From assembly GCA_041671125.1 (NCBI GenBank), contig JBAZCA010000003.1, positions 128,689-192,688 of the forward strand: a DNA stretch of 64,000 nt. The letters are read 5' to 3'. A program made the position numbers and the translations under genes. The notes under the pieces are model-generated. The model had not been told where the DNA came from. It saw only the letters and a program-made list of their open reading frames with translations, and made no database searches. Below, in pieces: positions 1 through 64,000 of the stretch (positions are counted from its first letter, which is position 1; every line of letters begins with the position of its first letter). Source of the stretch: Patescibacteria group bacterium (GTDB lineage: Bacteria > Patescibacteriota > Patescibacteriia > Patescibacteriales > JBAZCA01).

Positions 1-1
1 T

Positions 2-535
2 AATTTTGTTGCCGGAGCTTTGGTAATGGGAATTTTCGCCATTGGCACCGCGCCAGGGCTTTTAGGCATCGGCGGCCTTACATCGGTTATTAAAGGAGCC
101 TTTGCAAAAAGATTTTTTAAGCTGGCCGGACTTTTAGTTATTATTTTTGCCTTTTTTAACTTTGCCAACGGCTGGAATCTAACCGGCCTTTCTATTGGTT
201 CTGCCGGCAACGCGAGAAAAGCTAATGTTTCTGCCAGCGACCCTAACGTCAGCCTGGAAAATGGCGTCCAGGTGGTAAGAATGGCCGAAGTCTCGGACGG
301 CTATGAACCGAACAAGTTTACGATAAAAAAAGGTGTTCCGGTTAAATGGGTGATTGACGCGCAAGCGCCCTATTTGTGCGCTTCAACTATCGTTTTGCCC
401 AAGCATGAAATAGTTAAGCACCTCGCGGCCGGCGAAAACATTATTGAATTTACTCCGGATGAAATCGGCGCCTTAAAATTTTCCTGCTCCATGGGTATGT
501 ATACCGGAGTGTTTAACGTCGTGGAAAATTTATGA
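2..535 (+). CDS. Membrane protein with C-terminal cupredoxin-like domain (5' end cut by window edge)
   Basis: Frame open back to nt 2. Hydrophobic N-part. C-terminal [16 protein letters not shown]...[10 protein letters not shown] pattern typical of cupredoxin-like metal-binding domains. 4-nt overlap with copA. Confidence 0.5.
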
Positions 536-2937
536 AAACCTTAAAACTGGACGTAAGCGGTATGCATTGCGCGTCTTGCGCCGCGATTATTGAGCGAAGC
601 GTGAAAAAAACCGTCGGCGTAAAAAACGCCAGCGTGAACCTGGCTTCGGAAAAAGCCACGGTTATTTTTGATGAAAAAATATTGGACTCCGAAGCGATAA
701 TTAAAGCGATAGAAAAGGCCGGGTACGGAGCAAAGGCTGGCGGAACAAGCGAGGAAGACGCAAAAAGGAAAGCCGCGGAACTAAAAAATCAATTTAATAA
801 ATTTTTAGTAAGCCTTACCCTTTCCTTGCCGATGTTTTATTTTATGCTCGCGGATTTTTTTCCCGCTCTTCCCGGCCGCGCCTCTCTTCCTTATCACGGC
901 CCTATATCTCTCTTACTTACTCTCCCAATCCAATTCATAATTGGCCTGAGTTTTTATAAAGGCATGTGGTCGGCCTTGCGGATGAAAACTTTTAACATGG
1001 ATTCTCTAATCGCCATCGGCACTTCCACCGCCTTTTTTTACAGCCTTGTAAACCTCCTGCTCTACGCGGTGAAAAACGGCTCAATCATCGGTCAAAACGG
1101 GGAGATGGTACCGGATTTGTACTTTGAAACCGCCGCTTTCCTTATCACTTTTGTTATCCTGGGTAAGTGGCTGGAGGCGCGGACTAAGGGCAGGACTTCT
1201 GACGCGATTAAAAAACTCATGAGTCTCAAGGGAAAAACCGCCCGGGTGATCCGCGAGGGCAAGACGATTGATTTGGCGATCGGCGCGGTAAAAAAAGGCG
1301 ACATTGTGATTGTCCGGCCGGGCGAAAAAATTCCGATTGATGGTAAAATTGTTAAGGGCTATTCTTCGGTTGATGAATCCATGCTCACCGGCGAATCCAT
1401 CCCGGTTGAAAAAAATATCGGCGCCAATGTCATCGGCGGGACAATCAATAAAACCGGTAGTTTTGAATTTAAGGTTACCAGGGTCGGAGAAGAAACAACC
1501 CTCTCGCAAATTATCCGGGTGGTTGAAGAAGCCCAAGGGTCAAAGGCGCCGATCCAGGGTTTTGCCGACCGGATTTCGGCTTATTTTGTCCCGGCGGTAA
1601 TTATCATAGCGATTATCACTTTTATTTCCTGGTACTTTTTTTTGAGCGCGACGCTCGTATTTTCTTTAATGGCTTTTACCGCCGTTATCGTTATCGCCTG
1701 TCCTTGCGCCCTAGGGCTCGCTACCCCGACCTCGCTCATGGTCGGGACTGGTAAGGGCGCCCAGTACGGTATCTTAATTAAAGGAGGAGAACCACTAGAA
1801 GTGGCGGGAAAAATTAATGCCATTGTCTTTGACAAAACCGGAACCATAACCAAAGGCAAACCCGAGGTAACTGATGTGGTTAAATTCCATCCCGCAGTAA
1901 GCGGAATCAAATTCCAAAATTTAGATATTATTCAAATCGCGGCATCTTTGGAAAAGAGCTCCGAACACCCATTGGCAGAAGCGATAATCAGAAAATCCAG
2001 AGAAATGGAAATCGAATTATTGCCGACAGAAAATTTTATGGCCATTCCTGGTCAAGGCGTAATCGGCGAGATAGCCGACAAAAAATATTATTTAGGCAAT
2101 CGGAAGTTAATAACTGAAACGGCCAGGCTGGCCGTAGCTAAAATTGAAGCTGAAATATTAAAACTGGAGGAGCAAGGAAAAACAGTTATGATTTTAGCCG
2201 ATGGAAAAGAGATTCTTGGCGCTATCGCCGTCGCTGATACGATCCGGGAAACTTCGCGTGAAGCAGTATCAAAATTAAAAGAGCTTGGCCTCGCCGTTTA
2301 TATGATTACCGGCGATAACAGCCGGACAGCTAAAGCCATAGCCTTGCAAGCGGGAATTGATGTTAATAACGTGTTTTCCGAAATTCTGCCGGAGGATAAA
2401 GCAAATATAATCAAAGAGATACAAAATAAAAATCGTCAATCGTCAATCGTCAACCCGCCTGCCGGCGAGGCAGGTCGTCAATCCTATGTGGCAATGGTCG
2501 GTGACGGAATAAACGACGCGCCGGCTTTAGCCAGAGCCGATTTGGGCATTGCCATGGGCGGCGGCGCGGACGTCGCCATGGAAACCGGCGGCATCGTAAT
2601 TATGCGGAATGATTTGCGGGACGTTGTCACGGCTTTTGAGCTCTCCCGCGAAACCATGGGCAAGATAAAACAGAATATGTTTTTCGCTTTGTTCTATAAC
2701 GTCATCGGCATTCCGGTTGCCGCTCGGGTATTTATGGGCTTTGGACTGGTATTAAAGCCGGAACTCGCCGGCCTGGCTATGGCTCTAAGCTCAATCTCAG
2801 TCGTCAGTAATTCCCTTCTCCTCCGCCTCTTCCGCCCGGGTAAGCGCAATTATTTATCAATGGCGGCGCCGATTATCATGGTAATATTATTTTCTTTTCT
2901 CTTTTACGAATTCGCCAAATTTAGTTCAAAAATGTAG
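532..2937 (+). CDS. copA: Copper-translocating P1B-type ATPase
   Basis: HMA domain [19 protein letters not shown] ([11 protein letters not shown]), [16 protein letters not shown]. 801 aa. Confidence 0.95.
2431..2485. repeat. In-frame short-word/palindrome element inside copA ((AATCGTC)x3 + 20-bp palindromic core)
   Basis: Core CCGCCTGCCGGCGAGGCAGG at 2455-2474 is the exact reverse complement of 19604-19623. Encodes [18 protein letters not shown] just before GDGINDAP. Confidence 0.8.
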
Positions 2938-2966
2938 TATGAAAGATAAATAATTGATGTAAAAAT

Positions 2967-2990
2967 ACCCGGCCTGGACCGGGTGTTTTT
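2967..2990 (+). terminator. Rho-independent terminator after copA
   Basis: ACCCGG-cctgga-CCGGGT stem followed by a T-run. Confidence 0.6.
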
Positions 2991-3066
2991 ATGGTCTTGA
3001 CGGAAATTATGAATATATATATACTTAATCCATACTTAATTAGTAGGAGTTAGAATTTAACAAAAT

Positions 3067-3465
3067 ATGAAATTTTCAACCAGGGCGGAATACGGCTTAA
3101 AGGCCATCATTAATCTGGCTAACGCCTATCCGAAGCAAAGGAGTATTTCTGAAATTGCAAAAGAAGAGCGCATTTCCATCAAATATCTTGAAAGACTGAT
3201 GGGCGAGTTCAGGAAGAAGAATCTGGTAAAAAGCTCAAAAGGCAAGGCCGGCGGATATGCTTTGATAAGAAAACCGTCGCGGGTGGCGGTCGGCGAAGTA
3301 ATTGAGATTATTGAAGGCCCGATTTCGCCGATGAAATGCGTCGGAGAGGATTGCGCCCTAAGGCACACCTGCCCTTCCGGCCGGGTTTGGACAAAGCTCG
3401 GAGAGCAGATCAAAAAAACATTATACGGGATTAAACTTAGTGAATTAATAAACTCTAAAATATGA
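3067..3465 (+). CDS. Rrf2-family transcriptional regulator (IscR-like)
   Basis: Rrf2-type wHTH at the N-terminus. Three-Cys cluster (KCVGEDCALRHTC). Overlaps the nifS start, so it belongs to the Fe-S operon. Confidence 0.85.
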   Translation: MKFSTRAEYGLKAIINLANAYPKQRSISEIAKEERISIKYLERLMGEFRKKNLVKSSKGKAGGYALIRKPSRVAVGEVIEIIEGPISPMKCVGEDCALRHTCPSGRVWTKLGEQIKKTLYGIKLSELINSKI

Positions 3466-4706
3466 CTGAAGAAAAGAAAATTTATTTAGACCACGGGGCG
3501 ACGACTCCGGTGGACAAAAAAGTTTTAAAGGCTATGTTGCCCTATTTTAATGAAAATTATGGCAATGCCGCTTCGCATCACGCTTTTGGCAAAGACGCCT
3601 GTAAGGCGGTTGAAGCGGCGCGCAACGAGGCGGCCATATTTTTTCACGCCAACCCGGAGGAAATTATTTTTACGAGCGGAGCTACCGAATCCAACAACCT
3701 AACGGTCAAAGGAATTATAAAACGGGCGAAAATTGAAGGCGCGAAGTCCCATATTATAACCACCGCTTTTGAGCATCACTGCGTATTGGACGCTTGTGGA
3801 GCGATGCAAAAAGAGGGTTTGGCGGAGGTGACTTTTCTTAATCCGGAAACGGATGGCGTGGTTAGCGTGGAAAAAATCAGGGAAGCGATCCGGCCGAATA
3901 CGGTTTTAATATCCGTCATGTACGTCAATAACGAAATCGGCACGGTTCAGCCGATTGCCGCTATCGGCAATATGATAAAGGAGCAAAATTCCAAAATTTT
4001 ATTTCATACTGATGCGACGCAGGCAGTTAATTATTTTAACTGTAATGTAGATGAACTGAATGTAGACCTGTTATCAATGTCGGCCCATAAAATTTACGGG
4101 CCTAAAGGCGTCGGGCTTCTCTATATCCGCAAAGGCACGCCAGTCGCGAGGATTCAGGACGGCGGCGACCAGGAAGCAAGGCTCAGGGCTGGCACCCATA
4201 ATGTCCCTGGGATAGTCGGCCTCGGGAAAGCGCTGGAGCTGGTTGGAAAAAACAATAAAAAGGACGCTAAAAAAATCGCCAAATTAAGGGACAGGCTAAT
4301 TGACCGGGTGCTTAAGGAAATACCGGATACCTTTTTAAACGGGTCGCGCGAATTGCGCTCGCCCAATAATGCCAATATCAGCTTTAAAAACGTTGAAGGC
4401 GAAAGTATGCTTATGCTTTTAGACATGGCCGGCATTGCCGCTTCAACCGGCTCGGCCTGTTCTTCGGATTCTTTGGCGCCGTCGCACGTATTGCTCGCTA
4501 TCGGGAGAAAGGCCGAAGAAGCCCACGGATCAATCCGGATAACCCTCGGAAAACAAACAACCGAAGAAGAAATTGATTACGCCGTGGAAAAATTAAAAGA
4601 ATCAGCGAAAAAAATTAGGAAAATTTCCGGGCAGGTATTAAATGATTTTTACGCGAGTAAAAACAATATGGCTCTCGATGAGGATGGCCATGACCATAGT
4701 CATTAA
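3462..4706 (+). CDS. nifS: Cysteine desulfurase (class V aminotransferase)
   Basis: PLP-lysine motif SAHKIYGPKGVG. Catalytic loop STGSACSS. Located between Rrf2 and iscU. Confidence 0.9.
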   Translation: MTEEKKIYLDHGATTPVDKKVLKAMLPYFNENYGNAASHHAFGKDACKAVEAARNEAAIFFHANPEEIIFTSGATESNNLTVKGIIKRAKIEGAKSHIITTAFEHHCVLDACGAMQKEGLAEVTFLNPETDGVVSVEKIREAIRPNTVLISVMYVNNEIGTVQPIAAIGNMIKEQNSKILFHTDATQAVNYFNCNVDELNVDLLSMSAHKIYGPKGVGLLYIRKGTPVARIQDGGDQEARLRAGTHNVPGIVGLGKALELVGKNNKKDAKKIAKLRDRLIDRVLKEIPDTFLNGSRELRSPNNANISFKNVEGESMLMLLDMAGIAASTGSACSSDSLAPSHVLLAIGRKAEEAHGSIRITLGKQTTEEEIDYAVEKLKESAKKIRKISGQVLNDFYASKNNMALDEDGHDHSH

Positions 4707-4862
4707 AAGTGAAAAATTATCAATTATCAATGATCAATTTTCAATAAATTTTCAATTTATCAATAACGCGATTTTCAAATAGTCTGAAATAATGTTAAAT
4801 TTGAAAATTGTTTAATTGAAAATTCATTGATCATTGTAAATTGATAATTGAAAATTGATTTT

Positions 4863-5234
4863 ATGCAGTATTCAAAAAAACTAATTGACCATTTTACTAA
4901 TCCGCGTAACCAGGGCAGATTGGAAAAACCTTCGGCTACCGGTATCGTTGGCAATCCGGTATGTGGGGATTTAATGAAAATTTATCTTGACGTGAAAAAC
5001 GGCTTGATTAATGATATTAAATTTGAAACTTTAGGCTGCGCTTCGGCCATCGCCACCTCTTCCATGGTAACGGAGCTGGCTAAAGGAAAAACCTTGGACG
5101 AAGCTGAAAAGATTACCCGAAACGACGTCGCTAACGCCTTAGAAGGTCTGCCCCCGATAAAAATGCACTGCTCCAACCTCGCGGCTGACGCCCTAAAAAA
5201 AGCCATCGCGGAATACAAGGGGAAAAATAAATAA
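4863..5234 (+). CDS. iscU: Fe-S cluster assembly scaffold IscU/NifU-N
   Basis: Three conserved Cys contexts (GNPVCGD, LGCASAIA, KMHCS). ATG at 4863 preferred over the TTG at 4848, which lies in the repeat spacer. Confidence 0.9.
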   Translation: MQYSKKLIDHFTNPRNQGRLEKPSATGIVGNPVCGDLMKIYLDVKNGLINDIKFETLGCASAIATSSMVTELAKGKTLDEAEKITRNDVANALEGLPPIKMHCSNLAADALKKAIAEYKGKNK

Positions 5235-5284
5235 TATTCTCTTCCGGCAGATTCTGCCGCAAAACAATTTTTAAATACAAAAAA

Positions 5285-5316
5285 ACCGCTGGTTCATTTG
5301 ATAGGCGGTTTTTTTG
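5285..5316 (+). terminator. Rho-independent terminator after iscU
   Basis: ACCGC...GCGGT stem followed by T7. Confidence 0.5.
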
Positions 5317-5335
5317 GTGGCTTATGGAAGATTTG

Positions 5336-5354
5336 GTGGACCCTGGGAGACTCG
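5336..5354. repeat. Duplicate of the tRNA-Ala 3' end (19 bp), here followed by an encoded CCA
   Basis: GTGGACCCTGGGAGACTCG at 5336-5354 equals 5462-5480. Confidence 0.9.
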
Positions 5355-5462
5355 CCCGGCATCCGCCGGGCATGCGCCCGGCGAATGCCGGGCGGGGAGC
5401 GGACTTTGTCGGGCGCATGCCCGATGCTCCCCCGAACTTTAACAATAAGCCTCTTATAATTG

Positions 5463-5536
5463 TGGACCCTGGGAGACTCGAACTCCCCGCCTCCTGCGTG
5501 CAAAGCAGGCGCTCTACCGGATGAGCTAAGGGCCCT
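5463..5536 (-). tRNA. tRNA-Ala (anticodon UGC)
   Basis: Cloverleaf read by hand: acceptor GGGCCCU with G3:U70, anticodon loop uuUGCac, T-arm GGGAGTTCGAGTCTCCC. No encoded CCA. Confidence 0.9.
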
Positions 5537-5813
5537 TTATTACTAATATGATTAGCGTTGTAGCAGAATTAAATTCATCAGGCTGTTTTTTTACAATAAA
5601 CTATTACATAAGCTTCGCGGATTAAAACGCGAAATTGACGCTGAAAATAGTTGTTCTGCAGTCTAATAATAGCAGTAATTTACCTATTAGCCGGTAAACT
5701 GCCAGTTAATGCAACTGGCAGTTTATTGCGGATAGGGCGAGATCGGTATGTTATTTAATCCCTTCTTAATGGTTTAACTGCCTGTCAGTTCCGTGTTGCG
5801 CGCGGGAAAAAAT

Positions 5814-6068
5814 TTAAACCGGATTGCTTGCCTTAATTAACGGCTCAAGCACCCAGCCTAAAAATCCGCCAATCAGGTTGGTAAAAATTAAGATGCCGAT
5901 AAAGGCGACTAAAAGCCCGATAAGCTTATAGCCGAGACGCGATCCGCCTTCAACGCCAAGATAGCGTTCAAAAAATCCGATCCGGCCAAAAGCCCTGAGC
6001 ATAGCTTCTGATTTAATCGTGATAAACGCGCCGGCCGCCAGTATAAAAATTCCAAGGATAAAATGCAT
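5814..6068 (-). CDS. Small integral membrane protein
   Basis: 84 aa with two or three hydrophobic helices. No recognisable motif. Confidence 0.45.
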   Translation of the reverse strand: MHFILGIFILAAGAFITIKSEAMLRAFGRIGFFERYLGVEGGSRLGYKLIGLLVAFIGILIFTNLIGGFLGWVLEPLIKASNPV

Positions 6069-6158
6069 GCTTAAAAAGTAAATAGTAAATAGACACTAGT
6101 AAATATAATTTAAGATATACTCGGAACTTACTTTTTATGAATAATTTTGTTCTATTTA

Positions 6159-7280
6159 CTATTTTATATAGTTCAGTGGATTATATTTTGCTCCGTTGAT
6201 GATTATTTCAAAATGCAGATGCGATCCGGTTGACCAGCCGGTGGAGCCCATGGCGCCGATAGATTCCCCTTTTGAAACTTGCTGGCCTTTTTTCGCGTAG
6301 AATTTTGAAAGATGGGCGTAGCGGGTTTTCTTTCCGCCGCCATGGTCAATAACGATCTGGTTGCCGTAGCCCGTTCCCCAGCCGATGAACTCAATGGTTC
6401 CGGCGTCAGCGGCGTAAATCGGCGTACCAATTTTATTGGCAATATCAACCGCGGTATGCCGCCAGGAATAATACTGGGTGATCCGGTAGCCGGCGGTCGG
6501 CCAGTTCATCTTATTGCCGGATATCGGTTTTGAATTATTGGGTTTGATAATTTTTCCGAGATCTTTTAAGACGGAAATTCCCGAATAAGACGGCTGGCGG
6601 TAAGCGATAGCCTCAATCCTTCTTCCGCCCGGGATAATTAATTTTTGGCCGGCCTGGATAGACCCTTGTGCCAGCTTGTTGGTCTTTATTATTTCGTCCT
6701 GAGAAATGCCATATTTATTGGCTATATTTATAAGTGTATCGCCGCGCGCGACTTTATAGGAAACTCCGGACATGGGGAGGATTTGAAGGCTGTCGCCGGG
6801 CCGGATAATGCTGTAAGCGGTAAGATTGTTTTCCCAGAGGATTGTGTTGACGCTGATGGCAAATTTTTGGGCGATGGTTGAAACCGTATCGCCTTCGGCC
6901 ACCGTATAAGCAATGGCGCTCTCACGGGGCCGGATAGTTTTATCAGTGGAAACCATTTCCGGCTTTTGTAGGGCTGTCCCGTCCTGATTAAGGACGGCGA
7001 ACTCGTCTTCGGCATTTAAATCTTCGTCCATAATGGCGGGCTGGGAGCGGAAACTTGAAAGATTCTCAAGATAGCTTTGCTGGATCGGTGAGATGACCGT
7101 TTCCTGGTCAAAAAATTCTTCAATCAGTCGCTCGTCTTCAACCGTCCCGAATTCGTTTTGAATTAGACTGGAAAGGATGGTCTCTCCTGAACCGGCGCCC
7201 TGGCTTATGGCGGACGTGGGTTCGGTTATGTTGAAAAAAACAATAGTCAAAGAAATAAAAACCATTAAAAAATGAATCAT
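6159..7280 (-). CDS. LysM-repeat M23 family metallopeptidase
   Basis: Signal peptide. Three LysM-like repeats (Y.V..GDT...IA.K). M23 motifs HTAVDI and GSHLHFEI. Confidence 0.9.
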   Translation of the reverse strand: MIHFLMVFISLTIVFFNITEPTSAISQGAGSGETILSSLIQNEFGTVEDERLIEEFFDQETVISPIQQSYLENLSSFRSQPAIMDEDLNAEDEFAVLNQDGTALQKPEMVSTDKTIRPRESAIAYTVAEGDTVSTIAQKFAISVNTILWENNLTAYSIIRPGDSLQILPMSGVSYKVARGDTLINIANKYGISQDEIIKTNKLAQGSIQAGQKLIIPGGRRIEAIAYRQPSYSGISVLKDLGKIIKPNNSKPISGNKMNWPTAGYRITQYYSWRHTAVDIANKIGTPIYAADAGTIEFIGWGTGYGNQIVIDHGGGKKTRYAHLSKFYAKKGQQVSKGESIGAMGSTGWSTGSHLHFEIIINGAKYNPLNYIK

Positions 7281-7581
7281 CTTCTGGTTTAAAAAACTCC
7301 AGGCCGGGGAATCCGACCAGCCGCTTTTCTTAGTGATATAGAGGTAGAAGCGGTAGATTTTTACGACAAAATTGTAAAAAATAAACCTTAATCCCGGCCG
7401 GCCGGCTTTCTCGTAAAAATAAACAATGCCTTTAGAGGAGAAGTCTATTATTAATTTTCCCAGATTAAAAACCTGGATAATCAGCTCAACAAAAAAAATA
7501 ATGACGTTTTTCAGTAAGCGGCTCTTCCCTTTTATTTTTTGGGGTTTGTAGTATCTGATATTTTTACTGTTAATCCATCTG

Positions 7582-7654
7582 TGCGCCCACCAGGGGTCGA
7601 ACCTGGAACCTTGGACTTAAGAGGTCCCTGCTCTGCCAGTTGAGCTATGGGCGC
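7582..7654 (-). tRNA. tRNA-Lys (anticodon CUU)
   Basis: Hand-folded cloverleaf: acceptor GCGCCCA/TGGGCGC, anticodon loop cuCUUaa, T-loop GGTTCGA. Confidence 0.85.
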
Positions 7655-7907
7655 CCTACTTCATTAAAATTTCGTAGGGCGAGCTTATAAATGAATTAGT
7701 ATTCCTAAAAATGCTCGTCCGCCGAAGCTTTAGCGAAGGCGGAAGCTATTGGCGCTTTGAAGCGATTCCGCGGCTGTTTCGGTTTTACGCTTTTTTCGCG
7801 CCAGCGGCATCTATCATTTATAGCATAGCAGGTGGCTTTTTTCAACCACTCTCCGCGAAAACCGTTATTTAAACTTTAAAACATTTTTTATCGCCCGAGA
7901 GTTCCCG

Positions 7908-8888
7908 CTAGGCTATTATCCAGCCATCCGATCCGGCGGAGGACAACCGACCTTTAAAAGAAAAGCCGGCGGCTTTTTTATGACCGCCGCCGCCAAGAAT
8001 CCGGGCCAGCGCCGACACATCGCCGCTAGGTAAAGCCGTCCGGAGGCTCCCTCTTATGATTTCCGGTTCGGTTTGGCGTAGGAATAAAACCGCCCGGACG
8101 CCGGAGAGGTTACTAATAAAACCCGACAATCCTTCATATGCCTCTTCGGAAATATTCTTCTCTACGTATTCTTCATGGGTTAAAACGGCCACGGCAATGT
8201 TATATTGCCGGTTAATCAGCATCTTATCAAGAATATTGCCCCAGCCCTTTAAAGCCGTGAGGCTTTTGTTCCGTAAAAATTTATCAACTATCTTTGCGTG
8301 GCAGGCTCCGGATAAAAGCATTTCAGAACCGATTTTTATGGTTTTTAAAGTCGCGGACGGATAAAGGAAAGCTCCGGTGTCGGCTATGATCCCGGTCAGG
8401 ATACAGGTTGCCGCCTTAGGGCTGATTTTTATACCGCCGGCCTTAAGGAAATTATAAACGATTTCGGTAGTGGAAGAAGCCTGGGGATCGCGCAATTCAA
8501 TCTCGGCGTAATTTTCAACGCCCGGGTGGTGATCAAATTCAATTACCTTCTGGCTTAATGGGCGTTTGCCGATTAGCCGGGCGATAGCGGTTCTTCCCTT
8601 TTCAGCGCAGTCAAAAACAAGGATCAAATCAAAATTATTTATTGGTTTGTCGACGTCAAAGAAAATTTCTTCCGAATTTTTTATTTTATCGGCGTGGGGA
8701 ATGGATTTAAAAATTTCCGGCACCGGAGTATGGCAAAAAGCCAGATACTTTTTATTTCCGCTTTCCAGATAATCAATCATGGCACAAACCGAAGCAATCG
8801 CGTCCCCGTCCGGATTCAAATGGGTGACCAATAAAATCCGTCCGGCCCGGCTTATTTCTTTATGGGCTTTATGAAAAAAATGGTTCAT
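7908..8888 (-). CDS. nrnA: DHH/DHHA1 phosphoesterase (NrnA-like oligoribonuclease/pAp phosphatase)
   Basis: NPDGDA, FDHHPG (DHH) and GGGGHKKAAG (DHHA1) motifs. Confidence 0.8.
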   Translation of the reverse strand: MNHFFHKAHKEISRAGRILLVTHLNPDGDAIASVCAMIDYLESGNKKYLAFCHTPVPEIFKSIPHADKIKNSEEIFFDVDKPINNFDLILVFDCAEKGRTAIARLIGKRPLSQKVIEFDHHPGVENYAEIELRDPQASSTTEIVYNFLKAGGIKISPKAATCILTGIIADTGAFLYPSATLKTIKIGSEMLLSGACHAKIVDKFLRNKSLTALKGWGNILDKMLINRQYNIAVAVLTHEEYVEKNISEEAYEGLSGFISNLSGVRAVLFLRQTEPEIIRGSLRTALPSGDVSALARILGGGGHKKAAGFSFKGRLSSAGSDGWIIA

Positions 8889-8892
8889 TTAG

Positions 8893-9207
8893 TTATGGGT
8901 TTTCTTCGGCTTCGCCGTACGGCAGATTTTTGTTAATAACCCAATTGAGCTTGCACATCCGGCTTAGCCGAATTCGTTTTTGGGTCAAGGCTAAAAGATA
9001 CGGACCTGATTTGCGGAGTTTTTTCAGGGTGAAAAGGGTTTTTTCGTCCGGCAAAACCGAAAATCCGATTTCGGCCGACTGGAAATCAGGAGTGCATTTG
9101 ACGTAGCTTAGGGAAATAAAACCTTCTTCCATCGGAATTTCCCGGGAAATTGTTTGCGCGAGTTCCCTGAGGAGAAGCTCATTTACTTGTTCAATGTTTC
9201 TTGGCAT
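8893..9207 (-). CDS. rbfA: Ribosome-binding factor A
   Basis: Size about 100 aa. N-terminal R...V..L..EL pattern. Sits among translation genes. Confidence 0.7.
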   Translation of the reverse strand: MPRNIEQVNELLLRELAQTISREIPMEEGFISLSYVKCTPDFQSAEIGFSVLPDEKTLFTLKKLRKSGPYLLALTQKRIRLSRMCKLNWVINKNLPYGEAEENP

Positions 9208-9211
9208 ATAT

Positions 9212-9688
9212 TTACCGGTTTAACGGCGTTTGTTCTTTATCTGGCCCGAGATTGGTAAAGAAAAGGCTTAAAACCCCTAAAGTTACCATTGCGTCGGCTA
9301 AGTTAAAAACCGCGAAAAAAGCTAAGTTAAAATAATCAATAACATATCCATAGCTTAAACGGTCGTATAAATTGCTCGCGCCGCCGACAATAATAAGGAT
9401 GAGAAAAGGGATTTTTTGCCCCAGTTCGCTACCCTTTTTTATTATCAGAATGAGAATCGCCGCCAGCAGAATAAAGATAGCGGCCTCAAGCGCTCGGCCA
9501 GACAAGGGAATAGAAAATGCGATATTTTTGTTTTTGCTTAAGCCAAAAGATAGAAAATTTTTAAGAAGTAATATTTTTTCATCTGTAAGGCCGTAGAAAA
9601 CGTACCATTTAAGGTAGCGGTCCGCAAAAATAAAAAAGACAACAACCGAATAAAAAGTTATCATCTTTTTTCCAAGCCATAATTTCAT
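9212..9688 (-). CDS. lspA: Lipoprotein signal peptidase II
   Basis: Four TM helices. N.NIAFS, NLYDR and FNLAD motifs. Confidence 0.85.
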   Translation of the reverse strand: MKLWLGKKMITFYSVVVFFIFADRYLKWYVFYGLTDEKILLLKNFLSFGLSKNKNIAFSIPLSGRALEAAIFILLAAILILIIKKGSELGQKIPFLILIIVGGASNLYDRLSYGYVIDYFNLAFFAVFNLADAMVTLGVLSLFFTNLGPDKEQTPLNR

Positions 9689-9703
9689 GTCATTGTTTTT
9701 ATT

Positions 9704-10078
9704 TTAAGAGCCGTTTTGAAGCTTTTTTTTACAATCCACGCAAGCACTGGCAAAAGGACGCGCGAGCAGTCTTTTCGGGTTAATCTCATTTTTGCAGTAT
9801 TTGCAGATTCCATAAGTTCCCCCTTTAATCCTTTTTAGGGCTGATTCAATATCCCGCAGAGTCCCTTCCAATATTCGCTCAGTTACGATATTGGCGGAAT
9901 ATTCGCTTATTTCTTGGGCGTTTTCATCGCTCTTATTGCCATATTCCGGGAACATGGTTTTATGTTCGTCCTTGTCGTGCTCGCTTTTGGAAGTAAAATT
10001 GCTTAATTCCTTGAGGACTTTTTTTTTCTGTCCTTGTAACTCCTTCTCAATTTGTGAGAGGGTTTTTTTGTCTATCAT
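9704..10078 (-). CDS. DksA/TraR-family C4 zinc-finger protein
   Basis: C-terminal CKYC...CVDC four-Cys finger preceded by a coiled coil. Confidence 0.8.
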   Translation of the reverse strand: MIDKKTLSQIEKELQGQKKKVLKELSNFTSKSEHDKDEHKTMFPEYGNKSDENAQEISEYSANIVTERILEGTLRDIESALKRIKGGTYGICKYCKNEINPKRLLARPFASACVDCKKKLQNGS

Positions 10079-10760
10079 ACAAGCTTTTTAATAAATAAAA
10101 GCCATTATCGGCTTAGCAACTTCTGCAGTTATTATAATTGAAAATATCCATAAATGCAAGCCGTTTGGCAGGAACGTAAAGGCTAAGTTAAAGTGTCGTA
10201 GCGGCTTGGCAGAAAATAAGAACCAATAAAAAAGGGGCCCAGACGGGCCCAAATAAAAATAAATTTTGTGGCCTATTGTCTTGAGCCCCAGCCCTAAGAG
10301 TTTATTCTTGGCCATCTTTATGATGGGTTAAGAAAATCCCTACCCTCAGGGTTTTGGGCGCAATTCTACCAACTTGGAATTTGCTCTCCTCTTACCGATC
10401 TTCAGCCAGATTTGGACTTTTTATGTTTGTCCATTCCAGCCGGTTTTTTTGTTTTTGTTTTTTTGCCGGTGTTGGCACCCGGCAGTTTAGATCAGTTAGA
10501 AGAGGTACACAACTGAATTCAATTGTGCATCCGGCTTACCGGATTAATAAATCCGAAAAAGCCAATAAATTGTCAATGCACTATCTATAAATAATTATAT
10601 CAAAATTGGGTACTTGAGTCAAACATCCGCAATAGTCTCGTGTTGTAGTTGCTAAAACTGAAATATTTTGCTAATATTAAATATTATAATGGCTTAACTG
10701 TGTTATTAAGTTATTTGTTTCGTACTTATGTCCAGAGAATCGTGGACATAAAATCATGAG

Positions 10761-10769
10761 TTATCCACA
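10761..10769 (+). promoter_or_regulatory. Perfect DnaA-box consensus TTATCCACA within a long AT-rich non-coding region
   Basis: Exact 9-mer. Near-boxes and TTATGTCYA/TRGACATAA palindromes are nearby. Confidence 0.3.
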
Positions 10770-10898
10770 GTTTCCACCGTCTGTGCACAGTTATGTCTAG
10801 AGTTTTGTAGACATAGTAAAAATTATGTTATAATACATTTTATCCAAAATATATTATAACCCTATCTCGTTAATCACCCAGGAGAAATTTATTTTTTG

Positions 10899-10969
10899 AG
10901 GCCAGGAGGGGAATCGAACCCCTGATAAAAGTTTTGCAGACTCTCGCCTTACCACTTGGCTACCTGGCC
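10899..10969 (-). tRNA. tRNA-Cys (anticodon GCA)
   Basis: Hand-folded: acceptor GGCCAGG/CCTGGCC, anticodon loop cuGCAaa, T-loop GGTTCGATTCC. Confidence 0.85.
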
Positions 10970-11067
10970 CTAAAAACAGGATATTGATTATTGGTTATTT
11001 GTTTATAAACATAACCGGCTTTTATTGTATTACTATTCAATATTACCAGAAATTAAACAAAAAACAA

Positions 11068-11094
11068 GTTAATAAAACCCCTTTGATGAGGGGT
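11068..11094 (-). terminator. Rho-independent terminator of the 3D-domain gene
   Basis: ACCCCT-6nt-AGGGGT stem followed by a T-run on the minus strand. Confidence 0.6.
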
Positions 11095-11129
11095 CTGGCA
11101 TGTTTTTCAGCTTAGAGAAGTTGATAGCT

Positions 11130-11711
11130 TTACTTTAAAATTTCAATTTTAGCGGTTTTTAGACCAAATTTAACGGCATCTTTGTGATTTAACATCCAAA
11201 CATCAACCCGGTCATGATAGCGGGAATTCATTCTATCTCTGACAATGAAAATCCGGTCGCCGAAAAGATCGGGAATGCGGACCCGGGTGCCAAAAGGTAA
11301 GGCATTGGCGGCGATAGTGTCTTCTATGCCGTGCTTGCAGACATTAAATCCATTGGCAGTCGTGCAGGGGTCGCCGTCACACTGCCCCACTTCTGAGTTA
11401 TAAGCGGTAATTTGAACAACCTTAACCTTTATTGGTGAGGTGTCTTTATTTATTGGAAGATTAGCTGTTGGAGTTGTGCTTTTAAGCGCAACTGGGATGT
11501 TTTGGCCTTCTAGTTCGACTAAATCAGTAATTTCCCCGCTAGCCGAAACTTCCGGTTCGACCTGGGCTAATACCGGCAGAGGAAATAGAAAATAATCAAA
11601 AACCAAAACAATCACCAAAAAAGAAAAGATGACTGTCTTGTGTTTTTTTGCTTTTCTGCTTAGATAAGCCAAAAAATCGCTAATTTTGTTTTTGTTTTTG
11701 TTTAAGTCCAT
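11130..11711 (-). CDS. 3D-domain (MltA/RlpA-like double-psi barrel) cell-wall protein with N-terminal TM anchor
   Basis: ITAYNSEVGQCDGDPCTTANG...FGTRVRIP...DRM pattern of 3D domains. Confidence 0.7.
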   Translation of the reverse strand: MDLNKNKNKISDFLAYLSRKAKKHKTVIFSFLVIVLVFDYFLFPLPVLAQVEPEVSASGEITDLVELEGQNIPVALKSTTPTANLPINKDTSPIKVKVVQITAYNSEVGQCDGDPCTTANGFNVCKHGIEDTIAANALPFGTRVRIPDLFGDRIFIVRDRMNSRYHDRVDVWMLNHKDAVKFGLKTAKIEILK

Positions 11712-12124
11712 ATTTGGTCTTGGTTGGCGGGACTCGTCTTGCGCTGTTTATTTTTATCCGGAAATATTTTTTGCTAATATTCCAATCTTTTTGTAATAAA
11801 AAAATCCCTATTCCTCACTTCTAATTGAGGCATAGGGATTTTCTTATCTTTCTTAATCATAGCAAGCTTATCAAAAAAAGTCAACCATGGCGGGGAAAAG
11901 TCCCAGCTTTACAATAAGCATTATTATTGATATAATATATACAAGATCAATCAAAAATAAAAAAAACGAGCGGATAGAAAGTCAGTTTTTCTGTCAAAAA
12001 AATAAAGAAAAGCAGAAGTTAAAACAAAAACAAAAACCACATGCAAAACCAAAACGCGGGCGCCGGACTTAGAAGTATCGGGAGTGTCAGCTGGCGCTAT
12101 TACAACTTAATAAGAAAGAAGGCA

Positions 12125-12388
12125 ATGGATAAGGAGCCGGGTTTTTCCGGGCTTCTTCTAAGCATGTCCATTGCTTTTTTTATTGTCATCGGCGGGGCTG
12201 AAGGTCTCAGTTTTACTTATAAAATATATAGCGGCGACCGCAACCCGGCCAAGGCTTTTAGGGAAGAGGCTGTCGGCGAAAAAAAGTTGATTAACAGGTT
12301 TGAAAATATTTTTCAATACGTTGCCAGGATCCGTGCGTTAAACGGAATAAATAATGCTTTGGCAATGGATCTGAAATCCGGAGCTTAG
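12125..12388 (+). CDS. Hypothetical small membrane protein
   Basis: ATG at 12125, one TM helix, terminator downstream. No motif found. Confidence 0.3.
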   Translation: MDKEPGFSGLLLSMSIAFFIVIGGAEGLSFTYKIYSGDRNPAKAFREEAVGEKKLINRFENIFQYVARIRALNGINNALAMDLKSGA

Positions 12389-12447
12389 CGGAATAATAGT
12401 ATTTAGTTAAGGAGGCTGTTCTTTAAAACAAAATTTCATTACCTACG

Positions 12448-12478
12448 AATCCCGCTTGATGGCGGGATTTTGTTGTTT
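12448..12478 (+). terminator. Rho-independent terminator
   Basis: AATCCCGC-loop-GCGGGATT stem followed by a T-rich run. Confidence 0.6.
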
Positions 12479-12625
12479 CGGGTAAATATTGTATAATGGC
12501 ATTAAAGAAAATTCGGACGGATTAATTTTTGAACTTTGAGCTTCGCTTGTCCTTCATGGCTTTCGCGCTTTCTGTCGTTTTAAAAATATACGCGCCAGAG
12601 GAGGGAACTTTTGAGCTAATTTATT

Positions 12626-15445
12626 ATGCATCTTGAGCGATTGGAAATTCAGGGGTTTAAATCATTCGCCAGTAAAAACATTCTCATGTTTCCCGACCCC
12701 AAGGGCGGAAGCAAAGGCATTACCGCTATTGTCGGTCCTAACGGTTCGGGAAAATCCAACATAGCCGACGCGGTCAGATGGGCTTTAGGTGAGCAGAGCA
12801 TGAAGACGCTTCGGGGAAAGAAATCCGAAGACGTTATTTTTTCTGGATCAGATAAAAAAGGAAAACTCGGCATGGCTGAGGTTTCTCTCTATTTTAACAA
12901 TGAGAATTCCGCGCGATTCGGGAAACGCGCCAAAGTCGGAAAAAATACTTTGCCGGATGAGATAGAGGATGGCAACCTGGAGAATGCCGGGAGCGCCGAA
13001 ATGGCCGGAAAAAAACCGGAAGCGGAAGAAAGCGAAATTGAATATTCGCAAGTCGTCCTGACCCGGCGGCTTTTTCGCGACGGGGAAAGTGATTATCTCT
13101 TAAACGGTTTAAAAGCCCGGCTCTCGGATATCCAGATGTTTCTCGCCAAAGCCAAGTTCGGCCAGCGCACCTACAGCGTTATCGGGCAGGGAACGGTAGA
13201 AGGTTTTTTAAACACCAGTCTGGCTGAGCGAAAAGAATTTTTTGATGAGGCAACCGGCGTAAAACAGTTCCAAATTAAAAGGGATGACTCTTTAAATAAG
13301 CTTCGGGCAAGTTTTGAAAATTTAAACCAGGCGAGCCTGCTTCTTGATGAAATTTCCCCGCGGCTCAGGACACTGACCCGGCAGGTGGAAAAACTGAAAA
13401 AAAGGGATGAAATTGAAGCGGAATTAAAAGAGCTTCAGCAAAAATATTACGGCCGGTTATGGCAGGAAATAAACGGAAAATTCAGCGAATACAACAGGCA
13501 ATTTCTTGAACTGGAAAAGGTAAAAAAAGAAAAAGAGAAAAAAATGGAGCTCCTTAAAAAGGAGCATATCCGGCTGGAAGCTGAAGGGGAGCGGGTAGGA
13601 GAAGCAGACTTTTCGCAAAAAGAATTATCCGATTTGCAGAGTGAAAAAGAAAAAATAGTCAGCGAACTCGCCCGGCTGGAGACGCGGGCGCAGATGAAAC
13701 TTGAGACTGAGGGTAAGTATGATCTTTCCTGGATGAAAGGGAAAATTGAGGAATTAAGCCGGGAATTGGTGAAAATTGAAGAAGAAAAAATAAAGACCGC
13801 GATAGAAGGGGAAGGATATTTTAATGAAAGAAACGGCTTGCAGGACGATTTAGACGGATTGAACGAAGAAATAAGGGAATTGGAAAAAAAATATCGGCAG
13901 GCTGGGGCCGAGTCGCTCGCCGGAGGCGAAAAAGCGATTTTAAAAAAAATTGAAATCCTCCTCGCGAAGATGGGGCGGATGGAATATGGTGAAGATTTAG
14001 CCGGATTAAAAAAAATCGTGGCCGAAATAAGGAACGAACTGGAGAAAATTATTTTCCGGAAGGAAGACGATGACGGCGGAATAAAAACGATTCAGGATGA
14101 ACTGGAAATGAAAATAAAATTCAGGGAAGAGTTGGCGGAGAAGACCGGCCGGATTTCCCTTAAAGCGGCAATGGCAAAAGAGAGGGAAAAGATGATTGTT
14201 GAAAAAGAAAAAGAAGCGCGAAACGAATTAGCGGGTTTTGAAAAAAAGATCCGGGAAGGCGGGAATGAAAAAAATAAAAGCGCCGGAGCTGAAGACGCAA
14301 AAAAATTAAAGGAAAAATTAACGGCGATAAACGCGAGAATCCTGGAAATTAAAGGAAAAATTGAAGCTATGTCCCGGGCTGGCGAAGAAGAGCGGAAGCA
14401 TCTTTTTAAAATTCAGCGCGCGATCCAGGAAGCACAAAATGAACTTAACGCTCTCGGCAACCGGCTTGGCGAGCTTCGGGTTTCGGCGGCTCGTTTTGAA
14501 ACCCGGCTGGAGGATTTAGAAAAAGAAATCAGGGAAAATTTTGTTGACATGAAAGGCGTAAAAAGCTGCCCGGCTTCGGATGGGGATTTTAACGCGCCGG
14601 TTGCGGAAGAGAAAATCAGCGTTTTAAAAAGGCAGATGGATTTAATCGGCGGACTGGATCTGGAAATAGAAAAAGAGTATTTATCAACCAAAGAGCGACA
14701 TGATTTTTTAAGCGAGCAGGCCGACGATCTGACCCGGGCGATTGCGTCGCTCGAAAAAATTATCCGCGAATTGGACGCCAATATTAAGGAGCGCTTTGAT
14801 CGGGAATTTAAAATAATCAGCGCCAAGTTTGAAGAGTATTTTAAAATTTTATTTTCCGGTGGCAGCGCGAAAATCGTTAAAATTATGGAATCGGCCCTGG
14901 ACGAAGCTCTGGAGGCCGGAAAAGGCGCGTCCGGGGAAGAAACGGCCGGAAAAAACAAGGGCTTTGACGCTGATCCGGACACCAAAGGGAAAAAAGCTGT
15001 TCCAGAAAAAGCAAAAAATCCGGTTAGCGAGCGATCGGCGGGACTGGATAAAATAAAGTTTTTACAGAAGCGCAACGCGACCGGCCTGGCCGGAATTGAA
15101 ATCCAAGCCACTCCGCCAGGGAAAAAAATTCGCTCCATTTCCATGCTTTCGGGAGGGGAAAGGGCTTTAACCGCTATCGCGCTAATCTCGGCCATAATCA
15201 GCGCCAATCCGTCGCCGTTCGTCGTTTTGGACGAAGTGGACGCGGCTTTAGATGAATCCAACTCAGAGCGCCTCGCGAAAATTTTAGATGACCTTTCCCA
15301 TAAAACTCAATTTATAGTTATTACTCACAATCGGGCTTCCATGCGCCGGGCTAATATATTGTATGGCGTAACCATGCAGGACGATGGCGCCTCAAAACTT
15401 CTTTCGGTAAAGCTGGAAGAGGCGCCGCAGGTGATTAAAAAGTAA
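12626..15445 (+). CDS. smc: SMC-family chromosome partition ATPase, short form without recognisable hinge
   Basis: Walker A GPNGSGKSN, FKSF start, signature LSGGE, Walker B VLDEVDAALD. About 650 aa of Glu/Lys coiled coil lies between the two head halves. Confidence 0.85.
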   Translation: MHLERLEIQGFKSFASKNILMFPDPKGGSKGITAIVGPNGSGKSNIADAVRWALGEQSMKTLRGKKSEDVIFSGSDKKGKLGMAEVSLYFNNENSARFGKRAKVGKNTLPDEIEDGNLENAGSAEMAGKKPEAEESEIEYSQVVLTRRLFRDGESDYLLNGLKARLSDIQMFLAKAKFGQRTYSVIGQGTVEGFLNTSLAERKEFFDEATGVKQFQIKRDDSLNKLRASFENLNQASLLLDEISPRLRTLTRQVEKLKKRDEIEAELKELQQKYYGRLWQEINGKFSEYNRQFLELEKVKKEKEKKMELLKKEHIRLEAEGERVGEADFSQKELSDLQSEKEKIVSELARLETRAQMKLETEGKYDLSWMKGKIEELSRELVKIEEEKIKTAIEGEGYFNERNGLQDDLDGLNEEIRELEKKYRQAGAESLAGGEKAILKKIEILLAKMGRMEYGEDLAGLKKIVAEIRNELEKIIFRKEDDDGGIKTIQDELEMKIKFREELAEKTGRISLKAAMAKEREKMIVEKEKEARNELAGFEKKIREGGNEKNKSAGAEDAKKLKEKLTAINARILEIKGKIEAMSRAGEEERKHLFKIQRAIQEAQNELNALGNRLGELRVSAARFETRLEDLEKEIRENFVDMKGVKSCPASDGDFNAPVAEEKISVLKRQMDLIGGLDLEIEKEYLSTKERHDFLSEQADDLTRAIASLEKIIRELDANIKERFDREFKIISAKFEEYFKILFSGGSAKIVKIMESALDEALEAGKGASGEETAGKNKGFDADPDTKGKKAVPEKAKNPVSERSAGLDKIKFLQKRNATGLAGIEIQATPPGKKIRSISMLSGGERALTAIALISAIISANPSPFVVLDEVDAALDESNSERLAKILDDLSHKTQFIVITHNRASMRRANILYGVTMQDDGASKLLSVKLEEAPQVIKK

Positions 15446-15465
15446 GAAAATAATTACCAATATCC

Positions 15466-16989
15466 ATGTCTTCCAAAGTATTCTCATCCGCCGTTATCGG
15501 GTTGGACGCGGAAGTAATTGAGGTTGAAGCTGACTTGGGCGGAGGGGAGCTCGGTAAATTCACTGTGGTCGGATTGCCGGACGCGGCCATTAATGAGTCT
15601 CGCGAGAGGGTTAAGAGCGCCATAAAAAATTCCGGCCTCTATTTTCCAAAACTTAAAGTAACAGTAAACCTCGCTCCGGCGGATTTAAAAAAATACGGCC
15701 CGAATTATGATCTGCCTATTGCCGTTAGCATCCTGATTCTTACTAAGGAGGTAAGTCTGGCCGAAGATATCGGAAAGATGATGTTTGTCGGTGAGCTAGC
15801 TTTGTCCGGGCGGCTCCGGCCGATAAACGGCGCGTTATCTGTTGCCATAAAAGCTAAAAAAGATAATTTTAAGCAACTGTTTGTCCCTAAAGAAAACGCC
15901 AAAGAAGCTAAGCTGGTCAGCGATCTTGAAGTTATTCCCGTAGATAATCTCGGGGAATTAGTAGAGCATTTAAGAGGAAAAAAATTGATTGAACCGGCAG
16001 AAACGTATGAATTTGATTTTGCTGAAGCGCCATCAATTTTTGATATGTCGCACGTGAAAGGCCAGGAACATGTTAAGAGAGCCATGGAGATTGCCGCGGC
16101 CGGAGCCCACAACGTCTTAATGAGCGGCGCGCCAGGATCGGGAAAAACTTTAATTGCCCGGACACTGCCTTCAATATTGCCGGAACTTACCCTGGATGAA
16201 GCTTTGGAAGTAACAAAAATTTACAGCGTAGCCGGAAAACTGCCGAGAAATGCCGCCCTGGTTATTACCCGGCCATTTCGGTCTCCTCATCATACGGCTT
16301 CAGGCGCCGCGCTTGTTGGCGGCGGAGCCTGGCCCCGGCCCGGGGAGATTAGCTTAGCTCACCGGGGCCTTTTATTTCTTGATGAATTCGGGGAGTTTCC
16401 GAGAAAAGTTCTTGAAAATTTAAGACAGCCTTTGGAAGACGGCGTTATTCACGTAAGCCGGGTAGCGGGAAACTTAAGTTTTCCCGCTAAATTCATATTA
16501 ATAGCGGCCATGAACCCGTGCCCTTGCGGATTTCTCGGGGATAAAGAAAAAGCATGTCAATGTTCTTCAAATCAGATTTTAAATTATAAAAAAGGTATAT
16601 CCGGGCCGATCCTTGACCGGATTGATATGCATGTTGAAGTGCCGAGAATAAAATTTGAAAAACTGGCCGGAGAGAGTTATGGAGAGACGTCATTAGAGAT
16701 AAAGGCCAGGGTGGAAACGGCAAGAACGGTCCAAAAGAAAAGGTTTGAGGGCTTGCCTTTTATAACTAATTCGGAAATGAGTTCCGAGGCGGTTCGGAAG
16801 TTCTGCCCGATTGACGCGGTTTCGGTTAATCTTCTCCGGGGGGCTGTGGACCAGCTTCATCTATCGGCTCGTTCCTATTTCCGGGTGTTAAAACTCGCGA
16901 GAACCATAGCCGATCTCGCCAGTGTAGAAAGGGTTCTGATGCCCCACCTCGCCGAGGCTCTCCAATATCGGCCAAAGTTGGATTATTGA
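15466..16989 (+). CDS. comM: YifB/ComM Mg-chelatase-like AAA+ ATPase
   Basis: Lon-like N-domain. GAPGSGKT Walker A. LFLDE Walker B. C-terminal Mg-chelatase domain. Confidence 0.9.
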   Translation: MSSKVFSSAVIGLDAEVIEVEADLGGGELGKFTVVGLPDAAINESRERVKSAIKNSGLYFPKLKVTVNLAPADLKKYGPNYDLPIAVSILILTKEVSLAEDIGKMMFVGELALSGRLRPINGALSVAIKAKKDNFKQLFVPKENAKEAKLVSDLEVIPVDNLGELVEHLRGKKLIEPAETYEFDFAEAPSIFDMSHVKGQEHVKRAMEIAAAGAHNVLMSGAPGSGKTLIARTLPSILPELTLDEALEVTKIYSVAGKLPRNAALVITRPFRSPHHTASGAALVGGGAWPRPGEISLAHRGLLFLDEFGEFPRKVLENLRQPLEDGVIHVSRVAGNLSFPAKFILIAAMNPCPCGFLGDKEKACQCSSNQILNYKKGISGPILDRIDMHVEVPRIKFEKLAGESYGETSLEIKARVETARTVQKKRFEGLPFITNSEMSSEAVRKFCPIDAVSVNLLRGAVDQLHLSARSYFRVLKLARTIADLASVERVLMPHLAEALQYRPKLDY

Positions 16990-17046
16990 GCAGTTAAATG
17001 CTATAATTGAAGAAAGGAAAATGTTTAATGATTAATAATCAATATC

Positions 17047-18444
17047 ATGCCAAAAAGAATAGCCGCCTTTCTATTAATTGCCGTTTTCATTTTGACTTCC
17101 GGTTTTGGCTGCGCGTTCCTTGATCCAGAAACGCAAAACGCCATGAAGCCGATTACCCTGAAATACTGGCGGGTATTTGATGGGGAAGATGCTTTTAACG
17201 AGATAATAAAAAATTATAAAGCCATCCATCCGTATGTAAGTATTGAATACCGTAAATTGAGATACGCCGAATATGAAAAAGAGCTTTTGGAAGCGATGGC
17301 CGAAGACAAAGGGCCGGATATTTTTTCCATTGGCAATTCCTGGGTCGGAAAATATGAATCAAAAATAGAACCGTTGCCGGAAAAAACAACCATGGTTTAC
17401 CCGGTAGAAAAAGGCACCCTGAAAAAAGAGATAATACCTGAACTCCGGAGCGCGAAGACTATAAGCTTGAAGGAATTTAAAGATCAGTTTGTTGATGTAG
17501 CGGTTGATGATGCCGTAGTTGGTATTAAAGACGGAGAAACCGGCAAGCTGAAAGAAACAATAATGGCAATGCCGCTTTCGGTTGACGCGCTGGCGGTTTA
17601 TTATAACCGCGACCTCCTTAATAATGCCGGTATTGCCGTTCCGCCAGCGTACTGGAACAAGGATTTTCAGGAAGCAGTAAAAAAATTAACCAAGCAGGAT
17701 ATAAACGGCCAGGTGATACAGTCGGGGATTGCCCTCGGCGGCGGGAAGAATATAGAGCGTTCAGGGGATATTTTGTCCGCGCTGATGCTACAGAATGGCG
17801 CTGTAATGATGAGCGACGGCCGGGTGACTTTTGACCGGATACCGGCGGCTTTTGCCGGTGAAAAATATAATCCCGGAATTGAGGCGCTTCGGTTTTACAC
17901 GGACTTTTCCAACCCAGCTAAAGAAGTTTATACCTGGAACAAGGATATGACCGGCTCACTAGACATGTTTTTGTCCGGCCGGCTCGCCATGATGGTCGGT
18001 TACGCCTATCATCTCCCGACTATAAAGTCCCAGGCTCCGAAGCTAAAGTTAGGAATCGCCAAACTGCCACAGATTGAAGGAAGCGGCCAAACCGTAAATT
18101 TCGCTAACTATTGGGTTGAGGTGGTATCAAAAAAAAGCGGACATAAAGACGAAGCCTGGGATTTTATCCAGTTCGCGGCTAAGGCCGAAAACGCGAAAAC
18201 TTATCTCGCGAAAACCGGAAAGCCGCCGGCTCTGCGCTCGCTTATTGACGAGATGAAAGAGGACGAAGAGACTGGGGTATTCGCCGACGAAGTTCTAACC
18301 GCGAAAAGCTGGTATCACGGGAAAGACGCGTTGGCCGTTGATGAAATAATGGCCGCGTTGATTGACGACGCGGCGACCGGAACGGATAAGATTGAAAATC
18401 TGATCAGCCAGGCGGCGACTAAGGTCCAGCAAACAGTAGATTAA
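17047..18444 (+). CDS. ABC transporter extracellular solute-binding lipoprotein (family 1, sugar-type)
   Basis: Lipobox LTSGFGC. Size and pattern match family-1 solute-binding proteins. Confidence 0.75.
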   Translation: MPKRIAAFLLIAVFILTSGFGCAFLDPETQNAMKPITLKYWRVFDGEDAFNEIIKNYKAIHPYVSIEYRKLRYAEYEKELLEAMAEDKGPDIFSIGNSWVGKYESKIEPLPEKTTMVYPVEKGTLKKEIIPELRSAKTISLKEFKDQFVDVAVDDAVVGIKDGETGKLKETIMAMPLSVDALAVYYNRDLLNNAGIAVPPAYWNKDFQEAVKKLTKQDINGQVIQSGIALGGGKNIERSGDILSALMLQNGAVMMSDGRVTFDRIPAAFAGEKYNPGIEALRFYTDFSNPAKEVYTWNKDMTGSLDMFLSGRLAMMVGYAYHLPTIKSQAPKLKLGIAKLPQIEGSGQTVNFANYWVEVVSKKSGHKDEAWDFIQFAAKAENAKTYLAKTGKPPALRSLIDEMKEDEETGVFADEVLTAKSWYHGKDALAVDEIMAALIDDAATGTDKIENLISQAATKVQQTVD

Positions 18445-18464
18445 TTGCGAATTATGAATTACGA

Positions 18465-18851
18465 ATGAAAAAATTAAAATATTCAATTCTTTTGTCCGTC
18501 ATCGGCTATTTACTGTCCGCGAATATTTCATCAGCGGCCATAATAGATGGTTTGGGATGCGCGACTGACACAACCGGGGCGACCAATTGTAGCCTTAACG
18601 ACTTTGTCCGCATCGGCTTAAACGCGGTTCAGCTAATTTTCGGGCTGGCCGGTTCTTTGGCCTTGTTATTCTTTATCTACGGCGGTATAATGTGGGTGAT
18701 TTCGGGAGGCAATCCGGATCGGGTGAAAAAGGGTCAGGACGCCCTGAAGAACGCGGTTATCGGCCTGGTAATTATTTTTACCAGCTACATGATTATTAAT
18801 TTTGTTATGACTACATTGGGATATAAAGGGACTTGGAATACTACTCCGTAA
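18465..18851 (+). CDS. Small secreted two-TM protein, TrbC/VirB2-pilin-like
   Basis: Signal peptide plus two hydrophobic helices flanking GGNPDRVKKG. Architecture typical of VirB2-like proteins common in CPR. Confidence 0.4.
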   Translation: MKKLKYSILLSVIGYLLSANISSAAIIDGLGCATDTTGATNCSLNDFVRIGLNAVQLIFGLAGSLALLFFIYGGIMWVISGGNPDRVKKGQDALKNAVIGLVIIFTSYMIINFVMTTLGYKGTWNTTP

Positions 18852-18854
18852 ACT

Positions 18855-19517
18855 ATGGTAAATTTTAAAGCGACAAAAATTTTAGCCGACTCCGAAGTCC
18901 TGGCCGAAGAATTTAAAGCGGCGCGCCGTAACCGGGGTTTAGGCGTTCCCGAGGCGGCCCGGAAATCGCAGATTGGGATTAAATACATTAAAGCCATTGA
19001 AGCCGGCCGATTAGAACTTCTTCCGGCCGGAATTTACCGGAAGAATTTTTTAAGGGAATACGCGGATTTTTTAGGGTTTGACTCAAAGGAGCTTTTAAAA
19101 AGTTTTCCCGAAGCGCAGGCTGATAGGGAAGTTAACAGCCCCTTTTCCTGCCGCGTCGCCCGAACCCGGACCATCATCATCCCAAAAATAATGAAAGGAA
19201 TCGGCGTTGCCGCCGTAGCCGTAACCTGCCTTTTTTATTTGCAGACCCGTTTTTCTATGGTGGTTTCGCCTCCGAGCCTTTCTATCGCTAATCCGTCCGA
19301 AGACATGAAGCTGGATGCCAGGGAAATTAATATAATCGGCATGACCGATCCGGAGACGGAAGTAACTATTAATAATAACCTGGTTTTAACCGGCGCTAAC
19401 GGCGATTTTTCCAAAATGATCAATCTGCGTGAAGGAATAAATGTTATTACCATAATCGCTAAAAATAAATTCGGCCCGGAAAAAAAGATTGTTAAGCAGA
19501 TTCTCGTAAGCGATTGA
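18855..19517 (+). CDS. RodZ-like HTH membrane protein
   Basis: N-terminal XRE-type HTH (AARKSQIGIKYIKAIEAG), central TM helix, beta-rich C-terminal domain. Confidence 0.55.
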   Translation: MVNFKATKILADSEVLAEEFKAARRNRGLGVPEAARKSQIGIKYIKAIEAGRLELLPAGIYRKNFLREYADFLGFDSKELLKSFPEAQADREVNSPFSCRVARTRTIIIPKIMKGIGVAAVAVTCLFYLQTRFSMVVSPPSLSIANPSEDMKLDAREINIIGMTDPETEVTINNNLVLTGANGDFSKMINLREGINVITIIAKNKFGPEKKIVKQILVSD

Positions 19518-19589
19518 TTTTAATTATATGGCGTGGTAGGCTGGGCAAAGATTGTTTATAGTTAATAATTATTATAGCTAATTGTAAAA

Positions 19590-19645
19590 TTGATCATTGA
19601 TTACCTGCCTCGCCGGCAGGCGGATTAATCATTGGTTATTGATTG
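19590..19645. repeat. Short-word/palindrome element in the recA leader (same 20-bp core as in copA)
   Basis: CCTGCCTCGCCGGCAGGCGG at 19604-19623, flanked by ATTGATCA/ATTGATTGAC words. Confidence 0.8.
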
Positions 19646-19650
19646 ACTAT

Positions 19651-20763
19651 ATGGCTGAAGAAAAAAAAGCGGTTAAAACTAGGGAGGAAACGGACACGTC
19701 CAGTAAAGCGGCCGGAGAGGGAAAATCCCCTGTTGTCAAAGTTGCAGTAGACAAGGAAAAGGATGAAAAAATGAAAGCGGCTTTGACCGCTATTGACCAA
19801 ATAAAAGAGCGGTTCGGCGAAGGCTCAATCATGCGGTTCGGCGAGGTGAAAGCGGCGCAGGTTGAAGCCGTTTCAACCGGCTGCCTTTCTTTGGATATCG
19901 CTCTAGGGGTGGGCGGAGTGCCGCGCGGCCGGGTGGTTGAAATTTTCGGGCCCGAAGCCTCAGGAAAAACTACCCTGGCTCAGCATATCGTCGCTGAAGT
20001 GCAAAAACTCGGCGGCATCGCGGCGTTTGTTGACGCCGAACACGCCTTGGATCCGGATTACGCGGTAAAAATCGGTATTAATATCAAAGATCTTTTAATC
20101 TCCCAGCCCGATACGGGCGAGCAGGCGCTGGAAATCGTGGAAACCCTGGTTCGCTCCAACGCGGTTGACGTTATTGTAATTGACTCGGTTGCGGCTTTAG
20201 TCCCCCAAAAAGAAATTGAAGGCGATATCGGCGATTCGCACATGGGGCTCCAGGCTCGGCTCATGAGCCAGGCTTTGCGCAAACTCACCGGCGTTATTTC
20301 TAAAAGCAAAACCATTGTAATTTTTATCAACCAGATCCGTTTAAAAATCGGCGTCTTTTTTGGCAATCCGGAAACTACGACCGGCGGTATGGCTTTGAAA
20401 TTTTATTCTTCGGTCAGGATAGAAGTTCGGCGCGCGGCTCAGATTAAGCAGGGCGATCGGATTATTGGCAGCCGGGTAAAGTGCAAGGTGGTGAAAAACA
20501 AAGTGGCGGCGCCTTTCCGGACGACTGAATTTGACATCATGTATAACGAAGGAATTTCCTTGTCCGGCGATTTAATTGATACCGGAGTGCTGCACAAAGT
20601 TATTAACAAATCAGGCAATTCGTATAGTTACGGCGACATCAAACTGGGCGTCGGCCGGGAAAACGCCAAGCGGACTCTTAAGGAAGATAAAAAGCTCATG
20701 AAAGAACTGCGCAATAAAATTTGGACCGCGGTTAAAGAGGAAGAGGCGAAGGAATCAAGTTAG
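19651..20763 (+). CDS. recA: Recombinase RecA with about 35-aa Lys/Glu-rich N-terminal extension
   Basis: GPEASGKTT Walker [12 protein letters not shown]1/L2 loop regions. ATG at 19651 preferred, because the upstream part of the ORF crosses the repeat element. Confidence 0.95.
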
Positions 20764-20780
20764 AAGGAAGAAGTTAGAAT

Positions 20781-20820
20781 AAAAAAATTCCCTTGTTTAT
20801 AATAATGGGAATTTTTTTAT
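20781..20820. terminator. Bidirectional terminator between convergent recA and efp
   Basis: AATTCCC-14nt-GGGAATT flanked by an A-run and a T-run, nested within a longer GAAGTTAGAAG word hairpin. Confidence 0.6.
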
Positions 20821-20864
20821 TGCTCTCTCTTTTTTCTTCTTACTTCTAACTTCTTACTTTTTTA

Positions 20865-21422
20865 CTACGCCCGTTCAACGTATTCTCCCGTATCGGTGTT
20901 GATAATTATTTCGTCGCCTTCTTTTACGAACATGGGGACGCCGATTTCGGTTCCGGTTTCCAGCGTGACTTTTTTTGTTACGCTGCCGGCCGAATTGCCT
21001 TTTACTCCCGGCGGGGCGGAAACGACTTTGAGTTTTATTTTTATTGGCAGGTCAATGGCTGCCGCCTTGCCTTCAAAATAAAGCGCGTCAACGTCAATTC
21101 CTTCCCGCAGAAAGCTGATTTTTTCGCCCAGACTTTCGTTGTCCAGGGAAAACTGGTCATAGCTTTCATTATCCATAAAATAAGCTTGGTGTTCGTCCTT
21201 ATACAAATAATTAACTTTGCGTTTTTCGGTTTGGGCCTCATCCAGCTTTTCATTGCCCTGGATGGTTTTATCCAGGATATTGCCGGTCAAAAGGTTGCGG
21301 ACTTTGATTTTTAAGACCGCCCCGCCCCGCCCCATTTTATGGTGGTCGGTTTTAATGACAGCGTAAGGTTCGCCAGAAATTCTGACCAAACGGCCCACTT
21401 TTATTTCGTTCATGCTCAGCAT
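20865..21422 (-). CDS. efp: Elongation factor P
   Basis: 185 aa. KTDHHKMGRGGAVLKIKVRNL loop region. Three-domain length. Confidence 0.95.
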   Translation of the reverse strand: MLSMNEIKVGRLVRISGEPYAVIKTDHHKMGRGGAVLKIKVRNLLTGNILDKTIQGNEKLDEAQTEKRKVNYLYKDEHQAYFMDNESYDQFSLDNESLGEKISFLREGIDVDALYFEGKAAAIDLPIKIKLKVVSAPPGVKGNSAGSVTKKVTLETGTEIGVPMFVKEGDEIIINTDTGEYVERA

Positions 21423-21465
21423 AATAATGAATTCAAAAATTTTTCATAATCTGAATTTATGTTTG

Positions 21466-21687
21466 TTATCTTGAAGTAAACGGGACCAGCGCCATAATTC
21501 GCGCCCGCTTAACCGCTAAAGATAGTTTTCTCTGGTGAGTGCCGCAAATGCCAGTCCTTCTCTTAGGAAGGATTTTTGAATAATAATTCATAAATTTGCG
21601 GAGGTTTTCCGTGTCTTTGTAATCAATACTATTAATGTTATTTTCGCAAAAATAGCATTTTTTTTCTTTTTTTATTGGTGTGGCCAT
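21466..21687 (-). CDS. rpsR: 30S ribosomal protein S18
   Basis: YKD...LRKF......IL.RR.TG.C...QR.L..A.KRAR pattern. Confidence 0.9.
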   Translation of the reverse strand: MATPIKKEKKCYFCENNINSIDYKDTENLRKFMNYYSKILPKRRTGICGTHQRKLSLAVKRARIMALVPFTSR

Positions 21688-21781
21688 AAATTAAATTCCA
21701 AATTCCAAATTCCAAATTCCATCCTGAGCGCTCGGGATTAGAATTCGGATATTTTGGAATTTGGTGCTTGTGATCTGGAAT

Positions 21782-22246
21782 TTAAAAAGGTATATCTTCA
21801 ACCTTTATCTCATCTTCAGCCGCTTCAACCGCCTGAGAACCGCGGGAAGCCGACGCCGACGGCTCTTCATAAGAAGGGGCGTATTCCTGGCTATTAGACT
21901 GGTTTGACTGGCGGTTACCCGGTCGGTCCAATAAAATCATGTTTTCAGTCACGATTTCCGTCCGGTATCTTTTTACTCCGTCCTGACCCACCCAGTCCCT
22001 CGTCTGGAGCCGGCCCTCAATATAGACTTTTCCGCCTTTTTTCAGGTATTGGCCGCAGATTTCCGCAAGCCTTCTCCAGGCGACAACGTTATGGAATTCG
22101 GCCCGGTCCTGCCGCTGGCCCGAAGCGTCGGTCCAGACTAGATTGGTGGCGACCGAAAAACTAGCGACGGTCGCGCCGGCTGGCGTGTTCCGGATTTCCG
22201 GATCCCTGGTAACGTGCCCGATAATCATAACTTTGTTGAGAGTCAT
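21782..22246 (-). CDS. ssb: Single-stranded DNA-binding protein
   Basis: OB-fold N-terminus (NKVMIIGHVTRDPE). Disordered tail ending in the acidic DIPF. Confidence 0.9.
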   Translation of the reverse strand: MTLNKVMIIGHVTRDPEIRNTPAGATVASFSVATNLVWTDASGQRQDRAEFHNVVAWRRLAEICGQYLKKGGKVYIEGRLQTRDWVGQDGVKRYRTEIVTENMILLDRPGNRQSNQSNSQEYAPSYEEPSASASRGSQAVEAAEDEIKVEDIPF

Positions 22247-22393
22247 AATTTTTAGACCTAAGCCCCGATTTTTATCGGAATTTTAGGCGGTAATAAATTA
22301 ATCAACGCACCTTAATTTTAGCTTTTAGTCCGGAGAAAATCAAGGCAACGGGTTAAGAGAAAATTCAGTCTTGCGGGGTGTTTTAGATGAAAA

Positions 22394-22885
22394 CTATTTT
22401 AAGAGGTCGCCGCCTTCAAGGATTTTGTCCAGTTTTTCATCCAAATCTTTAAGATCAACCTTGGAAGCGTCTTTTTTGGCAACCGTCTCTTCAACTTTTG
22501 GCGCGGGTTTGGGTTTTTCTTTCCTTACAGCCTCGTTTTCCGCGGCTTTGACCGGCCTTGGCTTAGGTTCTTTCTTGCCGTCGGTTTTGATTACGATGTG
22601 CCGAAGGATCTCCGGCGTGAGGCGAAGCAAGCGGTCAATGTCGTTTATTTTTCCGTTGCCGACACTTATTTGGCTTAACTGGTAGTAGCCGTAAATCTGG
22701 CCTTTTATTGCGTAAGCCAGTCTTTTTTTACCCCAGTCTTCAGTCCGGCTTACCGTCCCCTCATGGTCAGTAATGATTTTATTGACCTTCTCGGTAATTG
22801 CCGGCACCTCGTTTTCCGAGAATTTATTCGGGATGAGATATAGAAGCTCATACTCCGGGATTTTTGATGATTTTACCTTTGCCAT
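22394..22885 (-). CDS. rpsF: 30S ribosomal protein S6 with charged C-terminal extension
   Basis: YELLYLIP start motif. rpsF-ssb-rpsR gene order. ATG at 22885 preferred. Confidence 0.85.
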   Translation of the reverse strand: MAKVKSSKIPEYELLYLIPNKFSENEVPAITEKVNKIITDHEGTVSRTEDWGKKRLAYAIKGQIYGYYQLSQISVGNGKINDIDRLLRLTPEILRHIVIKTDGKKEPKPRPVKAAENEAVRKEKPKPAPKVEETVAKKDASKVDLKDLDEKLDKILEGGDLLK

Positions 22886-23342
22886 AATTTTAAACGGTCC
22901 GGCGTCTTTTAAATAAAAACGGCGGGTCGAAATATAAATTTTTAGCGGATATCTCCCGCGTTCCGGCAATCTGCCTAATGATTAAAAACCCTAAAGGTAT
23001 TGAAAAACGCTTCAGGGCGGTTAGCAAATACCTTTATCCCGTTCCGCCAAGGCGGAAAGGAATATCCCGCGGAGAAGCAGGACACGGAAAAGGTTAAGAT
23101 TTATTATTATAATAAGCTTATCAGGATTTACGGATAAAATCAAGGGTAGGGGCAGAACTGTAGGGGCAGAACACTGTTCCGCCCCTACAGTTCTGGTCGG
23201 CGTTATATCTAATATTGACTTTTAACCGGGCTTTAGGTAATATAAAAACCAGTCTGTTAGACAATCATTAAAAAATAATTTAAGAATTTAAGAACTTAAA
23301 AAAAAGAGCGACCGTCAACAGTCGATCGTCAAAGAATAGTTT

Positions 23343-23729
23343 ATGCTGGCAATAAAATTATCAAGAATCGGAAAGAAAAATCAACCCCATTACCGCCTGA
23401 TTATTTGTGAAAAAGGCCGTGATCCTTATGGTGAGGCACTGGAGATTCTCGGCAATTACAACCCTCATTCCAAAGATTTGCAGGTTAAAAACGAGCGGAT
23501 AAAGTACTGGATCAGTAAAGGGGCGCAGATGACGCCGACCGTAAATAACCTTTTGGTGGAAAATAAAATTATTGAGGGGAAAAAAGTAAAAGCCTCAAAA
23601 AACCCGAAAAATACCGAAATCGTGGAAAAATCAAAGGAAGAGGCGCCTAAGGCCGAGGCTCCGGCTTCGGCTGAAGCCGCTAAAGAAGCTGTAGCGGACA
23701 AGCCGGCGGAAGCAGAAGCGAAAGAATAA
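23343..23729 (+). CDS. rpsP: 30S ribosomal protein S16 with Ala/Glu/Lys-rich tail
   Basis: MLAIKLSRIGKKNQPHYRLI N-terminus. Confidence 0.9.
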   Translation: MLAIKLSRIGKKNQPHYRLIICEKGRDPYGEALEILGNYNPHSKDLQVKNERIKYWISKGAQMTPTVNNLLVENKIIEGKKVKASKNPKNTEIVEKSKEEAPKAEAPASAEAAKEAVADKPAEAEAKE

Positions 23730-23737
23730 CAATAAAA

Positions 23738-23765
23738 TTGACATTTATTGTAAGTTTGCTATTAT
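23738..23765 (+). promoter_or_regulatory. Sigma-70-like promoter upstream of the KH-domain gene
   Basis: TTGACA, 16 nt, TATTAT. Confidence 0.45.
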
Positions 23766-23914
23766 ATATTATAGTTTCCTGATATTTTTTATAAGTCAGG
23801 ACTGCCTGAAAATGAAGGGCAGGGTTAAAAAATAAGTTTCTTTCAGCCTGAACATTTTTTAAAGCTTAGAGCTTCCTGAAATGCCTGTCAGCTTGAAAGA
23901 AATAAGAAAACACT

Positions 23915-24232
23915 ATGGGAGATCAAGACAAGGACTTCTTGGAATTCATCGTAAAGTCAATCGTCGGAAATCCGCAGGACGTAAAAGTGGAAAGGATTAT
24001 TGATGAAAGAGGCGTTCTTCTGACTTTAACGATCAACCCGGCAGACATGGGTTATGTGATCGGAAAGCAGGGACAAACCGCTAAATCAATCCGCACTTTA
24101 CTGAAAATAGTCGGTGCCAAAAACAACGCCAGAGTAAACCTTAAAATCAACGAACCGGAAGGACGCGAAAGACGCCCGAGAGTGGAAAGGGAAGATTTTG
24201 ACACTTCTTCGGTTGATGATTTGAAAATTTAA
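23915..24232 (+). CDS. KH-domain RNA-binding protein (YlqC-like)
   Basis: GxxG loop VIGKQGQTAKSIRTLL. Located in the rpsP-trmD neighbourhood. Confidence 0.8.
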   Translation: MGDQDKDFLEFIVKSIVGNPQDVKVERIIDERGVLLTLTINPADMGYVIGKQGQTAKSIRTLLKIVGAKNNARVNLKINEPEGRERRPRVEREDFDTSSVDDLKI

Positions 24233-24259
24233 CCGCAAAAAAACCAGATAAACAAAAAA

Positions 24260-24284
24260 ACCCCGATACAGCGGGGTTTTTGTT
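24260..24284 (+). terminator. Rho-independent terminator
   Basis: CCCCG-atacag-CGGGG stem followed by T5. Confidence 0.7.
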
Positions 24285-24366
24285 TATAAGGCGATTGATG
24301 TATAATCATAAAAACAGCATGTCGGTTGTTTTAAGGGTTGAGCCGTAAACGATAAGATATAATATC

Positions 24367-25041
24367 ATGACATTCCATATAATCACGATTTTTCCCGAAA
24401 TTTTTAACTCGTATTTTAATGAGTCCATTATCCGTCGGGCCAAAGAGAAAGGGAAAATTAAAATAAAAATTTATGATTTGCGAAACTGGGCGTCCGGCCG
24501 GCACCGCGCCGTTGACGATAAACCTTACGGCGGCGGGGCGGGTATGGTTTTGATGGCCGAACCGCTTTTTAAGGCCGTTCATGACATTAAGAAAAAGATT
24601 CCCAAAAAAGAAAAAACGCGGGTGATACTTTTTTCCGCCAAAGGAAAAAAATACAACCAGACGCGAGCGAAAAAATTCGTTGGTTTTAAAAACTTCATCA
24701 TGATTTGCGGCCGCTACGAAGGTGTTGATGAAAGGGTGGCAAAATATCTCGCTGACGAGGAAATTTCCGCCGGCGATTTTGTTTTAACCGGCGGGGAAAT
24801 CCCGGCCATGATATTGGTTGATTCAATAAGCCGGCTTTTGCCTGGCGTGCTTGGCAATAAGGAAAGCCTCGTTCGCGAATCCCATGACGAAGAAGGGTAT
24901 CTTGAATATCCTCATTACACTCGGCCGGAGATTTTAACGGTTAAAAAGAAAAAAATGAAAGCCCCTAAAATATTATTGTCGGGCGATCACGGGAAAATTG
25001 AAGAGTGGAGAAAGAAGAACAGCAAAATTGTGGTTCAATAA
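24367..25041 (+). CDS. trmD: tRNA (guanine37-N1)-methyltransferase
   Basis: IITIFPE start, VDDKPYGGGAGMV, CGRYEGVDER, SIGDFVLTGGE-like motif. Confidence 0.95.
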   Translation: MTFHIITIFPEIFNSYFNESIIRRAKEKGKIKIKIYDLRNWASGRHRAVDDKPYGGGAGMVLMAEPLFKAVHDIKKKIPKKEKTRVILFSAKGKKYNQTRAKKFVGFKNFIMICGRYEGVDERVAKYLADEEISAGDFVLTGGEIPAMILVDSISRLLPGVLGNKESLVRESHDEEGYLEYPHYTRPEILTVKKKKMKAPKILLSGDHGKIEEWRKKNSKIVVQ

Positions 25042-25142
25042 AAACAATTAACGGATAAAAGAGCGTGGTTATCTGAAAATTGCGCTGTTCGCCCGTTTTT
25101 ACCCATTGACCGCCGGTTGATATTTAATCATACCGAATAATT

Positions 25143-26063
25143 ATGCCAAAAGAAAATACCCATTTGTTTTTTGCCCGCAAGTTCGCGGGCGGTGTAAAAG
25201 ACAGGGAAGCGGAAAAGATAATCAACGCCAACTTGGACTATTTTTATTTCGGGGCGGTGGCGCCGGACATTTTCTTTTACGGAAGAAATGAAACGGAACT
25301 TAAAATATCCGCCGCCCTGCACGGCAAAGACGGCGAACCGACGAACGAAATTGTTTTTGAGATGCTTGATTTTGCCAAAGAGAAAAGGAGTGAAAAAGAT
25401 TTAGCCTTTACTCTCGGATATCTAAGTCATTCCGTCCTGGACGGCATTTTTCATCCGGTCATTATTTACCTTACCGGAAATATTTTCAGCCGCGAAAAAG
25501 AAATTTATCGCCGCGCCAACTACGCGCACCGAAAATGGGAAACGAGCCTTGATAAGGCGATTAATGATTCATGTTATTATTCTGACTTGATAAAAATTGA
25601 AGCCGCCGGAAAAATCCGCTACGCTGATTTAGCGGCGAAAAAATTTAGCCTACCTCGCGAGAGGACGGTGAAATTAATAAAAAGGCAGGCGCTGATAAAC
25701 CGGTTAATAAGAAACTGGGCGGTTTATTATTTTATCTCGGCTCTCTGCCGGCTGGGAATATACAGACGGACCGAAGACCTTTCCCTGTCTTATTATAATT
25801 TAAAAAAAGGTGAAGAGATTATTCCGGCAATAATCCGATACAGGGATTTTATAAGCGGCGAAGAAAAAGAAACCTCGCTTGAGAAACTGATTGGAGAATC
25901 TGCTGCGAAGGCGGAAAAAGTAATTTCTGCCGCCGTTGGTTATTATGAAGGAAAAATAGGGAAAAAGGAACTGGCGGCGATAATCCCCGGTGAAAGCATG
26001 GAAACCGGAAAAATAAACTGTCCGGCAAAGCTAATCAGATTTTTCGCGGACACGGCGGAGTAA
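25143..26063 (+). CDS. Zinc-dependent phospholipase C-like family protein (tentative)
   Basis: N-terminal His, FGAVAPD and LSHSVLDGIFHP histidine/aspartate pattern. Confidence 0.4.
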   Translation: MPKENTHLFFARKFAGGVKDREAEKIINANLDYFYFGAVAPDIFFYGRNETELKISAALHGKDGEPTNEIVFEMLDFAKEKRSEKDLAFTLGYLSHSVLDGIFHPVIIYLTGNIFSREKEIYRRANYAHRKWETSLDKAINDSCYYSDLIKIEAAGKIRYADLAAKKFSLPRERTVKLIKRQALINRLIRNWAVYYFISALCRLGIYRRTEDLSLSYYNLKKGEEIIPAIIRYRDFISGEEKETSLEKLIGESAAKAEKVISAAVGYYEGKIGKKELAAIIPGESMETGKINCPAKLIRFFADTAE

Positions 26064-26127
26064 AGCGCCCGTTGTTAAGAAAGTCTGATTGAGGTATAAT
26101 TTAAGCAAGCAGGCAAGCTAAGCCAGG

Positions 26128-26706
26128 GTGATAAATTTAATAAATAAATTTTCATTTATGATGACGGGAGGGAACGCGCTCTTAGACGCGAAACTAATAC
26201 TCGGCCGCGCCGGAATAAAAGAGGGGATGAAGGTGGCGGATCTCGGTTGCGGCGCTTCGGGGCATTTTGTTTTTCCTTCGGCCCGGATTGTCGGGAAAAA
26301 AGGCTTGGTTTACGCGGTGGATATTATTAAAACTATTTTACAGACCATTGAAAAACGAGCTAAGCTGGAGAACGCGCAGAACGTCCGGACGGTCTGGAGC
26401 GACTTAGAAATTTTTGGCGCGACAAAAATTGAAGCCGGAAGTCTTGACGCGGCGTATCTCATCAATACTCTTTACCAGTCAAAAAAGCGGATGGAAATAA
26501 TCCGCGAGGCGGCGAGACTCCTGAAAAAATCGGGGAAACTCGTAATTGTGGAATGGAAAAATTCAGCCCTGCCTTTCGGCCCTTCGGTTGAGGACAGGGT
26601 GGACAAGGAGCTCGTTAAAACCGGGACAGCCAAACTCGGATTTAATATTGAAGAAGAGTTTGAGGCGGGCGATTACCACTACGGCATCATTCTCGTAAAA
26701 GCCTGA
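26128..26706 (+). CDS. Class I SAM-dependent methyltransferase
   Basis: Motif I VADLGCGASG. Rossmann-fold periodicity. Confidence 0.75.
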   Translation: MINLINKFSFMMTGGNALLDAKLILGRAGIKEGMKVADLGCGASGHFVFPSARIVGKKGLVYAVDIIKTILQTIEKRAKLENAQNVRTVWSDLEIFGATKIEAGSLDAAYLINTLYQSKKRMEIIREAARLLKKSGKLVIVEWKNSALPFGPSVEDRVDKELVKTGTAKLGFNIEEEFEAGDYHYGIILVKA

Positions 26707-26768
26707 GTCCTTCATTTGACTAAAAGGAAAATCTGCCTTAATATTGCTGAATACTAAATTTAAACAAT

Positions 26769-27158
26769 ATGCAAAACCTTTTAACTTTTAAATATTGGTT
26801 CGCCTTGAATCCCGGAGCTCCGGCGCCGGTTATGGTTAAAGGCCTTGCCGGTTTAATGATTCTGTTTTTTTTCGCCGCTTTCATATTCGCTCTGGCGAAA
26901 AAAAGATACCGGAAAACCCTTAATTTTCGGACGCTGGAAAAAGTTTATCTCTTCAGCCTGGCGAATTTTTTCTTAAGCCTCTTTTTCCTTTTTTTCGTTT
27001 ATGAATCAGTCCCCTTTTTTTCCAGCCGCTTCTGGTTTATTTTGTGGGCCGGAGAGATGGCGGTCTGGCTTTATTTTATTGCTAAATTTTTTATGAGTCT
27101 GCCGGAAAAAAGGGCTAGTCTGGAACGGGAAAGGGAGTTCAAAAAATACATTCCGTAA
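26769..27158 (+). CDS. Integral membrane protein
   Basis: Four hydrophobic helices. No motif found. Confidence 0.45.
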   Translation: MQNLLTFKYWFALNPGAPAPVMVKGLAGLMILFFFAAFIFALAKKRYRKTLNFRTLEKVYLFSLANFFLSLFFLFFVYESVPFFSSRFWFILWAGEMAVWLYFIAKFFMSLPEKRASLEREREFKKYIP

Positions 27159-27159
27159 A

Positions 27160-27522
27160 ATGCGCCGCAACAAAGCCGTCGGAGAATTCGGCGAAGAGAT
27201 CGCCCGGAAATATTTAGTTTCCAAAGGCTTCCGGCTGGTCGCTTCTAACTTAAAATTAAGCTATCGGGAAATTGATATCATCGCCTTAGAGGGCGATGTT
27301 TTAGTTTTCGCGGAAGTAAAGACCCGCGTTTACCCTGGTTTAGGTAGCGCTTCGGACGCTTTGGGCGGGTTAAAAATAAAGCGGCTAAAAACCGCCATTG
27401 GGCATTATTTAAGCGAATACAGAGGGGTAAAATATTGCCGAGTGCGGCTGGATTTTATTGCCATAGACATTAACCGCGAACAAAAAACCGCTAAAATAAA
27501 GCATTTTCGGGATATAGTTTAG
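27160..27522 (+). CDS. YraN-family (UPF0102) endonuclease-like protein
   Basis: GE..A..YL...G......N.......EIDIIA.....LVF.EVK pattern. Confidence 0.8.
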   Translation: MRRNKAVGEFGEEIARKYLVSKGFRLVASNLKLSYREIDIIALEGDVLVFAEVKTRVYPGLGSASDALGGLKIKRLKTAIGHYLSEYRGVKYCRVRLDFIAIDINREQKTAKIKHFRDIV

Positions 27523-27859
27523 CGACGGGGAGAGGCTTGCCGACATTGCCGCGCCGCGTAAAATGACTTGAGAAATTATTTTCCCCGCCCCCCCGGATAA
27601 ACGGATAATCGTTGGGGATTGACATTTTACCGGGCTGAGCTAAGCTTAGGAAGCAACTTGAAATAAAGTCCCGAATTTTCGGGACAAGCCCTCCCTTGCT
27701 TCCTTCTCCGCTAAAGCTATGGCGGACAAGAAAGCTACGGAAGGACAAGCTCTTTTAAAATTAAAAGTTCTTTTAAAGTCATTCTAATGTTCCTTTAAAG
27801 AAACACTCTTAAAGGTCGAACTAAATTATTAAGCTTAGCAAGGAGGGAACTTAGAATAT

Positions 27860-29272
27860 ATGACTTACTTTAAAAGATTATTAGCGGTATTTGCTATAAG
27901 CGTCATCGGCTTAGCGTTTTTCTCCGCCCCAGCCAAAGCAACGGTCAATTCTCCGATAATTGAAGAGGTGAGGAAGGGCGCCGAAAACACTTTATCTTTG
28001 CCCATGATAACCGGTACAACGGATTTAGGCACTGACGCGCTAATCTATATTGACGGGACTTACCGGGGAACCGGCGTAGCCAACATCCTTCTCGGGCAGA
28101 AATACAGATTTTTTTACCAGGAAAGGGTTAGTCTGAGCGAAGGAGTCCATAGCGTCATGGTCGTAGCGAAGAATAAAACAACATTAGAGCTTTCTTCGCC
28201 ATCAACCACCGTTCAGTTTATTGTTCCGGCTATCCCCACCCCCACCCCGACTCCCACTCCGGTTCCGACACCGGCTCCTACTATCCTTTCCCCGAATCCG
28301 GCAACTAGAACAGGCAACACCCGGGAAATTATCAAAGGGTTAACCAAATCCGGCACACGAGTCCATATCTATATTGACGGAATACATGACGGACAAACTA
28401 AGACCGTTTATCACGCTTCCGGTACCGGCGCGTTTTACTACAAGCCATTTTTGGACTTAAGCCGGGGAGAACATAAGGTCTGGGCAGTGGCCGAGGACAT
28501 TTACGGCAATAAAAGCAAAGTTTCCAGCTTTATTAATTTCCGGATTGAATACCCCCTGCCGGCTCCGACCATGATTCGCACGGTAGTAAATAAAAATACT
28601 ACCCCGATCCGGCCGTTTATCACCGGCGTGGCCAAAAACAATTCTGAAGTGGTTGTGTATATTGATAACAGGCCGGATGGCGCTTTCATCGTAAAAAACC
28701 ATCCGTCGGGAACCGCGAATTTTGCCTACAAACCTTCTTATGATTTATCCAAAGGGATAACCCATAAAATACAGGCCAGGGCGATTGATATTCACGGAAA
28801 GGAAAGTATCCTGTCAAATCCGCTCTATTACCTTTACCCGAGACCGGCAGTTAAGGCGGCGCCGGTTGCTCCGAAGAAAATCAGCGGAACCCCGAAAATA
28901 ATCGCCCCAAAACCGAGCCAGCCGGAAGATAAAAAGACAACTCCGCCAACCGAAACCGCGAAGGCTCCGGCCGCGACATCCACAGAGGAAAAAAAGCCCG
29001 CCAGCGGAACAAACAACAGCTTAAACAACCTGCTTAACGGGAATGAAGTATCCGAAGAAGTAAGCACTTCTTCTGTGCTGTCAACCATCACAAGCAAATT
29101 AAGCCTGAATTTAATCATATTTCTCGTTTTTCTCGCCGGGGTAATCGGCTGGATTTTCTGGGTTAACCGGGAATTGGCGCGCGAGAGAAAGGAAAGAGAA
29201 ATAAGCATTAGCGAAGAAACAAAAAAAGAAAGCAACCCCTATCTCAATCAGGATCAAAATAAAAACGTATAA
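27860..29272 (+). CDS. Cell-surface protein with three Ig-like repeats, Pro/Thr linker and C-terminal TM anchor
   Basis: Signal peptide. Three repeats of about 95 aa sharing YIDG...G.F.YKP..LS.G.H.V.A.A.D..G. PTPTPTPTPVPTPAPT linker. Terminal TM helix. Confidence 0.7.
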   Translation: MTYFKRLLAVFAISVIGLAFFSAPAKATVNSPIIEEVRKGAENTLSLPMITGTTDLGTDALIYIDGTYRGTGVANILLGQKYRFFYQERVSLSEGVHSVMVVAKNKTTLELSSPSTTVQFIVPAIPTPTPTPTPVPTPAPTILSPNPATRTGNTREIIKGLTKSGTRVHIYIDGIHDGQTKTVYHASGTGAFYYKPFLDLSRGEHKVWAVAEDIYGNKSKVSSFINFRIEYPLPAPTMIRTVVNKNTTPIRPFITGVAKNNSEVVVYIDNRPDGAFIVKNHPSGTANFAYKPSYDLSKGITHKIQARAIDIHGKESILSNPLYYLYPRPAVKAAPVAPKKISGTPKIIAPKPSQPEDKKTTPPTETAKAPAATSTEEKKPASGTNNSLNNLLNGNEVSEEVSTSSVLSTITSKLSLNLIIFLVFLAGVIGWIFWVNRELARERKEREISISEETKKESNPYLNQDQNKNV

Positions 29273-29380
29273 ACAAAAAACATTATCCGGATAATAGCTA
29301 TTTACGCAAAGCCCCGCCGAAAGCGGGGTTTTGTTTTCACTGGCAATCGGTTTATGGTATAATTTTCTTAAATCACGAAA

Positions 29381-29461
29381 CGTCATCCTGAGCGAAGCGA
29401 AGGATCTCGTGTTTAGCGGAAACACCACGAGATTCTTCGGCCATCGGCCTCAGAATGACGG
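29381..29461. repeat. GTCATYCTGA...GAAGRATCT palindromic intergenic element
   Basis: Imperfect 80-bp palindrome. Arms are related to those at 36471-36569 and to 21721-21738. Confidence 0.75.
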
Positions 29462-29535
29462 GGTAGAAAAAGCGTTTCGTAATTTAAAGTGATTTATAAA
29501 GCCGTAGTTATTTGTTTTGCGGCCATAATCCGACT

Positions 29536-30759
29536 ATGCCTAAGATATTAAAATTTCCTCCCGACTTCCTCTGGGGCGCGTCCACCTCGGCTCATCAGGT
29601 TGAAGGCGGCAACAGAAACGACTGGAGCGAATGGGAGAAGTCAGAAGGAAGAAGAAAGAAGTTAGAAGAAAGCGGCCTGAACCCCGAGGATTTTATAAGT
29701 GGCAAAGCCTGTGATTCATATAACCGTTATGAGGAGGATTTTGATTTGTGCGTGGCTATGAATAATAATGTTCATAGGCTTGGAGCGGATTGGGCGAGGA
29801 TAATGCCCGAAAAGGGAAAAATTGACACGAAGGAAATTGAACATTACAGAAAAGTTTTTGAGGCTCTAAAGAAAAGAAAACTTAAAATAGTGTTTACCCT
29901 TTGGCATTGGCCTTTCCCCTTATGGATCAGTAGTCGGGGCGGCTGGACCAATAAAAAAACGATAAAATATTTTGCCCGATACGCCGACGTTATGTCTCGG
30001 GAATTCGGAGAATATGTTGACTATTGGGTTACTTTAAATGAACCAATGATTCATGCCGGGCATGGTTATATTGATGGCAAATTTCCTCCGCATAAAAAAA
30101 ACGATTATATCGGAGCCATGAGAGTGATTAGCAATCTGATTTGCGCGCACAAAGAAAGTTATAAAATAATCAAAAAAAATTGTCCGGGCGCGCAGATTGG
30201 CATAACCATGGTTACCGGTTATTTTGAACCGAATATAAAATGGCATTTAATGGATGTCGTAGCGGCAAAAATTGGCAATTATTTTAGGAATAACTGGTTT
30301 CAAGGCCGCGTTAAGGGGTATTTTGATTTTATTGGAGTCAATTATTATCATCACGTCCGTCTGAGCTGTATTCCGCCGTTTGTCCGAAATGAAAATAAGC
30401 TGGTTTCGGATTTTGGCTGGGAGATTTATCCGGAAGGGATTTACCACGTCTTAAAAGGCTACGCTAAATACAAAAAGCCGATCCTTATCCTTGAAAACGG
30501 CGTGGCTGACGCGAAAGACCAGTACCGGAAAGATTTTATCGTTGACCATTTAAAATGGGTTCATAAAGCTATAAGCGAGGGGGTGGATGTCCGCGGTTAT
30601 TTTCACTGGTCCTTACTGGATAATTTTGAATGGGCTGACGGTTACGGAATGAAATTCGGCCTGCACGCCGTTGATCGGAAAACTTTTAAACGCACTCCGA
30701 GGCCGAGCGCGAAGGTTTACGCGGAGATTTGCGAGAGGAACGGAGTGGAGATTAATTGA
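29536..30759 (+). CDS. Glycoside hydrolase family 1 (beta-glucosidase-like)
   Basis: FLWGASTSAHQVEG, acid/base TLNEP, nucleophile ILENG, WSLLDNFEW. Confidence 0.9.
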   Translation: MPKILKFPPDFLWGASTSAHQVEGGNRNDWSEWEKSEGRRKKLEESGLNPEDFISGKACDSYNRYEEDFDLCVAMNNNVHRLGADWARIMPEKGKIDTKEIEHYRKVFEALKKRKLKIVFTLWHWPFPLWISSRGGWTNKKTIKYFARYADVMSREFGEYVDYWVTLNEPMIHAGHGYIDGKFPPHKKNDYIGAMRVISNLICAHKESYKIIKKNCPGAQIGITMVTGYFEPNIKWHLMDVVAAKIGNYFRNNWFQGRVKGYFDFIGVNYYHHVRLSCIPPFVRNENKLVSDFGWEIYPEGIYHVLKGYAKYKKPILILENGVADAKDQYRKDFIVDHLKWVHKAISEGVDVRGYFHWSLLDNFEWADGYGMKFGLHAVDRKTFKRTPRPSAKVYAEICERNGVEIN

Positions 30760-30840
30760 CAGCCATAATCCTGACAGCTAAATATTGCGCAAAAATAAAA
30801 CCGCCTTTATCGGCGGTTTCTTGTTTATATTAATGTCCGA

Positions 30841-32046
30841 TCATGACAACCGATTTTTAAAATCCTCGTAGCCGAACTTTTTTACTAAGCGGATTTTATT
30901 TTTGAGGCCTCTTATTAAGATTGACGGCAGACCGATGCCGTTAAAGGTATTATTCTTGACCATGGTGTAGATCGCCATGTTCATAAAAATTATTTTGTCG
31001 CCGATTTTTAATGGTTTTTTAAATGAATAATCGCCGATTATGTCGCCCGCGAGACAGCTCGGTCCGGCCAGGCGATAAACGTGTTCATATTTTTTGCCTG
31101 CGTCAGCGCCTAAAAACGTTGGCTCGTAAGGCATTTCAAGAACATCAGGCATGTGCGTCGCCGCTGATACGTCAAGAATCGCGATATTCATCTTGTTATT
31201 AATAATATCAACGATTGACGAGACGAGAACGCCGGCGTTTAAAGCGATTGCCTCGCCCGGCTCAAGGTAAGTTTTTAGATGAGGATGGCGGATTTTAAAA
31301 TCTTTGATGATTTTTACAAGAAGCCTTGTGTCATAGCCGCGCCGGGTTATATGGTGACCGCCGCCAAAATTCACCCATTTCATCCGGGAAAGATAGCGGC
31401 CGAATTTTTTTTCAAAAACTCGAAGCGTTCGATCGAGCGGCTCAGGGCCGAGTTCGCAGAGCGTGTGAAAGTGAAGACCTTCAATACCATCCAGTTCGTC
31501 CGGCTGAAAATTTTTCTTAGTTACGCCGAGCCGGGAGAAGGGCGCGGCCGGGTCATACATCGGGGTCTCGGTCTCCGAATGCTCCGGGTTAACCCGGAGT
31601 CCGCAGGAAATTTTTTTCTTAGCGCCTAAAACTGTTTTTCTGAATTTTTTCCACTGGGAAAAAGAATTAAAGATCAGGTGATCGGAATATTCTATGAAAT
31701 CATGAATATTTTTTTCCGCGTAGGCCGGAGAAAAAGTGTGGACTTCACCCCGGAATTTTTCATGCCCGAGCCGCGCTTCATTGACCGAACTCGCCGCTAT
31801 GCCGGGAAGATATTTTTTTACCAAAGGAAAAACGCTCCACATGGAAAAACCTTTTAAGGCCATGATAATTTCACAACCGGACTCTTTTTGGACTCTAGCT
31901 AAAATTTTCAGGTTGCAGAGAAGTATTTTTTCATCCACTACATAAGCGGGCGTTTCCAGGTTTTTAAAATCCCAGGCCCGCCAACCGGAAATATCAATCC
32001 AGGGTTCGGTAAATAGGGCGCGTTTTCGGTTATTAATGTTGGACAT
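30841..32046 (-). CDS. nspC: Carboxynorspermidine/carboxyspermidine decarboxylase
   Basis: Alanine-racemase-fold PLP decarboxylase pattern. Adjacent to the CANSDH gene. ATG at 32046 avoids overlap with it. Confidence 0.8.
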   Translation of the reverse strand: MSNINNRKRALFTEPWIDISGWRAWDFKNLETPAYVVDEKILLCNLKILARVQKESGCEIIMALKGFSMWSVFPLVKKYLPGIAASSVNEARLGHEKFRGEVHTFSPAYAEKNIHDFIEYSDHLIFNSFSQWKKFRKTVLGAKKKISCGLRVNPEHSETETPMYDPAAPFSRLGVTKKNFQPDELDGIEGLHFHTLCELGPEPLDRTLRVFEKKFGRYLSRMKWVNFGGGHHITRRGYDTRLLVKIIKDFKIRHPHLKTYLEPGEAIALNAGVLVSSIVDIINNKMNIAILDVSAATHMPDVLEMPYEPTFLGADAGKKYEHVYRLAGPSCLAGDIIGDYSFKKPLKIGDKIIFMNMAIYTMVKNNTFNGIGLPSILIRGLKNKIRLVKKFGYEDFKNRLS

Positions 32047-32069
32047 GTTTAACTTTTTAGCCGGGCTGT

Positions 32070-33320
32070 TTAATAATTTTTCTTTAACGGCGCCGGCACG
32101 TCTTTTAATTCTTTTATTACCCAAGGCAAACCGTTTTTAGCGAGCGCTTTTAAGAATGGCCGGGAATCAAGCGTCCTATCTTCTGGGGTAAAAACGCCCG
32201 CGCCTTTCCATTGTCCGGTCAATACCATTTCGGCCGCCGTAACCGTCGGGATGGCGGTCGTATAACCGATGGCGTTGCCGCCAGTTTCGCGAAAAGCCGC
32301 CTGATGGTCGCAGACATTATAGATGTAAATAATTTTTTTCTTCCCGTTTTTCACGCCCGAGATAATATTGCCGATGTTGGTTTTGCCAATGTATCCTTTG
32401 TTAAAATCCTCGCCTTTCGGCAGGATGGCTTTTAAAAATTTAACCGGAATGACATCACAGCCGTTATATTTTATTGGATCAATCCTCGTCAGGCCGATAT
32501 TATAAAGAACTCTTAAATAGGTAAGGTAAGCCGGAGAAAAAGTCATCCAAAACCGGATACGTTTTAAACCGGGAATATGGTTAATGATGGTTTCCATTTC
32601 TTCGTGGTACATAAGGTAAGGCGTAAAAATACCTGCTTTTGGAAAGTCAAACTCAAAGAAGGCCGCTTCTTCATCAATTAACCGTCCGCGCTTTTTCCAG
32701 CGGCCGTTTTCCCAGAATTCAACCGGCAGGATTAGTTCGCGCAAGTTTATTTCCGGGTCAAAGTTAGGGGCGAATTTTATTTTTTTATCTTTGGAGCCGC
32801 CGTTGCAGTCTAATATGTCTATGGTCTTAATTTTATCAAAAATAAAATCGCGGGCGTAGGCGGAGAAAATGTTAGTAACGCCCGGATCAAAACCCATGCC
32901 GGTTATCGCTAAGAGGCCTTTTTTCTTAAAAGCCTGATTTTTTTTCAGCTGTAATTTATAGGAAAAGCCGTATTTTTCCGGATGTTCGTAGCAGGCCGTG
33001 TCAATGTAGTTGATTTTGGCTTTAAGGCAAGCGTCCATTATGACCAGGTTGTCATAAGGATGCCCCCAATGAACTACTAGGTCGGGGTTAACCTTTTTTA
33101 AGAGCTCATAAAAATTATTGCCCTGGCCGACATCGGATTGGTGAATTTTAAGGCTCACCTTGCCTTTGGTTTTTTTTATAATTGATTCATTTACCCGGTC
33201 GCATTTTTTTCTGGTTCGGCTGACAACATGAATTTCGGAAAAAATTTCCGGATTTCGCGCCATTTTATGGAGTCCGACCGATCCGACGTTGCCGCAGCCG
33301 ATTACAAGAACTTTGGCCAT
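32070..33320 (-). CDS. Saccharopine-dehydrogenase-like carboxynorspermidine synthase (CANSDH)
   Basis: N-terminal VLVIGCGNVGS Rossmann motif. About 415 aa. Paired with nspC. Confidence 0.8.
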   Translation of the reverse strand: MAKVLVIGCGNVGSVGLHKMARNPEIFSEIHVVSRTRKKCDRVNESIIKKTKGKVSLKIHQSDVGQGNNFYELLKKVNPDLVVHWGHPYDNLVIMDACLKAKINYIDTACYEHPEKYGFSYKLQLKKNQAFKKKGLLAITGMGFDPGVTNIFSAYARDFIFDKIKTIDILDCNGGSKDKKIKFAPNFDPEINLRELILPVEFWENGRWKKRGRLIDEEAAFFEFDFPKAGIFTPYLMYHEEMETIINHIPGLKRIRFWMTFSPAYLTYLRVLYNIGLTRIDPIKYNGCDVIPVKFLKAILPKGEDFNKGYIGKTNIGNIISGVKNGKKKIIYIYNVCDHQAAFRETGGNAIGYTTAIPTVTAAEMVLTGQWKGAGVFTPEDRTLDSRPFLKALAKNGLPWVIKELKDVPAPLKKNY

Positions 33321-33451
33321 AAATTTATTGGTAAGAAATTATTTATTCGCTAATCAAAGTGTATTATAGGCGGAGGACGGTGTCAAACGCCAAAGGCGTA
33401 TTTACAGGCCTGATTATTTGGTTTAGTATTAAAAAAGAATAATAAGATTAT

Positions 33452-34309
33452 ATGAAGCATAAAAAAATATCCGTCGGAGCTATCCAAGCCGCTTTATCCA
33501 AAGACCAGGACAATAATCTTGAGAATGCCAAAAGAAAAGTAATAGCGGCGGCGAAAAAAGGGGCGAAAATAATTTGTCTTGAAGAGCTTTTCAGGTCGCG
33601 TTATTTTCCGCAGAATAAAAACGCCGAATTTGAGCAATACGCTGAAACCATTCCGGGCGAATCAACCCGGGAATTTTCAAAAATTGCCAAAGAATTCGGA
33701 GTAGTAATTATAGTCCCGATTTTTGAAAAAGCGGGAAACGGCCGTTATTATAATTCGGCGGCGGTGATAAATGAAAAGGGAAAGCTGATGGAAACTTACC
33801 GGAAGATTCATATTCCGCACGACCCTTTGTTTTACGAAAAAAATTATTTTAGCGATGGCGACGCGGGTTATAAGGTTTATAAAACCAAATTCGCGACTTT
33901 CGCGGTCCTCATCTGCTATGACCAGTGGTTTCCGGAGGCGGCCAGGATGGCGGCTTTGGTCGGAGCGGAAATTATTTTTTATCCGACCGCCATCGGGACG
34001 ATAACCGGCGATAAGGATAATTACGGTAGCTGGCATGACGCTTGGGAAACGGTCCAGCGGGGGCATGCTATCGCGAACAGCGTTAATGTTGTTGCCGTGA
34101 ACCGGGTCGGCCGGGAAGGCAAAATAAATTTCTGGGGGCAGTCATTCATCTGCGACGCTTTCGGGAAAATTATAAAAAAAGCCGGAGCGAAAAAAGATGA
34201 AATATTAATCGCTGAACTGGACTTAAGTAAAAACAGCCATATCCGGAAAGAATGGGGATTCTTTGCCAACCGTCGGCCGGATACTTATGGACGGCTTTTA
34301 AAGAAATAA
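33452..34309 (+). CDS. aguB: N-carbamoylputrescine amidase (CN-hydrolase/nitrilase family)
   Basis: Glu-Lys-Cys triad context (CLEELF, YRKIH, LICYDQWFPE). Adjacent to aguA. Confidence 0.85.
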   Translation: MKHKKISVGAIQAALSKDQDNNLENAKRKVIAAAKKGAKIICLEELFRSRYFPQNKNAEFEQYAETIPGESTREFSKIAKEFGVVIIVPIFEKAGNGRYYNSAAVINEKGKLMETYRKIHIPHDPLFYEKNYFSDGDAGYKVYKTKFATFAVLICYDQWFPEAARMAALVGAEIIFYPTAIGTITGDKDNYGSWHDAWETVQRGHAIANSVNVVAVNRVGREGKINFWGQSFICDAFGKIIKKAGAKKDEILIAELDLSKNSHIRKEWGFFANRRPDTYGRLLKK

Positions 34310-34346
34310 CTCTGGAAGTTATTGTCATCGTGAAAGTAATTGAATT

Positions 34347-35387
34347 ATGAACAAAACTCCTAAACAATCTGGCTATCGGCTGCCGGCTGAATGGGAAAAG
34401 CATGAGGCGATCTGGCTTTCCTGGCCTTATGACAAAGTATCTTTCCCGGATCGGGTAGCTATTATTGAAGACCGGTTCGCGGAAATTATCCGGGCAATTC
34501 ACAAAAGCGAAAGGGTTGAGCTTTTGGTAACGGATGAAAAAATGAAAATCAGGGCGGCGCGGAAACTGGAAAACATGAAGGTAGATTTAAAGTTGGTTAA
34601 TTTGCGAGTGGCTGATTACGCCGATGTTTGGTTTCGGGATTTTGGCCCGTCATTCATCGTTAATGGAGAAAAAAAACAACTGGCCATGGTTGACTGGAAT
34701 TATAACGCTTATGGTGGAAAATGGCTGGAGCTGTTAAGGGACGATAAAATACCGGTCTGGATGAATGATTCTTTGGGCCTGCAATATTTTAAGCCGGGAA
34801 TAACTTTGGAAGGCGGAGCCATTGAAGTTAACGGCCAAGGAACATTAATGACGACCGAGGAATGCCTTTTAAATGAAAACCGGAATCCGAAATTATCAAA
34901 AAATGACCTAGAAAAATATTTAAGCGATTACCTTGGCGCGAGTAATTTTATCTGGCTGAAGAATGGACTCGCGAACGACCATACTGACGGGCATATTGAT
35001 AATATCGCGAGATTCACCGGTCCGGACAGTATTATTTATGTTTACGAGAGCGACGTTAATGACATAAATTATTCGGCCCTAAAAGAGAATTTGGAAATTT
35101 TAAAAGTGGCAAAGGATCAGGACGGCAATAAATTTAATTTAATCGGTTTGCCGCTCCCTAAGATCGCTGACGAGAACGGTCGGCGGATTCCGGCAAGCTA
35201 CGCGAATTTTTATATCGGTAATGAGGTTGTATTAGTCCCGGTTTTCGGCCATAATAATGATAAGATAGCCTTGGAAGTCATAAAGAAAGCTTTTTCTGAT
35301 AGAATGGTTATCGGCATAGATTCGGGGGATTTGATTTACGGCGGAGGAACTATCCATTGCATAAGCCGCGAACAGCCGGCATTATGA
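34347..35387 (+). CDS. aguA: Agmatine deiminase
   Basis: LPAEWE, WFRDFGP, DGHID and C-terminal GGGTIHCISREQP catalytic Cys motif. Confidence 0.9.
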   Translation: MNKTPKQSGYRLPAEWEKHEAIWLSWPYDKVSFPDRVAIIEDRFAEIIRAIHKSERVELLVTDEKMKIRAARKLENMKVDLKLVNLRVADYADVWFRDFGPSFIVNGEKKQLAMVDWNYNAYGGKWLELLRDDKIPVWMNDSLGLQYFKPGITLEGGAIEVNGQGTLMTTEECLLNENRNPKLSKNDLEKYLSDYLGASNFIWLKNGLANDHTDGHIDNIARFTGPDSIIYVYESDVNDINYSALKENLEILKVAKDQDGNKFNLIGLPLPKIADENGRRIPASYANFYIGNEVVLVPVFGHNNDKIALEVIKKAFSDRMVIGIDSGDLIYGGGTIHCISREQPAL

Positions 35388-35473
35388 TATTAAACAAAAT
35401 ATGTTATAAGATTTGAGAAATTGCTTATATTTATTATTAATTGAAAATTGTCAATTTAAAATTGTAAATTCGT

Positions 35474-36439
35474 ATGTGGCTACCCGTCGCGATTACCGCC
35501 TATTTCATCAATGCCGGAGTTTATCTCGCGGATAAATTTTTGCTTTCAAAAAAAATCCACTCTTCCATCGTCTATTCCTTTTACGTCGGCATCTGGAGCA
35601 TATTTAATTTGTTCCTGCTTTTTTTCGCCCCCTGGGTGCCGAGCCTGAATGAGCTGTTGATTGATTTATCGGCCGGCCTCTTATTTTTAATTACTCTGAT
35701 ATTTTGGTATAAGGCGCTCCACCAAAGCGAAGCCACGCGAGTCGTACCGATTGTCGGCGGCCTGGTACCGGTTTTCAGCCTTGTGTTTTCCATGATTTTT
35801 CTCGGCGAATCGCTTGACGAAAAACAACTGCTGGCTTTTGTAATTCTTATTACCGGCGGGGTGCTTATTTCCGTTAAAAGAACCCGCTTTTACATGATAA
35901 AAAAGGTTTACGACCGGGTTCGGTCGGTTTTTGGCGACACTTTGGGGGAAATCCACGCTAAATACCGGCCCGGACGCAGGTTGCTTTTAAATTCAATCGT
36001 TTCCGCGTTCTTTTTCGCCGCCTTCTACGTCCTCATGAAATATATTTATCTCCATCAGCCGTTTATTGGCAGTTTTGTCTGGTCGCGATTAGGGACTTTT
36101 CTCGGCGCCCTCTTTCTTCTAGTCGTTCCTTCCTGGAGAAAAGATATTTTTTCGTACCAGGAAAGCGCCACCGCCCCGAAAAGTTTAAGTTTTTTTCTTA
36201 CTGTCCGGCTATCCGCGGCTTTGGCCTTTATCATGCTCAACTGGGCCATTGACTTAGGCAACGTCGCCATGGTTAACGCTCTGCAGGGAGTCCAGTATCT
36301 TTTTTTTATAATTTTCGCGGTCATTATTTCCGTCCGCTTCCCCAAAGTATTCAGCGAAGAAATCGGAAAAGAAATTCTCGCCCAGAAATTAATCGGCGCC
36401 GGACTCGTAAGTATCGGGCTTTATATGCTCGTAGTTTAG
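35474..36439 (+). CDS. EamA/DMT-like transporter
   Basis: About ten TM helices in two similar halves. Confidence 0.55.
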   Translation: MWLPVAITAYFINAGVYLADKFLLSKKIHSSIVYSFYVGIWSIFNLFLLFFAPWVPSLNELLIDLSAGLLFLITLIFWYKALHQSEATRVVPIVGGLVPVFSLVFSMIFLGESLDEKQLLAFVILITGGVLISVKRTRFYMIKKVYDRVRSVFGDTLGEIHAKYRPGRRLLLNSIVSAFFFAAFYVLMKYIYLHQPFIGSFVWSRLGTFLGALFLLVVPSWRKDIFSYQESATAPKSLSFFLTVRLSAALAFIMLNWAIDLGNVAMVNALQGVQYLFFIIFAVIISVRFPKVFSEEIGKEILAQKLIGAGLVSIGLYMLVV

Positions 36440-36454
36440 TTCCCATAACGCGTA

Positions 36455-36592
36455 CAGACTACCCGAGAATTGTCATTCTGACCCCGCATTTGCGGGGGAA
36501 GAATCTACATATGTAAATTTTGTCAAGGTTGCAGATCCTTCGCTTCACTTCGTTTCGCTCAGGATGACAAAATGGGAGTTCTCGGACAGTCT
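36455..36592. repeat. GTCATYCTGA-family palindromic element with outer arms
   Basis: Inner palindrome at 36471-36569. Outer arms CAGACTACCCGAGAA / TTCTCGGACAGTCT. Overlaps the annotated ORF start at 36572. Confidence 0.75.
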
Positions 36593-36604
36593 AAACACAT
36601 TAAC

Positions 36605-38095
36605 ATGATGATGTTATTGACTGTGTTATTTTTCTTTTTTTTCACAGCCATTGCCTGGCGCCGTTTGGATTGGGCAATGATGATTATTGTTTTTGCCCTG
36701 CCTTCTTATCTTATTCGCTTTAATATCATGGGTTTGCCTTTTACCTTGCTTGAAGGCATGATTCTTATTGCTTTTACGGTTTGGTTTTTAAAGAGTTGGC
36801 CGACGGTTTTTTTGGGACTGAGGGCAAAAATTAGGGGAATGAAAGAACTCGGCCGGGAAAATTATCCTTTTGGTCTGGAAATAATTTTACTGCTCATAGT
36901 CGCGTTTATAGCGGCGGGCGTGGCCGGTTTTTCAAGGGAATCCCTCGGGATTTTTAAAGCCTATTTTTTTGAGCCAGCCTTATTTTTTATCCTGCTTTTT
37001 AATACTCTTGGCCGGGAAGCTCTGGAGGACATAAAAAGCCGTTGGCCGGAAAAAATATTATGGCCGCTCGCGATATCCGGGCTGGCGGTTTCGCTTCTCG
37101 CGGTTTACCAGAAGTTTACCGGCAACCTGATTGATAATCCGCTTTGGCAGGCCGAAGGGACGAGGCGGGTGGTTTCCTTTTTTGGCTATCCAAACGCGGT
37201 GGGATTGTATCTCGGGCCATTGATTTTGTTATTCACGGGATGGCTGGCAAAGGAATTTAGCGAAGTTAAACAAGGCAGTAATAGAATTTTCAATTTTCAT
37301 TTTTCAATTTTCAATTCTAAAATTTTTAAAATATTTTTTATTGCGTTTGTCATTGCGATATCGTTATTGGCTATTTATTTTGCTAAATCCAGGGGGGCAA
37401 TAATCGGCGTGGCCGCCGGAATCTTTGTTTTCGGTCTTCTGGCCGGAAAAAAAGTAAGATTAATAACGCTTGGTCTCGGCCTTATATTGGCCGCTGGAAT
37501 CTATTTTTATCCGCCGGCCAAAGAAATCGCGGCTGAAAAGATCGCCCTTAGAGATTTATCCGGCGAAATAAGAAAACAGCAGTGGCGAGAAACTTGGGCG
37601 ATGCTTAGCGATGGAAGATTAATATCCGGCGCCGGGCTTTCCGGCTATCAGGCAGCCGTAGCGCCCTATCATCAGGAAGGCATATTTTTTAATAAATTAA
37701 AAAATCCGGATTTTCACCGAAAAACCGTTTTTGACGCCGCATACCGGAAGCTGGTCTGGCAACCGGTGGAAATTTACATGTATCCACACAATATATTTTT
37801 AAATTTTTGGTCCGAGCTGGGGCTGGCGGGTATGCTTTTATTTATCTTTATTATCGGGAAATATTTTGTCGTCGTGATTTTGAATTTAAAACGTAAATCG
37901 GACGGGTTAAAATATAAATATTTGAATATCGGGCTGATCGGGGCCATGGCCGTTATCGTCGTCCATGGATTAGTTGACGTCCCGTATTTTAAAAATGACC
38001 TCTCGGTCATGTTCTGGATTTTTATTTTTATGGTGAGCTTAATTAATTTAAAACATAAGTCCGCTTTATCCGGGGCGGGCCAGGAAAATGTATGA
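36605..38095 (+). CDS. O-antigen ligase/polymerase-like (Wzy_C) membrane protein
   Basis: At least ten TM helices with a large loop containing H-rich YPHN. ATG at 36605 lies outside the palindromic element. Confidence 0.65.
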   Translation: MMMLLTVLFFFFFTAIAWRRLDWAMMIIVFALPSYLIRFNIMGLPFTLLEGMILIAFTVWFLKSWPTVFLGLRAKIRGMKELGRENYPFGLEIILLLIVAFIAAGVAGFSRESLGIFKAYFFEPALFFILLFNTLGREALEDIKSRWPEKILWPLAISGLAVSLLAVYQKFTGNLIDNPLWQAEGTRRVVSFFGYPNAVGLYLGPLILLFTGWLAKEFSEVKQGSNRIFNFHFSIFNSKIFKIFFIAFVIAISLLAIYFAKSRGAIIGVAAGIFVFGLLAGKKVRLITLGLGLILAAGIYFYPPAKEIAAEKIALRDLSGEIRKQQWRETWAMLSDGRLISGAGLSGYQAAVAPYHQEGIFFNKLKNPDFHRKTVFDAAYRKLVWQPVEIYMYPHNIFLNFWSELGLAGMLLFIFIIGKYFVVVILNLKRKSDGLKYKYLNIGLIGAMAVIVVHGLVDVPYFKNDLSVMFWIFIFMVSLINLKHKSALSGAGQENV

Positions 38096-38412
38096 ACAAT
38101 TTAAAATTGATTTCCATCGGGTTTTTAAATTCATTCGGCGTCCTCGTCTACATCGCTTTGGTGAGTTTTGCTTTAAGGAATGGGGAAAGGATTTTCGGGC
38201 AAATGGACAGCTTTCTCGCGCCAGTTGCCTTCCTCATGCTTTTTGTTTTTTCCGCCCTGACAACGGGACTATTGGTTCTCGGACGACCGATCTATTATTA
38301 TCTTAACGGCAAAAAAGCCGAAGCATTTAAGCTCATGCTTTTTACCTTGCTCTGGCTTTTTGCCATGCTGGTCGCGGTTTTCGGGAGCCTTATTATTATA
38401 AGGCTGGCATGA
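38092..38412 (+). CDS. Small integral membrane protein
   Basis: Three TM helices. Start and stop overlap both neighbouring genes. Confidence 0.5.
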   Translation: MNNLKLISIGFLNSFGVLVYIALVSFALRNGERIFGQMDSFLAPVAFLMLFVFSALTTGLLVLGRPIYYYLNGKKAEAFKLMLFTLLWLFAMLVAVFGSLIIIRLA

Positions 38413-39125
38413 AAGTAATTCTTCAAAAATATATCGCCCAATCAGGCCTCGCTTCAAGGCGGGCGGCTGAAATTTTGATCCGGCAGGGAAAAGTTTTCGT
38501 AAACGGCAAAAAAGCGCAAATCGGCATGGCGGTTGACATCGGTGACGCGCCTGAGGTTAAAGTTGGCGGGAAAAAATTAAGGTTGCCAGAAGAGAAAATA
38601 TATACTAAATTGAATAAGCCATCGGGCTATACCTCAACCGCTAGGAAGTTTAAGGGGGAAAAAAACGTTTTTGACCTCATAAAACTAAAAGAGCGGCTGT
38701 TCATAGTCGGACGGCTGGATAAAGACAGCCGGGGGCTAATCCTTTTAACTAATGACGGCGAGCTCGCCAACAAACTTACCCATCCGCGCTACGAAAAGGA
38801 AAAAGAATACATAGCAGAAATTTCAAATTCCAAATTCCAAATTCCAAAAAGAGAAAAAGAAGTAGTTTTTCAATTTACAGAAGGAATTGATATCGGGGAG
38901 GGGGATGGAATAGTAAAAGCTAAGAAAGTAAAATATCTGGGTGATAATAAATTCAACTTAGTTTTAACCGAAGGGAAGAAGCGGCAGATTCGGCGGATGT
39001 TTAAGAAGCTCGGGCTGGAAGTAAGAGATCTTGTCCGGGTAAGAATCGGCAAGCTGGAACTCGGGAATTTAAAAGAGGGGGAATGGAAAAAACTGACTGA
39101 GGACGAAATAAAAAAACTGAAGTAA
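38409..39125 (+). CDS. RsuA/RluB-family pseudouridine synthase
   Basis: N-terminal S4 domain (SRRAAEILI..G.V.VNG). Catalytic GRLDKDSRGLILLTNDG. Confidence 0.85.
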   Translation: MKVILQKYIAQSGLASRRAAEILIRQGKVFVNGKKAQIGMAVDIGDAPEVKVGGKKLRLPEEKIYTKLNKPSGYTSTARKFKGEKNVFDLIKLKERLFIVGRLDKDSRGLILLTNDGELANKLTHPRYEKEKEYIAEISNSKFQIPKREKEVVFQFTEGIDIGEGDGIVKAKKVKYLGDNKFNLVLTEGKKRQIRRMFKKLGLEVRDLVRVRIGKLELGNLKEGEWKKLTEDEIKKLK

Positions 39126-40731
39126 TGAGAAAATTAAATAACACGGAGAGGTGGCCGAGTGGCTGAAGGCACGACTCTCGAAAAGTCGCAGGGCGGCAAC
39201 GTCCTCCAGGGTTCAAATCCCTGCCTCTCCGCCAATTTTTACTTTTTGTGAAATCGTAAGAAACAGCCTCGGCGCAAAGCGCCTCGGCATGGTATTTTTC
39301 CGCAATTTTAAAGGCATTTTTGAAATCCAAAACCAAAGTGCGGTCGGCAATGTGGAAGTTCGAACCAATCTTTTTGAGAAAATCCCGAATCCTTTCGGGA
39401 TTTTCTTGTTGAGCGTATTTTTCGGCTTGGTTGGCGTCTTTTAGAAAGGCAATGGCAAGTTCGAACCGATTATTGCTCTTTCGCCCAAAAGCAGAGATTT
39501 TTTCTTCCAAATCTTTTTTAGCGAGAATGAGCTTGTACTTTTTGGCGGTATATTCTGTTTGCGACAAATTGCCGTCCAGTTGCAAGTCAAGTAAACGATC
39601 AAGTTTTGTTTCTATCTCTACAAGCTCATTTCTCGCTTTTTGGGCGAAAGAGCTTTCCGTTTGGGCAATTTTAATTTTTTCGTTTTCGAAAAAATTGATT
39701 GAAGCGTTTGCCCAAGCGGAAGACAAAGAAACTTTTTTGATTTCCTCTTTTATTTGAGCAGTGATGGCGTCCTCTCTGGCATACCTTTGCGAACAAGGAT
39801 TTTTCCGTTTGGTGCATCGCAAATAGTTGTGACCTTTTTGCGTTTCGGTGGTAATGAAACAACCGCACTCTCCGCAACGGAAAAATCCTCTAAAAATGTA
39901 CGGTTTGAGTTTTGGCGATTTCGGTTTGCTCTTGTTCGCCATCACTTCTTGAACGGAATCAAAAAGTTTCTTTGTGATAATCGGTTCATGCTTTCCGTCA
40001 TACAATTCACCGTTATATTCAATCATTCCATAATAGATTTTATTTTTGAGCATATACTGATAATTTGAGACGGAAAGCATTTTGCCTTTCTTGCCAACCA
40101 AGCCAATGGAATTGATAATCTTTCGGATTTGAGCGAGGGGGTATTCGCCAGTTGAGTACATTTCAAAAGCCCGCTTGATGTATTTTGCCTTTTCTTTGTC
40201 CACGGCGATACAGCGGGCGTTTTTGTCGTTCACATAGCCAAGTGGCGCCCAAGCAGGCCATATTCCATTGCGCAATTTCTGGCGAATACCCCTCTTTATA
40301 TTTTCCGAAAGATTATCCACATAGTATTTTGATTGCCCAAAAGCGATGGACAACATAAATTTTCCTTGCGGCGTCGGATCAAACCAAAAAGTAGGAAATT
40401 TTAGCGTGGTAATTTTTCCAGTATCTACGAGATAGATTATCCGTCCGCCGTCTATGGAATTACGAGCTAATCTATCGGGGTGCCACGCTAAAATTCCCTC
40501 AGCTTCATTTTTCTCTATGCTCGCCACCATATCGTTAAAAATCTCTCTGCCCGGCTCTTTGGCGGTTTTGCTTTCCACAAATTCACGGACGATATTCAGG
40601 TTTTCTTTTTTGGCATATTCTCGCAATTCAAACATTTGTGCCTCGATACTCAAAACCTGCCTTTCGGGTTCGTCCGTGGATTTGCGGGCATAGAGAAAAA
40701 TCTTTTTGGTTTGTAAATTTATGTTGTCCAT
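39001..40731 (-). CDS. Large serine recombinase (integrase). The conserved part ends near 39235; the ORF then reads antisense through tRNA-Ser.
   Basis: Catalytic-Ser motif IFLYARKSTDEPERQ, recombinase domain, zinc ribbon CGECG...LRCTKRKNPC, C-terminal coiled coil. The last 76 codons are the antisense of the tRNA and the rluB-like gene's 3' end. Confidence 0.85.
   Translation of the reverse strand: MDNINLQTKKIFLYARKSTDEPERQVLSIEAQMFELREYAKKENLNIVREFVESKTAKEPGREIFNDMVASIEKNEAEGILAWHPDRLARNSIDGGRIIYLVDTGKITTLKFPTFWFDPTPQGKFMLSIAFGQSKYYVDNLSENIKRGIRQKLRNGIWPAWAPLGYVNDKNARCIAVDKEKAKYIKRAFEMYSTGEYPLAQIRKIINSIGLVGKKGKMLSVSNYQYMLKNKIYYGMIEYNGELYDGKHEPIITKKLFDSVQEVMANKSKPKSPKLKPYIFRGFFRCGECGCFITTETQKGHNYLRCTKRKNPCSQRYAREDAITAQIKEEIKKVSLSSAWANASINFFENEKIKIAQTESSFAQKARNELVEIETKLDRLLDLQLDGNLSQTEYTAKKYKLILAKKDLEEKISAFGRKSNNRFELAIAFLKDANQAEKYAQQENPERIRDFLKKIGSNFHIADRTLVLDFKNAFKIAEKYHAEALCAEAVSYDFTKSKNWRRGRDLNPGGRCRPATFRESCLQPLGHLSVLFNFLITSVFLFRPQSVFSIPPLLNSRVPACRFLPGQDLLLPARAS
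39145..39234 (+). tRNA. tRNA-Ser (anticodon CGA), CCA encoded
   Basis: Hand-folded: acceptor GGAGAGG/CCTCTCC, anticodon loop cuCGAaa, long variable arm, T-arm CAGGGTTCAAATCCCTG. Confidence 0.9.
39216..39234. repeat. attL core (19-bp direct repeat, tRNA-Ser 3' end)
   Basis: AATCCCTGCCTCTCCGCCA, identical to 45158-45176. Confidence 0.85.
39266..39362. repeat. Inverted-repeat copy A (3' end of the recombinase gene)
   Basis: 95/97 identical to the reverse complement of 40846-40942. Confidence 0.9.
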
Positions 40732-40845
40732 ATTGTTTTTAAATTAGTTTTTGGGCAATCAAAGAAAAATACGCTCAACCTTTCGCCAAAGGCGAAAGAA
40801 AAAAGATTGGTTTGCAAAATTTCATTTTGCCAGAGCTTCGCTCTG

Positions 40846-40942
40846 CGAACTTCCGCATTGCCGACCGCACTTTGGTTTTGGATTTCAAAAATGCCTTCAA
40901 AATTGCGGAAAAATACCATGCCGAGGCGCTTTGCGCCGAGGC
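40846..40942. repeat. Inverted-repeat copy B (orphan duplicate of the recombinase 3' end, plus strand)
   Basis: Encodes ...ADRTLVLDFKNAFKIAEKYHAEALCAEA, as does the recombinase C-terminus. Confidence 0.9.
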
Positions 40943-40975
40943 TTCCAACCCTGATTTTTCGAAATGTGATTCTTG

Positions 40976-41281
40976 GCGGTGTTTTTTGAACGAAGTTCGA
41001 ACATTTTTTGAGCAAAACCCCCAATAAGGAAGCCAGCCCCGCCGTCGCTCGGAAACCTCGCCACCCCGCAAAAAAGTTTTCTTCACATTTTATATTTTGC
41101 GCGCGCCGATTTTTTTCTTCTAAAAGGAAAAGAAAACTTTTGTGCGGGGTTCTGCTCTTAACGAGCAGGACGGCGGGGCTGTCCGCTTTTTGTATTCGCT
41201 CGGGCGTGGCGGAATTCCCCCCAAACCCCCCTTCCGCCACGCCCTCGCTTCCGACGGCAATTTTTTTGGCGGAATTTTCTT
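40976..41281. repeat. 306-bp perfect inverted repeat, left copy
   Basis: Exact reverse complement of 44776-45081, checked base by base at both borders and via identical mirrored ORF translations. Confidence 0.9.
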
Positions 41282-41392
41282 TCTTTTCCTTGTCCCACCC
41301 TCCCAACGCGGAAAAGACAAAGGAACTCCCTTTTTTCTTTACTATTTCCAAATATTTTGGTAATATTATATTGTGGTTGCGAAGTTTGAACA

Positions 41393-41405
41393 TATAATCA
41401 TTATA
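41393..41405. promoter_or_regulatory. Palindrome TATAATcATTATA over the putative -10 upstream of the controller gene (candidate C-box/operator)
   Basis: Perfect 13-bp palindrome flanked by a 7-bp inverted repeat ATTGTGG/CCACAAT, 27 nt before the XRE gene start. Confidence 0.35.
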
Positions 41406-41431
41406 CCACAATTTAATATTACTAATAAAAT

Positions 41432-41626
41432 ATGGTAGAGTCAAGCAAAATCAAACGAATAAGGGAAAAGCTAGGTTTGTCGCAAGAGAAACTGGCTCGT
41501 CTTGCCGATGTTTCAAATAATACGATAATAAACATAGAGGCAGGCAAACAAGATAATCCGACCATTGATACACTTAAAAAAATCGCAAAAGCGTTAAATG
41601 TGCCGATTGAGGATTTAATAAAATAA
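41432..41626 (+). CDS. XRE-family HTH protein (likely R-M controller C-protein)
   Basis: LGLSQEKLARLADVSNNTIINIEAG HTH. 64 aa. Directly precedes the REase gene. Confidence 0.8.
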   Translation: MVESSKIKRIREKLGLSQEKLARLADVSNNTIINIEAGKQDNPTIDTLKKIAKALNVPIEDLIK

Positions 41627-41630
41627 AACT

Positions 41631-42479
41631 ATGGAAACAAATTTACTTATCGCTATCACAAATTTAGTTAAAAACCCAATTACAAATTTGGTTTCTCATT
41701 ATCGTGCCGCCAATCGGGCTAACCATATGGGCGACGCTTTAGAATTTTATATTAAGGATTTATTTTGCAATTCCCTAAATGAAAACAACCTTGAAAAGAA
41801 AAATGAAATTTACAGTAAGTATTTTTCCTACATTGGAAACCAAAATAATCCGCCAGATATTATTATCAAGCAAGGCGACGCAATAGAGGTAAAAAAGATT
41901 GAAAGTTTGCGCTCGGGAATTGCTCTTAATAGTTCATATCCAAAAGATAAGTTGTATTCTGATAGCCCGATGATAACAACGGCTTGCAGAAATTGTGAAG
42001 ATTGGCGAGAAAAAGATTTGGTGTATGTTGTTGGTGTTTCAAAAGATGACAAACTAAAAGCACTTTGGCTGGTTTATGGTAATTGCTATTCAGCAAGTAA
42101 AGAAGTTTACGAGAGAGTAAGAGATAAAATTTCAAAAGGTGTTAACGAATTGCAAGATGTTGAATTTTCAGAAACCAATGAGCTTGGTAGGGTCAACAGA
42201 GTTGATCCACTAGGAATAACTTATTTGCGTATTCGTGGAATGTGGGGCATTGAAAATCCCATCAAGGTTTTTGATTATGTCGTCCCGACAGAGCAAAATC
42301 CCGAATTTTTTGTTAATGCAATTTTGCTGAAAGAAAAATATTTGTCCTTTCCAGAAAAAGACAGAAAAAATCTTGAGAGTTTGGTTGGTTCTAACTTTTC
42401 AATAAAAGATATAAAAATAAAATCGCCAAACAACCCAGCAAAATTGCTGGAGGCAAAATTATTGAGTTTTAGAAAATAA
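41631..42479 (+). CDS. Type II restriction endonuclease (PD-(D/E)xK)
   Basis: NNPPDIIIKQGDAIEVKK gives a PD...EVK catalytic motif. 1-nt gap to the MTase gene. Confidence 0.7.
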   Translation: METNLLIAITNLVKNPITNLVSHYRAANRANHMGDALEFYIKDLFCNSLNENNLEKKNEIYSKYFSYIGNQNNPPDIIIKQGDAIEVKKIESLRSGIALNSSYPKDKLYSDSPMITTACRNCEDWREKDLVYVVGVSKDDKLKALWLVYGNCYSASKEVYERVRDKISKGVNELQDVEFSETNELGRVNRVDPLGITYLRIRGMWGIENPIKVFDYVVPTEQNPEFFVNAILLKEKYLSFPEKDRKNLESLVGSNFSIKDIKIKSPNNPAKLLEAKLLSFRK

Positions 42480-42480
42480 T

Positions 42481-43458
42481 ATGAAATTAGCTTCTTTATT
42501 TACAGGTGCGGGCGGACTAGATTTAGGCTTTGAAAGAGCTGGTTTTCATATTGTTTGGGCAAATGAATATGACCCAACAATTTGGGAAACATTTGAGCAT
42601 AATTTTCCCAAAACAAAACTAGACAAAAGAAGTATTGTAGATGTTCCAGCGTCTGAAATTCCAGATGTTGACGGAATAATCGGCGGGCCACCTTGTCAGA
42701 GTTGGAGTGAGGCAGGTGCTGGTCGTGGAATAAATGATAAGCGAGGTCAATTATTTTATGATTATATCCGTTTGCTAAAAGAAAAACAGCCAAAATTTTT
42801 TCTTGCAGAAAATGTATCGGGTATTTTACATCCAAAACATAAAGAGGCATTTTCAAATATAATCAAGGAATTTGAAAATGCGGGATATGAAATTTCATGT
42901 AAATTGCTAAATGCGAATGATTACGATGTTCCAGAGGATAGACTTCGAGTTATTATCGTTGGCTACCACAAAAGATTAAAAAAGAAATTTGAGTTTCCAG
43001 AACCACAAAAATATAAACCTGTATTGAAAGACGCTATTTATGATTTGCGTTTAGCAAAACCAGCTTTAGATAAAAATAAGACAAACGGCGATGAGCTAAA
43101 GATTCCAAACCATGAATATATGAATGGCGGTTTTTCTTCAATCTATATGTCAAGAAATCGAGTGCGTTCGTGGGATGAACCCTCTTTCACAATTCAAGCT
43201 GGAGGTCGCCACGCACCTATTCACCCTCAAGCACCAAAAATGAAATTCATAAGCCAAAACGAAAGAATTTTTGTTCCCGGAAAAGAAAATTTGTATCGCC
43301 GTTTGTCCGTAAGAGAATGTGCAAGAATTCAGACATTTCCTGACGATTTTATTTTCAAATATCGTGATATTGCTGACGGATATAAAATGATTGGTAATGC
43401 CGTTGCTGTAAATTTTGCTTTTCACTTGGCAAAAAAAATAATGGACGATCTAAAATAA
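42481..43458 (+). CDS. DNA (cytosine-5)-methyltransferase, HaeIII-like
   Basis: Motif I LFTGAGGLDLG, motif IV GGPPCQSWS, ENV, QTFPDDF, GNAV. From memory, the target-recognition region (ALDKNKTNG...PNHEY...MSRNRVR.W.EP.FT.QA.GR...HPQAP) closely resembles M.HaeIII. Confidence 0.9.
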   Translation: MKLASLFTGAGGLDLGFERAGFHIVWANEYDPTIWETFEHNFPKTKLDKRSIVDVPASEIPDVDGIIGGPPCQSWSEAGAGRGINDKRGQLFYDYIRLLKEKQPKFFLAENVSGILHPKHKEAFSNIIKEFENAGYEISCKLLNANDYDVPEDRLRVIIVGYHKRLKKKFEFPEPQKYKPVLKDAIYDLRLAKPALDKNKTNGDELKIPNHEYMNGGFSSIYMSRNRVRSWDEPSFTIQAGGRHAPIHPQAPKMKFISQNERIFVPGKENLYRRLSVRECARIQTFPDDFIFKYRDIADGYKMIGNAVAVNFAFHLAKKIMDDLK

Positions 43459-43461
43459 TTT

Positions 43462-43992
43462 ATGGAGAATTTTTTTAATCAAATCACAAATTTCTATAAT
43501 CACCCATTATTTATTATAGTTGGCGGAATAACTGTAACCATAGCGTTTATTGCATTTGTTTACAGATTGGCTTGTTGGACTTTTGGAATTACTCCGATTG
43601 TTTTTCGCTTGGGAATTGCCCTTTGGCAAAGAAAGGTGGCTATTTTTGGAAGTGTTGAAATATTTGAAAGCTTGAAAAATTCTCTTATTGATTCAAATAT
43701 TTTCAAAAGTAAAAACATCATACATATAAGTTTAGATAATATCGACAAGGCAAAGAATGAAACTATTTTTTTGGTCGATTGGGAAACATTTGGAGACAAA
43801 ATAGAGCAGATTTTTTCTGCAAGAAAAAATCATCAAACGGCAATAGTGATTTATGCTAAACCAGCAAGTATTCCTCAAGAAAAAATGAGCGATATCGCGA
43901 ATCGTGCAAATACCGTTGTCGTAAATTTTCGAGGTCGTCTTTTGAATGATATTTTGACCTCACTAATCACGACAAGCTATGACCGAAATTAA
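43462..43992 (+). CDS. Membrane-anchored protein with cytoplasmic Rossmann-like (alternating beta/alpha) domain; candidate effector/sensor
   Basis: TM helix PLFIIVGGITVTIAFIAFVY plus a second amphipathic hydrophobic segment, then strand-like KVAIFGS / IIHISL / IFLVDW / AIVIYA / VVVNF. Overlaps the next gene. Confidence 0.6.
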   Translation: MENFFNQITNFYNHPLFIIVGGITVTIAFIAFVYRLACWTFGITPIVFRLGIALWQRKVAIFGSVEIFESLKNSLIDSNIFKSKNIIHISLDNIDKAKNETIFLVDWETFGDKIEQIFSARKNHQTAIVIYAKPASIPQEKMSDIANRANTVVVNFRGRLLNDILTSLITTSYDRN

Positions 43993-44764
43993 TATGTATT
44001 TGAATCAGATATTACAAAAATATAATGGGAGAGATATTTCAGGCTATTCCAATGCACTTTCTCAACTTCAAACGTCCTTGAAAACATGGGCATCGTCTTG
44101 TTATGCAAATCTTTTGTATTCTGGCTCTCGAGCAAAAGGCACGGCGATATCTCTTGCGTCTGATGTAGATTATTTAGTTTCTTTGACAAGTAGCTGTAAC
44201 GAAAATAGCGGTGGTCTAAAAAGTATTTACGATTCTTTGTATACAACATTGAAAAGTAAGTATCCATCAGCTAGTAAACAAAATGTTTCCGTAAGAATAA
44301 ACTTGAATGGATTAGAAGTAGATATAACCCCAGCAAGAAAACAAACGGGAAATACGAACGACCATTGGTTATATGTCTCGAAACTTGACACAAGAAAGCA
44401 AACAAATATTCAGAAGCATATCAATGATATATCTCAATCGGGCAGAATAAACGAGATAAAATTGTTGAAGATTTGGAGAGAGTTAAACCACCTTGATTTT
44501 TCATCAATATATTTGGAATACCTGCTTGTCAATAATATTTTGCTGAATAAATCAAAAGATGAAAATAGCCTTGGGGATAATGTTTGGCACGCTCTTAATG
44601 AATTAGCAAAAACTCAAGGCAATCCATTGTTTGCAAGAATTGTCGACCCAGCCAACTCTGCAAATATTCTTTCCGATCTTTTGACAAGTACCGAAAAGAA
44701 TAAGATAATAAGCCAAGCACAAACAGCAATTCGTCAAACAGATTGGAATCAAATTGTTTGGTAG
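43979..44764 (+). CDS. Minimal Pol-beta-fold nucleotidyltransferase, cGAS/DncV (SMODS/CD-NTase)-like
   Basis: GSRAKGTAISLASDVDYLVSL (GS...DxD), third acidic residue in GLEVDITPA, then TNIQKHI...IKLLKIWR helical-domain pattern. An alternative ATG at 43994 is 1 nt after the upstream stop. Confidence 0.65.
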   Translation: MTEINMYLNQILQKYNGRDISGYSNALSQLQTSLKTWASSCYANLLYSGSRAKGTAISLASDVDYLVSLTSSCNENSGGLKSIYDSLYTTLKSKYPSASKQNVSVRINLNGLEVDITPARKQTGNTNDHWLYVSKLDTRKQTNIQKHINDISQSGRINEIKLLKIWRELNHLDFSSIYLEYLLVNNILLNKSKDENSLGDNVWHALNELAKTQGNPLFARIVDPANSANILSDLLTSTEKNKIISQAQTAIRQTDWNQIVW

Positions 44765-44775
44765 TTTGGATTTAT

Positions 44776-45081
44776 AAGAAAATTCCGCCAAAAAAATTGC
44801 CGTCGGAAGCGAGGGCGTGGCGGAAGGGGGGTTTGGGGGGAATTCCGCCACGCCCGAGCGAATACAAAAAGCGGACAGCCCCGCCGTCCTGCTCGTTAAG
44901 AGCAGAACCCCGCACAAAAGTTTTCTTTTCCTTTTAGAAGAAAAAAATCGGCGCGCGCAAAATATAAAATGTGAAGAAAACTTTTTTGCGGGGTGGCGAG
45001 GTTTCCGAGCGACGGCGGGGCTGGCTTCCTTATTGGGGGTTTTGCTCAAAAAATGTTCGAACTTCGTTCAAAAAACACCGC
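44776..45081. repeat. 306-bp perfect inverted repeat, right copy
   Basis: Exact reverse complement of 40976-41281. An imperfect extension of about 9 bp lies outward. Confidence 0.9.
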
Positions 45082-45157
45082 AGAGAATCAGCGGTAAATT
45101 TCAAAAGAAAGTTTGGGTTCGGGAGGCATACGCCTCCCGCCCGGCGCAGGCCGGGCG

Positions 45158-45176
45158 AATCCCTGCCTCTCCGCCA
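45158..45176. repeat. attR core (19-bp direct repeat)
   Basis: AATCCCTGCCTCTCCGCCA, not embedded in a foldable tRNA. Confidence 0.85.
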
Positions 45177-45191
45177 GATAAAATTTAATTT

Positions 45192-45881
45192 ATGTATTTG
45201 GAAAAATTCAGCGAATTTTTAAAGACAGTTGATTTGCAGGGTTTTAGAAAAAAGTATAGCCGGGTAAAAATTGTTGAAATGGATTTAAGTAAAGACATTC
45301 AGGCTATTGAATTATTGTATCGGGTGTATTGGGATGAAAAAAAGTTTTTATCCTTTGATGATTTTTACGACCGCTATTTTAGCGAGAAAAGACAAGCGGC
45401 GGAGAATTTTCGTATCAGATCAACTATGTGTAAAGATTGTTTCCGCCGCGGCTTGAAAGCAAGGATTTATAGAACCTGGGCAGGACTAATAACACAGATT
45501 CACGCCGGGTACGTGGCCGAATTTGTTTTTGGCGAAGGAACGGTTTCTATGTCTGCCGAACTTGACCATCAGGGAGCGGATATAAGAGTAAAATATAGGG
45601 GTCACTTTTTAAATTATCAGGTTAAAAAAACCAGCTATAGCGGCGTAAAAAGCGGACGGCCGTTGCCACGGAAGGCTAAACTTGAAGGTGAGTCAATTGA
45701 TATTAAATATGAGGTCCCTAGTTGTCTTCAAAACCCAAAAACAAAAAAAGGCGAGCTCAGAGAACCTTATTTAAGGTTCTGTAAAGACGAGAGAATAAAG
45801 TCTTTTGATAACGGCTTCGTGGTTTTCACTACGAAAATTTTTAAAGATAAAAAAAGAGAAATTGATTCAAGGTCAAAATAG
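45192..45881 (+). CDS. Putative type II restriction endonuclease (TaqI-like family, tentative)
   Basis: LKARIYRTWAGLITQIHAGY...ELDHQGADIRV...NYQVKK gives a D...(Q)xK nuclease-like core. From memory it resembles R.TaqI. Convergent with the MTase gene and overlaps it by 9 nt. Confidence 0.5.
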   Translation: MYLEKFSEFLKTVDLQGFRKKYSRVKIVEMDLSKDIQAIELLYRVYWDEKKFLSFDDFYDRYFSEKRQAAENFRIRSTMCKDCFRRGLKARIYRTWAGLITQIHAGYVAEFVFGEGTVSMSAELDHQGADIRVKYRGHFLNYQVKKTSYSGVKSGRPLPRKAKLEGESIDIKYEVPSCLQNPKTKKGELREPYLRFCKDERIKSFDNGFVVFTTKIFKDKKREIDSRSK

Positions 45882-47399
45882 CTTAAGAGCCGTTTTTACC
45901 GACGCAATCGCCTTTTCGGCGATTTTTTTGTACTCAGGGTTAATTTCAAAGCCGATATAATTTTGATTTAGTTCTTTGGCGGCCGCGCATTCAGCTCCGC
46001 TTCCCGCGAAGGGAACAAGTATAACGCCATTTCCTTTCGGCATGGCCGATCTGATAAGCCGGCGGCAAATCTCTAAAGGTTTCTGAGTCGGATGCTTTAT
46101 TATATCGTGGCCGATATGTTTTTTTAATTCTCTTGGCGCGAAAACTCCGCCCCCGCAAGTTTTACAGATAAACCACCTCTCGTTCATGCCCGCTCCCCCG
46201 GCCAAGGCCGGAATCTTTATAACATCTCTCGGTAAGGCGCCTCCTTCGTGAGCATTATATACGGTTTCTTTTCCATTCTTACTGTAACGACCAACCGTTC
46301 CTTTGCGTATTTTTCCGGCCGCTCCATTTAAAAAACCTTCGGTGTAAGGCTCCCGCACTTCGTCCCGGTTATAGATCGGATTGTTTTTCCAGGCGCAGAT
46401 TATGGCTTCATGGCTTCTTTGCCAAAAATTTAGAGAAGCAACGTTTTTGTTTGTATAGTGCCAAATAAGCCATCTTTTATTTATTGGTATCTCAACCGAA
46501 AGATGAGCAAGAATTTCACTAAAACCATAAATAAACATTGTGCCAGTTGGTTTTAAGACCCTAATAGATTCATCTATCCAACTTTTTGACCAACGAATAT
46601 ATTCATTCATTTCTCGTTTATCAATGTTGTTGCCAAAATCTTTACCGATATTATATGGCGGATCAATTATAATAACATCGCAACATTCATCTGGTAATTT
46701 CCTTAATTCTTCAACTGCATCATTTAAAATAATTTGATTGAGAGGTAATCTATTATTACGTTTAATATTTTTTGACGTAATCAGCTCTTTTGCAAAATTA
46801 TTTTCATCGTTTTTTATAACATCAATTACAATACCTTGTATTGTTAACGGGGTTTGTTTGGAAATAATTATGGGATCCATTGTTCTGTTGGCTGGCTGAA
46901 GTCTAATATGCCCCTTTTCTTTGTAAAACTTTTTTAATGTAGTTTGATAGTTATCAATTAAAGCAACAATTTTTTGCCCATTTTCGGCGGTATCCTGCTG
47001 TTTGACTATCACTACATCGCCGTCATTAATATTCTCTTCAATCATACTATTGCCAACAACTCTCAATGCATAGAAATTGCCAGAGCTTGGTAATTTACTC
47101 TGTGGAACGGCAATAACATTCCTTTCTTTAATAGCTTCAATGGGTTGTCCGGCCGCGATATTCCCCATGAGCGGAATATTTATCATTTTTTCGCTCTCAA
47201 AAACAGAAATCGCTCTTGGTTGATTATCTTCTTTTCTTAAAAAGCCTTTTTCCTGGAGTTTTTTTATATGAAAGTGAGCGGTAGAAACAGAAGCTATTTT
47301 TAGATGCTTCTTAATTTCTTCAAGGGAGGGGGCGTATTTATGCTTAAAGCAATATTGTTTTACAAAATCCAATACATTTTTTTGTTTTTTAGTAAGCAT
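45873..47399 (-). CDS. LexA-like repressor (wHTH + S24 peptidase) fused to a beta-class N4/N6 DNA methyltransferase
   Basis: Residues 1-200: LexA wHTH, cleavage-site IAAGQP, Ser motif VGNSM, Lys in TTLKKF. Residues about 225-508: IIIDPPYN (motif IV) precedes VPFAGSGAE (motif I), with PTQKP and a CxxC insert. Confidence 0.8.
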   Translation of the reverse strand: MLTKKQKNVLDFVKQYCFKHKYAPSLEEIKKHLKIASVSTAHFHIKKLQEKGFLRKEDNQPRAISVFESEKMINIPLMGNIAAGQPIEAIKERNVIAVPQSKLPSSGNFYALRVVGNSMIEENINDGDVVIVKQQDTAENGQKIVALIDNYQTTLKKFYKEKGHIRLQPANRTMDPIIISKQTPLTIQGIVIDVIKNDENNFAKELITSKNIKRNNRLPLNQIILNDAVEELRKLPDECCDVIIIDPPYNIGKDFGNNIDKREMNEYIRWSKSWIDESIRVLKPTGTMFIYGFSEILAHLSVEIPINKRWLIWHYTNKNVASLNFWQRSHEAIICAWKNNPIYNRDEVREPYTEGFLNGAAGKIRKGTVGRYSKNGKETVYNAHEGGALPRDVIKIPALAGGAGMNERWFICKTCGGGVFAPRELKKHIGHDIIKHPTQKPLEICRRLIRSAMPKGNGVILVPFAGSGAECAAAKELNQNYIGFEINPEYKKIAEKAIASVKTALKLF

Positions 47400-47403
47400 A
47401 TTA

Positions 47404-47465
47404 TTGACAGACGATTTTTATTAGGTATATAATACTATTATAGAAAATAAATAGAAAACTTACAA
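47404..47465. promoter_or_regulatory. Divergent overlapping promoters sharing a 15-bp palindrome TATAATAcTATTATA (candidate LexA-MTase operator)
   Basis: Plus strand: TTGACA (47404), 18 nt, TATAAT (47428). Minus strand: TTGTAA (47465-47460), 17 nt, TATAAT (47442-47437). Palindrome at 47428-47442. Confidence 0.5.
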
Positions 47466-47626
47466 TAGCCCGTAATTCACGTATACTTTTATCAATATCC
47501 TTAAATTTGAGCGACTTTTACCGACCTTCGCTAAAACTTCGGCGGGTCACAGTCGGTTCAAACTTCCGGACATCGCCACCGCCAAGACATTTTTTTATCG
47601 CGCAGACCCGAGTGACCCTAAATAAT

Positions 47627-48187
47627 ATGAACTTTCAAGATTTAAAATTCAAGATTGGATTCTGGCACCCGTTTGGCCCTCATGCAGGAGAGAGCGCTGA
47701 AGATATTATTAAAAGGAAGCAAAGTGAAATCAAGAAAAACGGCTGGACCCTTTGGTCTTTTCAATTTAGGAAAAGCCTTGAACTTTGGTCTAAAGAGGTC
47801 AAAAAAGTAAATCCAAGTAATGTTTTGGTTTTTTGTTCGAAAGGTGATGGAACTAAAGATCCTAAAAGTGAGCCAAAACGCTGTAATTACTATATACCCA
47901 TAGGCGAGGTTGAACCTAAAAAAATTCCTTCCGGAGTAGAGATTCCTCATCCTATGGGAAAAAAGATGAAGGGATCTGCCTTCATTGTAAAAAGAATTAT
48001 TTACCCGCTTCCCTTTGACTACGGGGCAATACCAATCGAATGGTTAAAGGACGGCGAGTGGCAAACAGCGATGTTGCCGACTCGACCCGAATACTTAATA
48101 AAAATTGGACAAGGTCCGCCTATGAGAAAATTTCGCGCTGTGCTTGAACTTCAAGTGCCATATCTTGCCGAGGTTGGTATACGGTAA
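47627..48187 (+). CDS. Hypothetical protein (186 aa) divergent from the LexA-MTase gene
   Basis: ATG at 47627 preferred, because the upstream TTG-initiated part crosses a tRNA-like remnant. No motif recognised. Confidence 0.5.
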   Translation: MNFQDLKFKIGFWHPFGPHAGESAEDIIKRKQSEIKKNGWTLWSFQFRKSLELWSKEVKKVNPSNVLVFCSKGDGTKDPKSEPKRCNYYIPIGEVEPKKIPSGVEIPHPMGKKMKGSAFIVKRIIYPLPFDYGAIPIEWLKDGEWQTAMLPTRPEYLIKIGQGPPMRKFRAVLELQVPYLAEVGIR

Positions 48188-48356
48188 ATCCCTACCGACT
48201 CACGTGCCTCGGTCAGGGAAGTTTCTAAAAATTATTAAGACACCTTGATTTTTGGTTACTTAACCCGAGTGTCCTGCCATGTTGGCAACATTAACCTGAA
48301 TCAATTCGCAAAAATTTTTGATCTCAATAAAAATGAGTCGGACAAAAATCCCGCTC

Positions 48357-48560
48357 TTACTTTTTGTATTCCAATATATCTCCAGGCTGACAATCCAGAG
48401 CCTTGCAGATTGCTTCCAGCGTTGAAAGGCGAATTGCTTTTGCCTTGCCGTTTTTCAAGACGGAAATATTGGCCATTGTGATGCCGACTTTTTCAGAGAG
48501 CTCGGTAACGCTCATCTTTCGCTTCGCCAACATAACGTCTATGTTAATAATGATCGCCAT
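48357..48560 (-). CDS. XRE-family HTH regulator (YozG-like)
   Basis: MSVTELSEKVGITMANISVLKNGK HTH. 67 aa. Downstream of its usual membrane-protein partner. Confidence 0.8.
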   Translation of the reverse strand: MAIIINIDVMLAKRKMSVTELSEKVGITMANISVLKNGKAKAIRLSTLEAICKALDCQPGDILEYKK

Positions 48561-48564
48561 AGTA

Positions 48565-49044
48565 TTAAACGGTTAAGTCGTTCTCGGACTTTATATCTAC
48601 AGCGCTTTGTAAAGTTTTTTCAAACACCGCCGCGGCCGTGGCGATTATGATAGAAATAAAAGTAGTCACAATGCATATAGCAAGAAAACCCGCCGGATCG
48701 TCATCTTTGGCGTGAAATATCCTTATGTATAGTCCTGCCATTACAATCGCAGCGCCCTCTATGATTGCAGAGTATTTTATAGTCCTTAAAGCTTTCACTG
48801 AGCTTAGTGAAAATACTTTATTTTGCCCGATGTACCTGAGTAATTTAAACGCCTGATAGAGCGCCGTAAAAAATGGGATAGACGCTACGTAGATATAGGC
48901 TATGAACGGATCGGAGTAAATACTAAACAGGTCTAGGTTCGCGGCTCTCCCCTCGGTCAAGGGAAACCGAATCATGCCCGCCAGCGTCGCGATGCCGATG
49001 AGCACAATCACTACCTGAAGAAAAATTGTTGAGCTTCTTTTCAT
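48565..49044 (-). CDS. DUF2975-like four-TM membrane protein
   Basis: Topology and pairing with a YozG-like HTH. Confidence 0.55.
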   Translation of the reverse strand: MKRSSTIFLQVVIVLIGIATLAGMIRFPLTEGRAANLDLFSIYSDPFIAYIYVASIPFFTALYQAFKLLRYIGQNKVFSLSSVKALRTIKYSAIIEGAAIVMAGLYIRIFHAKDDDPAGFLAICIVTTFISIIIATAAAVFEKTLQSAVDIKSENDLTV

Positions 49045-49352
49045 GGATGATTTTTAGTTATAGTAATAATTACAGCTTAATCTATCGATTATCGTTTGTC
49101 AATATATTTTTATTGTTGTTTAAAATGGTGGATTTAAGGCAAAAAGGGCTTATTAAATAAGATGCCGGTTTTTTAAATCCTTACCAATATTAAAAAAACG
49201 GATACAATAAAACCATGAATAAAAATTAAAAACATCTAAATTATATAGACACGGTTAACCTCGGCTCTATATACCATACAGTCCGCTTTAACAGAGCAGT
49301 TTTTTGTGGTATTATTTAATCAGTAAAGGAATAATAAAATTAACTAATCAAT

Positions 49353-49685
49353 ATGAGAATTATTAAATGGATCTCCAGGATATTAGCGCTATGCATCTTA
49401 ATTTTTGCCTTGCCATTTTATTTCGGTTACGGTAATCCGTTGCCGTTTGCCAATCCTGATTACTCATTATGGGAAAACGTCGCGCTGGCGATGATGCCGT
49501 TGGTTTTTATTGGTTTAGCTTTGGGCTGGAAATATCCTAAAATTGGAGGCTGGCTTATAATCAGCTCAATTGCAATCGGTTTTGTCGTCGGACTTTTAAC
49601 GGAAGCAAGCCTCAGTATCAACCTAGCGGTTCCTGTTATTCCTGGAATTTTGTATCTGATAGACGGATATAAAAAATATGAATAA
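49353..49685 (+). CDS. Small integral membrane protein
   Basis: Four hydrophobic helices. Confidence 0.5.
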   Translation: MRIIKWISRILALCILIFALPFYFGYGNPLPFANPDYSLWENVALAMMPLVFIGLALGWKYPKIGGWLIISSIAIGFVVGLLTEASLSINLAVPVIPGILYLIDGYKKYE

Positions 49686-49842
49686 AAATATTAAAATAAT
49701 ACTTTTTATTCTTGCGATATTGCTCGGAGTATTTTTGATCGTGTTTGGCGGATATGATGACAGTCCTGGAGCGCAAGGACTCGGCCTTATACTGATTATT
49801 GCTGGCGTGGTTGTTATGATCAGGGGTAAGAAAAAAAAATAA
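49678..49842 (+). CDS. 54-aa two-TM micro-protein (not in the supplied ORF track)
   Basis: ATGAATAA overlap with the upstream stop. MNKNIKIILFILAILLGVFLIVFGG...LILIIAGVVVMIRGKKKK. Confidence 0.4.
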   Translation: MNKNIKIILFILAILLGVFLIVFGGYDDSPGAQGLGLILIIAGVVVMIRGKKKK

Positions 49843-50104
49843 TAGTCCATGTTATTTTAATCGCAATAACTACTACGAAGAACAAATCAATGTTTGCGAC
49901 AGCGAAAGATAAACTTTTAATATTGACTCTGCCGTTGACAGGATTGTTCAGACGATTAAATAAAACACCCTCAAATAAAAACAGAGACTTTTATAGTCGC
50001 TGTTTTTTAAATTTGACAAGGTCTAGTTATGGGTATATACTCATAATGGCAGTAGGTAAAGGTCGAATTGCCAATCATTTATTAAGACAATAATAAATAA
50101 ACAT

Positions 50105-50344
50105 ATGCCAAAAATGGATGGAACAGGCCCGATGGGGCAAGGGGTCGGAACCGGCCGGGGAATGGGTCCTTGCGGCGCTGGTAATAGAATGGGGCGAGGA
50201 TGCCTCGGAGGATATGGACAAGGTCGCAGGAGATTTATTTCCCCTAAAAATGAGCTGTTTGCCCTAGAAAACGAAGAAAAGATGCTTCTGGAAGATTTAG
50301 AAGTTATCAGAGCCGAGAAAGAAGCCCTAAGAGGCCAAAAATAA
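50105..50344 (+). CDS. DUF5320-like Gly/Arg-rich protein with C-terminal coiled coil
   Basis: MPKMDGTGPMGQG..GRGMGPCG...GRG then a leucine-zipper-like tail. Adjacent to a DUF134-like gene. Confidence 0.6.
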   Translation: MPKMDGTGPMGQGVGTGRGMGPCGAGNRMGRGCLGGYGQGRRRFISPKNELFALENEEKMLLEDLEVIRAEKEALRGQK

Positions 50345-50440
50345 AAGAAGGCGCGGGAACCGGCCTCTTTAAAAAAAGGGGCCGGGTGGTCTTCTTCTAT
50401 AACAAAATATTATCAAATTTACTTTAATTTTTCAATATTT

Positions 50441-50731
50441 ATGCCAAGACCGAGACATTGTTTATGTAAGGCGATAAAATTTAAACCAAACATAATATAT
50501 TTTAAACCGCAAGGGGTTCCGATGAGAGATTTGCAGATCGTAGAACTTTCACTTGAGGAGATTGAAGCTTATCGCCTTCGCCATATAGAAGATATGGATC
50601 AACAGGCGGCGGCTGAAAAAATGGATACTTCAACCAGTACTTACCAAAGGATACTTTACTTCGCTTATAAAAAAATTGCTGACGCCTTAATCAACGGTAA
50701 AGCGATCAGAATTATTAAACATGATAAATAG
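50441..50731 (+). CDS. DUF134/UPF0251-like sigma-70-region-4-type HTH protein
   Basis: FKP.G.P......V.L..EE.EA.RL...E...Q..AA..M..S..T..R.L pattern. Confidence 0.65.
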   Translation: MPRPRHCLCKAIKFKPNIIYFKPQGVPMRDLQIVELSLEEIEAYRLRHIEDMDQQAAAEKMDTSTSTYQRILYFAYKKIADALINGKAIRIIKHDK

Positions 50732-50864
50732 GGTTGATTTCTCCGGCCGGAGAAATCAAAAAATAAATTAAAGCTAAGCTGGATGTTCCGACTAAAATCA
50801 GACCGGCCGTCAACCCGCTTGATAAAACCGTTCTTAAAATTTAAGAGGTCAGGCCAATAAAAAT

Positions 50865-51569
50865 ATGAGAGATGTTGTTAAAGAGATAAAAAAAGAATTG
50901 AAGAAAAACGCGGACGCGAAAACAAGAGAAAGCGGCCGGAGGTTTTTTAAGGAGGAGGTAAAATTATACGGGGTCAGGGCGGCGGCGGTTTCAAAAATCG
51001 CGAGAGAATATTTTAGCGAAGTGAAGAGAATGGATAAGAAAAAAATGTTCGCGGTTTGCGAAGAGCTTTTTAAGTCGGGATACTCGGAAGAAGCCTGGAT
51101 CGCGGCCGGCTGGGTTCATAAATATGCTAATTACGAAAAATCAGACTTTCCGGTTTACGAGCGCTGGTTAGATAAATATATAGATAACTGGGCGAAATGC
51201 GACACCTTTTGCAACCACGCAGTCGGCGAGTTCGTTGAAAAATATCCGGCTTATCTTTCAAAACTGAAAATTTGGGCCCGGTCAAAAAATCTTTGGAAAA
51301 GAAGGGCGGCGGCGGTTTCTTTAATTATACCGGCGAAAAAAGGGAAATTTTTAAAAGAAATTTTTGGGATCGCCGACATTTTACTGCTGGACGAAGAAGA
51401 CATGGTGCAAAAAGGCTACGGCTGGATGCTTAAGGAGGCGAGCCGCAAGAATGAAAAACAGGTTTTTAGCTATGTTATGGAAAAGAAAAAAATCATGCCC
51501 CGGACGGCGCTCCGCTACGCAATTGAAAAAATGCCGGAAAATTTAAAAAAGCAGGCGATGGAGAAATAA
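50865..51569 (+). CDS. DNA alkylation repair (AlkC/AlkD-like HEAT-repeat) protein
   Basis: N-terminal ADAKTRESGRRFFKEEVKLYGVRAAAV pattern and about 230 aa of helical repeats. Confidence 0.7.
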   Translation: MRDVVKEIKKELKKNADAKTRESGRRFFKEEVKLYGVRAAAVSKIAREYFSEVKRMDKKKMFAVCEELFKSGYSEEAWIAAGWVHKYANYEKSDFPVYERWLDKYIDNWAKCDTFCNHAVGEFVEKYPAYLSKLKIWARSKNLWKRRAAAVSLIIPAKKGKFLKEIFGIADILLLDEEDMVQKGYGWMLKEASRKNEKQVFSYVMEKKKIMPRTALRYAIEKMPENLKKQAMEK

Positions 51570-51681
51570 TTTCGCGGGCGGACGTTGCCAAAAGACGGAC
51601 AAAAAGGCGGCGGTTTTTTAAAAAGAGCGGGAGATGGTATAATATAAGCAGGATTTAAAAAAGCGAATAATTTTTAAATTT

Positions 51682-52749
51682 ATGCGGTTACTTGAAAAGT
51701 ACAATCTAAAGCCTCTGGACGTTTTAAAGATTTGCGGGCTGGGGCTGGTAATAATAATCGTCGTTGTCTTTTCCCTGCGCATGATCGGCGCGTCTTTCAG
51801 TTCGGTTTTTAATAAAGGCGGATCCGCCGGTTTTTTAGCCGGCGTTCGTGATGCTGATTATTCCGGTAATTATTACGCGGAAGAAGCGGCTCTGGACGCC
51901 GAGAGTATGGACTTCGCGGCGGTTAAAGGCGGCGTCGCGCTGTCACAAAGAAATATCGCCGCGGAAAGAATCATGCCGCCGCAGAACGGAGGAATAGCTG
52001 GCGATACGGCCGAGGAATTTGAGGTAACTGATTACAGCGCGACAGTTGAAACGCGGAATCTCGGCGCGGCTTGCCGGACTATCGCCGATTTAAAAGCGCG
52101 CGAATATGTTATTTTTGAAAACGCGAACCAGTATGACCGAGGGTGCAACTACCAGTTTAAAGTCAGGCGGGAAAATGTTAATGAAATCCTGGAAATAATT
52201 AAAAGTTTAAAGCCGAAAGAACTTAACGAAAATGTTTATACGATTAAGCAGCTGGTTGACGATTATACCGGCGAAATTGAAATCCTTGAGAAAAAATTAA
52301 AATCAATTGACGAAACGCTTGAAAAAGCGGTTGCCGCTTACGACGATATCGCCGCGCTGGCAGTAAAGACCGAGGACGCGGAAAGCCTCGCGAAAATTAT
52401 TGATTCTAAAATCAATATTATTGAACGTCTGGCGGAAGAGCGGATTAATATTAACAGCCAGCTGGAACGGATCAGCCGGTCAAAAGCCGAACAGCTTGAC
52501 CGGCTGGAATACACTTTTTTTTACGTGAATGTTTACGAAAATAAATTTGTTGACGGTAAAAATATTAAAGACTCCTGGAAGGCGGCGATCAAAGAATTCG
52601 CCCGCGATATTAATAAGGTGGCGCAGGACATGACAATTAATCTCGTAAAACTGCTTTTCCTCGCTTTTCAGTACCTCGTATATTTATTCATTCTCCTGGT
52701 CATAGCCAAATACGGCTGGAAAGCAGGCAAGTATTTCTGGAAAAAGTAA
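51682..52749 (+). CDS. DUF4349-like membrane-anchored coiled-coil protein
   Basis: N-terminal TM helix, central alpha/beta plus coiled coil, C-terminal TM helices. Confidence 0.45.
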   Translation: MRLLEKYNLKPLDVLKICGLGLVIIIVVVFSLRMIGASFSSVFNKGGSAGFLAGVRDADYSGNYYAEEAALDAESMDFAAVKGGVALSQRNIAAERIMPPQNGGIAGDTAEEFEVTDYSATVETRNLGAACRTIADLKAREYVIFENANQYDRGCNYQFKVRRENVNEILEIIKSLKPKELNENVYTIKQLVDDYTGEIEILEKKLKSIDETLEKAVAAYDDIAALAVKTEDAESLAKIIDSKINIIERLAEERININSQLERISRSKAEQLDRLEYTFFYVNVYENKFVDGKNIKDSWKAAIKEFARDINKVAQDMTINLVKLLFLAFQYLVYLFILLVIAKYGWKAGKYFWKK

Positions 52750-52763
52750 AGGCGGGGATAGCT

Positions 52764-53741
52764 ATGAAATATAAAGACAGAATTTACGGAGAATTTGAAA
52801 TAACCGAACCGGTAATTCTGGATTTAATCAATTCACCTTCCTTAAAGCGTCTTAAAGAAATTGATCAGGCCGGCTATTTTGAGGCGCATTACCCGGGAAC
52901 CGCCCATTCGCGTTTTGAACATTCGGTCGGCGTTTATCTTTTACTAAAAATGTACGGCGCGCCGCTTAGCGAGCAAATCGCCGGATTAATCCATGACGTC
53001 TCGCATTCGGCTTTTTCCCATTGCGTGGATTACGCTTTGGATGCCGGTTCCGAAGAAGAGCAAAGCCACCAAGATAATGTCTTTGCCGGGTTTGTTAAAA
53101 AATCGGATATTCCCGGAATTCTTCGCAACCATGACATTAATTTGGATTTTATTTTGGATGACTCTAATTTTACGCTATTAGAAAGGGATCTTCCCGAGCT
53201 CTGCGCCGACCGGATTGATTACTCGCTTCGGGGAGCGGTTATTTTTAAGGAAATAACCGGCGTGAAATATTTTTTGGATAATCTTCGGGCTGAAAACGGG
53301 GAATGGGCGTTTAAGAGTTTCCAGAGCGCGAAAAAGTTCGCGGAGCTTTTCCTTAAGATGAGTTCGGTTTATTACGCCGGACTAGCTTCGGCCGTTATGT
53401 TCCGGACGGTCGGCGATTATTTAAGGCGTGCGCTCCATAAAAAATATATTACCGAAGCCGACCTCTATACGACTGACAGGGAAGTCCTGAGAAGAATCCG
53501 GCCGTTCCATAGTTCGGACGCGGAATTAAAAATGCTCTTTGACCGGATGAATAAAAAAGTCGGCTGTGAAAATTGTCCGGACGATTTTAACGCGAAAGTA
53601 ACCCTAAAATCCCGGGCCGTTGATCCGCTTTTCCGCCGGGGCGATAAAATATTAAGAGTATCTGAAGCCGACCCTTCCTGGGGCGGGATCGTGAAGCGGG
53701 AATTAGAACCGAAGAAATATTTTTTAAAGTTTAAAAAGTGA
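52764..53741 (+). CDS. HD-domain metal-dependent phosphohydrolase
   Basis: HSRFEHSVGV, LIHDVSHSAFSH, ADRIDY. Confidence 0.8.
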   Translation: MKYKDRIYGEFEITEPVILDLINSPSLKRLKEIDQAGYFEAHYPGTAHSRFEHSVGVYLLLKMYGAPLSEQIAGLIHDVSHSAFSHCVDYALDAGSEEEQSHQDNVFAGFVKKSDIPGILRNHDINLDFILDDSNFTLLERDLPELCADRIDYSLRGAVIFKEITGVKYFLDNLRAENGEWAFKSFQSAKKFAELFLKMSSVYYAGLASAVMFRTVGDYLRRALHKKYITEADLYTTDREVLRRIRPFHSSDAELKMLFDRMNKKVGCENCPDDFNAKVTLKSRAVDPLFRRGDKILRVSEADPSWGGIVKRELEPKKYFLKFKK

Positions 53742-53800
53742 TAATTTTATTAGCTCCGCCAATTTAAATAATCAGCACGAATCAACCAATTCCCTTTCTT

Positions 53801-54808
53801 ATGAAAAATAAAAAACCAATCGGGTCTCTTCCGGTCTATGCGGCTTTAGTGGGCAATAGTTTTGTTGCCTTGATAAAATTAGCGGCGGCCTTTATTTCTG
53901 GTTCAAGCGTTTTATTTTCCGAAGCCATTCATAGCCTGGCCGATACCGGCAATCAGGGTTTAATCGCCATCGGACTGGCTAGGTCAAGAAAATTGCCAGA
54001 TGAAGATTATGTTTACGGCTATGGACGGGAAAGATTTTTTTGGGCTTTAATTTCAGCTTGCGGAATTTTTTTTCTCGGCGCTGGAGTGACGGTTTATCAC
54101 GGAATCCATTCAATCTTCTCCGGGCAGGGATTTGAGATGAGCCCGATAATTTTTATCGTCTTAGCTCTTTCGTTTATTGTTGAATCGGCGACTTTAGCAG
54201 TGGCAATAAGGGAAGTCAGACATAGATACTTCGGAAGTGGCTTAAAGTCTGTCTTTAATACTGGCGATCCCGTTACTTTGTCGGTCATCCTTGAAGACGG
54301 TGTGGCGGTGTTGGGCGTAGGAATAGCTTTCTTTAGTATAATACTGTCCCGGTTAACGGGATGGCGCTATTGGGATGGAATAGGATCAATAATAATTGGA
54401 ATTTTACTGGGTTGCGTGGCTGTGATTCTCATCATGAAGAATAAGAATTATCTTATCGGCCGGACTATTCCGGACGACCTTAGGGAAGAGATAATTGAAC
54501 TGCTGGAATCAGACCCGGCCGTTGAGCGCGTGATTGATTTTAAGTCCGCGGTCCTTGATATCGGGATTTACCGCGTCAAATGTGAAATAGAATTTAACGG
54601 AAATGTCCTAATTAAGGAAATCTACCGGCGGGGCGATTTAAGGGAAGAGTATGAAAACGTAAAAAACGATTATGAAGAGTTTAAGAAATTCTGTGTTGAT
54701 TTTGCCGACCGCGTCCCGCGCTTGGTCGGAAAAAAGATTGACGAAATTGAAGTAAAGCTGAAAAAAGAGAACCCCGAAGTTAAATACATTGATATTGAGA
54801 TAAATTAG
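53801..54808 (+). CDS. Cation diffusion facilitator family transporter
   Basis: Six TM helices. HSLADTGNQ metal-site motif. C-terminal cytoplasmic domain. Confidence 0.8.
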   Translation: MKNKKPIGSLPVYAALVGNSFVALIKLAAAFISGSSVLFSEAIHSLADTGNQGLIAIGLARSRKLPDEDYVYGYGRERFFWALISACGIFFLGAGVTVYHGIHSIFSGQGFEMSPIIFIVLALSFIVESATLAVAIREVRHRYFGSGLKSVFNTGDPVTLSVILEDGVAVLGVGIAFFSIILSRLTGWRYWDGIGSIIIGILLGCVAVILIMKNKNYLIGRTIPDDLREEIIELLESDPAVERVIDFKSAVLDIGIYRVKCEIEFNGNVLIKEIYRRGDLREEYENVKNDYEEFKKFCVDFADRVPRLVGKKIDEIEVKLKKENPEVKYIDIEIN

Positions 54809-54914
54809 TCCGGGTTCATCTGCTTTTTCCGGCAACAAAAAACTCCCGCGATCCGCCTGCAACGCTACGTAGCATTGCGGACAGGCCGCGGGAGTTTTAA
54901 TATGTGAGATTTTA

Positions 54915-55160
54915 TTAGAAGCGATCTCTGCCTCCGCCGAAACCTCCGCGATTTCCTCCGAAATCCCTTCTCGGTCCGCGGGCTTTCATTCTGGTCTTAT
55001 TGCATTCGTAGCAATAAAGCCTTCCGTAAGTTCCGTCTTCTCTCTGAGTAGGCTCAAAGGGAAGCTCTTTGATTGGCGCTCCGCATTCGGCGCAGGTGAT
55101 ATTCAAAGCTGAAATATCATTCATCTGCCTTTGCGGGCGATTGTCGTCTTGATAAGCCAT
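54915..55160 (-). CDS. CxxC...CxxC zinc-ribbon protein with RGG tail
   Basis: CAECG...CYEC ribbon, then RGPRRDFGGNRGGFGGGRDRF. ATG at 55160 preferred. Confidence 0.7.
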   Translation of the reverse strand: MAYQDDNRPQRQMNDISALNITCAECGAPIKELPFEPTQREDGTYGRLYCYECNKTRMKARGPRRDFGGNRGGFGGGRDRF

Positions 55161-55573
55161 TAAAATTTTCACCTCTCTTTCTAGCTCCCCGGTTGCCGTT
55201 TTGGCGCTTTTGGCGGCCAAAAACGACAATTGAGGAAATTCCGGTGATTTATTTTGACAGCTTATCTAACGCTTGCTATATAAACTCTAAACTTATGGCA
55301 GACTATATTCTCTATAAATTAGAAAACCATGCTAAAATATTCACCTTTAAATATAATAGCAAAATAGCGCCGCAAAGTCAATGACAACGGCTATCCTGAC
55401 GACGGGAAAGGGCAATGCCCTGGTTTTCGGAGTTGTATGCGTTTTTTTAGGCAAAATCCCGGGATTAGCCGGCTTTTTCGCGGTTTTTATGGGCTTTTTT
55501 TGAGGTTGCCGAAAATTGCCTGAGTTGGTATGCTAAGGGAAAGAAATTCGGATAATTAATTAACGTGAAAAAT

Positions 55574-55930
55574 ATGGAAACATTAATCAAAATAGTTTTA
55601 AACGCCTTGGCGGTGATGGCCGCGGCTTATCTTCTACCCGGCATAGCCGTAGAAAATTTTTTATTCGCCGCGTTAGCCGCGTTAGTTTTGGCGCTGATAA
55701 ACGCCACTTTAAAACCTCTCCTTGTAATCCTCACCCTGCCGGTTACTATTTTTACGCTGGGACTTTTTTATTTCGCAATCAACGCGCTTATGGTCATGCT
55801 CGCCGGCTGGATTGTCCCGGGTTTTTCGGTTAGCGGTTTTTTTTCTGCCCTTTTATTCAGCCTGATTTTTACCGCGATCAAATTTTTACTGGACCGGATT
55901 TTCGGATCAGAAGAAGGAAAGAAATTTTAA
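55574..55930 (+). CDS. Phage-holin-4_2/YvlD-like four-TM membrane protein
   Basis: YLLPGI.V......A...A.VLALINATLKPLLVILTLP.TIFTLGLF.F.INA pattern. A GTG at 55565 is an alternative start. Confidence 0.65.
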   Translation: METLIKIVLNALAVMAAAYLLPGIAVENFLFAALAALVLALINATLKPLLVILTLPVTIFTLGLFYFAINALMVMLAGWIVPGFSVSGFFSALLFSLIFTAIKFLLDRIFGSEEGKKF

Positions 55931-55995
55931 CGGTTAACGGCGATTTATCGGAAACTTATTAAGCCGTCAGGCTATTTATTTTTACCATAAAAAAT

Positions 55996-56961
55996 ATGCC
56001 AGAAGAAAATAATAAAAAAAAGTATCCGGCTGGCGTTTTGGCCGGAGTAATCGCTTTTTCAACTTTGCTCATCATCTTAGTTTTTGTTTTTGGAGCGAGA
56101 ATTTTTAGCGGTGAAGACGGCTGGATTTGCTCGGAAGGGAAATGGGTGAGGCACGGACACCCAAGCTCTCCGGCGCCTGATACTCTCTGTCCGGGCGGAG
56201 TGGAAAATGGCGGGAATAATAACGGTGGCGTTCCGGATGATGGGCCGGAAGACGAGCCGGAGGCCAATATCCGCGTTTCGGCGCCAAAACCGGGCGCTGA
56301 AATCGGCATGCCGGTTATTATTAAAGGTCAGGCTCGGGTTTTTGAAAATACTTTTACCTACCGGGTAAAAGACGCTCGCGGCAAAATACTTATTGAAAAA
56401 AACGCGATGACATCCGCCCCGGACGCGGGAATCTTCGGCGATTTTTCCGTGGAAACCAACTACGAAGTTCCGGAAACCGAAACCGGGACAGTTGAAGTTT
56501 TTGAATATTCGGCCAAAGATGGTTCGGAAATCAATATGGTCAGCGTTCCGGTCAGGTTCGGAAAAGTTGAAACCATGAAAGTGGAAGTTTATTTTAGCAA
56601 TATAGAATTTGATCCCGATTCCATAAACTGCGGTAAAGTTTATTCCGTTCTAAGGGATATCCCGAAAACCGAGGCTCCGGCCCGGGCGGCGCTTACCGAG
56701 CTTTTATCCGGCTTAAGAATAGAAGAAGTTGATGGCGGATATTTTACCAGCCTGAATGAGGGAGTTAAAATCCAGAAATTATCCATTGAAAATAAAATCG
56801 CCCGGGTTGATTTTAACAGGGAGCTTGAACTCTCAGTCGGCGGTTCCTGCCGGGTAACGGCGATCCGCGCGCAAATAACCGAAACCTTAAAGCAGTTTCC
56901 GACCGTGGAGGATGTTATTATTTCAATTGACGGGCGGACTGAAGATATTTTACAGCCGTGA
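55996..56961 (+). CDS. Membrane-anchored Gmad2 Ig-like + GerMN domain protein
   Basis: TM anchor. The beta-rich domain pattern V..P.....I..P..I.G.A.VFE.TF..RV.D. The C-terminal GerMN-like region. Confidence 0.55.
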   Translation: MPEENNKKKYPAGVLAGVIAFSTLLIILVFVFGARIFSGEDGWICSEGKWVRHGHPSSPAPDTLCPGGVENGGNNNGGVPDDGPEDEPEANIRVSAPKPGAEIGMPVIIKGQARVFENTFTYRVKDARGKILIEKNAMTSAPDAGIFGDFSVETNYEVPETETGTVEVFEYSAKDGSEINMVSVPVRFGKVETMKVEVYFSNIEFDPDSINCGKVYSVLRDIPKTEAPARAALTELLSGLRIEEVDGGYFTSLNEGVKIQKLSIENKIARVDFNRELELSVGGSCRVTAIRAQITETLKQFPTVEDVIISIDGRTEDILQP

Positions 56962-57018
56962 TTTTTTAAAGGCAAAACTTATGGAAGGGCGGGAAATAGC
57001 GGAAATTAATATTTTTTT

Positions 57019-57321
57019 ATGACCGGGTTTTTTAAATTTATTAAAGAGCAGGGCATTGTCGGACTGGCCATGGGTTTTATTCTCGGCGGATCCATCAATA
57101 AGATGATCAGCTCGCTCGTAAACGATATTATCCAGCCGGCGATCGGCCTTTTAATCGGCAATAAGCAGGGAGAGCTGGCGGCGGCCCATTACAAAACCGT
57201 CGCGTACGGAAGTTTTATGGCTAATGCCATTGATTTTATAATTATCGCCGTCCTGGTTTACATAGCTTTCAGGACTATGAAGCTGGACAAAATTGAACTA
57301 CCGGGTATGCCGAAGAAATAA
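57019..57321 (+). CDS. mscL: Large-conductance mechanosensitive channel
   Basis: F..F......G.V..LA.G...G......I..SLV.DII.P..GLL pattern. Two TM helices. About 100 aa. Confidence 0.85.
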   Translation: MTGFFKFIKEQGIVGLAMGFILGGSINKMISSLVNDIIQPAIGLLIGNKQGELAAAHYKTVAYGSFMANAIDFIIIAVLVYIAFRTMKLDKIELPGMPKK

Positions 57322-57377
57322 ACTAGAACTTACGCGCTTGCGAAAGTTCTAATAAAGATAACCTGAAAGATTAACTT

Positions 57378-58301
57378 ATGATCAGTATTTATCACAACAC
57401 CGTCACAGAGAGGAGGCTGAAAAAAGTCAGGGATTTTGTTTCTTTGAGCTGGATCAGCCTGGTTAAGCCCCAGACGGAAGAAATAAAAAAAATCAGCAAG
57501 CTCCTTAACCTTCCCTTAGACGCTTTTGAAGACAGCCTTGACGAATTTGAGTTGCCGCGGGTCAAGGTAATCGGCCGCAATGCCATAATAATTCTTCGGG
57601 TCGGCACAGAAAGCGACAAAGGTTATAAAACCACCCCGCTAACAATAATCCTCAGCGAAAAATATATCACCACCATAGTCCGGGAAGAGAACGGGATAAT
57701 TGACGACCTGGCTAAAGAAAGAATTGAAGTTTATACCACCCAGCAGTCCAATTTTTTCATTAAAATATCCATGAGGATAATTGATAATTACCAAAAATAC
57801 ATTAATGTCATTAACCGGAGCGTGCAGAATAAAAAAAGAAACCTTAATAACATCCGAAAAAATGATATTTTGACTTTGGTGGAAAACGAGGAAATTTTAA
57901 ATAACTTCGCCGCTTCGCTTTCACCGACCATTAGCACCATAAAAAAAATCATTCAGCATAATTACATCAACCTCTACCATCAGGATAAGGAGCTGATGAA
58001 TGACCTTTTGATTGATGGCGAGCAGGTTTTAGAACTTTGCCTTACCAATTTAAAAACCATTAAAAACGTCCGCGACGGCTATACCACGGCCATGTCAATT
58101 GATATGAATCTGACCGTCCAAATGCTGACCTACATAACCGCGATATTTACCATCCCCATGGTAGTCGCTTCAACCTACGGCATGAACATCCGCCTGCCGC
58201 TTGCCGACCGGGATGATACCTTTTTCATTTTAGCCGGCGGAACCGCGGCTTTGGTTTTTATAGTGATGCTGATTTTCCTTTACATAAGAAAAAAGAGCTA
58301 A
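57378..58301 (+). CDS. corA: CorA-family magnesium/cobalt transporter
   Basis: C-terminal two TM helices with the YGMN signature. Confidence 0.85.
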   Translation: MISIYHNTVTERRLKKVRDFVSLSWISLVKPQTEEIKKISKLLNLPLDAFEDSLDEFELPRVKVIGRNAIIILRVGTESDKGYKTTPLTIILSEKYITTIVREENGIIDDLAKERIEVYTTQQSNFFIKISMRIIDNYQKYINVINRSVQNKKRNLNNIRKNDILTLVENEEILNNFAASLSPTISTIKKIIQHNYINLYHQDKELMNDLLIDGEQVLELCLTNLKTIKNVRDGYTTAMSIDMNLTVQMLTYITAIFTIPMVVASTYGMNIRLPLADRDDTFFILAGGTAALVFIVMLIFLYIRKKS

Positions 58302-58304
58302 TTT

Positions 58305-59330
58305 ATGAAAGAACCGCAAGACCAAAAAAGAATAATTTCGGTTAAGGAAGAGGAAGGCGACAAGACGCTTGATTTGTCGCTTAGGCCGGGGAGCCTCGCC
58401 GAATATATTGGTCAGAAAAAAATAAAAGACAACCTTGAAATTTCCATCATGGCCGCCAAAGCGAGGCAGGAGCCTTTGGAGCATGTCCTTCTTTACGGCG
58501 CTCCGGGGCTCGGAAAAACCACGCTGGCGCACGTCATTGCTAATGAGATGGGTGCCGGTCTAAGGATAACTTCCGGGCCGGCTATAGAAAAATCCGGAGA
58601 TTTAGCGGCGATTTTAACTAACCTTTCGGAAGGTGATTTACTTTTCATTGACGAGATCCACCGTTTAAACCGGACCATAGAGGAAATACTTTATCCGGCC
58701 ATGGAAGATTACGCCCTGGATATTATCATCGGTAAAGGCCCGTCAGCCCGGACGCTTAGGATTGATTTGCCGAAGTTCACCATCATCGGCGCGACAACAA
58801 AAACCAGCCTGATTTCGGCGCCTTTACGCGACCGGTTCGGCATGGTTTACCACCTCAATTTTTACGAAGGCGAAGAAATAGAAAAAATTGTCAGCCGGAG
58901 CGCCGGGATTTTAAAGGTGGAAATGGAGAACGAGGCGCTACGCGAGGTGGCTTCGCGCTCCCGCCGGACGCCCCGAGTGGCGAACCGGCTGTTAAAAAGG
59001 GTTCGCGACTATTGCGAAGTAAAGGGCGACGGCCGGGTGGATAATAATATTTGTTCCCTGGCTTTTGACCTTCTTGAAGTGGACGAGCTCGGACTGGACG
59101 CCATAGACCGGAAAATATTGGAAGTGATAATTGATAAGTTTAATGGCGGGCCGGTCGGGGTAAATACTCTCGCCGCCGCCACCGGCGAAGACATGGACAC
59201 AGTGGAGGATGTTTACGAACCCTATCTTTTACAGCTCGGATTTTTAGACCGCTCTCCCCGGGGCCGGATCGCGACTGATTTGGCCTACCGGCATTTAGGT
59301 CGGAAGAAAAAAGGGCAGGCCAGCTTTTAA
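58305..59330 (+). CDS. ruvB: Holliday junction helicase RuvB
   Basis: [31 protein letters not shown] sensor. Confidence 0.95.
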
Positions 59331-59334
59331 TAAT

Positions 59335-60477
<1,143 letters not shown>

Positions 60478-60670
60478 CGTGATATTACTAAGGATATGCA
60501 TTATTATGTTGTTTTGGTGTAATTGGTTGGTTTTTCTTGACCAAATTCTCTTATTTAATTATACTAAAGCTAGCAATTACAAAATAATTAAGGACATAGG
60601 GTTTATAGGGTATAGCATTTAGATTTTTATCTTTCCATGCCCCGCACCCTATGCCCCGCACCCTATTAAT

Positions 60671-60865
60671 ATGGTCCAGATGAAAAGGCACACCCGCCAT
60701 TCCACCTTATCCCGGAGGGCACATCACGCTTTAAAAAAAGTTAAAACCGGAGTCTGCCCGAAATGCGCGAAGCCGGTCAAGCCGCACCACGCCTGCGCGT
60801 TTTGCGGAACCTACCGGGGACGCGACGTTCTTAAAGTTAAAGCCAAAAAGGCGAAGAAAAAATAG
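60671..60865 (+). CDS. rpmF: 50S ribosomal protein L32
   Basis: Basic N-terminus and CPKC...CAFCG zinc ribbon. About 60 aa. Confidence 0.85.
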   Translation: MVQMKRHTRHSTLSRRAHHALKKVKTGVCPKCAKPVKPHHACAFCGTYRGRDVLKVKAKKAKKK

Positions 60866-60926
60866 GGAGGGCGTGGGGGTGTTTTATATCAAGGCAACCC
60901 TAAACCTTAAACCCTAAACCTTAAAA

Positions 60927-61364
60927 ATGTCCAACAGACATCTTGCTCGCACCATCGCCATGCAAACTTTATTCCTTTGGGATTTCAAAGGAGGGGATGT
61001 TGATGTTGAAAAAGTCCTGAGGGAAAATTTTAATAATTTCGCGCCGGAGTTTGACGATAACGGATTCGCCCTAAACCTTGTTAAAGGGGTTATGTCAAAC
61101 CTTGAAGAGATTGACCGGAAAATTATAAAGTACGCGACTGACTGGCCGCTTTCCCAGATTACGACGGTTGACCGGAATATCCTCCGTATCGGCGTTTTTG
61201 AACTGCTTCTTGACAAGGACATACCGGAGAAGGTGGCGATTAACGAAGCCATAGAAATTGCCAAAAATTTCGGCGGTGAAGCTTCGGGACGGTTTGTTAA
61301 CGGGGTTTTGGGCGCGATCTATAATGATTTATTTAAGAATAAGAAAATAGTAAACAGTAAATAG
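60927..61364 (+). CDS. nusB: Transcription antitermination factor NusB
   Basis: R..AR..A.Q.LF..D pattern, W......[21 protein letters not shown]. Confidence 0.9.
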
Positions 61365-61422
61365 TAAACAGATGCTAGCTCAGAGTCTACTATTTACTAT
61401 TTGCTATTGTCTGTTTACTGGG

Positions 61423-62118
61423 ATGAAAGACTTTAGCGAGCTGGAAAAAAAGATAGAAACAAAATTTAAGAATAAAGGACTTCTAAGGCAGGCGGTTGTC
61501 CACCGGTCTTACTTAAACGAACATCCTGATTTTGAGCTCGGGCATAACGAGCGGTTTGAATTTTTGGGCGACGCGGTTTTAGAACTCATTGTGACGGAAA
61601 AATTATTTTACCAGTTTCCCGAAACGCCGGAAGGCATCCTTACGAGCTGGCGGGCGAGTTTAGTTAACGCGGAAATGCTCGCCGATATAGCGATTGAGCT
61701 TGGGATAGAAGATTATCTTTACCTTTCCCGGGGAGAATCCAAGGATAAAAATACCAAAGCCCGGCGCTATATATTGGCGAACGCGGTTGAAGCGTTAATC
61801 GGCGCTATATATCTTGACCAGGGAACGCCGGCATCGGAAAAATTCATAAAAAAATGGATCTACTCAAAGCTGGACAACATCCTTAAGAACGAATTGTATC
61901 TGGATCCGAAATCAAGGTTCCAGGAAAAAGCTCAGGAAATAAACGGCGTTACGCCGCATTACAAAGTCCTCGGCGAGACTGGCCCGGACCACGCAAAAAT
62001 TTTTGAGATTGGATTGTATTTAGGGGAAGAACTGGTCGCCAAAGGCAAAGGTTCTTCAAAGCAGGAAGCGCAGGTTGAAGCGGCAAGGAAGGGAATTAAG
62101 AAAAGAGGCTGGGTATAA
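61423..62118 (+). CDS. rnc: Ribonuclease III
   Basis: Signature NERFEFLGDAVLE. C-terminal dsRBD (KS.FQE...., G.G.SK.EA...AA). ATG at 61423 lies outside the hairpin repeat. Confidence 0.9.
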   Translation: MKDFSELEKKIETKFKNKGLLRQAVVHRSYLNEHPDFELGHNERFEFLGDAVLELIVTEKLFYQFPETPEGILTSWRASLVNAEMLADIAIELGIEDYLYLSRGESKDKNTKARRYILANAVEALIGAIYLDQGTPASEKFIKKWIYSKLDNILKNELYLDPKSRFQEKAQEINGVTPHYKVLGETGPDHAKIFEIGLYLGEELVAKGKGSSKQEAQVEAARKGIKKRGWV

Positions 62119-62158
62119 AAATTAATCCCGTTTTTTAATTGAGCCTTAACTAATAAAT

Positions 62159-63169
62159 ATGACACTTAAAGAAATTTTTAAAATCGCCGCGGAAAAAAAA
62201 GCTTCCGATGTGCACCTGGTAGTAAATCAGGCGCCGATTTTTCGGGTGGATGGGAAATTAAAAGAATCGGCCGGCAAAAAGATCAGCCGCAAGGAAATGG
62301 CGGATCTAATTTTTCCCATATTGACCAATGAACAGAAAAACCTTTTTATTGCTAATAAAGAACTGGATATCGGCATCGAAAATGATAACGGAACAAGGTT
62401 CCGAGTCAACGTATATCTGGAAAAAGACAACATCGCGTTAGTGGCGCGGATTATACGGCAGGAAATTCCCACGCTGGAAGAATTAAAGATGCCCGAAGTG
62501 GTTAAGGAACTTTTAGACCTAAAACAGGGTTTGATTTTGATAGTCGGGCCGACGGGCTGCGGAAAATCAACCAGTCTGGCCGCGATGGTTGGTTATTTAA
62601 ATAATAAATATCCATATAAAATAGTCACCCTTGAGGATCCGATTGAATATGTTTTTTCTCCAGTGAAGAGCGTAATAGTACAAAGGCAACTTGGAACCGA
62701 CATGTTAAACTTTTCCGAGGGTTTAAAGCACGCCTTAAGGCAAGACCCGAATGTTATTATGGTCGGGGAAATGAGGGATTTGGAAAGTATTGCCACCACC
62801 ATTACTCTGGCTGAGACCGGACATTTGGTTTTGGCCACCTTACACACTTTTGACGCCGCCCAGACTATCAATAGAATTATTGACGCTTTTCCTTCCGGCC
62901 AGCAGAATCAGATCCGCTCCCAGCTCGCCATTACACTAATCTCCATTATTTCCCAAAGACTGATTCCGGCTTCAGGCGGCGGCAGAGCGGCGGCGAGGGA
63001 AATATTAATCAATAATTCGGCGGCGGCTAATTTAATTCGGGAAGGAAAAGTCGCGCAGATTTCTCATGTAATTGAAACCGGCGCCAAAGACGGGATGATT
63101 AGTTTTAAAAGAGATGTAGACAGGCTTTATAAGGAGAAAATAATTGATAAAGAAATTGACCCCGAATAA
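62159..63169 (+). CDS. pilT: PilT-family type IV pilus retraction ATPase
   Basis: ASDVHL, Walker A GPTGCGKST, GEMRD, HLVLATLHT (His box). Confidence 0.85.
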   Translation: MTLKEIFKIAAEKKASDVHLVVNQAPIFRVDGKLKESAGKKISRKEMADLIFPILTNEQKNLFIANKELDIGIENDNGTRFRVNVYLEKDNIALVARIIRQEIPTLEELKMPEVVKELLDLKQGLILIVGPTGCGKSTSLAAMVGYLNNKYPYKIVTLEDPIEYVFSPVKSVIVQRQLGTDMLNFSEGLKHALRQDPNVIMVGEMRDLESIATTITLAETGHLVLATLHTFDAAQTINRIIDAFPSGQQNQIRSQLAITLISIISQRLIPASGGGRAAAREILINNSAAANLIREGKVAQISHVIETGAKDGMISFKRDVDRLYKEKIIDKEIDPE

Positions 63170-63172
63170 CCC

Positions 63173-63200
63173 TTGACAAGGTTTTTAAATGGGGTATAAT
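63173..63200 (+). promoter_or_regulatory. Consensus sigma-70 promoter (TTGACA, 16 nt, TATAAT) overlapping the end of pilT
   Basis: Both hexamers are exact matches. Confidence 0.55.
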
Positions 63201-63300
63201 AAATATCACTGATTAAATCTCAATTATTTATGGATAGAATAAACATAAATCATAAATTCAAAAGCGGTTAATAAACACGTCCGTATTAATGCGTTTATTG

Positions 63301-63321
63301 GCCGCCGGAAGGCGGTTTTTT
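63301..63321 (+). terminator. Rho-independent terminator
   Basis: CCGCC-GGAA-GGCGG stem followed by T6. Confidence 0.7.
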
Positions 63322-63529
63322 AGTCCCCCGGAAAATTCCATAACTCATAACCCATAACTCATAACCCGATCCGAAAGATGCAAAGCGAGTTATAAGTTAT
63401 AGGCTAGAAGTTATGGATAGCTATGATCAAACCGATGAACTTTGACAATTGAATATTAGAGAACCAAAAATAGAAAATTTTCGTCAATTATATATCACAC
63501 TTCGGAGCTTTAGGCGGCTCCGAGTCAAA

Positions 63530-64000
63530 AGTGTGGGAAAATCTCGTAAGAGTATATGGTGGATGCCTTGACGCAAAAAGACGATGAAGGACGCAGCAGC
63601 CTGCGATAAGCTTCGGTGAGGTGGCAAGCAACCTTTGACCCGAGGATTTCCGAATGGGGAAACCCTTCCCGTTGAAGACGGGAAATCCGTATTTTGAATA
63701 CATAGATTTACGGAGGAGTACCCGGGGAACTGAAACATCTAAGTACCCGGAGGAAAAGAAACGAATAAATGTTAGTTAATTAGTGATTATTCTAGTCACT
63801 AATTAACTAATAAGATTCCCTGAGTAGTGGCGAGCGAAAGGGGAGAAGTCTAAACTTTTATAACCGCGTTTTTCTTTGTACTTGTACAAAGGGGAACAGA
63901 AGGCGCCAGAGCCATATGTTATAGAGGTGTTGCAAGATTGGTGCTTCTTCTTTTCTGGAAAAAAGAAGGTGAAGTCATAAAAGGCAGTTGTTAGCTTAAG
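63530..64000 (+). rRNA. rrl: 23S rRNA, 5' domain I (continues beyond the window). The 5' boundary is approximate.
   Basis: GGTGGATGCCTTG, GATGAAGGACG, CTGCGATAAGC, TTTCCGAATGGGGAAACC, GGGGAACTGAAACATCTAAGTACC, AGTAGTGGCGAGCGAAAGGGGA. Confidence 0.95.

Follow-up and report, generated by a model that had tools for sequence, protein, structure and literature searches.

The yeast 2-micron plasmid holds the FRT targets of its FLP recombinase inside 599-bp inverted repeats and occurs as two isomers. Within a 64,000-nt stretch of a Patescibacteria group contig (the window) lies an element of similar plan: its circle would be cut by two long inverted repeats, the recombinase gene occupies one of the resulting segments, each repeat contains a recombinase target, and the copies stay identical; both orientations are seen among relatives. 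The initial annotation had called this a 2-micron-like flip-flop, which holds for the architecture (two repeats, two segments, target inside the repeats), but a replication-linked purpose is unsupported. FLP is a tyrosine recombinase, whereas the enzyme here is a large serine recombinase (LSR); the element is integrative, entering tRNA-Ser, and yielded no replication gene; its recombinase ORF contains the target site; and orientation is strongly biased.

Serine integrases (phiC31, Bxb1, A118/LI) share with this enzyme the resolvase, recombinase and zinc ribbon domains and a coiled coil, as well as a short crossover core and hybrid junctions once integrated (PMC3783163). They differ in that conservation here is limited to one half-site per partner (P′ and the tRNA half), integration is aimed at a tRNA 3′ end, attP falls within the integrase ORF, and there is always an additional attP in inverted orientation. 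Myxococcus phage Mx8 (IntP/IntX) and Sulfolobus SSV1 also place attP inside the integrase gene, so that integration alters or splits the coding sequence and the protein made from the integrated form differs from that of the free form. This is a purely functional likeness, as those enzymes are tyrosine recombinases and have no inverted spare 3′ end. Mu (Gin/G), P1 (Cin/C, with repeats of roughly 0.6 kb) and the shufflons use small serine or tyrosine invertases and short sites to switch tail-fibre or pilin ends; inversion between the coding repeats described here would likewise exchange a gene 3′ end, but that end would be the recombinase's own and the repeats would be integration sites. Switches of the Hin, Gin and Cin kind pair a small serine recombinase bearing a C-terminal HTH with ~26-bp sites and an enhancer; the enzyme of this element is a ~516-aa LSR and its sites are attP-type. 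Tycheposons and defence islands are tRNA-targeting cargo carriers, and the present locus resembles them as a small integrative element at a tRNA 3′ end with variable cargo, here mostly defence; the double inverted attP and the ORF-spanning attP are unreported for them in the literature searched.

We consider it likely that the repeats are two inverted attachment-site modules of a tRNA-Ser-targeting LSR element, which recombine with each other and either of which can be used for integration. If true, this would be an undescribed design principle, in which an element has a pair of inverted attachment sites and its recombinase gene houses one of the two; the literature searched, whose coverage is incomplete, holds no description of a double inverted attP layout.

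Anatomy of the element and its inverted repeats

The 5.85-kb element is a small mobile element with defence genes inserted in tRNA-Ser(CGA) (Table 1), and tRNA-Ser genes are the insertion site in every relative checked. Junctions in ~20 relatives place the crossover at a 4-bp GCGG core that the intact attP has in common with both the tRNA junction and the far one; in the window, it lies at the tRNA-proximal junction (named attL here: P arm, core, tRNA) and at 40976–40979 and 45078–45081. The same family junctions rule out a 19-bp tRNA-derived direct repeat (39216–39234 and 45158–45176) as the crossover. The 3′ half of the tRNA is the conserved host half-site (Bx).

Table 1. Features of the element and its flanks (window coordinates).
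Feature	Coordinates	Strand	Basis
tRNA-Ser(CGA), putative integration target	39145..39234	+	ARAGORN; Rfam tRNA
Crossover core CCGC (GCGG on recombinase strand), tRNA-proximal junction	39229..39232	+	Junction comparison, ~20 loci
P-arm half of split repeat copy	39233..39362	-	Repeat comparison, translations
Large serine recombinase gene, residues 1–499	39235..40731	-	Pfam; translations; homologue tails
Conserved 114-nt region upstream of LSR start codon	40732..40845	-	Sequence conservation
Intact inverted second copy (putative attP, attP-2)	40846..41281	+	Repeats, translations, covariation, relatives
Promoter region and 64-aa HTH (Xre/C-protein type) gene (41432–41626)	41282..41626	+	Pfam, PADLOC
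NgoPII-type restriction endonuclease	41631–42479	+	Pfam; PADLOC
C5 cytosine methyltransferase	42481–43458	+	Pfam; PADLOC
CBASS membrane effector	43462–43992	+	PADLOC Effector 3.4e-82
CBASS CD-NTase/SMODS cyclase	43979–44764	+	PADLOC Cyclase 2.5e-84
P′-arm half of split repeat copy, far junction of element	44776..45081	-	Repeat and junction comparison
Region outside element	45082..45176	.	Sequence comparison; tandem arrays in relatives

The motif TTCGAAC sits at +17..23 in P′ and at +12..18 in the tRNA half, 5 bp farther from the core in P′. In the LI integrase, the zinc-ribbon DNA motif lies 5 bp nearer the core in attB than in attP (PMC3783163), and the offset seen here fits this rule, which supports the attP and tRNA-half assignment. 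Site comparisons suggest that the LSR recognises essentially one half-site per partner, a tRNA T-arm motif (the P′ or tRNA half), for which the information values are inflated by the search patterns used for collection. Such recognition bears on how serine integrases choose site and direction and may aid genome engineering.

Two inverted pairs make up the repeats. The first joins 40967–41281 to 44776–45090 (315 nt, 99%) and contains the exact reverse complement reported by the initial annotation (40976–41281 and 44776–45081, 306 of 306 nt). The second, 39265–39362 and 40846–40943 (98 nt, 98%, two mismatches), is the outward homology noticed near 39266–39362 and 40846–40942. Repeats so long and so identical cannot have originated by chance. 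They separate a 1.5-kb recombinase segment from a 3.5-kb cargo segment, as had been proposed. The repeat lengths of 436/529 bp suggested for the circular form assumed a circle joined at the 19-bp direct repeat; closed at GCGG, both copies are 436 nt long, colinear and identical at 417 of 436 positions, with the differences confined to a 27-nt patch of one arm.

Each repeat is a copy of one module of the LSR element. The module comprises the last 44 LSR codons, the GCGG attP core, a tail of 16 codons and, beyond it, a terminator region with predicted structure; its LSR codons are numbered 457–499 and the conserved 16-codon tail carries its stop. In the split copy, codons 457–499 are formed by the arm IRa (39265–39362) and a 32-nt core-proximal arm (39233–39264), and the remainder of the module, from the structured region through the tail codons and P′ arm to the core (CCGC), is at the far junction. 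The intact copy, attP-2, is inverted between the LSR gene and the cargo; in every locus it precedes the LSR start by ~115–250 nt. Its LSR 3′ fragment (IRa′, 40846–40943, and arm, 40944–40975) is followed by the core, the P′ arm with the native tail codons to a stop at 41025–41027, and the structured region to 41281, and it reads in frame to the native stop with the tail RCFLNEVRTFFEQNPQ. The region between attP-2 and the LSR start codon bears two small hairpins adjoining the repeat boundary. The copy-2 frame is open for 68–113 codons in 37 loci. A separate small protein encoded by copy 2 is nevertheless unsupported, given no conserved ATG and no excess of third-position variation in the upstream 114 nt.

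In the structured region, 27 of 42 pairs covary, and a terminator-like hairpin with a T-tract, in LSR-sense orientation, is present in both copies. Each copy contains one of each of the two hairpins first reported there: GGCGTGGCGGAA...TTCCGCCACGCC (41203 and 44814) and CTGCTC-ttaac-GAGCAG (41152 and 44889). Counts of G-U versus C-A favour neither strand, so that RNA and DNA structure both fit, and an Rfam scan of 38900–45400 matched the tRNA only and gave no match for the repeats. The covariation and the terminator-like hairpins could mean that the repeats serve a cis-regulatory or insulating role only, each facing the cargo with the LSR terminator and a structured element, while the intact attP would be an operator for the LSR beside divergent promoters and inversions would be rare by-products of the repeats. 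The fixed position of attP-2 upstream of the LSR and the strong orientation bias agree with such a role, but a terminator or operator needs neither 134 nt of identical coding sequence nor near-perfect identity between copies, the second copy is recombination-competent in one relative (L085, below), and both isomers are seen among relatives; we regard a purely regulatory function as unlikely.

In a separate megahit assembly of an almost identical genome, the contig ends precisely at the repeat boundary, 44776, and the orientation of the cargo in the window thus rests on one assembly. A break at such a boundary is the usual sign of a real repeat. Metagenome assemblies often break or mis-join at repeats, and the layout might in principle be a mis-join or, in this contig alone, what remains of a second insertion that was nested or incomplete, the more so as the region outside the element contains ~76 nt like a degenerate LSR 3′ end and then 19 nt that repeat the end of tRNA-Ser (45158–45176), probably the scar of an older element. 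We give this almost no credence: the layout recurs across lineages in dozens of assemblies made independently by different studies, and the 27-nt patch that distinguishes the copies shows that they are not a collapsed duplicate. When the flanking proteins were used to look for an unoccupied tRNA-Ser site of this genome, only the same insertion in another assembly and short contigs were returned.

The HTH gene belongs to a backbone module (a ~350-nt block) that is conserved in many loci and common to elements with different cargo. Among the ten largest cargo proteins sampled from relatives, six match defence families and four match nothing in a scan against a defence library, not Pfam; no replication gene was noted in that scan, and Pfam and PADLOC find no replication-initiator domain among the six genes of the element. 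These results bear on a 2-micron-type amplification, in which the free circle would replicate and recombinase-mediated inversion would raise its copy number. The topology, with two repeats, two unique segments and a recombinase target within the repeats, is what such amplification would use, but the relatives are overwhelmingly integrated, a scan of viral contigs yielded one distant relative only, and plasmids held no close relatives, making this explanation highly improbable.

The recombinase and its C-terminal tail

Pfam matches to Resolvase (PF00239, 7e-20), Recombinase (PF07508, 4.5e-16) and Zn_ribbon_recom (PF13408, 2.8e-09) lie in residues 12–332 of the LSR, and R16-K17-S18 is invariant in 20 homologues. 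The AF2 model has helices at residues 338–385, 391–418, 420–441 and 445–455 before returning to a β-hairpin, which predicts a long coiled coil inserted in the zinc-ribbon domain. Residues 456–516 are modelled with confidence as a hairpin-plus-two-helix module, and the repeat starts at exactly the first residue of this C-terminal module. A PDB sequence search retrieved catalytic-domain structures only, annotated phage integrases and plasmids reach at most 30% identity to the LSR, and an exact look-up of the integrated form gave no record.

In the integrated state, the ORF continues to 39001 through the tRNA antisense strand, giving 576 residues, and lacks the native 16-residue tail of the full-length ~516-aa enzyme. 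Homologue C-termini fall into the same two classes, with tRNA-antisense read-through in at least 54 clusters and the native tail in 19. The tail codons FFEQNP have a pS of 0.70 and a pN of 0.15, which points to purifying selection on the tail as protein. No directionality factor is recognisable, the 64-aa HTH being the sole conserved backbone gene beyond the LSR.

These features raise the possibility, which we hold to be doubtful, that the inverted copy is a spare 3′ end serving to rebuild the recombinase gene. Integration would take away the conserved C-terminal helix and the terminator, and loss of the tail would switch the enzyme off or change its direction, locking the element. The full-length enzyme would be restored for excision once the 1.5-kb LSR segment inverted, through RecA working on the 134-bp coding repeat or through LSR action between attP-2 and the tRNA junction. 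The start of the repeat at the C-terminal sub-domain, the in-frame second copy and the selection on the tail all agree with this proposal, and the tail is always absent from the usual integrated form. An inverted spare would also make the rearrangement reversible, where a direct one would delete the gene. The tRNA junction could act as attB because only the tRNA half is recognised, and it appears usable as a target, since some relatives form tandem arrays whose junctions are P-core-P′ hybrids (L004, L083, L086). Against a self-latching, self-rebuilding recombinase, no integrated locus was found with a flipped LSR segment and co-directional cargo (L081 and L098 are ambiguous), a single-attP design regains the tail simply by excision, and the identity of the far repeat arm is left unaccounted for; we rate its chances as low. 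The layout resembles synthetic recombinase latches and makes testable whether a serine integrase controls its own activity by rearranging its own gene. A rebuilt tail, if real, would be a natural two-state excision switch operating without a separate directionality factor.

Relatives, concerted evolution and cargo orientation

At least 556 matches were found among species-representative genomes, mostly CPR/Patescibacteria. The inverted-repeat layout is present in every sufficiently long locus, with the shared order far P′ arm, cargo, inverted P′/P copy, LSR, P arm and tRNA, and it holds even in relatives at 62% amino acid identity labelled Elusimicrobia. One locus (L042) retains it with a one-base frame break in the LSR, which, together with its contig naming, suggests a long-read assembly. 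The outer repeat has its own partner as nearest match in 21 of 23 elements, and 21 of 23 pairs are 97–100% identical, compared with 75–98% to the best other element, indicating that the copies evolve in concert. Perfect identity had been taken by the initial annotation as a mark of recent or ongoing conversion or inversion; the repeats are instead a family hallmark, neither peculiar to this element nor a sign of a recent event.

Three loci (L082, L089, L092) carry two intact inverted attPs each and are free forms, L089 looking like a complete 4.5-kb circle. In another, on a 543-kb contig (L085), the element is integrated through the fragment copy, the second attP, and keeps the full-length 516-aa LSR. 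Only this one case of the route came to light, compared with dozens of insertions of the usual kind.

The preferred reading, two attachment-site modules that recombine, would run as follows. In the free circle, 436-bp inverted repeats stand between the LSR and cargo segments. The element in the window would have integrated through the copy belonging to the LSR gene, splitting it into the tRNA junction (39229–39362) and the far junction and swapping the tail of the enzyme for tRNA-antisense read-through, while the other copy would remain an intact inverted attP beside the LSR promoter. The initial annotation had missed this side of the architecture: that the repeats would be the attP region, that the recombinase ORF crosses attP, and that integration splits one copy and removes the tail. 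Recombination between the copies would keep them alike and invert one segment relative to the other, and either attP may serve integration. We infer that inversion is ongoing through host homologous recombination, perhaps also through the LSR, and that the spare copy probably matters because, once the element is integrated, it still provides a whole 3′ end and attP. Counting against the two-module reading, attP × attP recombination is not carried out by characterised serine integrases (PMC3783163).

Homologous cargo appears in both orientations relative to the LSR among relatives. Between L098 and L086, the LSR modules are co-oriented (81% identity) and the cargo is opposite (82%), and L041 and L044 differ from typical loci in having a reversed backbone HTH module, placed at the far end. 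Genome loci are biased 20:3 with one mixed (20 of 24 in the major orientation, well away from 50:50), and the reversed-cargo loci are short-read assemblies in which repeats of 155–317 nt could occasionally be mis-oriented. Together with the single second-attP insertion, the bias suggests that flipping may be rare on the population time scale.

The elements are probably a main route of immunity-gene exchange among ultra-small bacteria, since they carry restriction-modification, CBASS and other defence cargo and LSRs from separate CPR classes can share as much as 98% identity.

Two inverted attP modules in one element

The element integrates at tRNA-Ser by means of a large serine recombinase (LSR), and as a free circle it carries two inverted attP modules. 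A repeat finder identified two inverted pairs in the window (315 nt at 99% identity and 98 nt at 98% identity), and direct comparison bore out what the initial annotation had read from the sequence. Positions 40976-41281 are the exact reverse complement of 44776-45081 (306/306), the LSR 3' end is present in near-identical duplicates (2 mismatches in the 98-nt pair), and each copy contains one of each of the two hairpins named in that annotation. When the circle is closed at the GCGG core, the tRNA and far junctions join into a split copy of 436 nt, colinear with the intact 436-nt copy at 40846-41281. The two are identical at 417/436 positions, with mismatches confined to a 27-nt patch in the left arm. 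The 529-nt repeat length proposed earlier resulted from placing the circle junction at the 19-bp directly repeated tRNA end, a repeat that lies outside the element.

The crossover core was defined from the junctions in ~20 related loci. The intact site reads ...AAAGTGAAAATTGGCGG|TGTTTTTTGA(N5)GTTCGAAC...; the tRNA junction retains its left part through TGGCGG and continues into tRNA antisense, and the far junction consists of unrelated host DNA followed by GCGGTGTTTTTTG... GCGG is the core common to all sites. Counted from the core, the motif TTCGAAC occupies positions +17..23 of the right arm of attP (P') and +12..18 of the tRNA half, a 5-bp inward shift; the information values of both half-sites are inflated by the search patterns used. 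The zinc-ribbon motif of LI integrase has the same 5-bp relation in attP versus attB (PMC3783163). For the left arm of attP, three or more unrelated alleles exist, and the window's element alone contains two; the host side of the far junction has no conservation whatever. The LSR and its sites have the properties of a serine-integrase system, with the exception of a directionality factor, for which no candidate was recognised.

Features of the element and its flanks (window coordinates)
Feature	Position	Strand	Description
tRNA-Ser(CGA)	39145-39234
GCGG core	39229-39232, 40976-40979, 45078-45081
First inverted pair	40967-41281 / 44776-45090		315 nt, 99% identity
Second inverted pair	39265-39362 / 40846-40943		98 nt, 98% identity
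LSR gene	right of tRNA, 1.5 kb	minus	resolvase, recombinase and zinc-ribbon-recombinase domains
Small hairpins	40813-40845
Multi-stem structure	41028-41281 and 44776-45029
HTH gene with 150-nt upstream region	41282-41637
HTH gene		plus	64 aa; first cargo-side gene after the LSR
NgoPII-type endonuclease		plus	after the HTH gene
C5 methyltransferase		plus	after the NgoPII-type endonuclease
CBASS membrane effector and CD-NTase cyclase		plus	after the C5 methyltransferase
Segment resembling an LSR 3' end, with tRNA-end copy	45082-45176		just outside the element
19-bp direct repeat of tRNA end	45158-45176
TaqI-like endonuclease	45192-45881	plus	host flank, past the second repeat arm
LexA-S24-methylase fusion	45873-47399	minus	host flank; one ORF of 508 aa

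The recombinase gene and the content of the repeats

As assembled, the LSR ORF encodes 576 amino acids and reads on through the antisense strand of the tRNA. The plus strand of the intact copy is in frame with the last 44 LSR codons and ends in W-RCFLNEVRTFFEQNPQ-stop. We compared LSR C-termini in the 120 closest homologue clusters, aligned at the shared tryptophan. After this residue, at least 54/120 clusters have RRGRDSNPR..., the antisense translation of a tRNA 3' end, and 19/120 have the native end RCFLDEVRTFF(E/D)(Q/E)NP. Two C-terminal classes following the same tryptophan place attP inside the LSR ORF, and the last 16 residues of the LSR are exchanged upon integration.

An AF2 model of a homologue with the native tail predicts a long coiled coil (~338-455), followed by a β-hairpin and two helices (456-516, pLDDT 80-93), with the tail forming a helix (498-513). 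The repeat starts at residue 457, so each copy would encode the whole C-terminal sub-domain. In the tail codons for FFEQNP, pS is 0.70 and pN 0.15, so selection acts on the tail at the protein level; past the core, synonymous divergence in the first ten codons is low (0.24), as expected of a DNA site.

The non-coding side of the repeat carries a terminator-like hairpin and T-tract in the LSR sense, set within a larger, conserved multi-stem structure. Across 14 diverse relatives, folding of the repeat revealed compensatory double changes in 27/42 predicted pairs, and its C-rich loop, TTCCCCCCAAACCCCCCTT, hardly varies; a search of Rfam covariance models matched no family. This covarying structure may be an sRNA or an elaborate terminator, or it may form in DNA.

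Conservation and alternative states among relatives

A scan of one genome per species returned at least 556 relatives, of which the best 80 were fetched. Going by the taxon names in their records, Patescibacteria/CPR MAGs make up the majority; other phyla appear in a few record titles, which may be due to misbinning, and relatives with ~62% identity carry an Elusimicrobia label. LSRs with 96-98% protein identity occur in MAGs of differing CPR classes (Saccharibacteria, Gracilibacteria, Paceibacterota, Moraniibacteriota and others; loci L001-L080), which points to recent spread across deep lineages.

The inverted-repeat layout is kept in related elements: all loci with enough upstream sequence have the same order, namely host, P' arm and repeat, cargo of 1.3-7.1 kb, inverted repeat, ~114 nt, LSR gene and tRNA. 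The inverted repeat next to the ~114-nt region comprises an intact attP and a 134-nt LSR 3' fragment, and the target in all insertions checked is a tRNA-Ser gene (GGA, GCT or CGA). Upstream of the LSR, many contigs break off within the repeat, as a genuine repeat would lead one to expect. One locus that keeps the layout, L042, may come from a long-read assembly, to judge by how its contig is named and by a single-base frameshift in its LSR.

The coding-side repeat (134 nt) is mostly 100% identical between copies in relatives, from which the window departs only by its diverged arm patch. Copies of the terminator-side repeat share 97-100% identity within 21/23 elements (90% and 94% in the other two) versus 75-98% against the best other element, and the closest match of the outer copy is its own partner in 21/23. 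This conserved layout, with greater repeat identity within than between elements, indicates that the duplication is old and its copies are continually homogenised.

Integration usually proceeds through the module in the LSR gene. The LSR is then left without its tail and facing the tRNA, with an intact inverted attP separating it from the cargo. The second module is also usable. Scanning metagenomes for LSR bodies with the native tail attached gave 28 contigs, some of them ordinary integrated copies with the anchor retained in the fragment copy. Three loci (L082, L089 and L092) have two intact inverted attPs each; L089 measures 4.5 kb, its ends abut within the repeat, and it is probably a whole circle. 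On a 543-kb contig (L085), tRNA-Ser is immediately followed by the inverted LSR fragment, then by the 114-nt region and an LSR of full length (516 aa) that has an intact attP. This element integrated through its second attP, which is thus recombination-competent. Two related elements also occur in tandem at a single tRNA-Ser (L004, 1-8733; L083; L086), joined by hybrid sites consisting of one element's left arm, the core and the next element's right arm, which suggests that the tRNA junction of a resident element can be targeted anew.

Relative to each other, the two unique segments are found in either orientation, and the modules evolve in concert. Locus L098 has its LSR module in the same orientation as L086 (81% identity) and homologous cargo in the opposite one (82%). 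In L041 and L044 the HTH module, usually beside the intact attP, is reversed at the far end; this arrangement is a clean inversion of the repeat-bounded segment. The relatives with reversed cargo are short-read assemblies, and the cargo orientation in the window is known from one assembly. Inversion and homogenisation would proceed by homologous recombination between the 134-nt and 150-420-nt arms. Site-specific inversion by the LSR may add to this, since the tRNA junction resembles attB to an enzyme reading the tRNA half alone. Cargo is divergent from the LSR in 20/24 genome loci, co-directional in three and mixed in one. The strong predominance of one integrated form, in which a truncated LSR is convergent with the tRNA, may reflect the stability of that form, or else just a low frequency of inversion. 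Candidate roles for the second copy are a spare 3' end from which the gene can be rebuilt, inward-facing terminators insulating toxic cargo, and an LSR operator.

Relation to known systems and neighbouring genes

The architecture had initially been likened to the 2-micron plasmid, an interpretation that is partly supported. The element shares its topology, including a recombinase site within each repeat, but its recombinase is of another class, no replication gene was found in it, and amplification is unsupported. Mx8 and SSV1 likewise carry attP within the integrase gene, in their case that of a tyrosine integrase; here the enzyme is a serine integrase. Inversions that exchange gene 3' ends are known from Mu G, P1 C and shufflons. 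Our literature search returned no serine-integrase element with a constant second, inverted attP, and annotated phages and plasmids contained only distant relatives. The feature is apparently an undescribed variant of the serine-integrase element, real and conserved, and is of interest for research on mobile elements, CPR bacteria and recombinase tools.

Elements with differing cargo (L001, L010, L017, L019, L022 and others) have in common a backbone module made up of the HTH gene and the region upstream of it, and the HTH protein is probably a regulator of the whole element, beyond a control protein of the NgoPII system. In the host flank, LexA DNA-binding, S24 autocleaving peptidase and N6/N4 DNA methylase domains are fused in a single ORF, which is paired with the TaqI-like endonuclease gene. 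The fusion gene is also called in an independent assembly; a cleavable LexA-type repressor fused to a restriction-modification methylase is unusual. Between this pair and the element, ~76 nt resemble a decayed LSR 3' end; the next 19 nt duplicate the 3' end of tRNA-Ser. The segment is probably the scar of an older element; the tRNA fragment lies distal to the scar. Immediately upstream of the repeat boundary lie two small hairpins, with a T-run after them on the LSR strand; they differ from those of relatives in a compensatory manner (CAGAGC/GCTCTG in the window versus CCGTGC/GCACGG) and may be a terminator shielding the LSR promoter.
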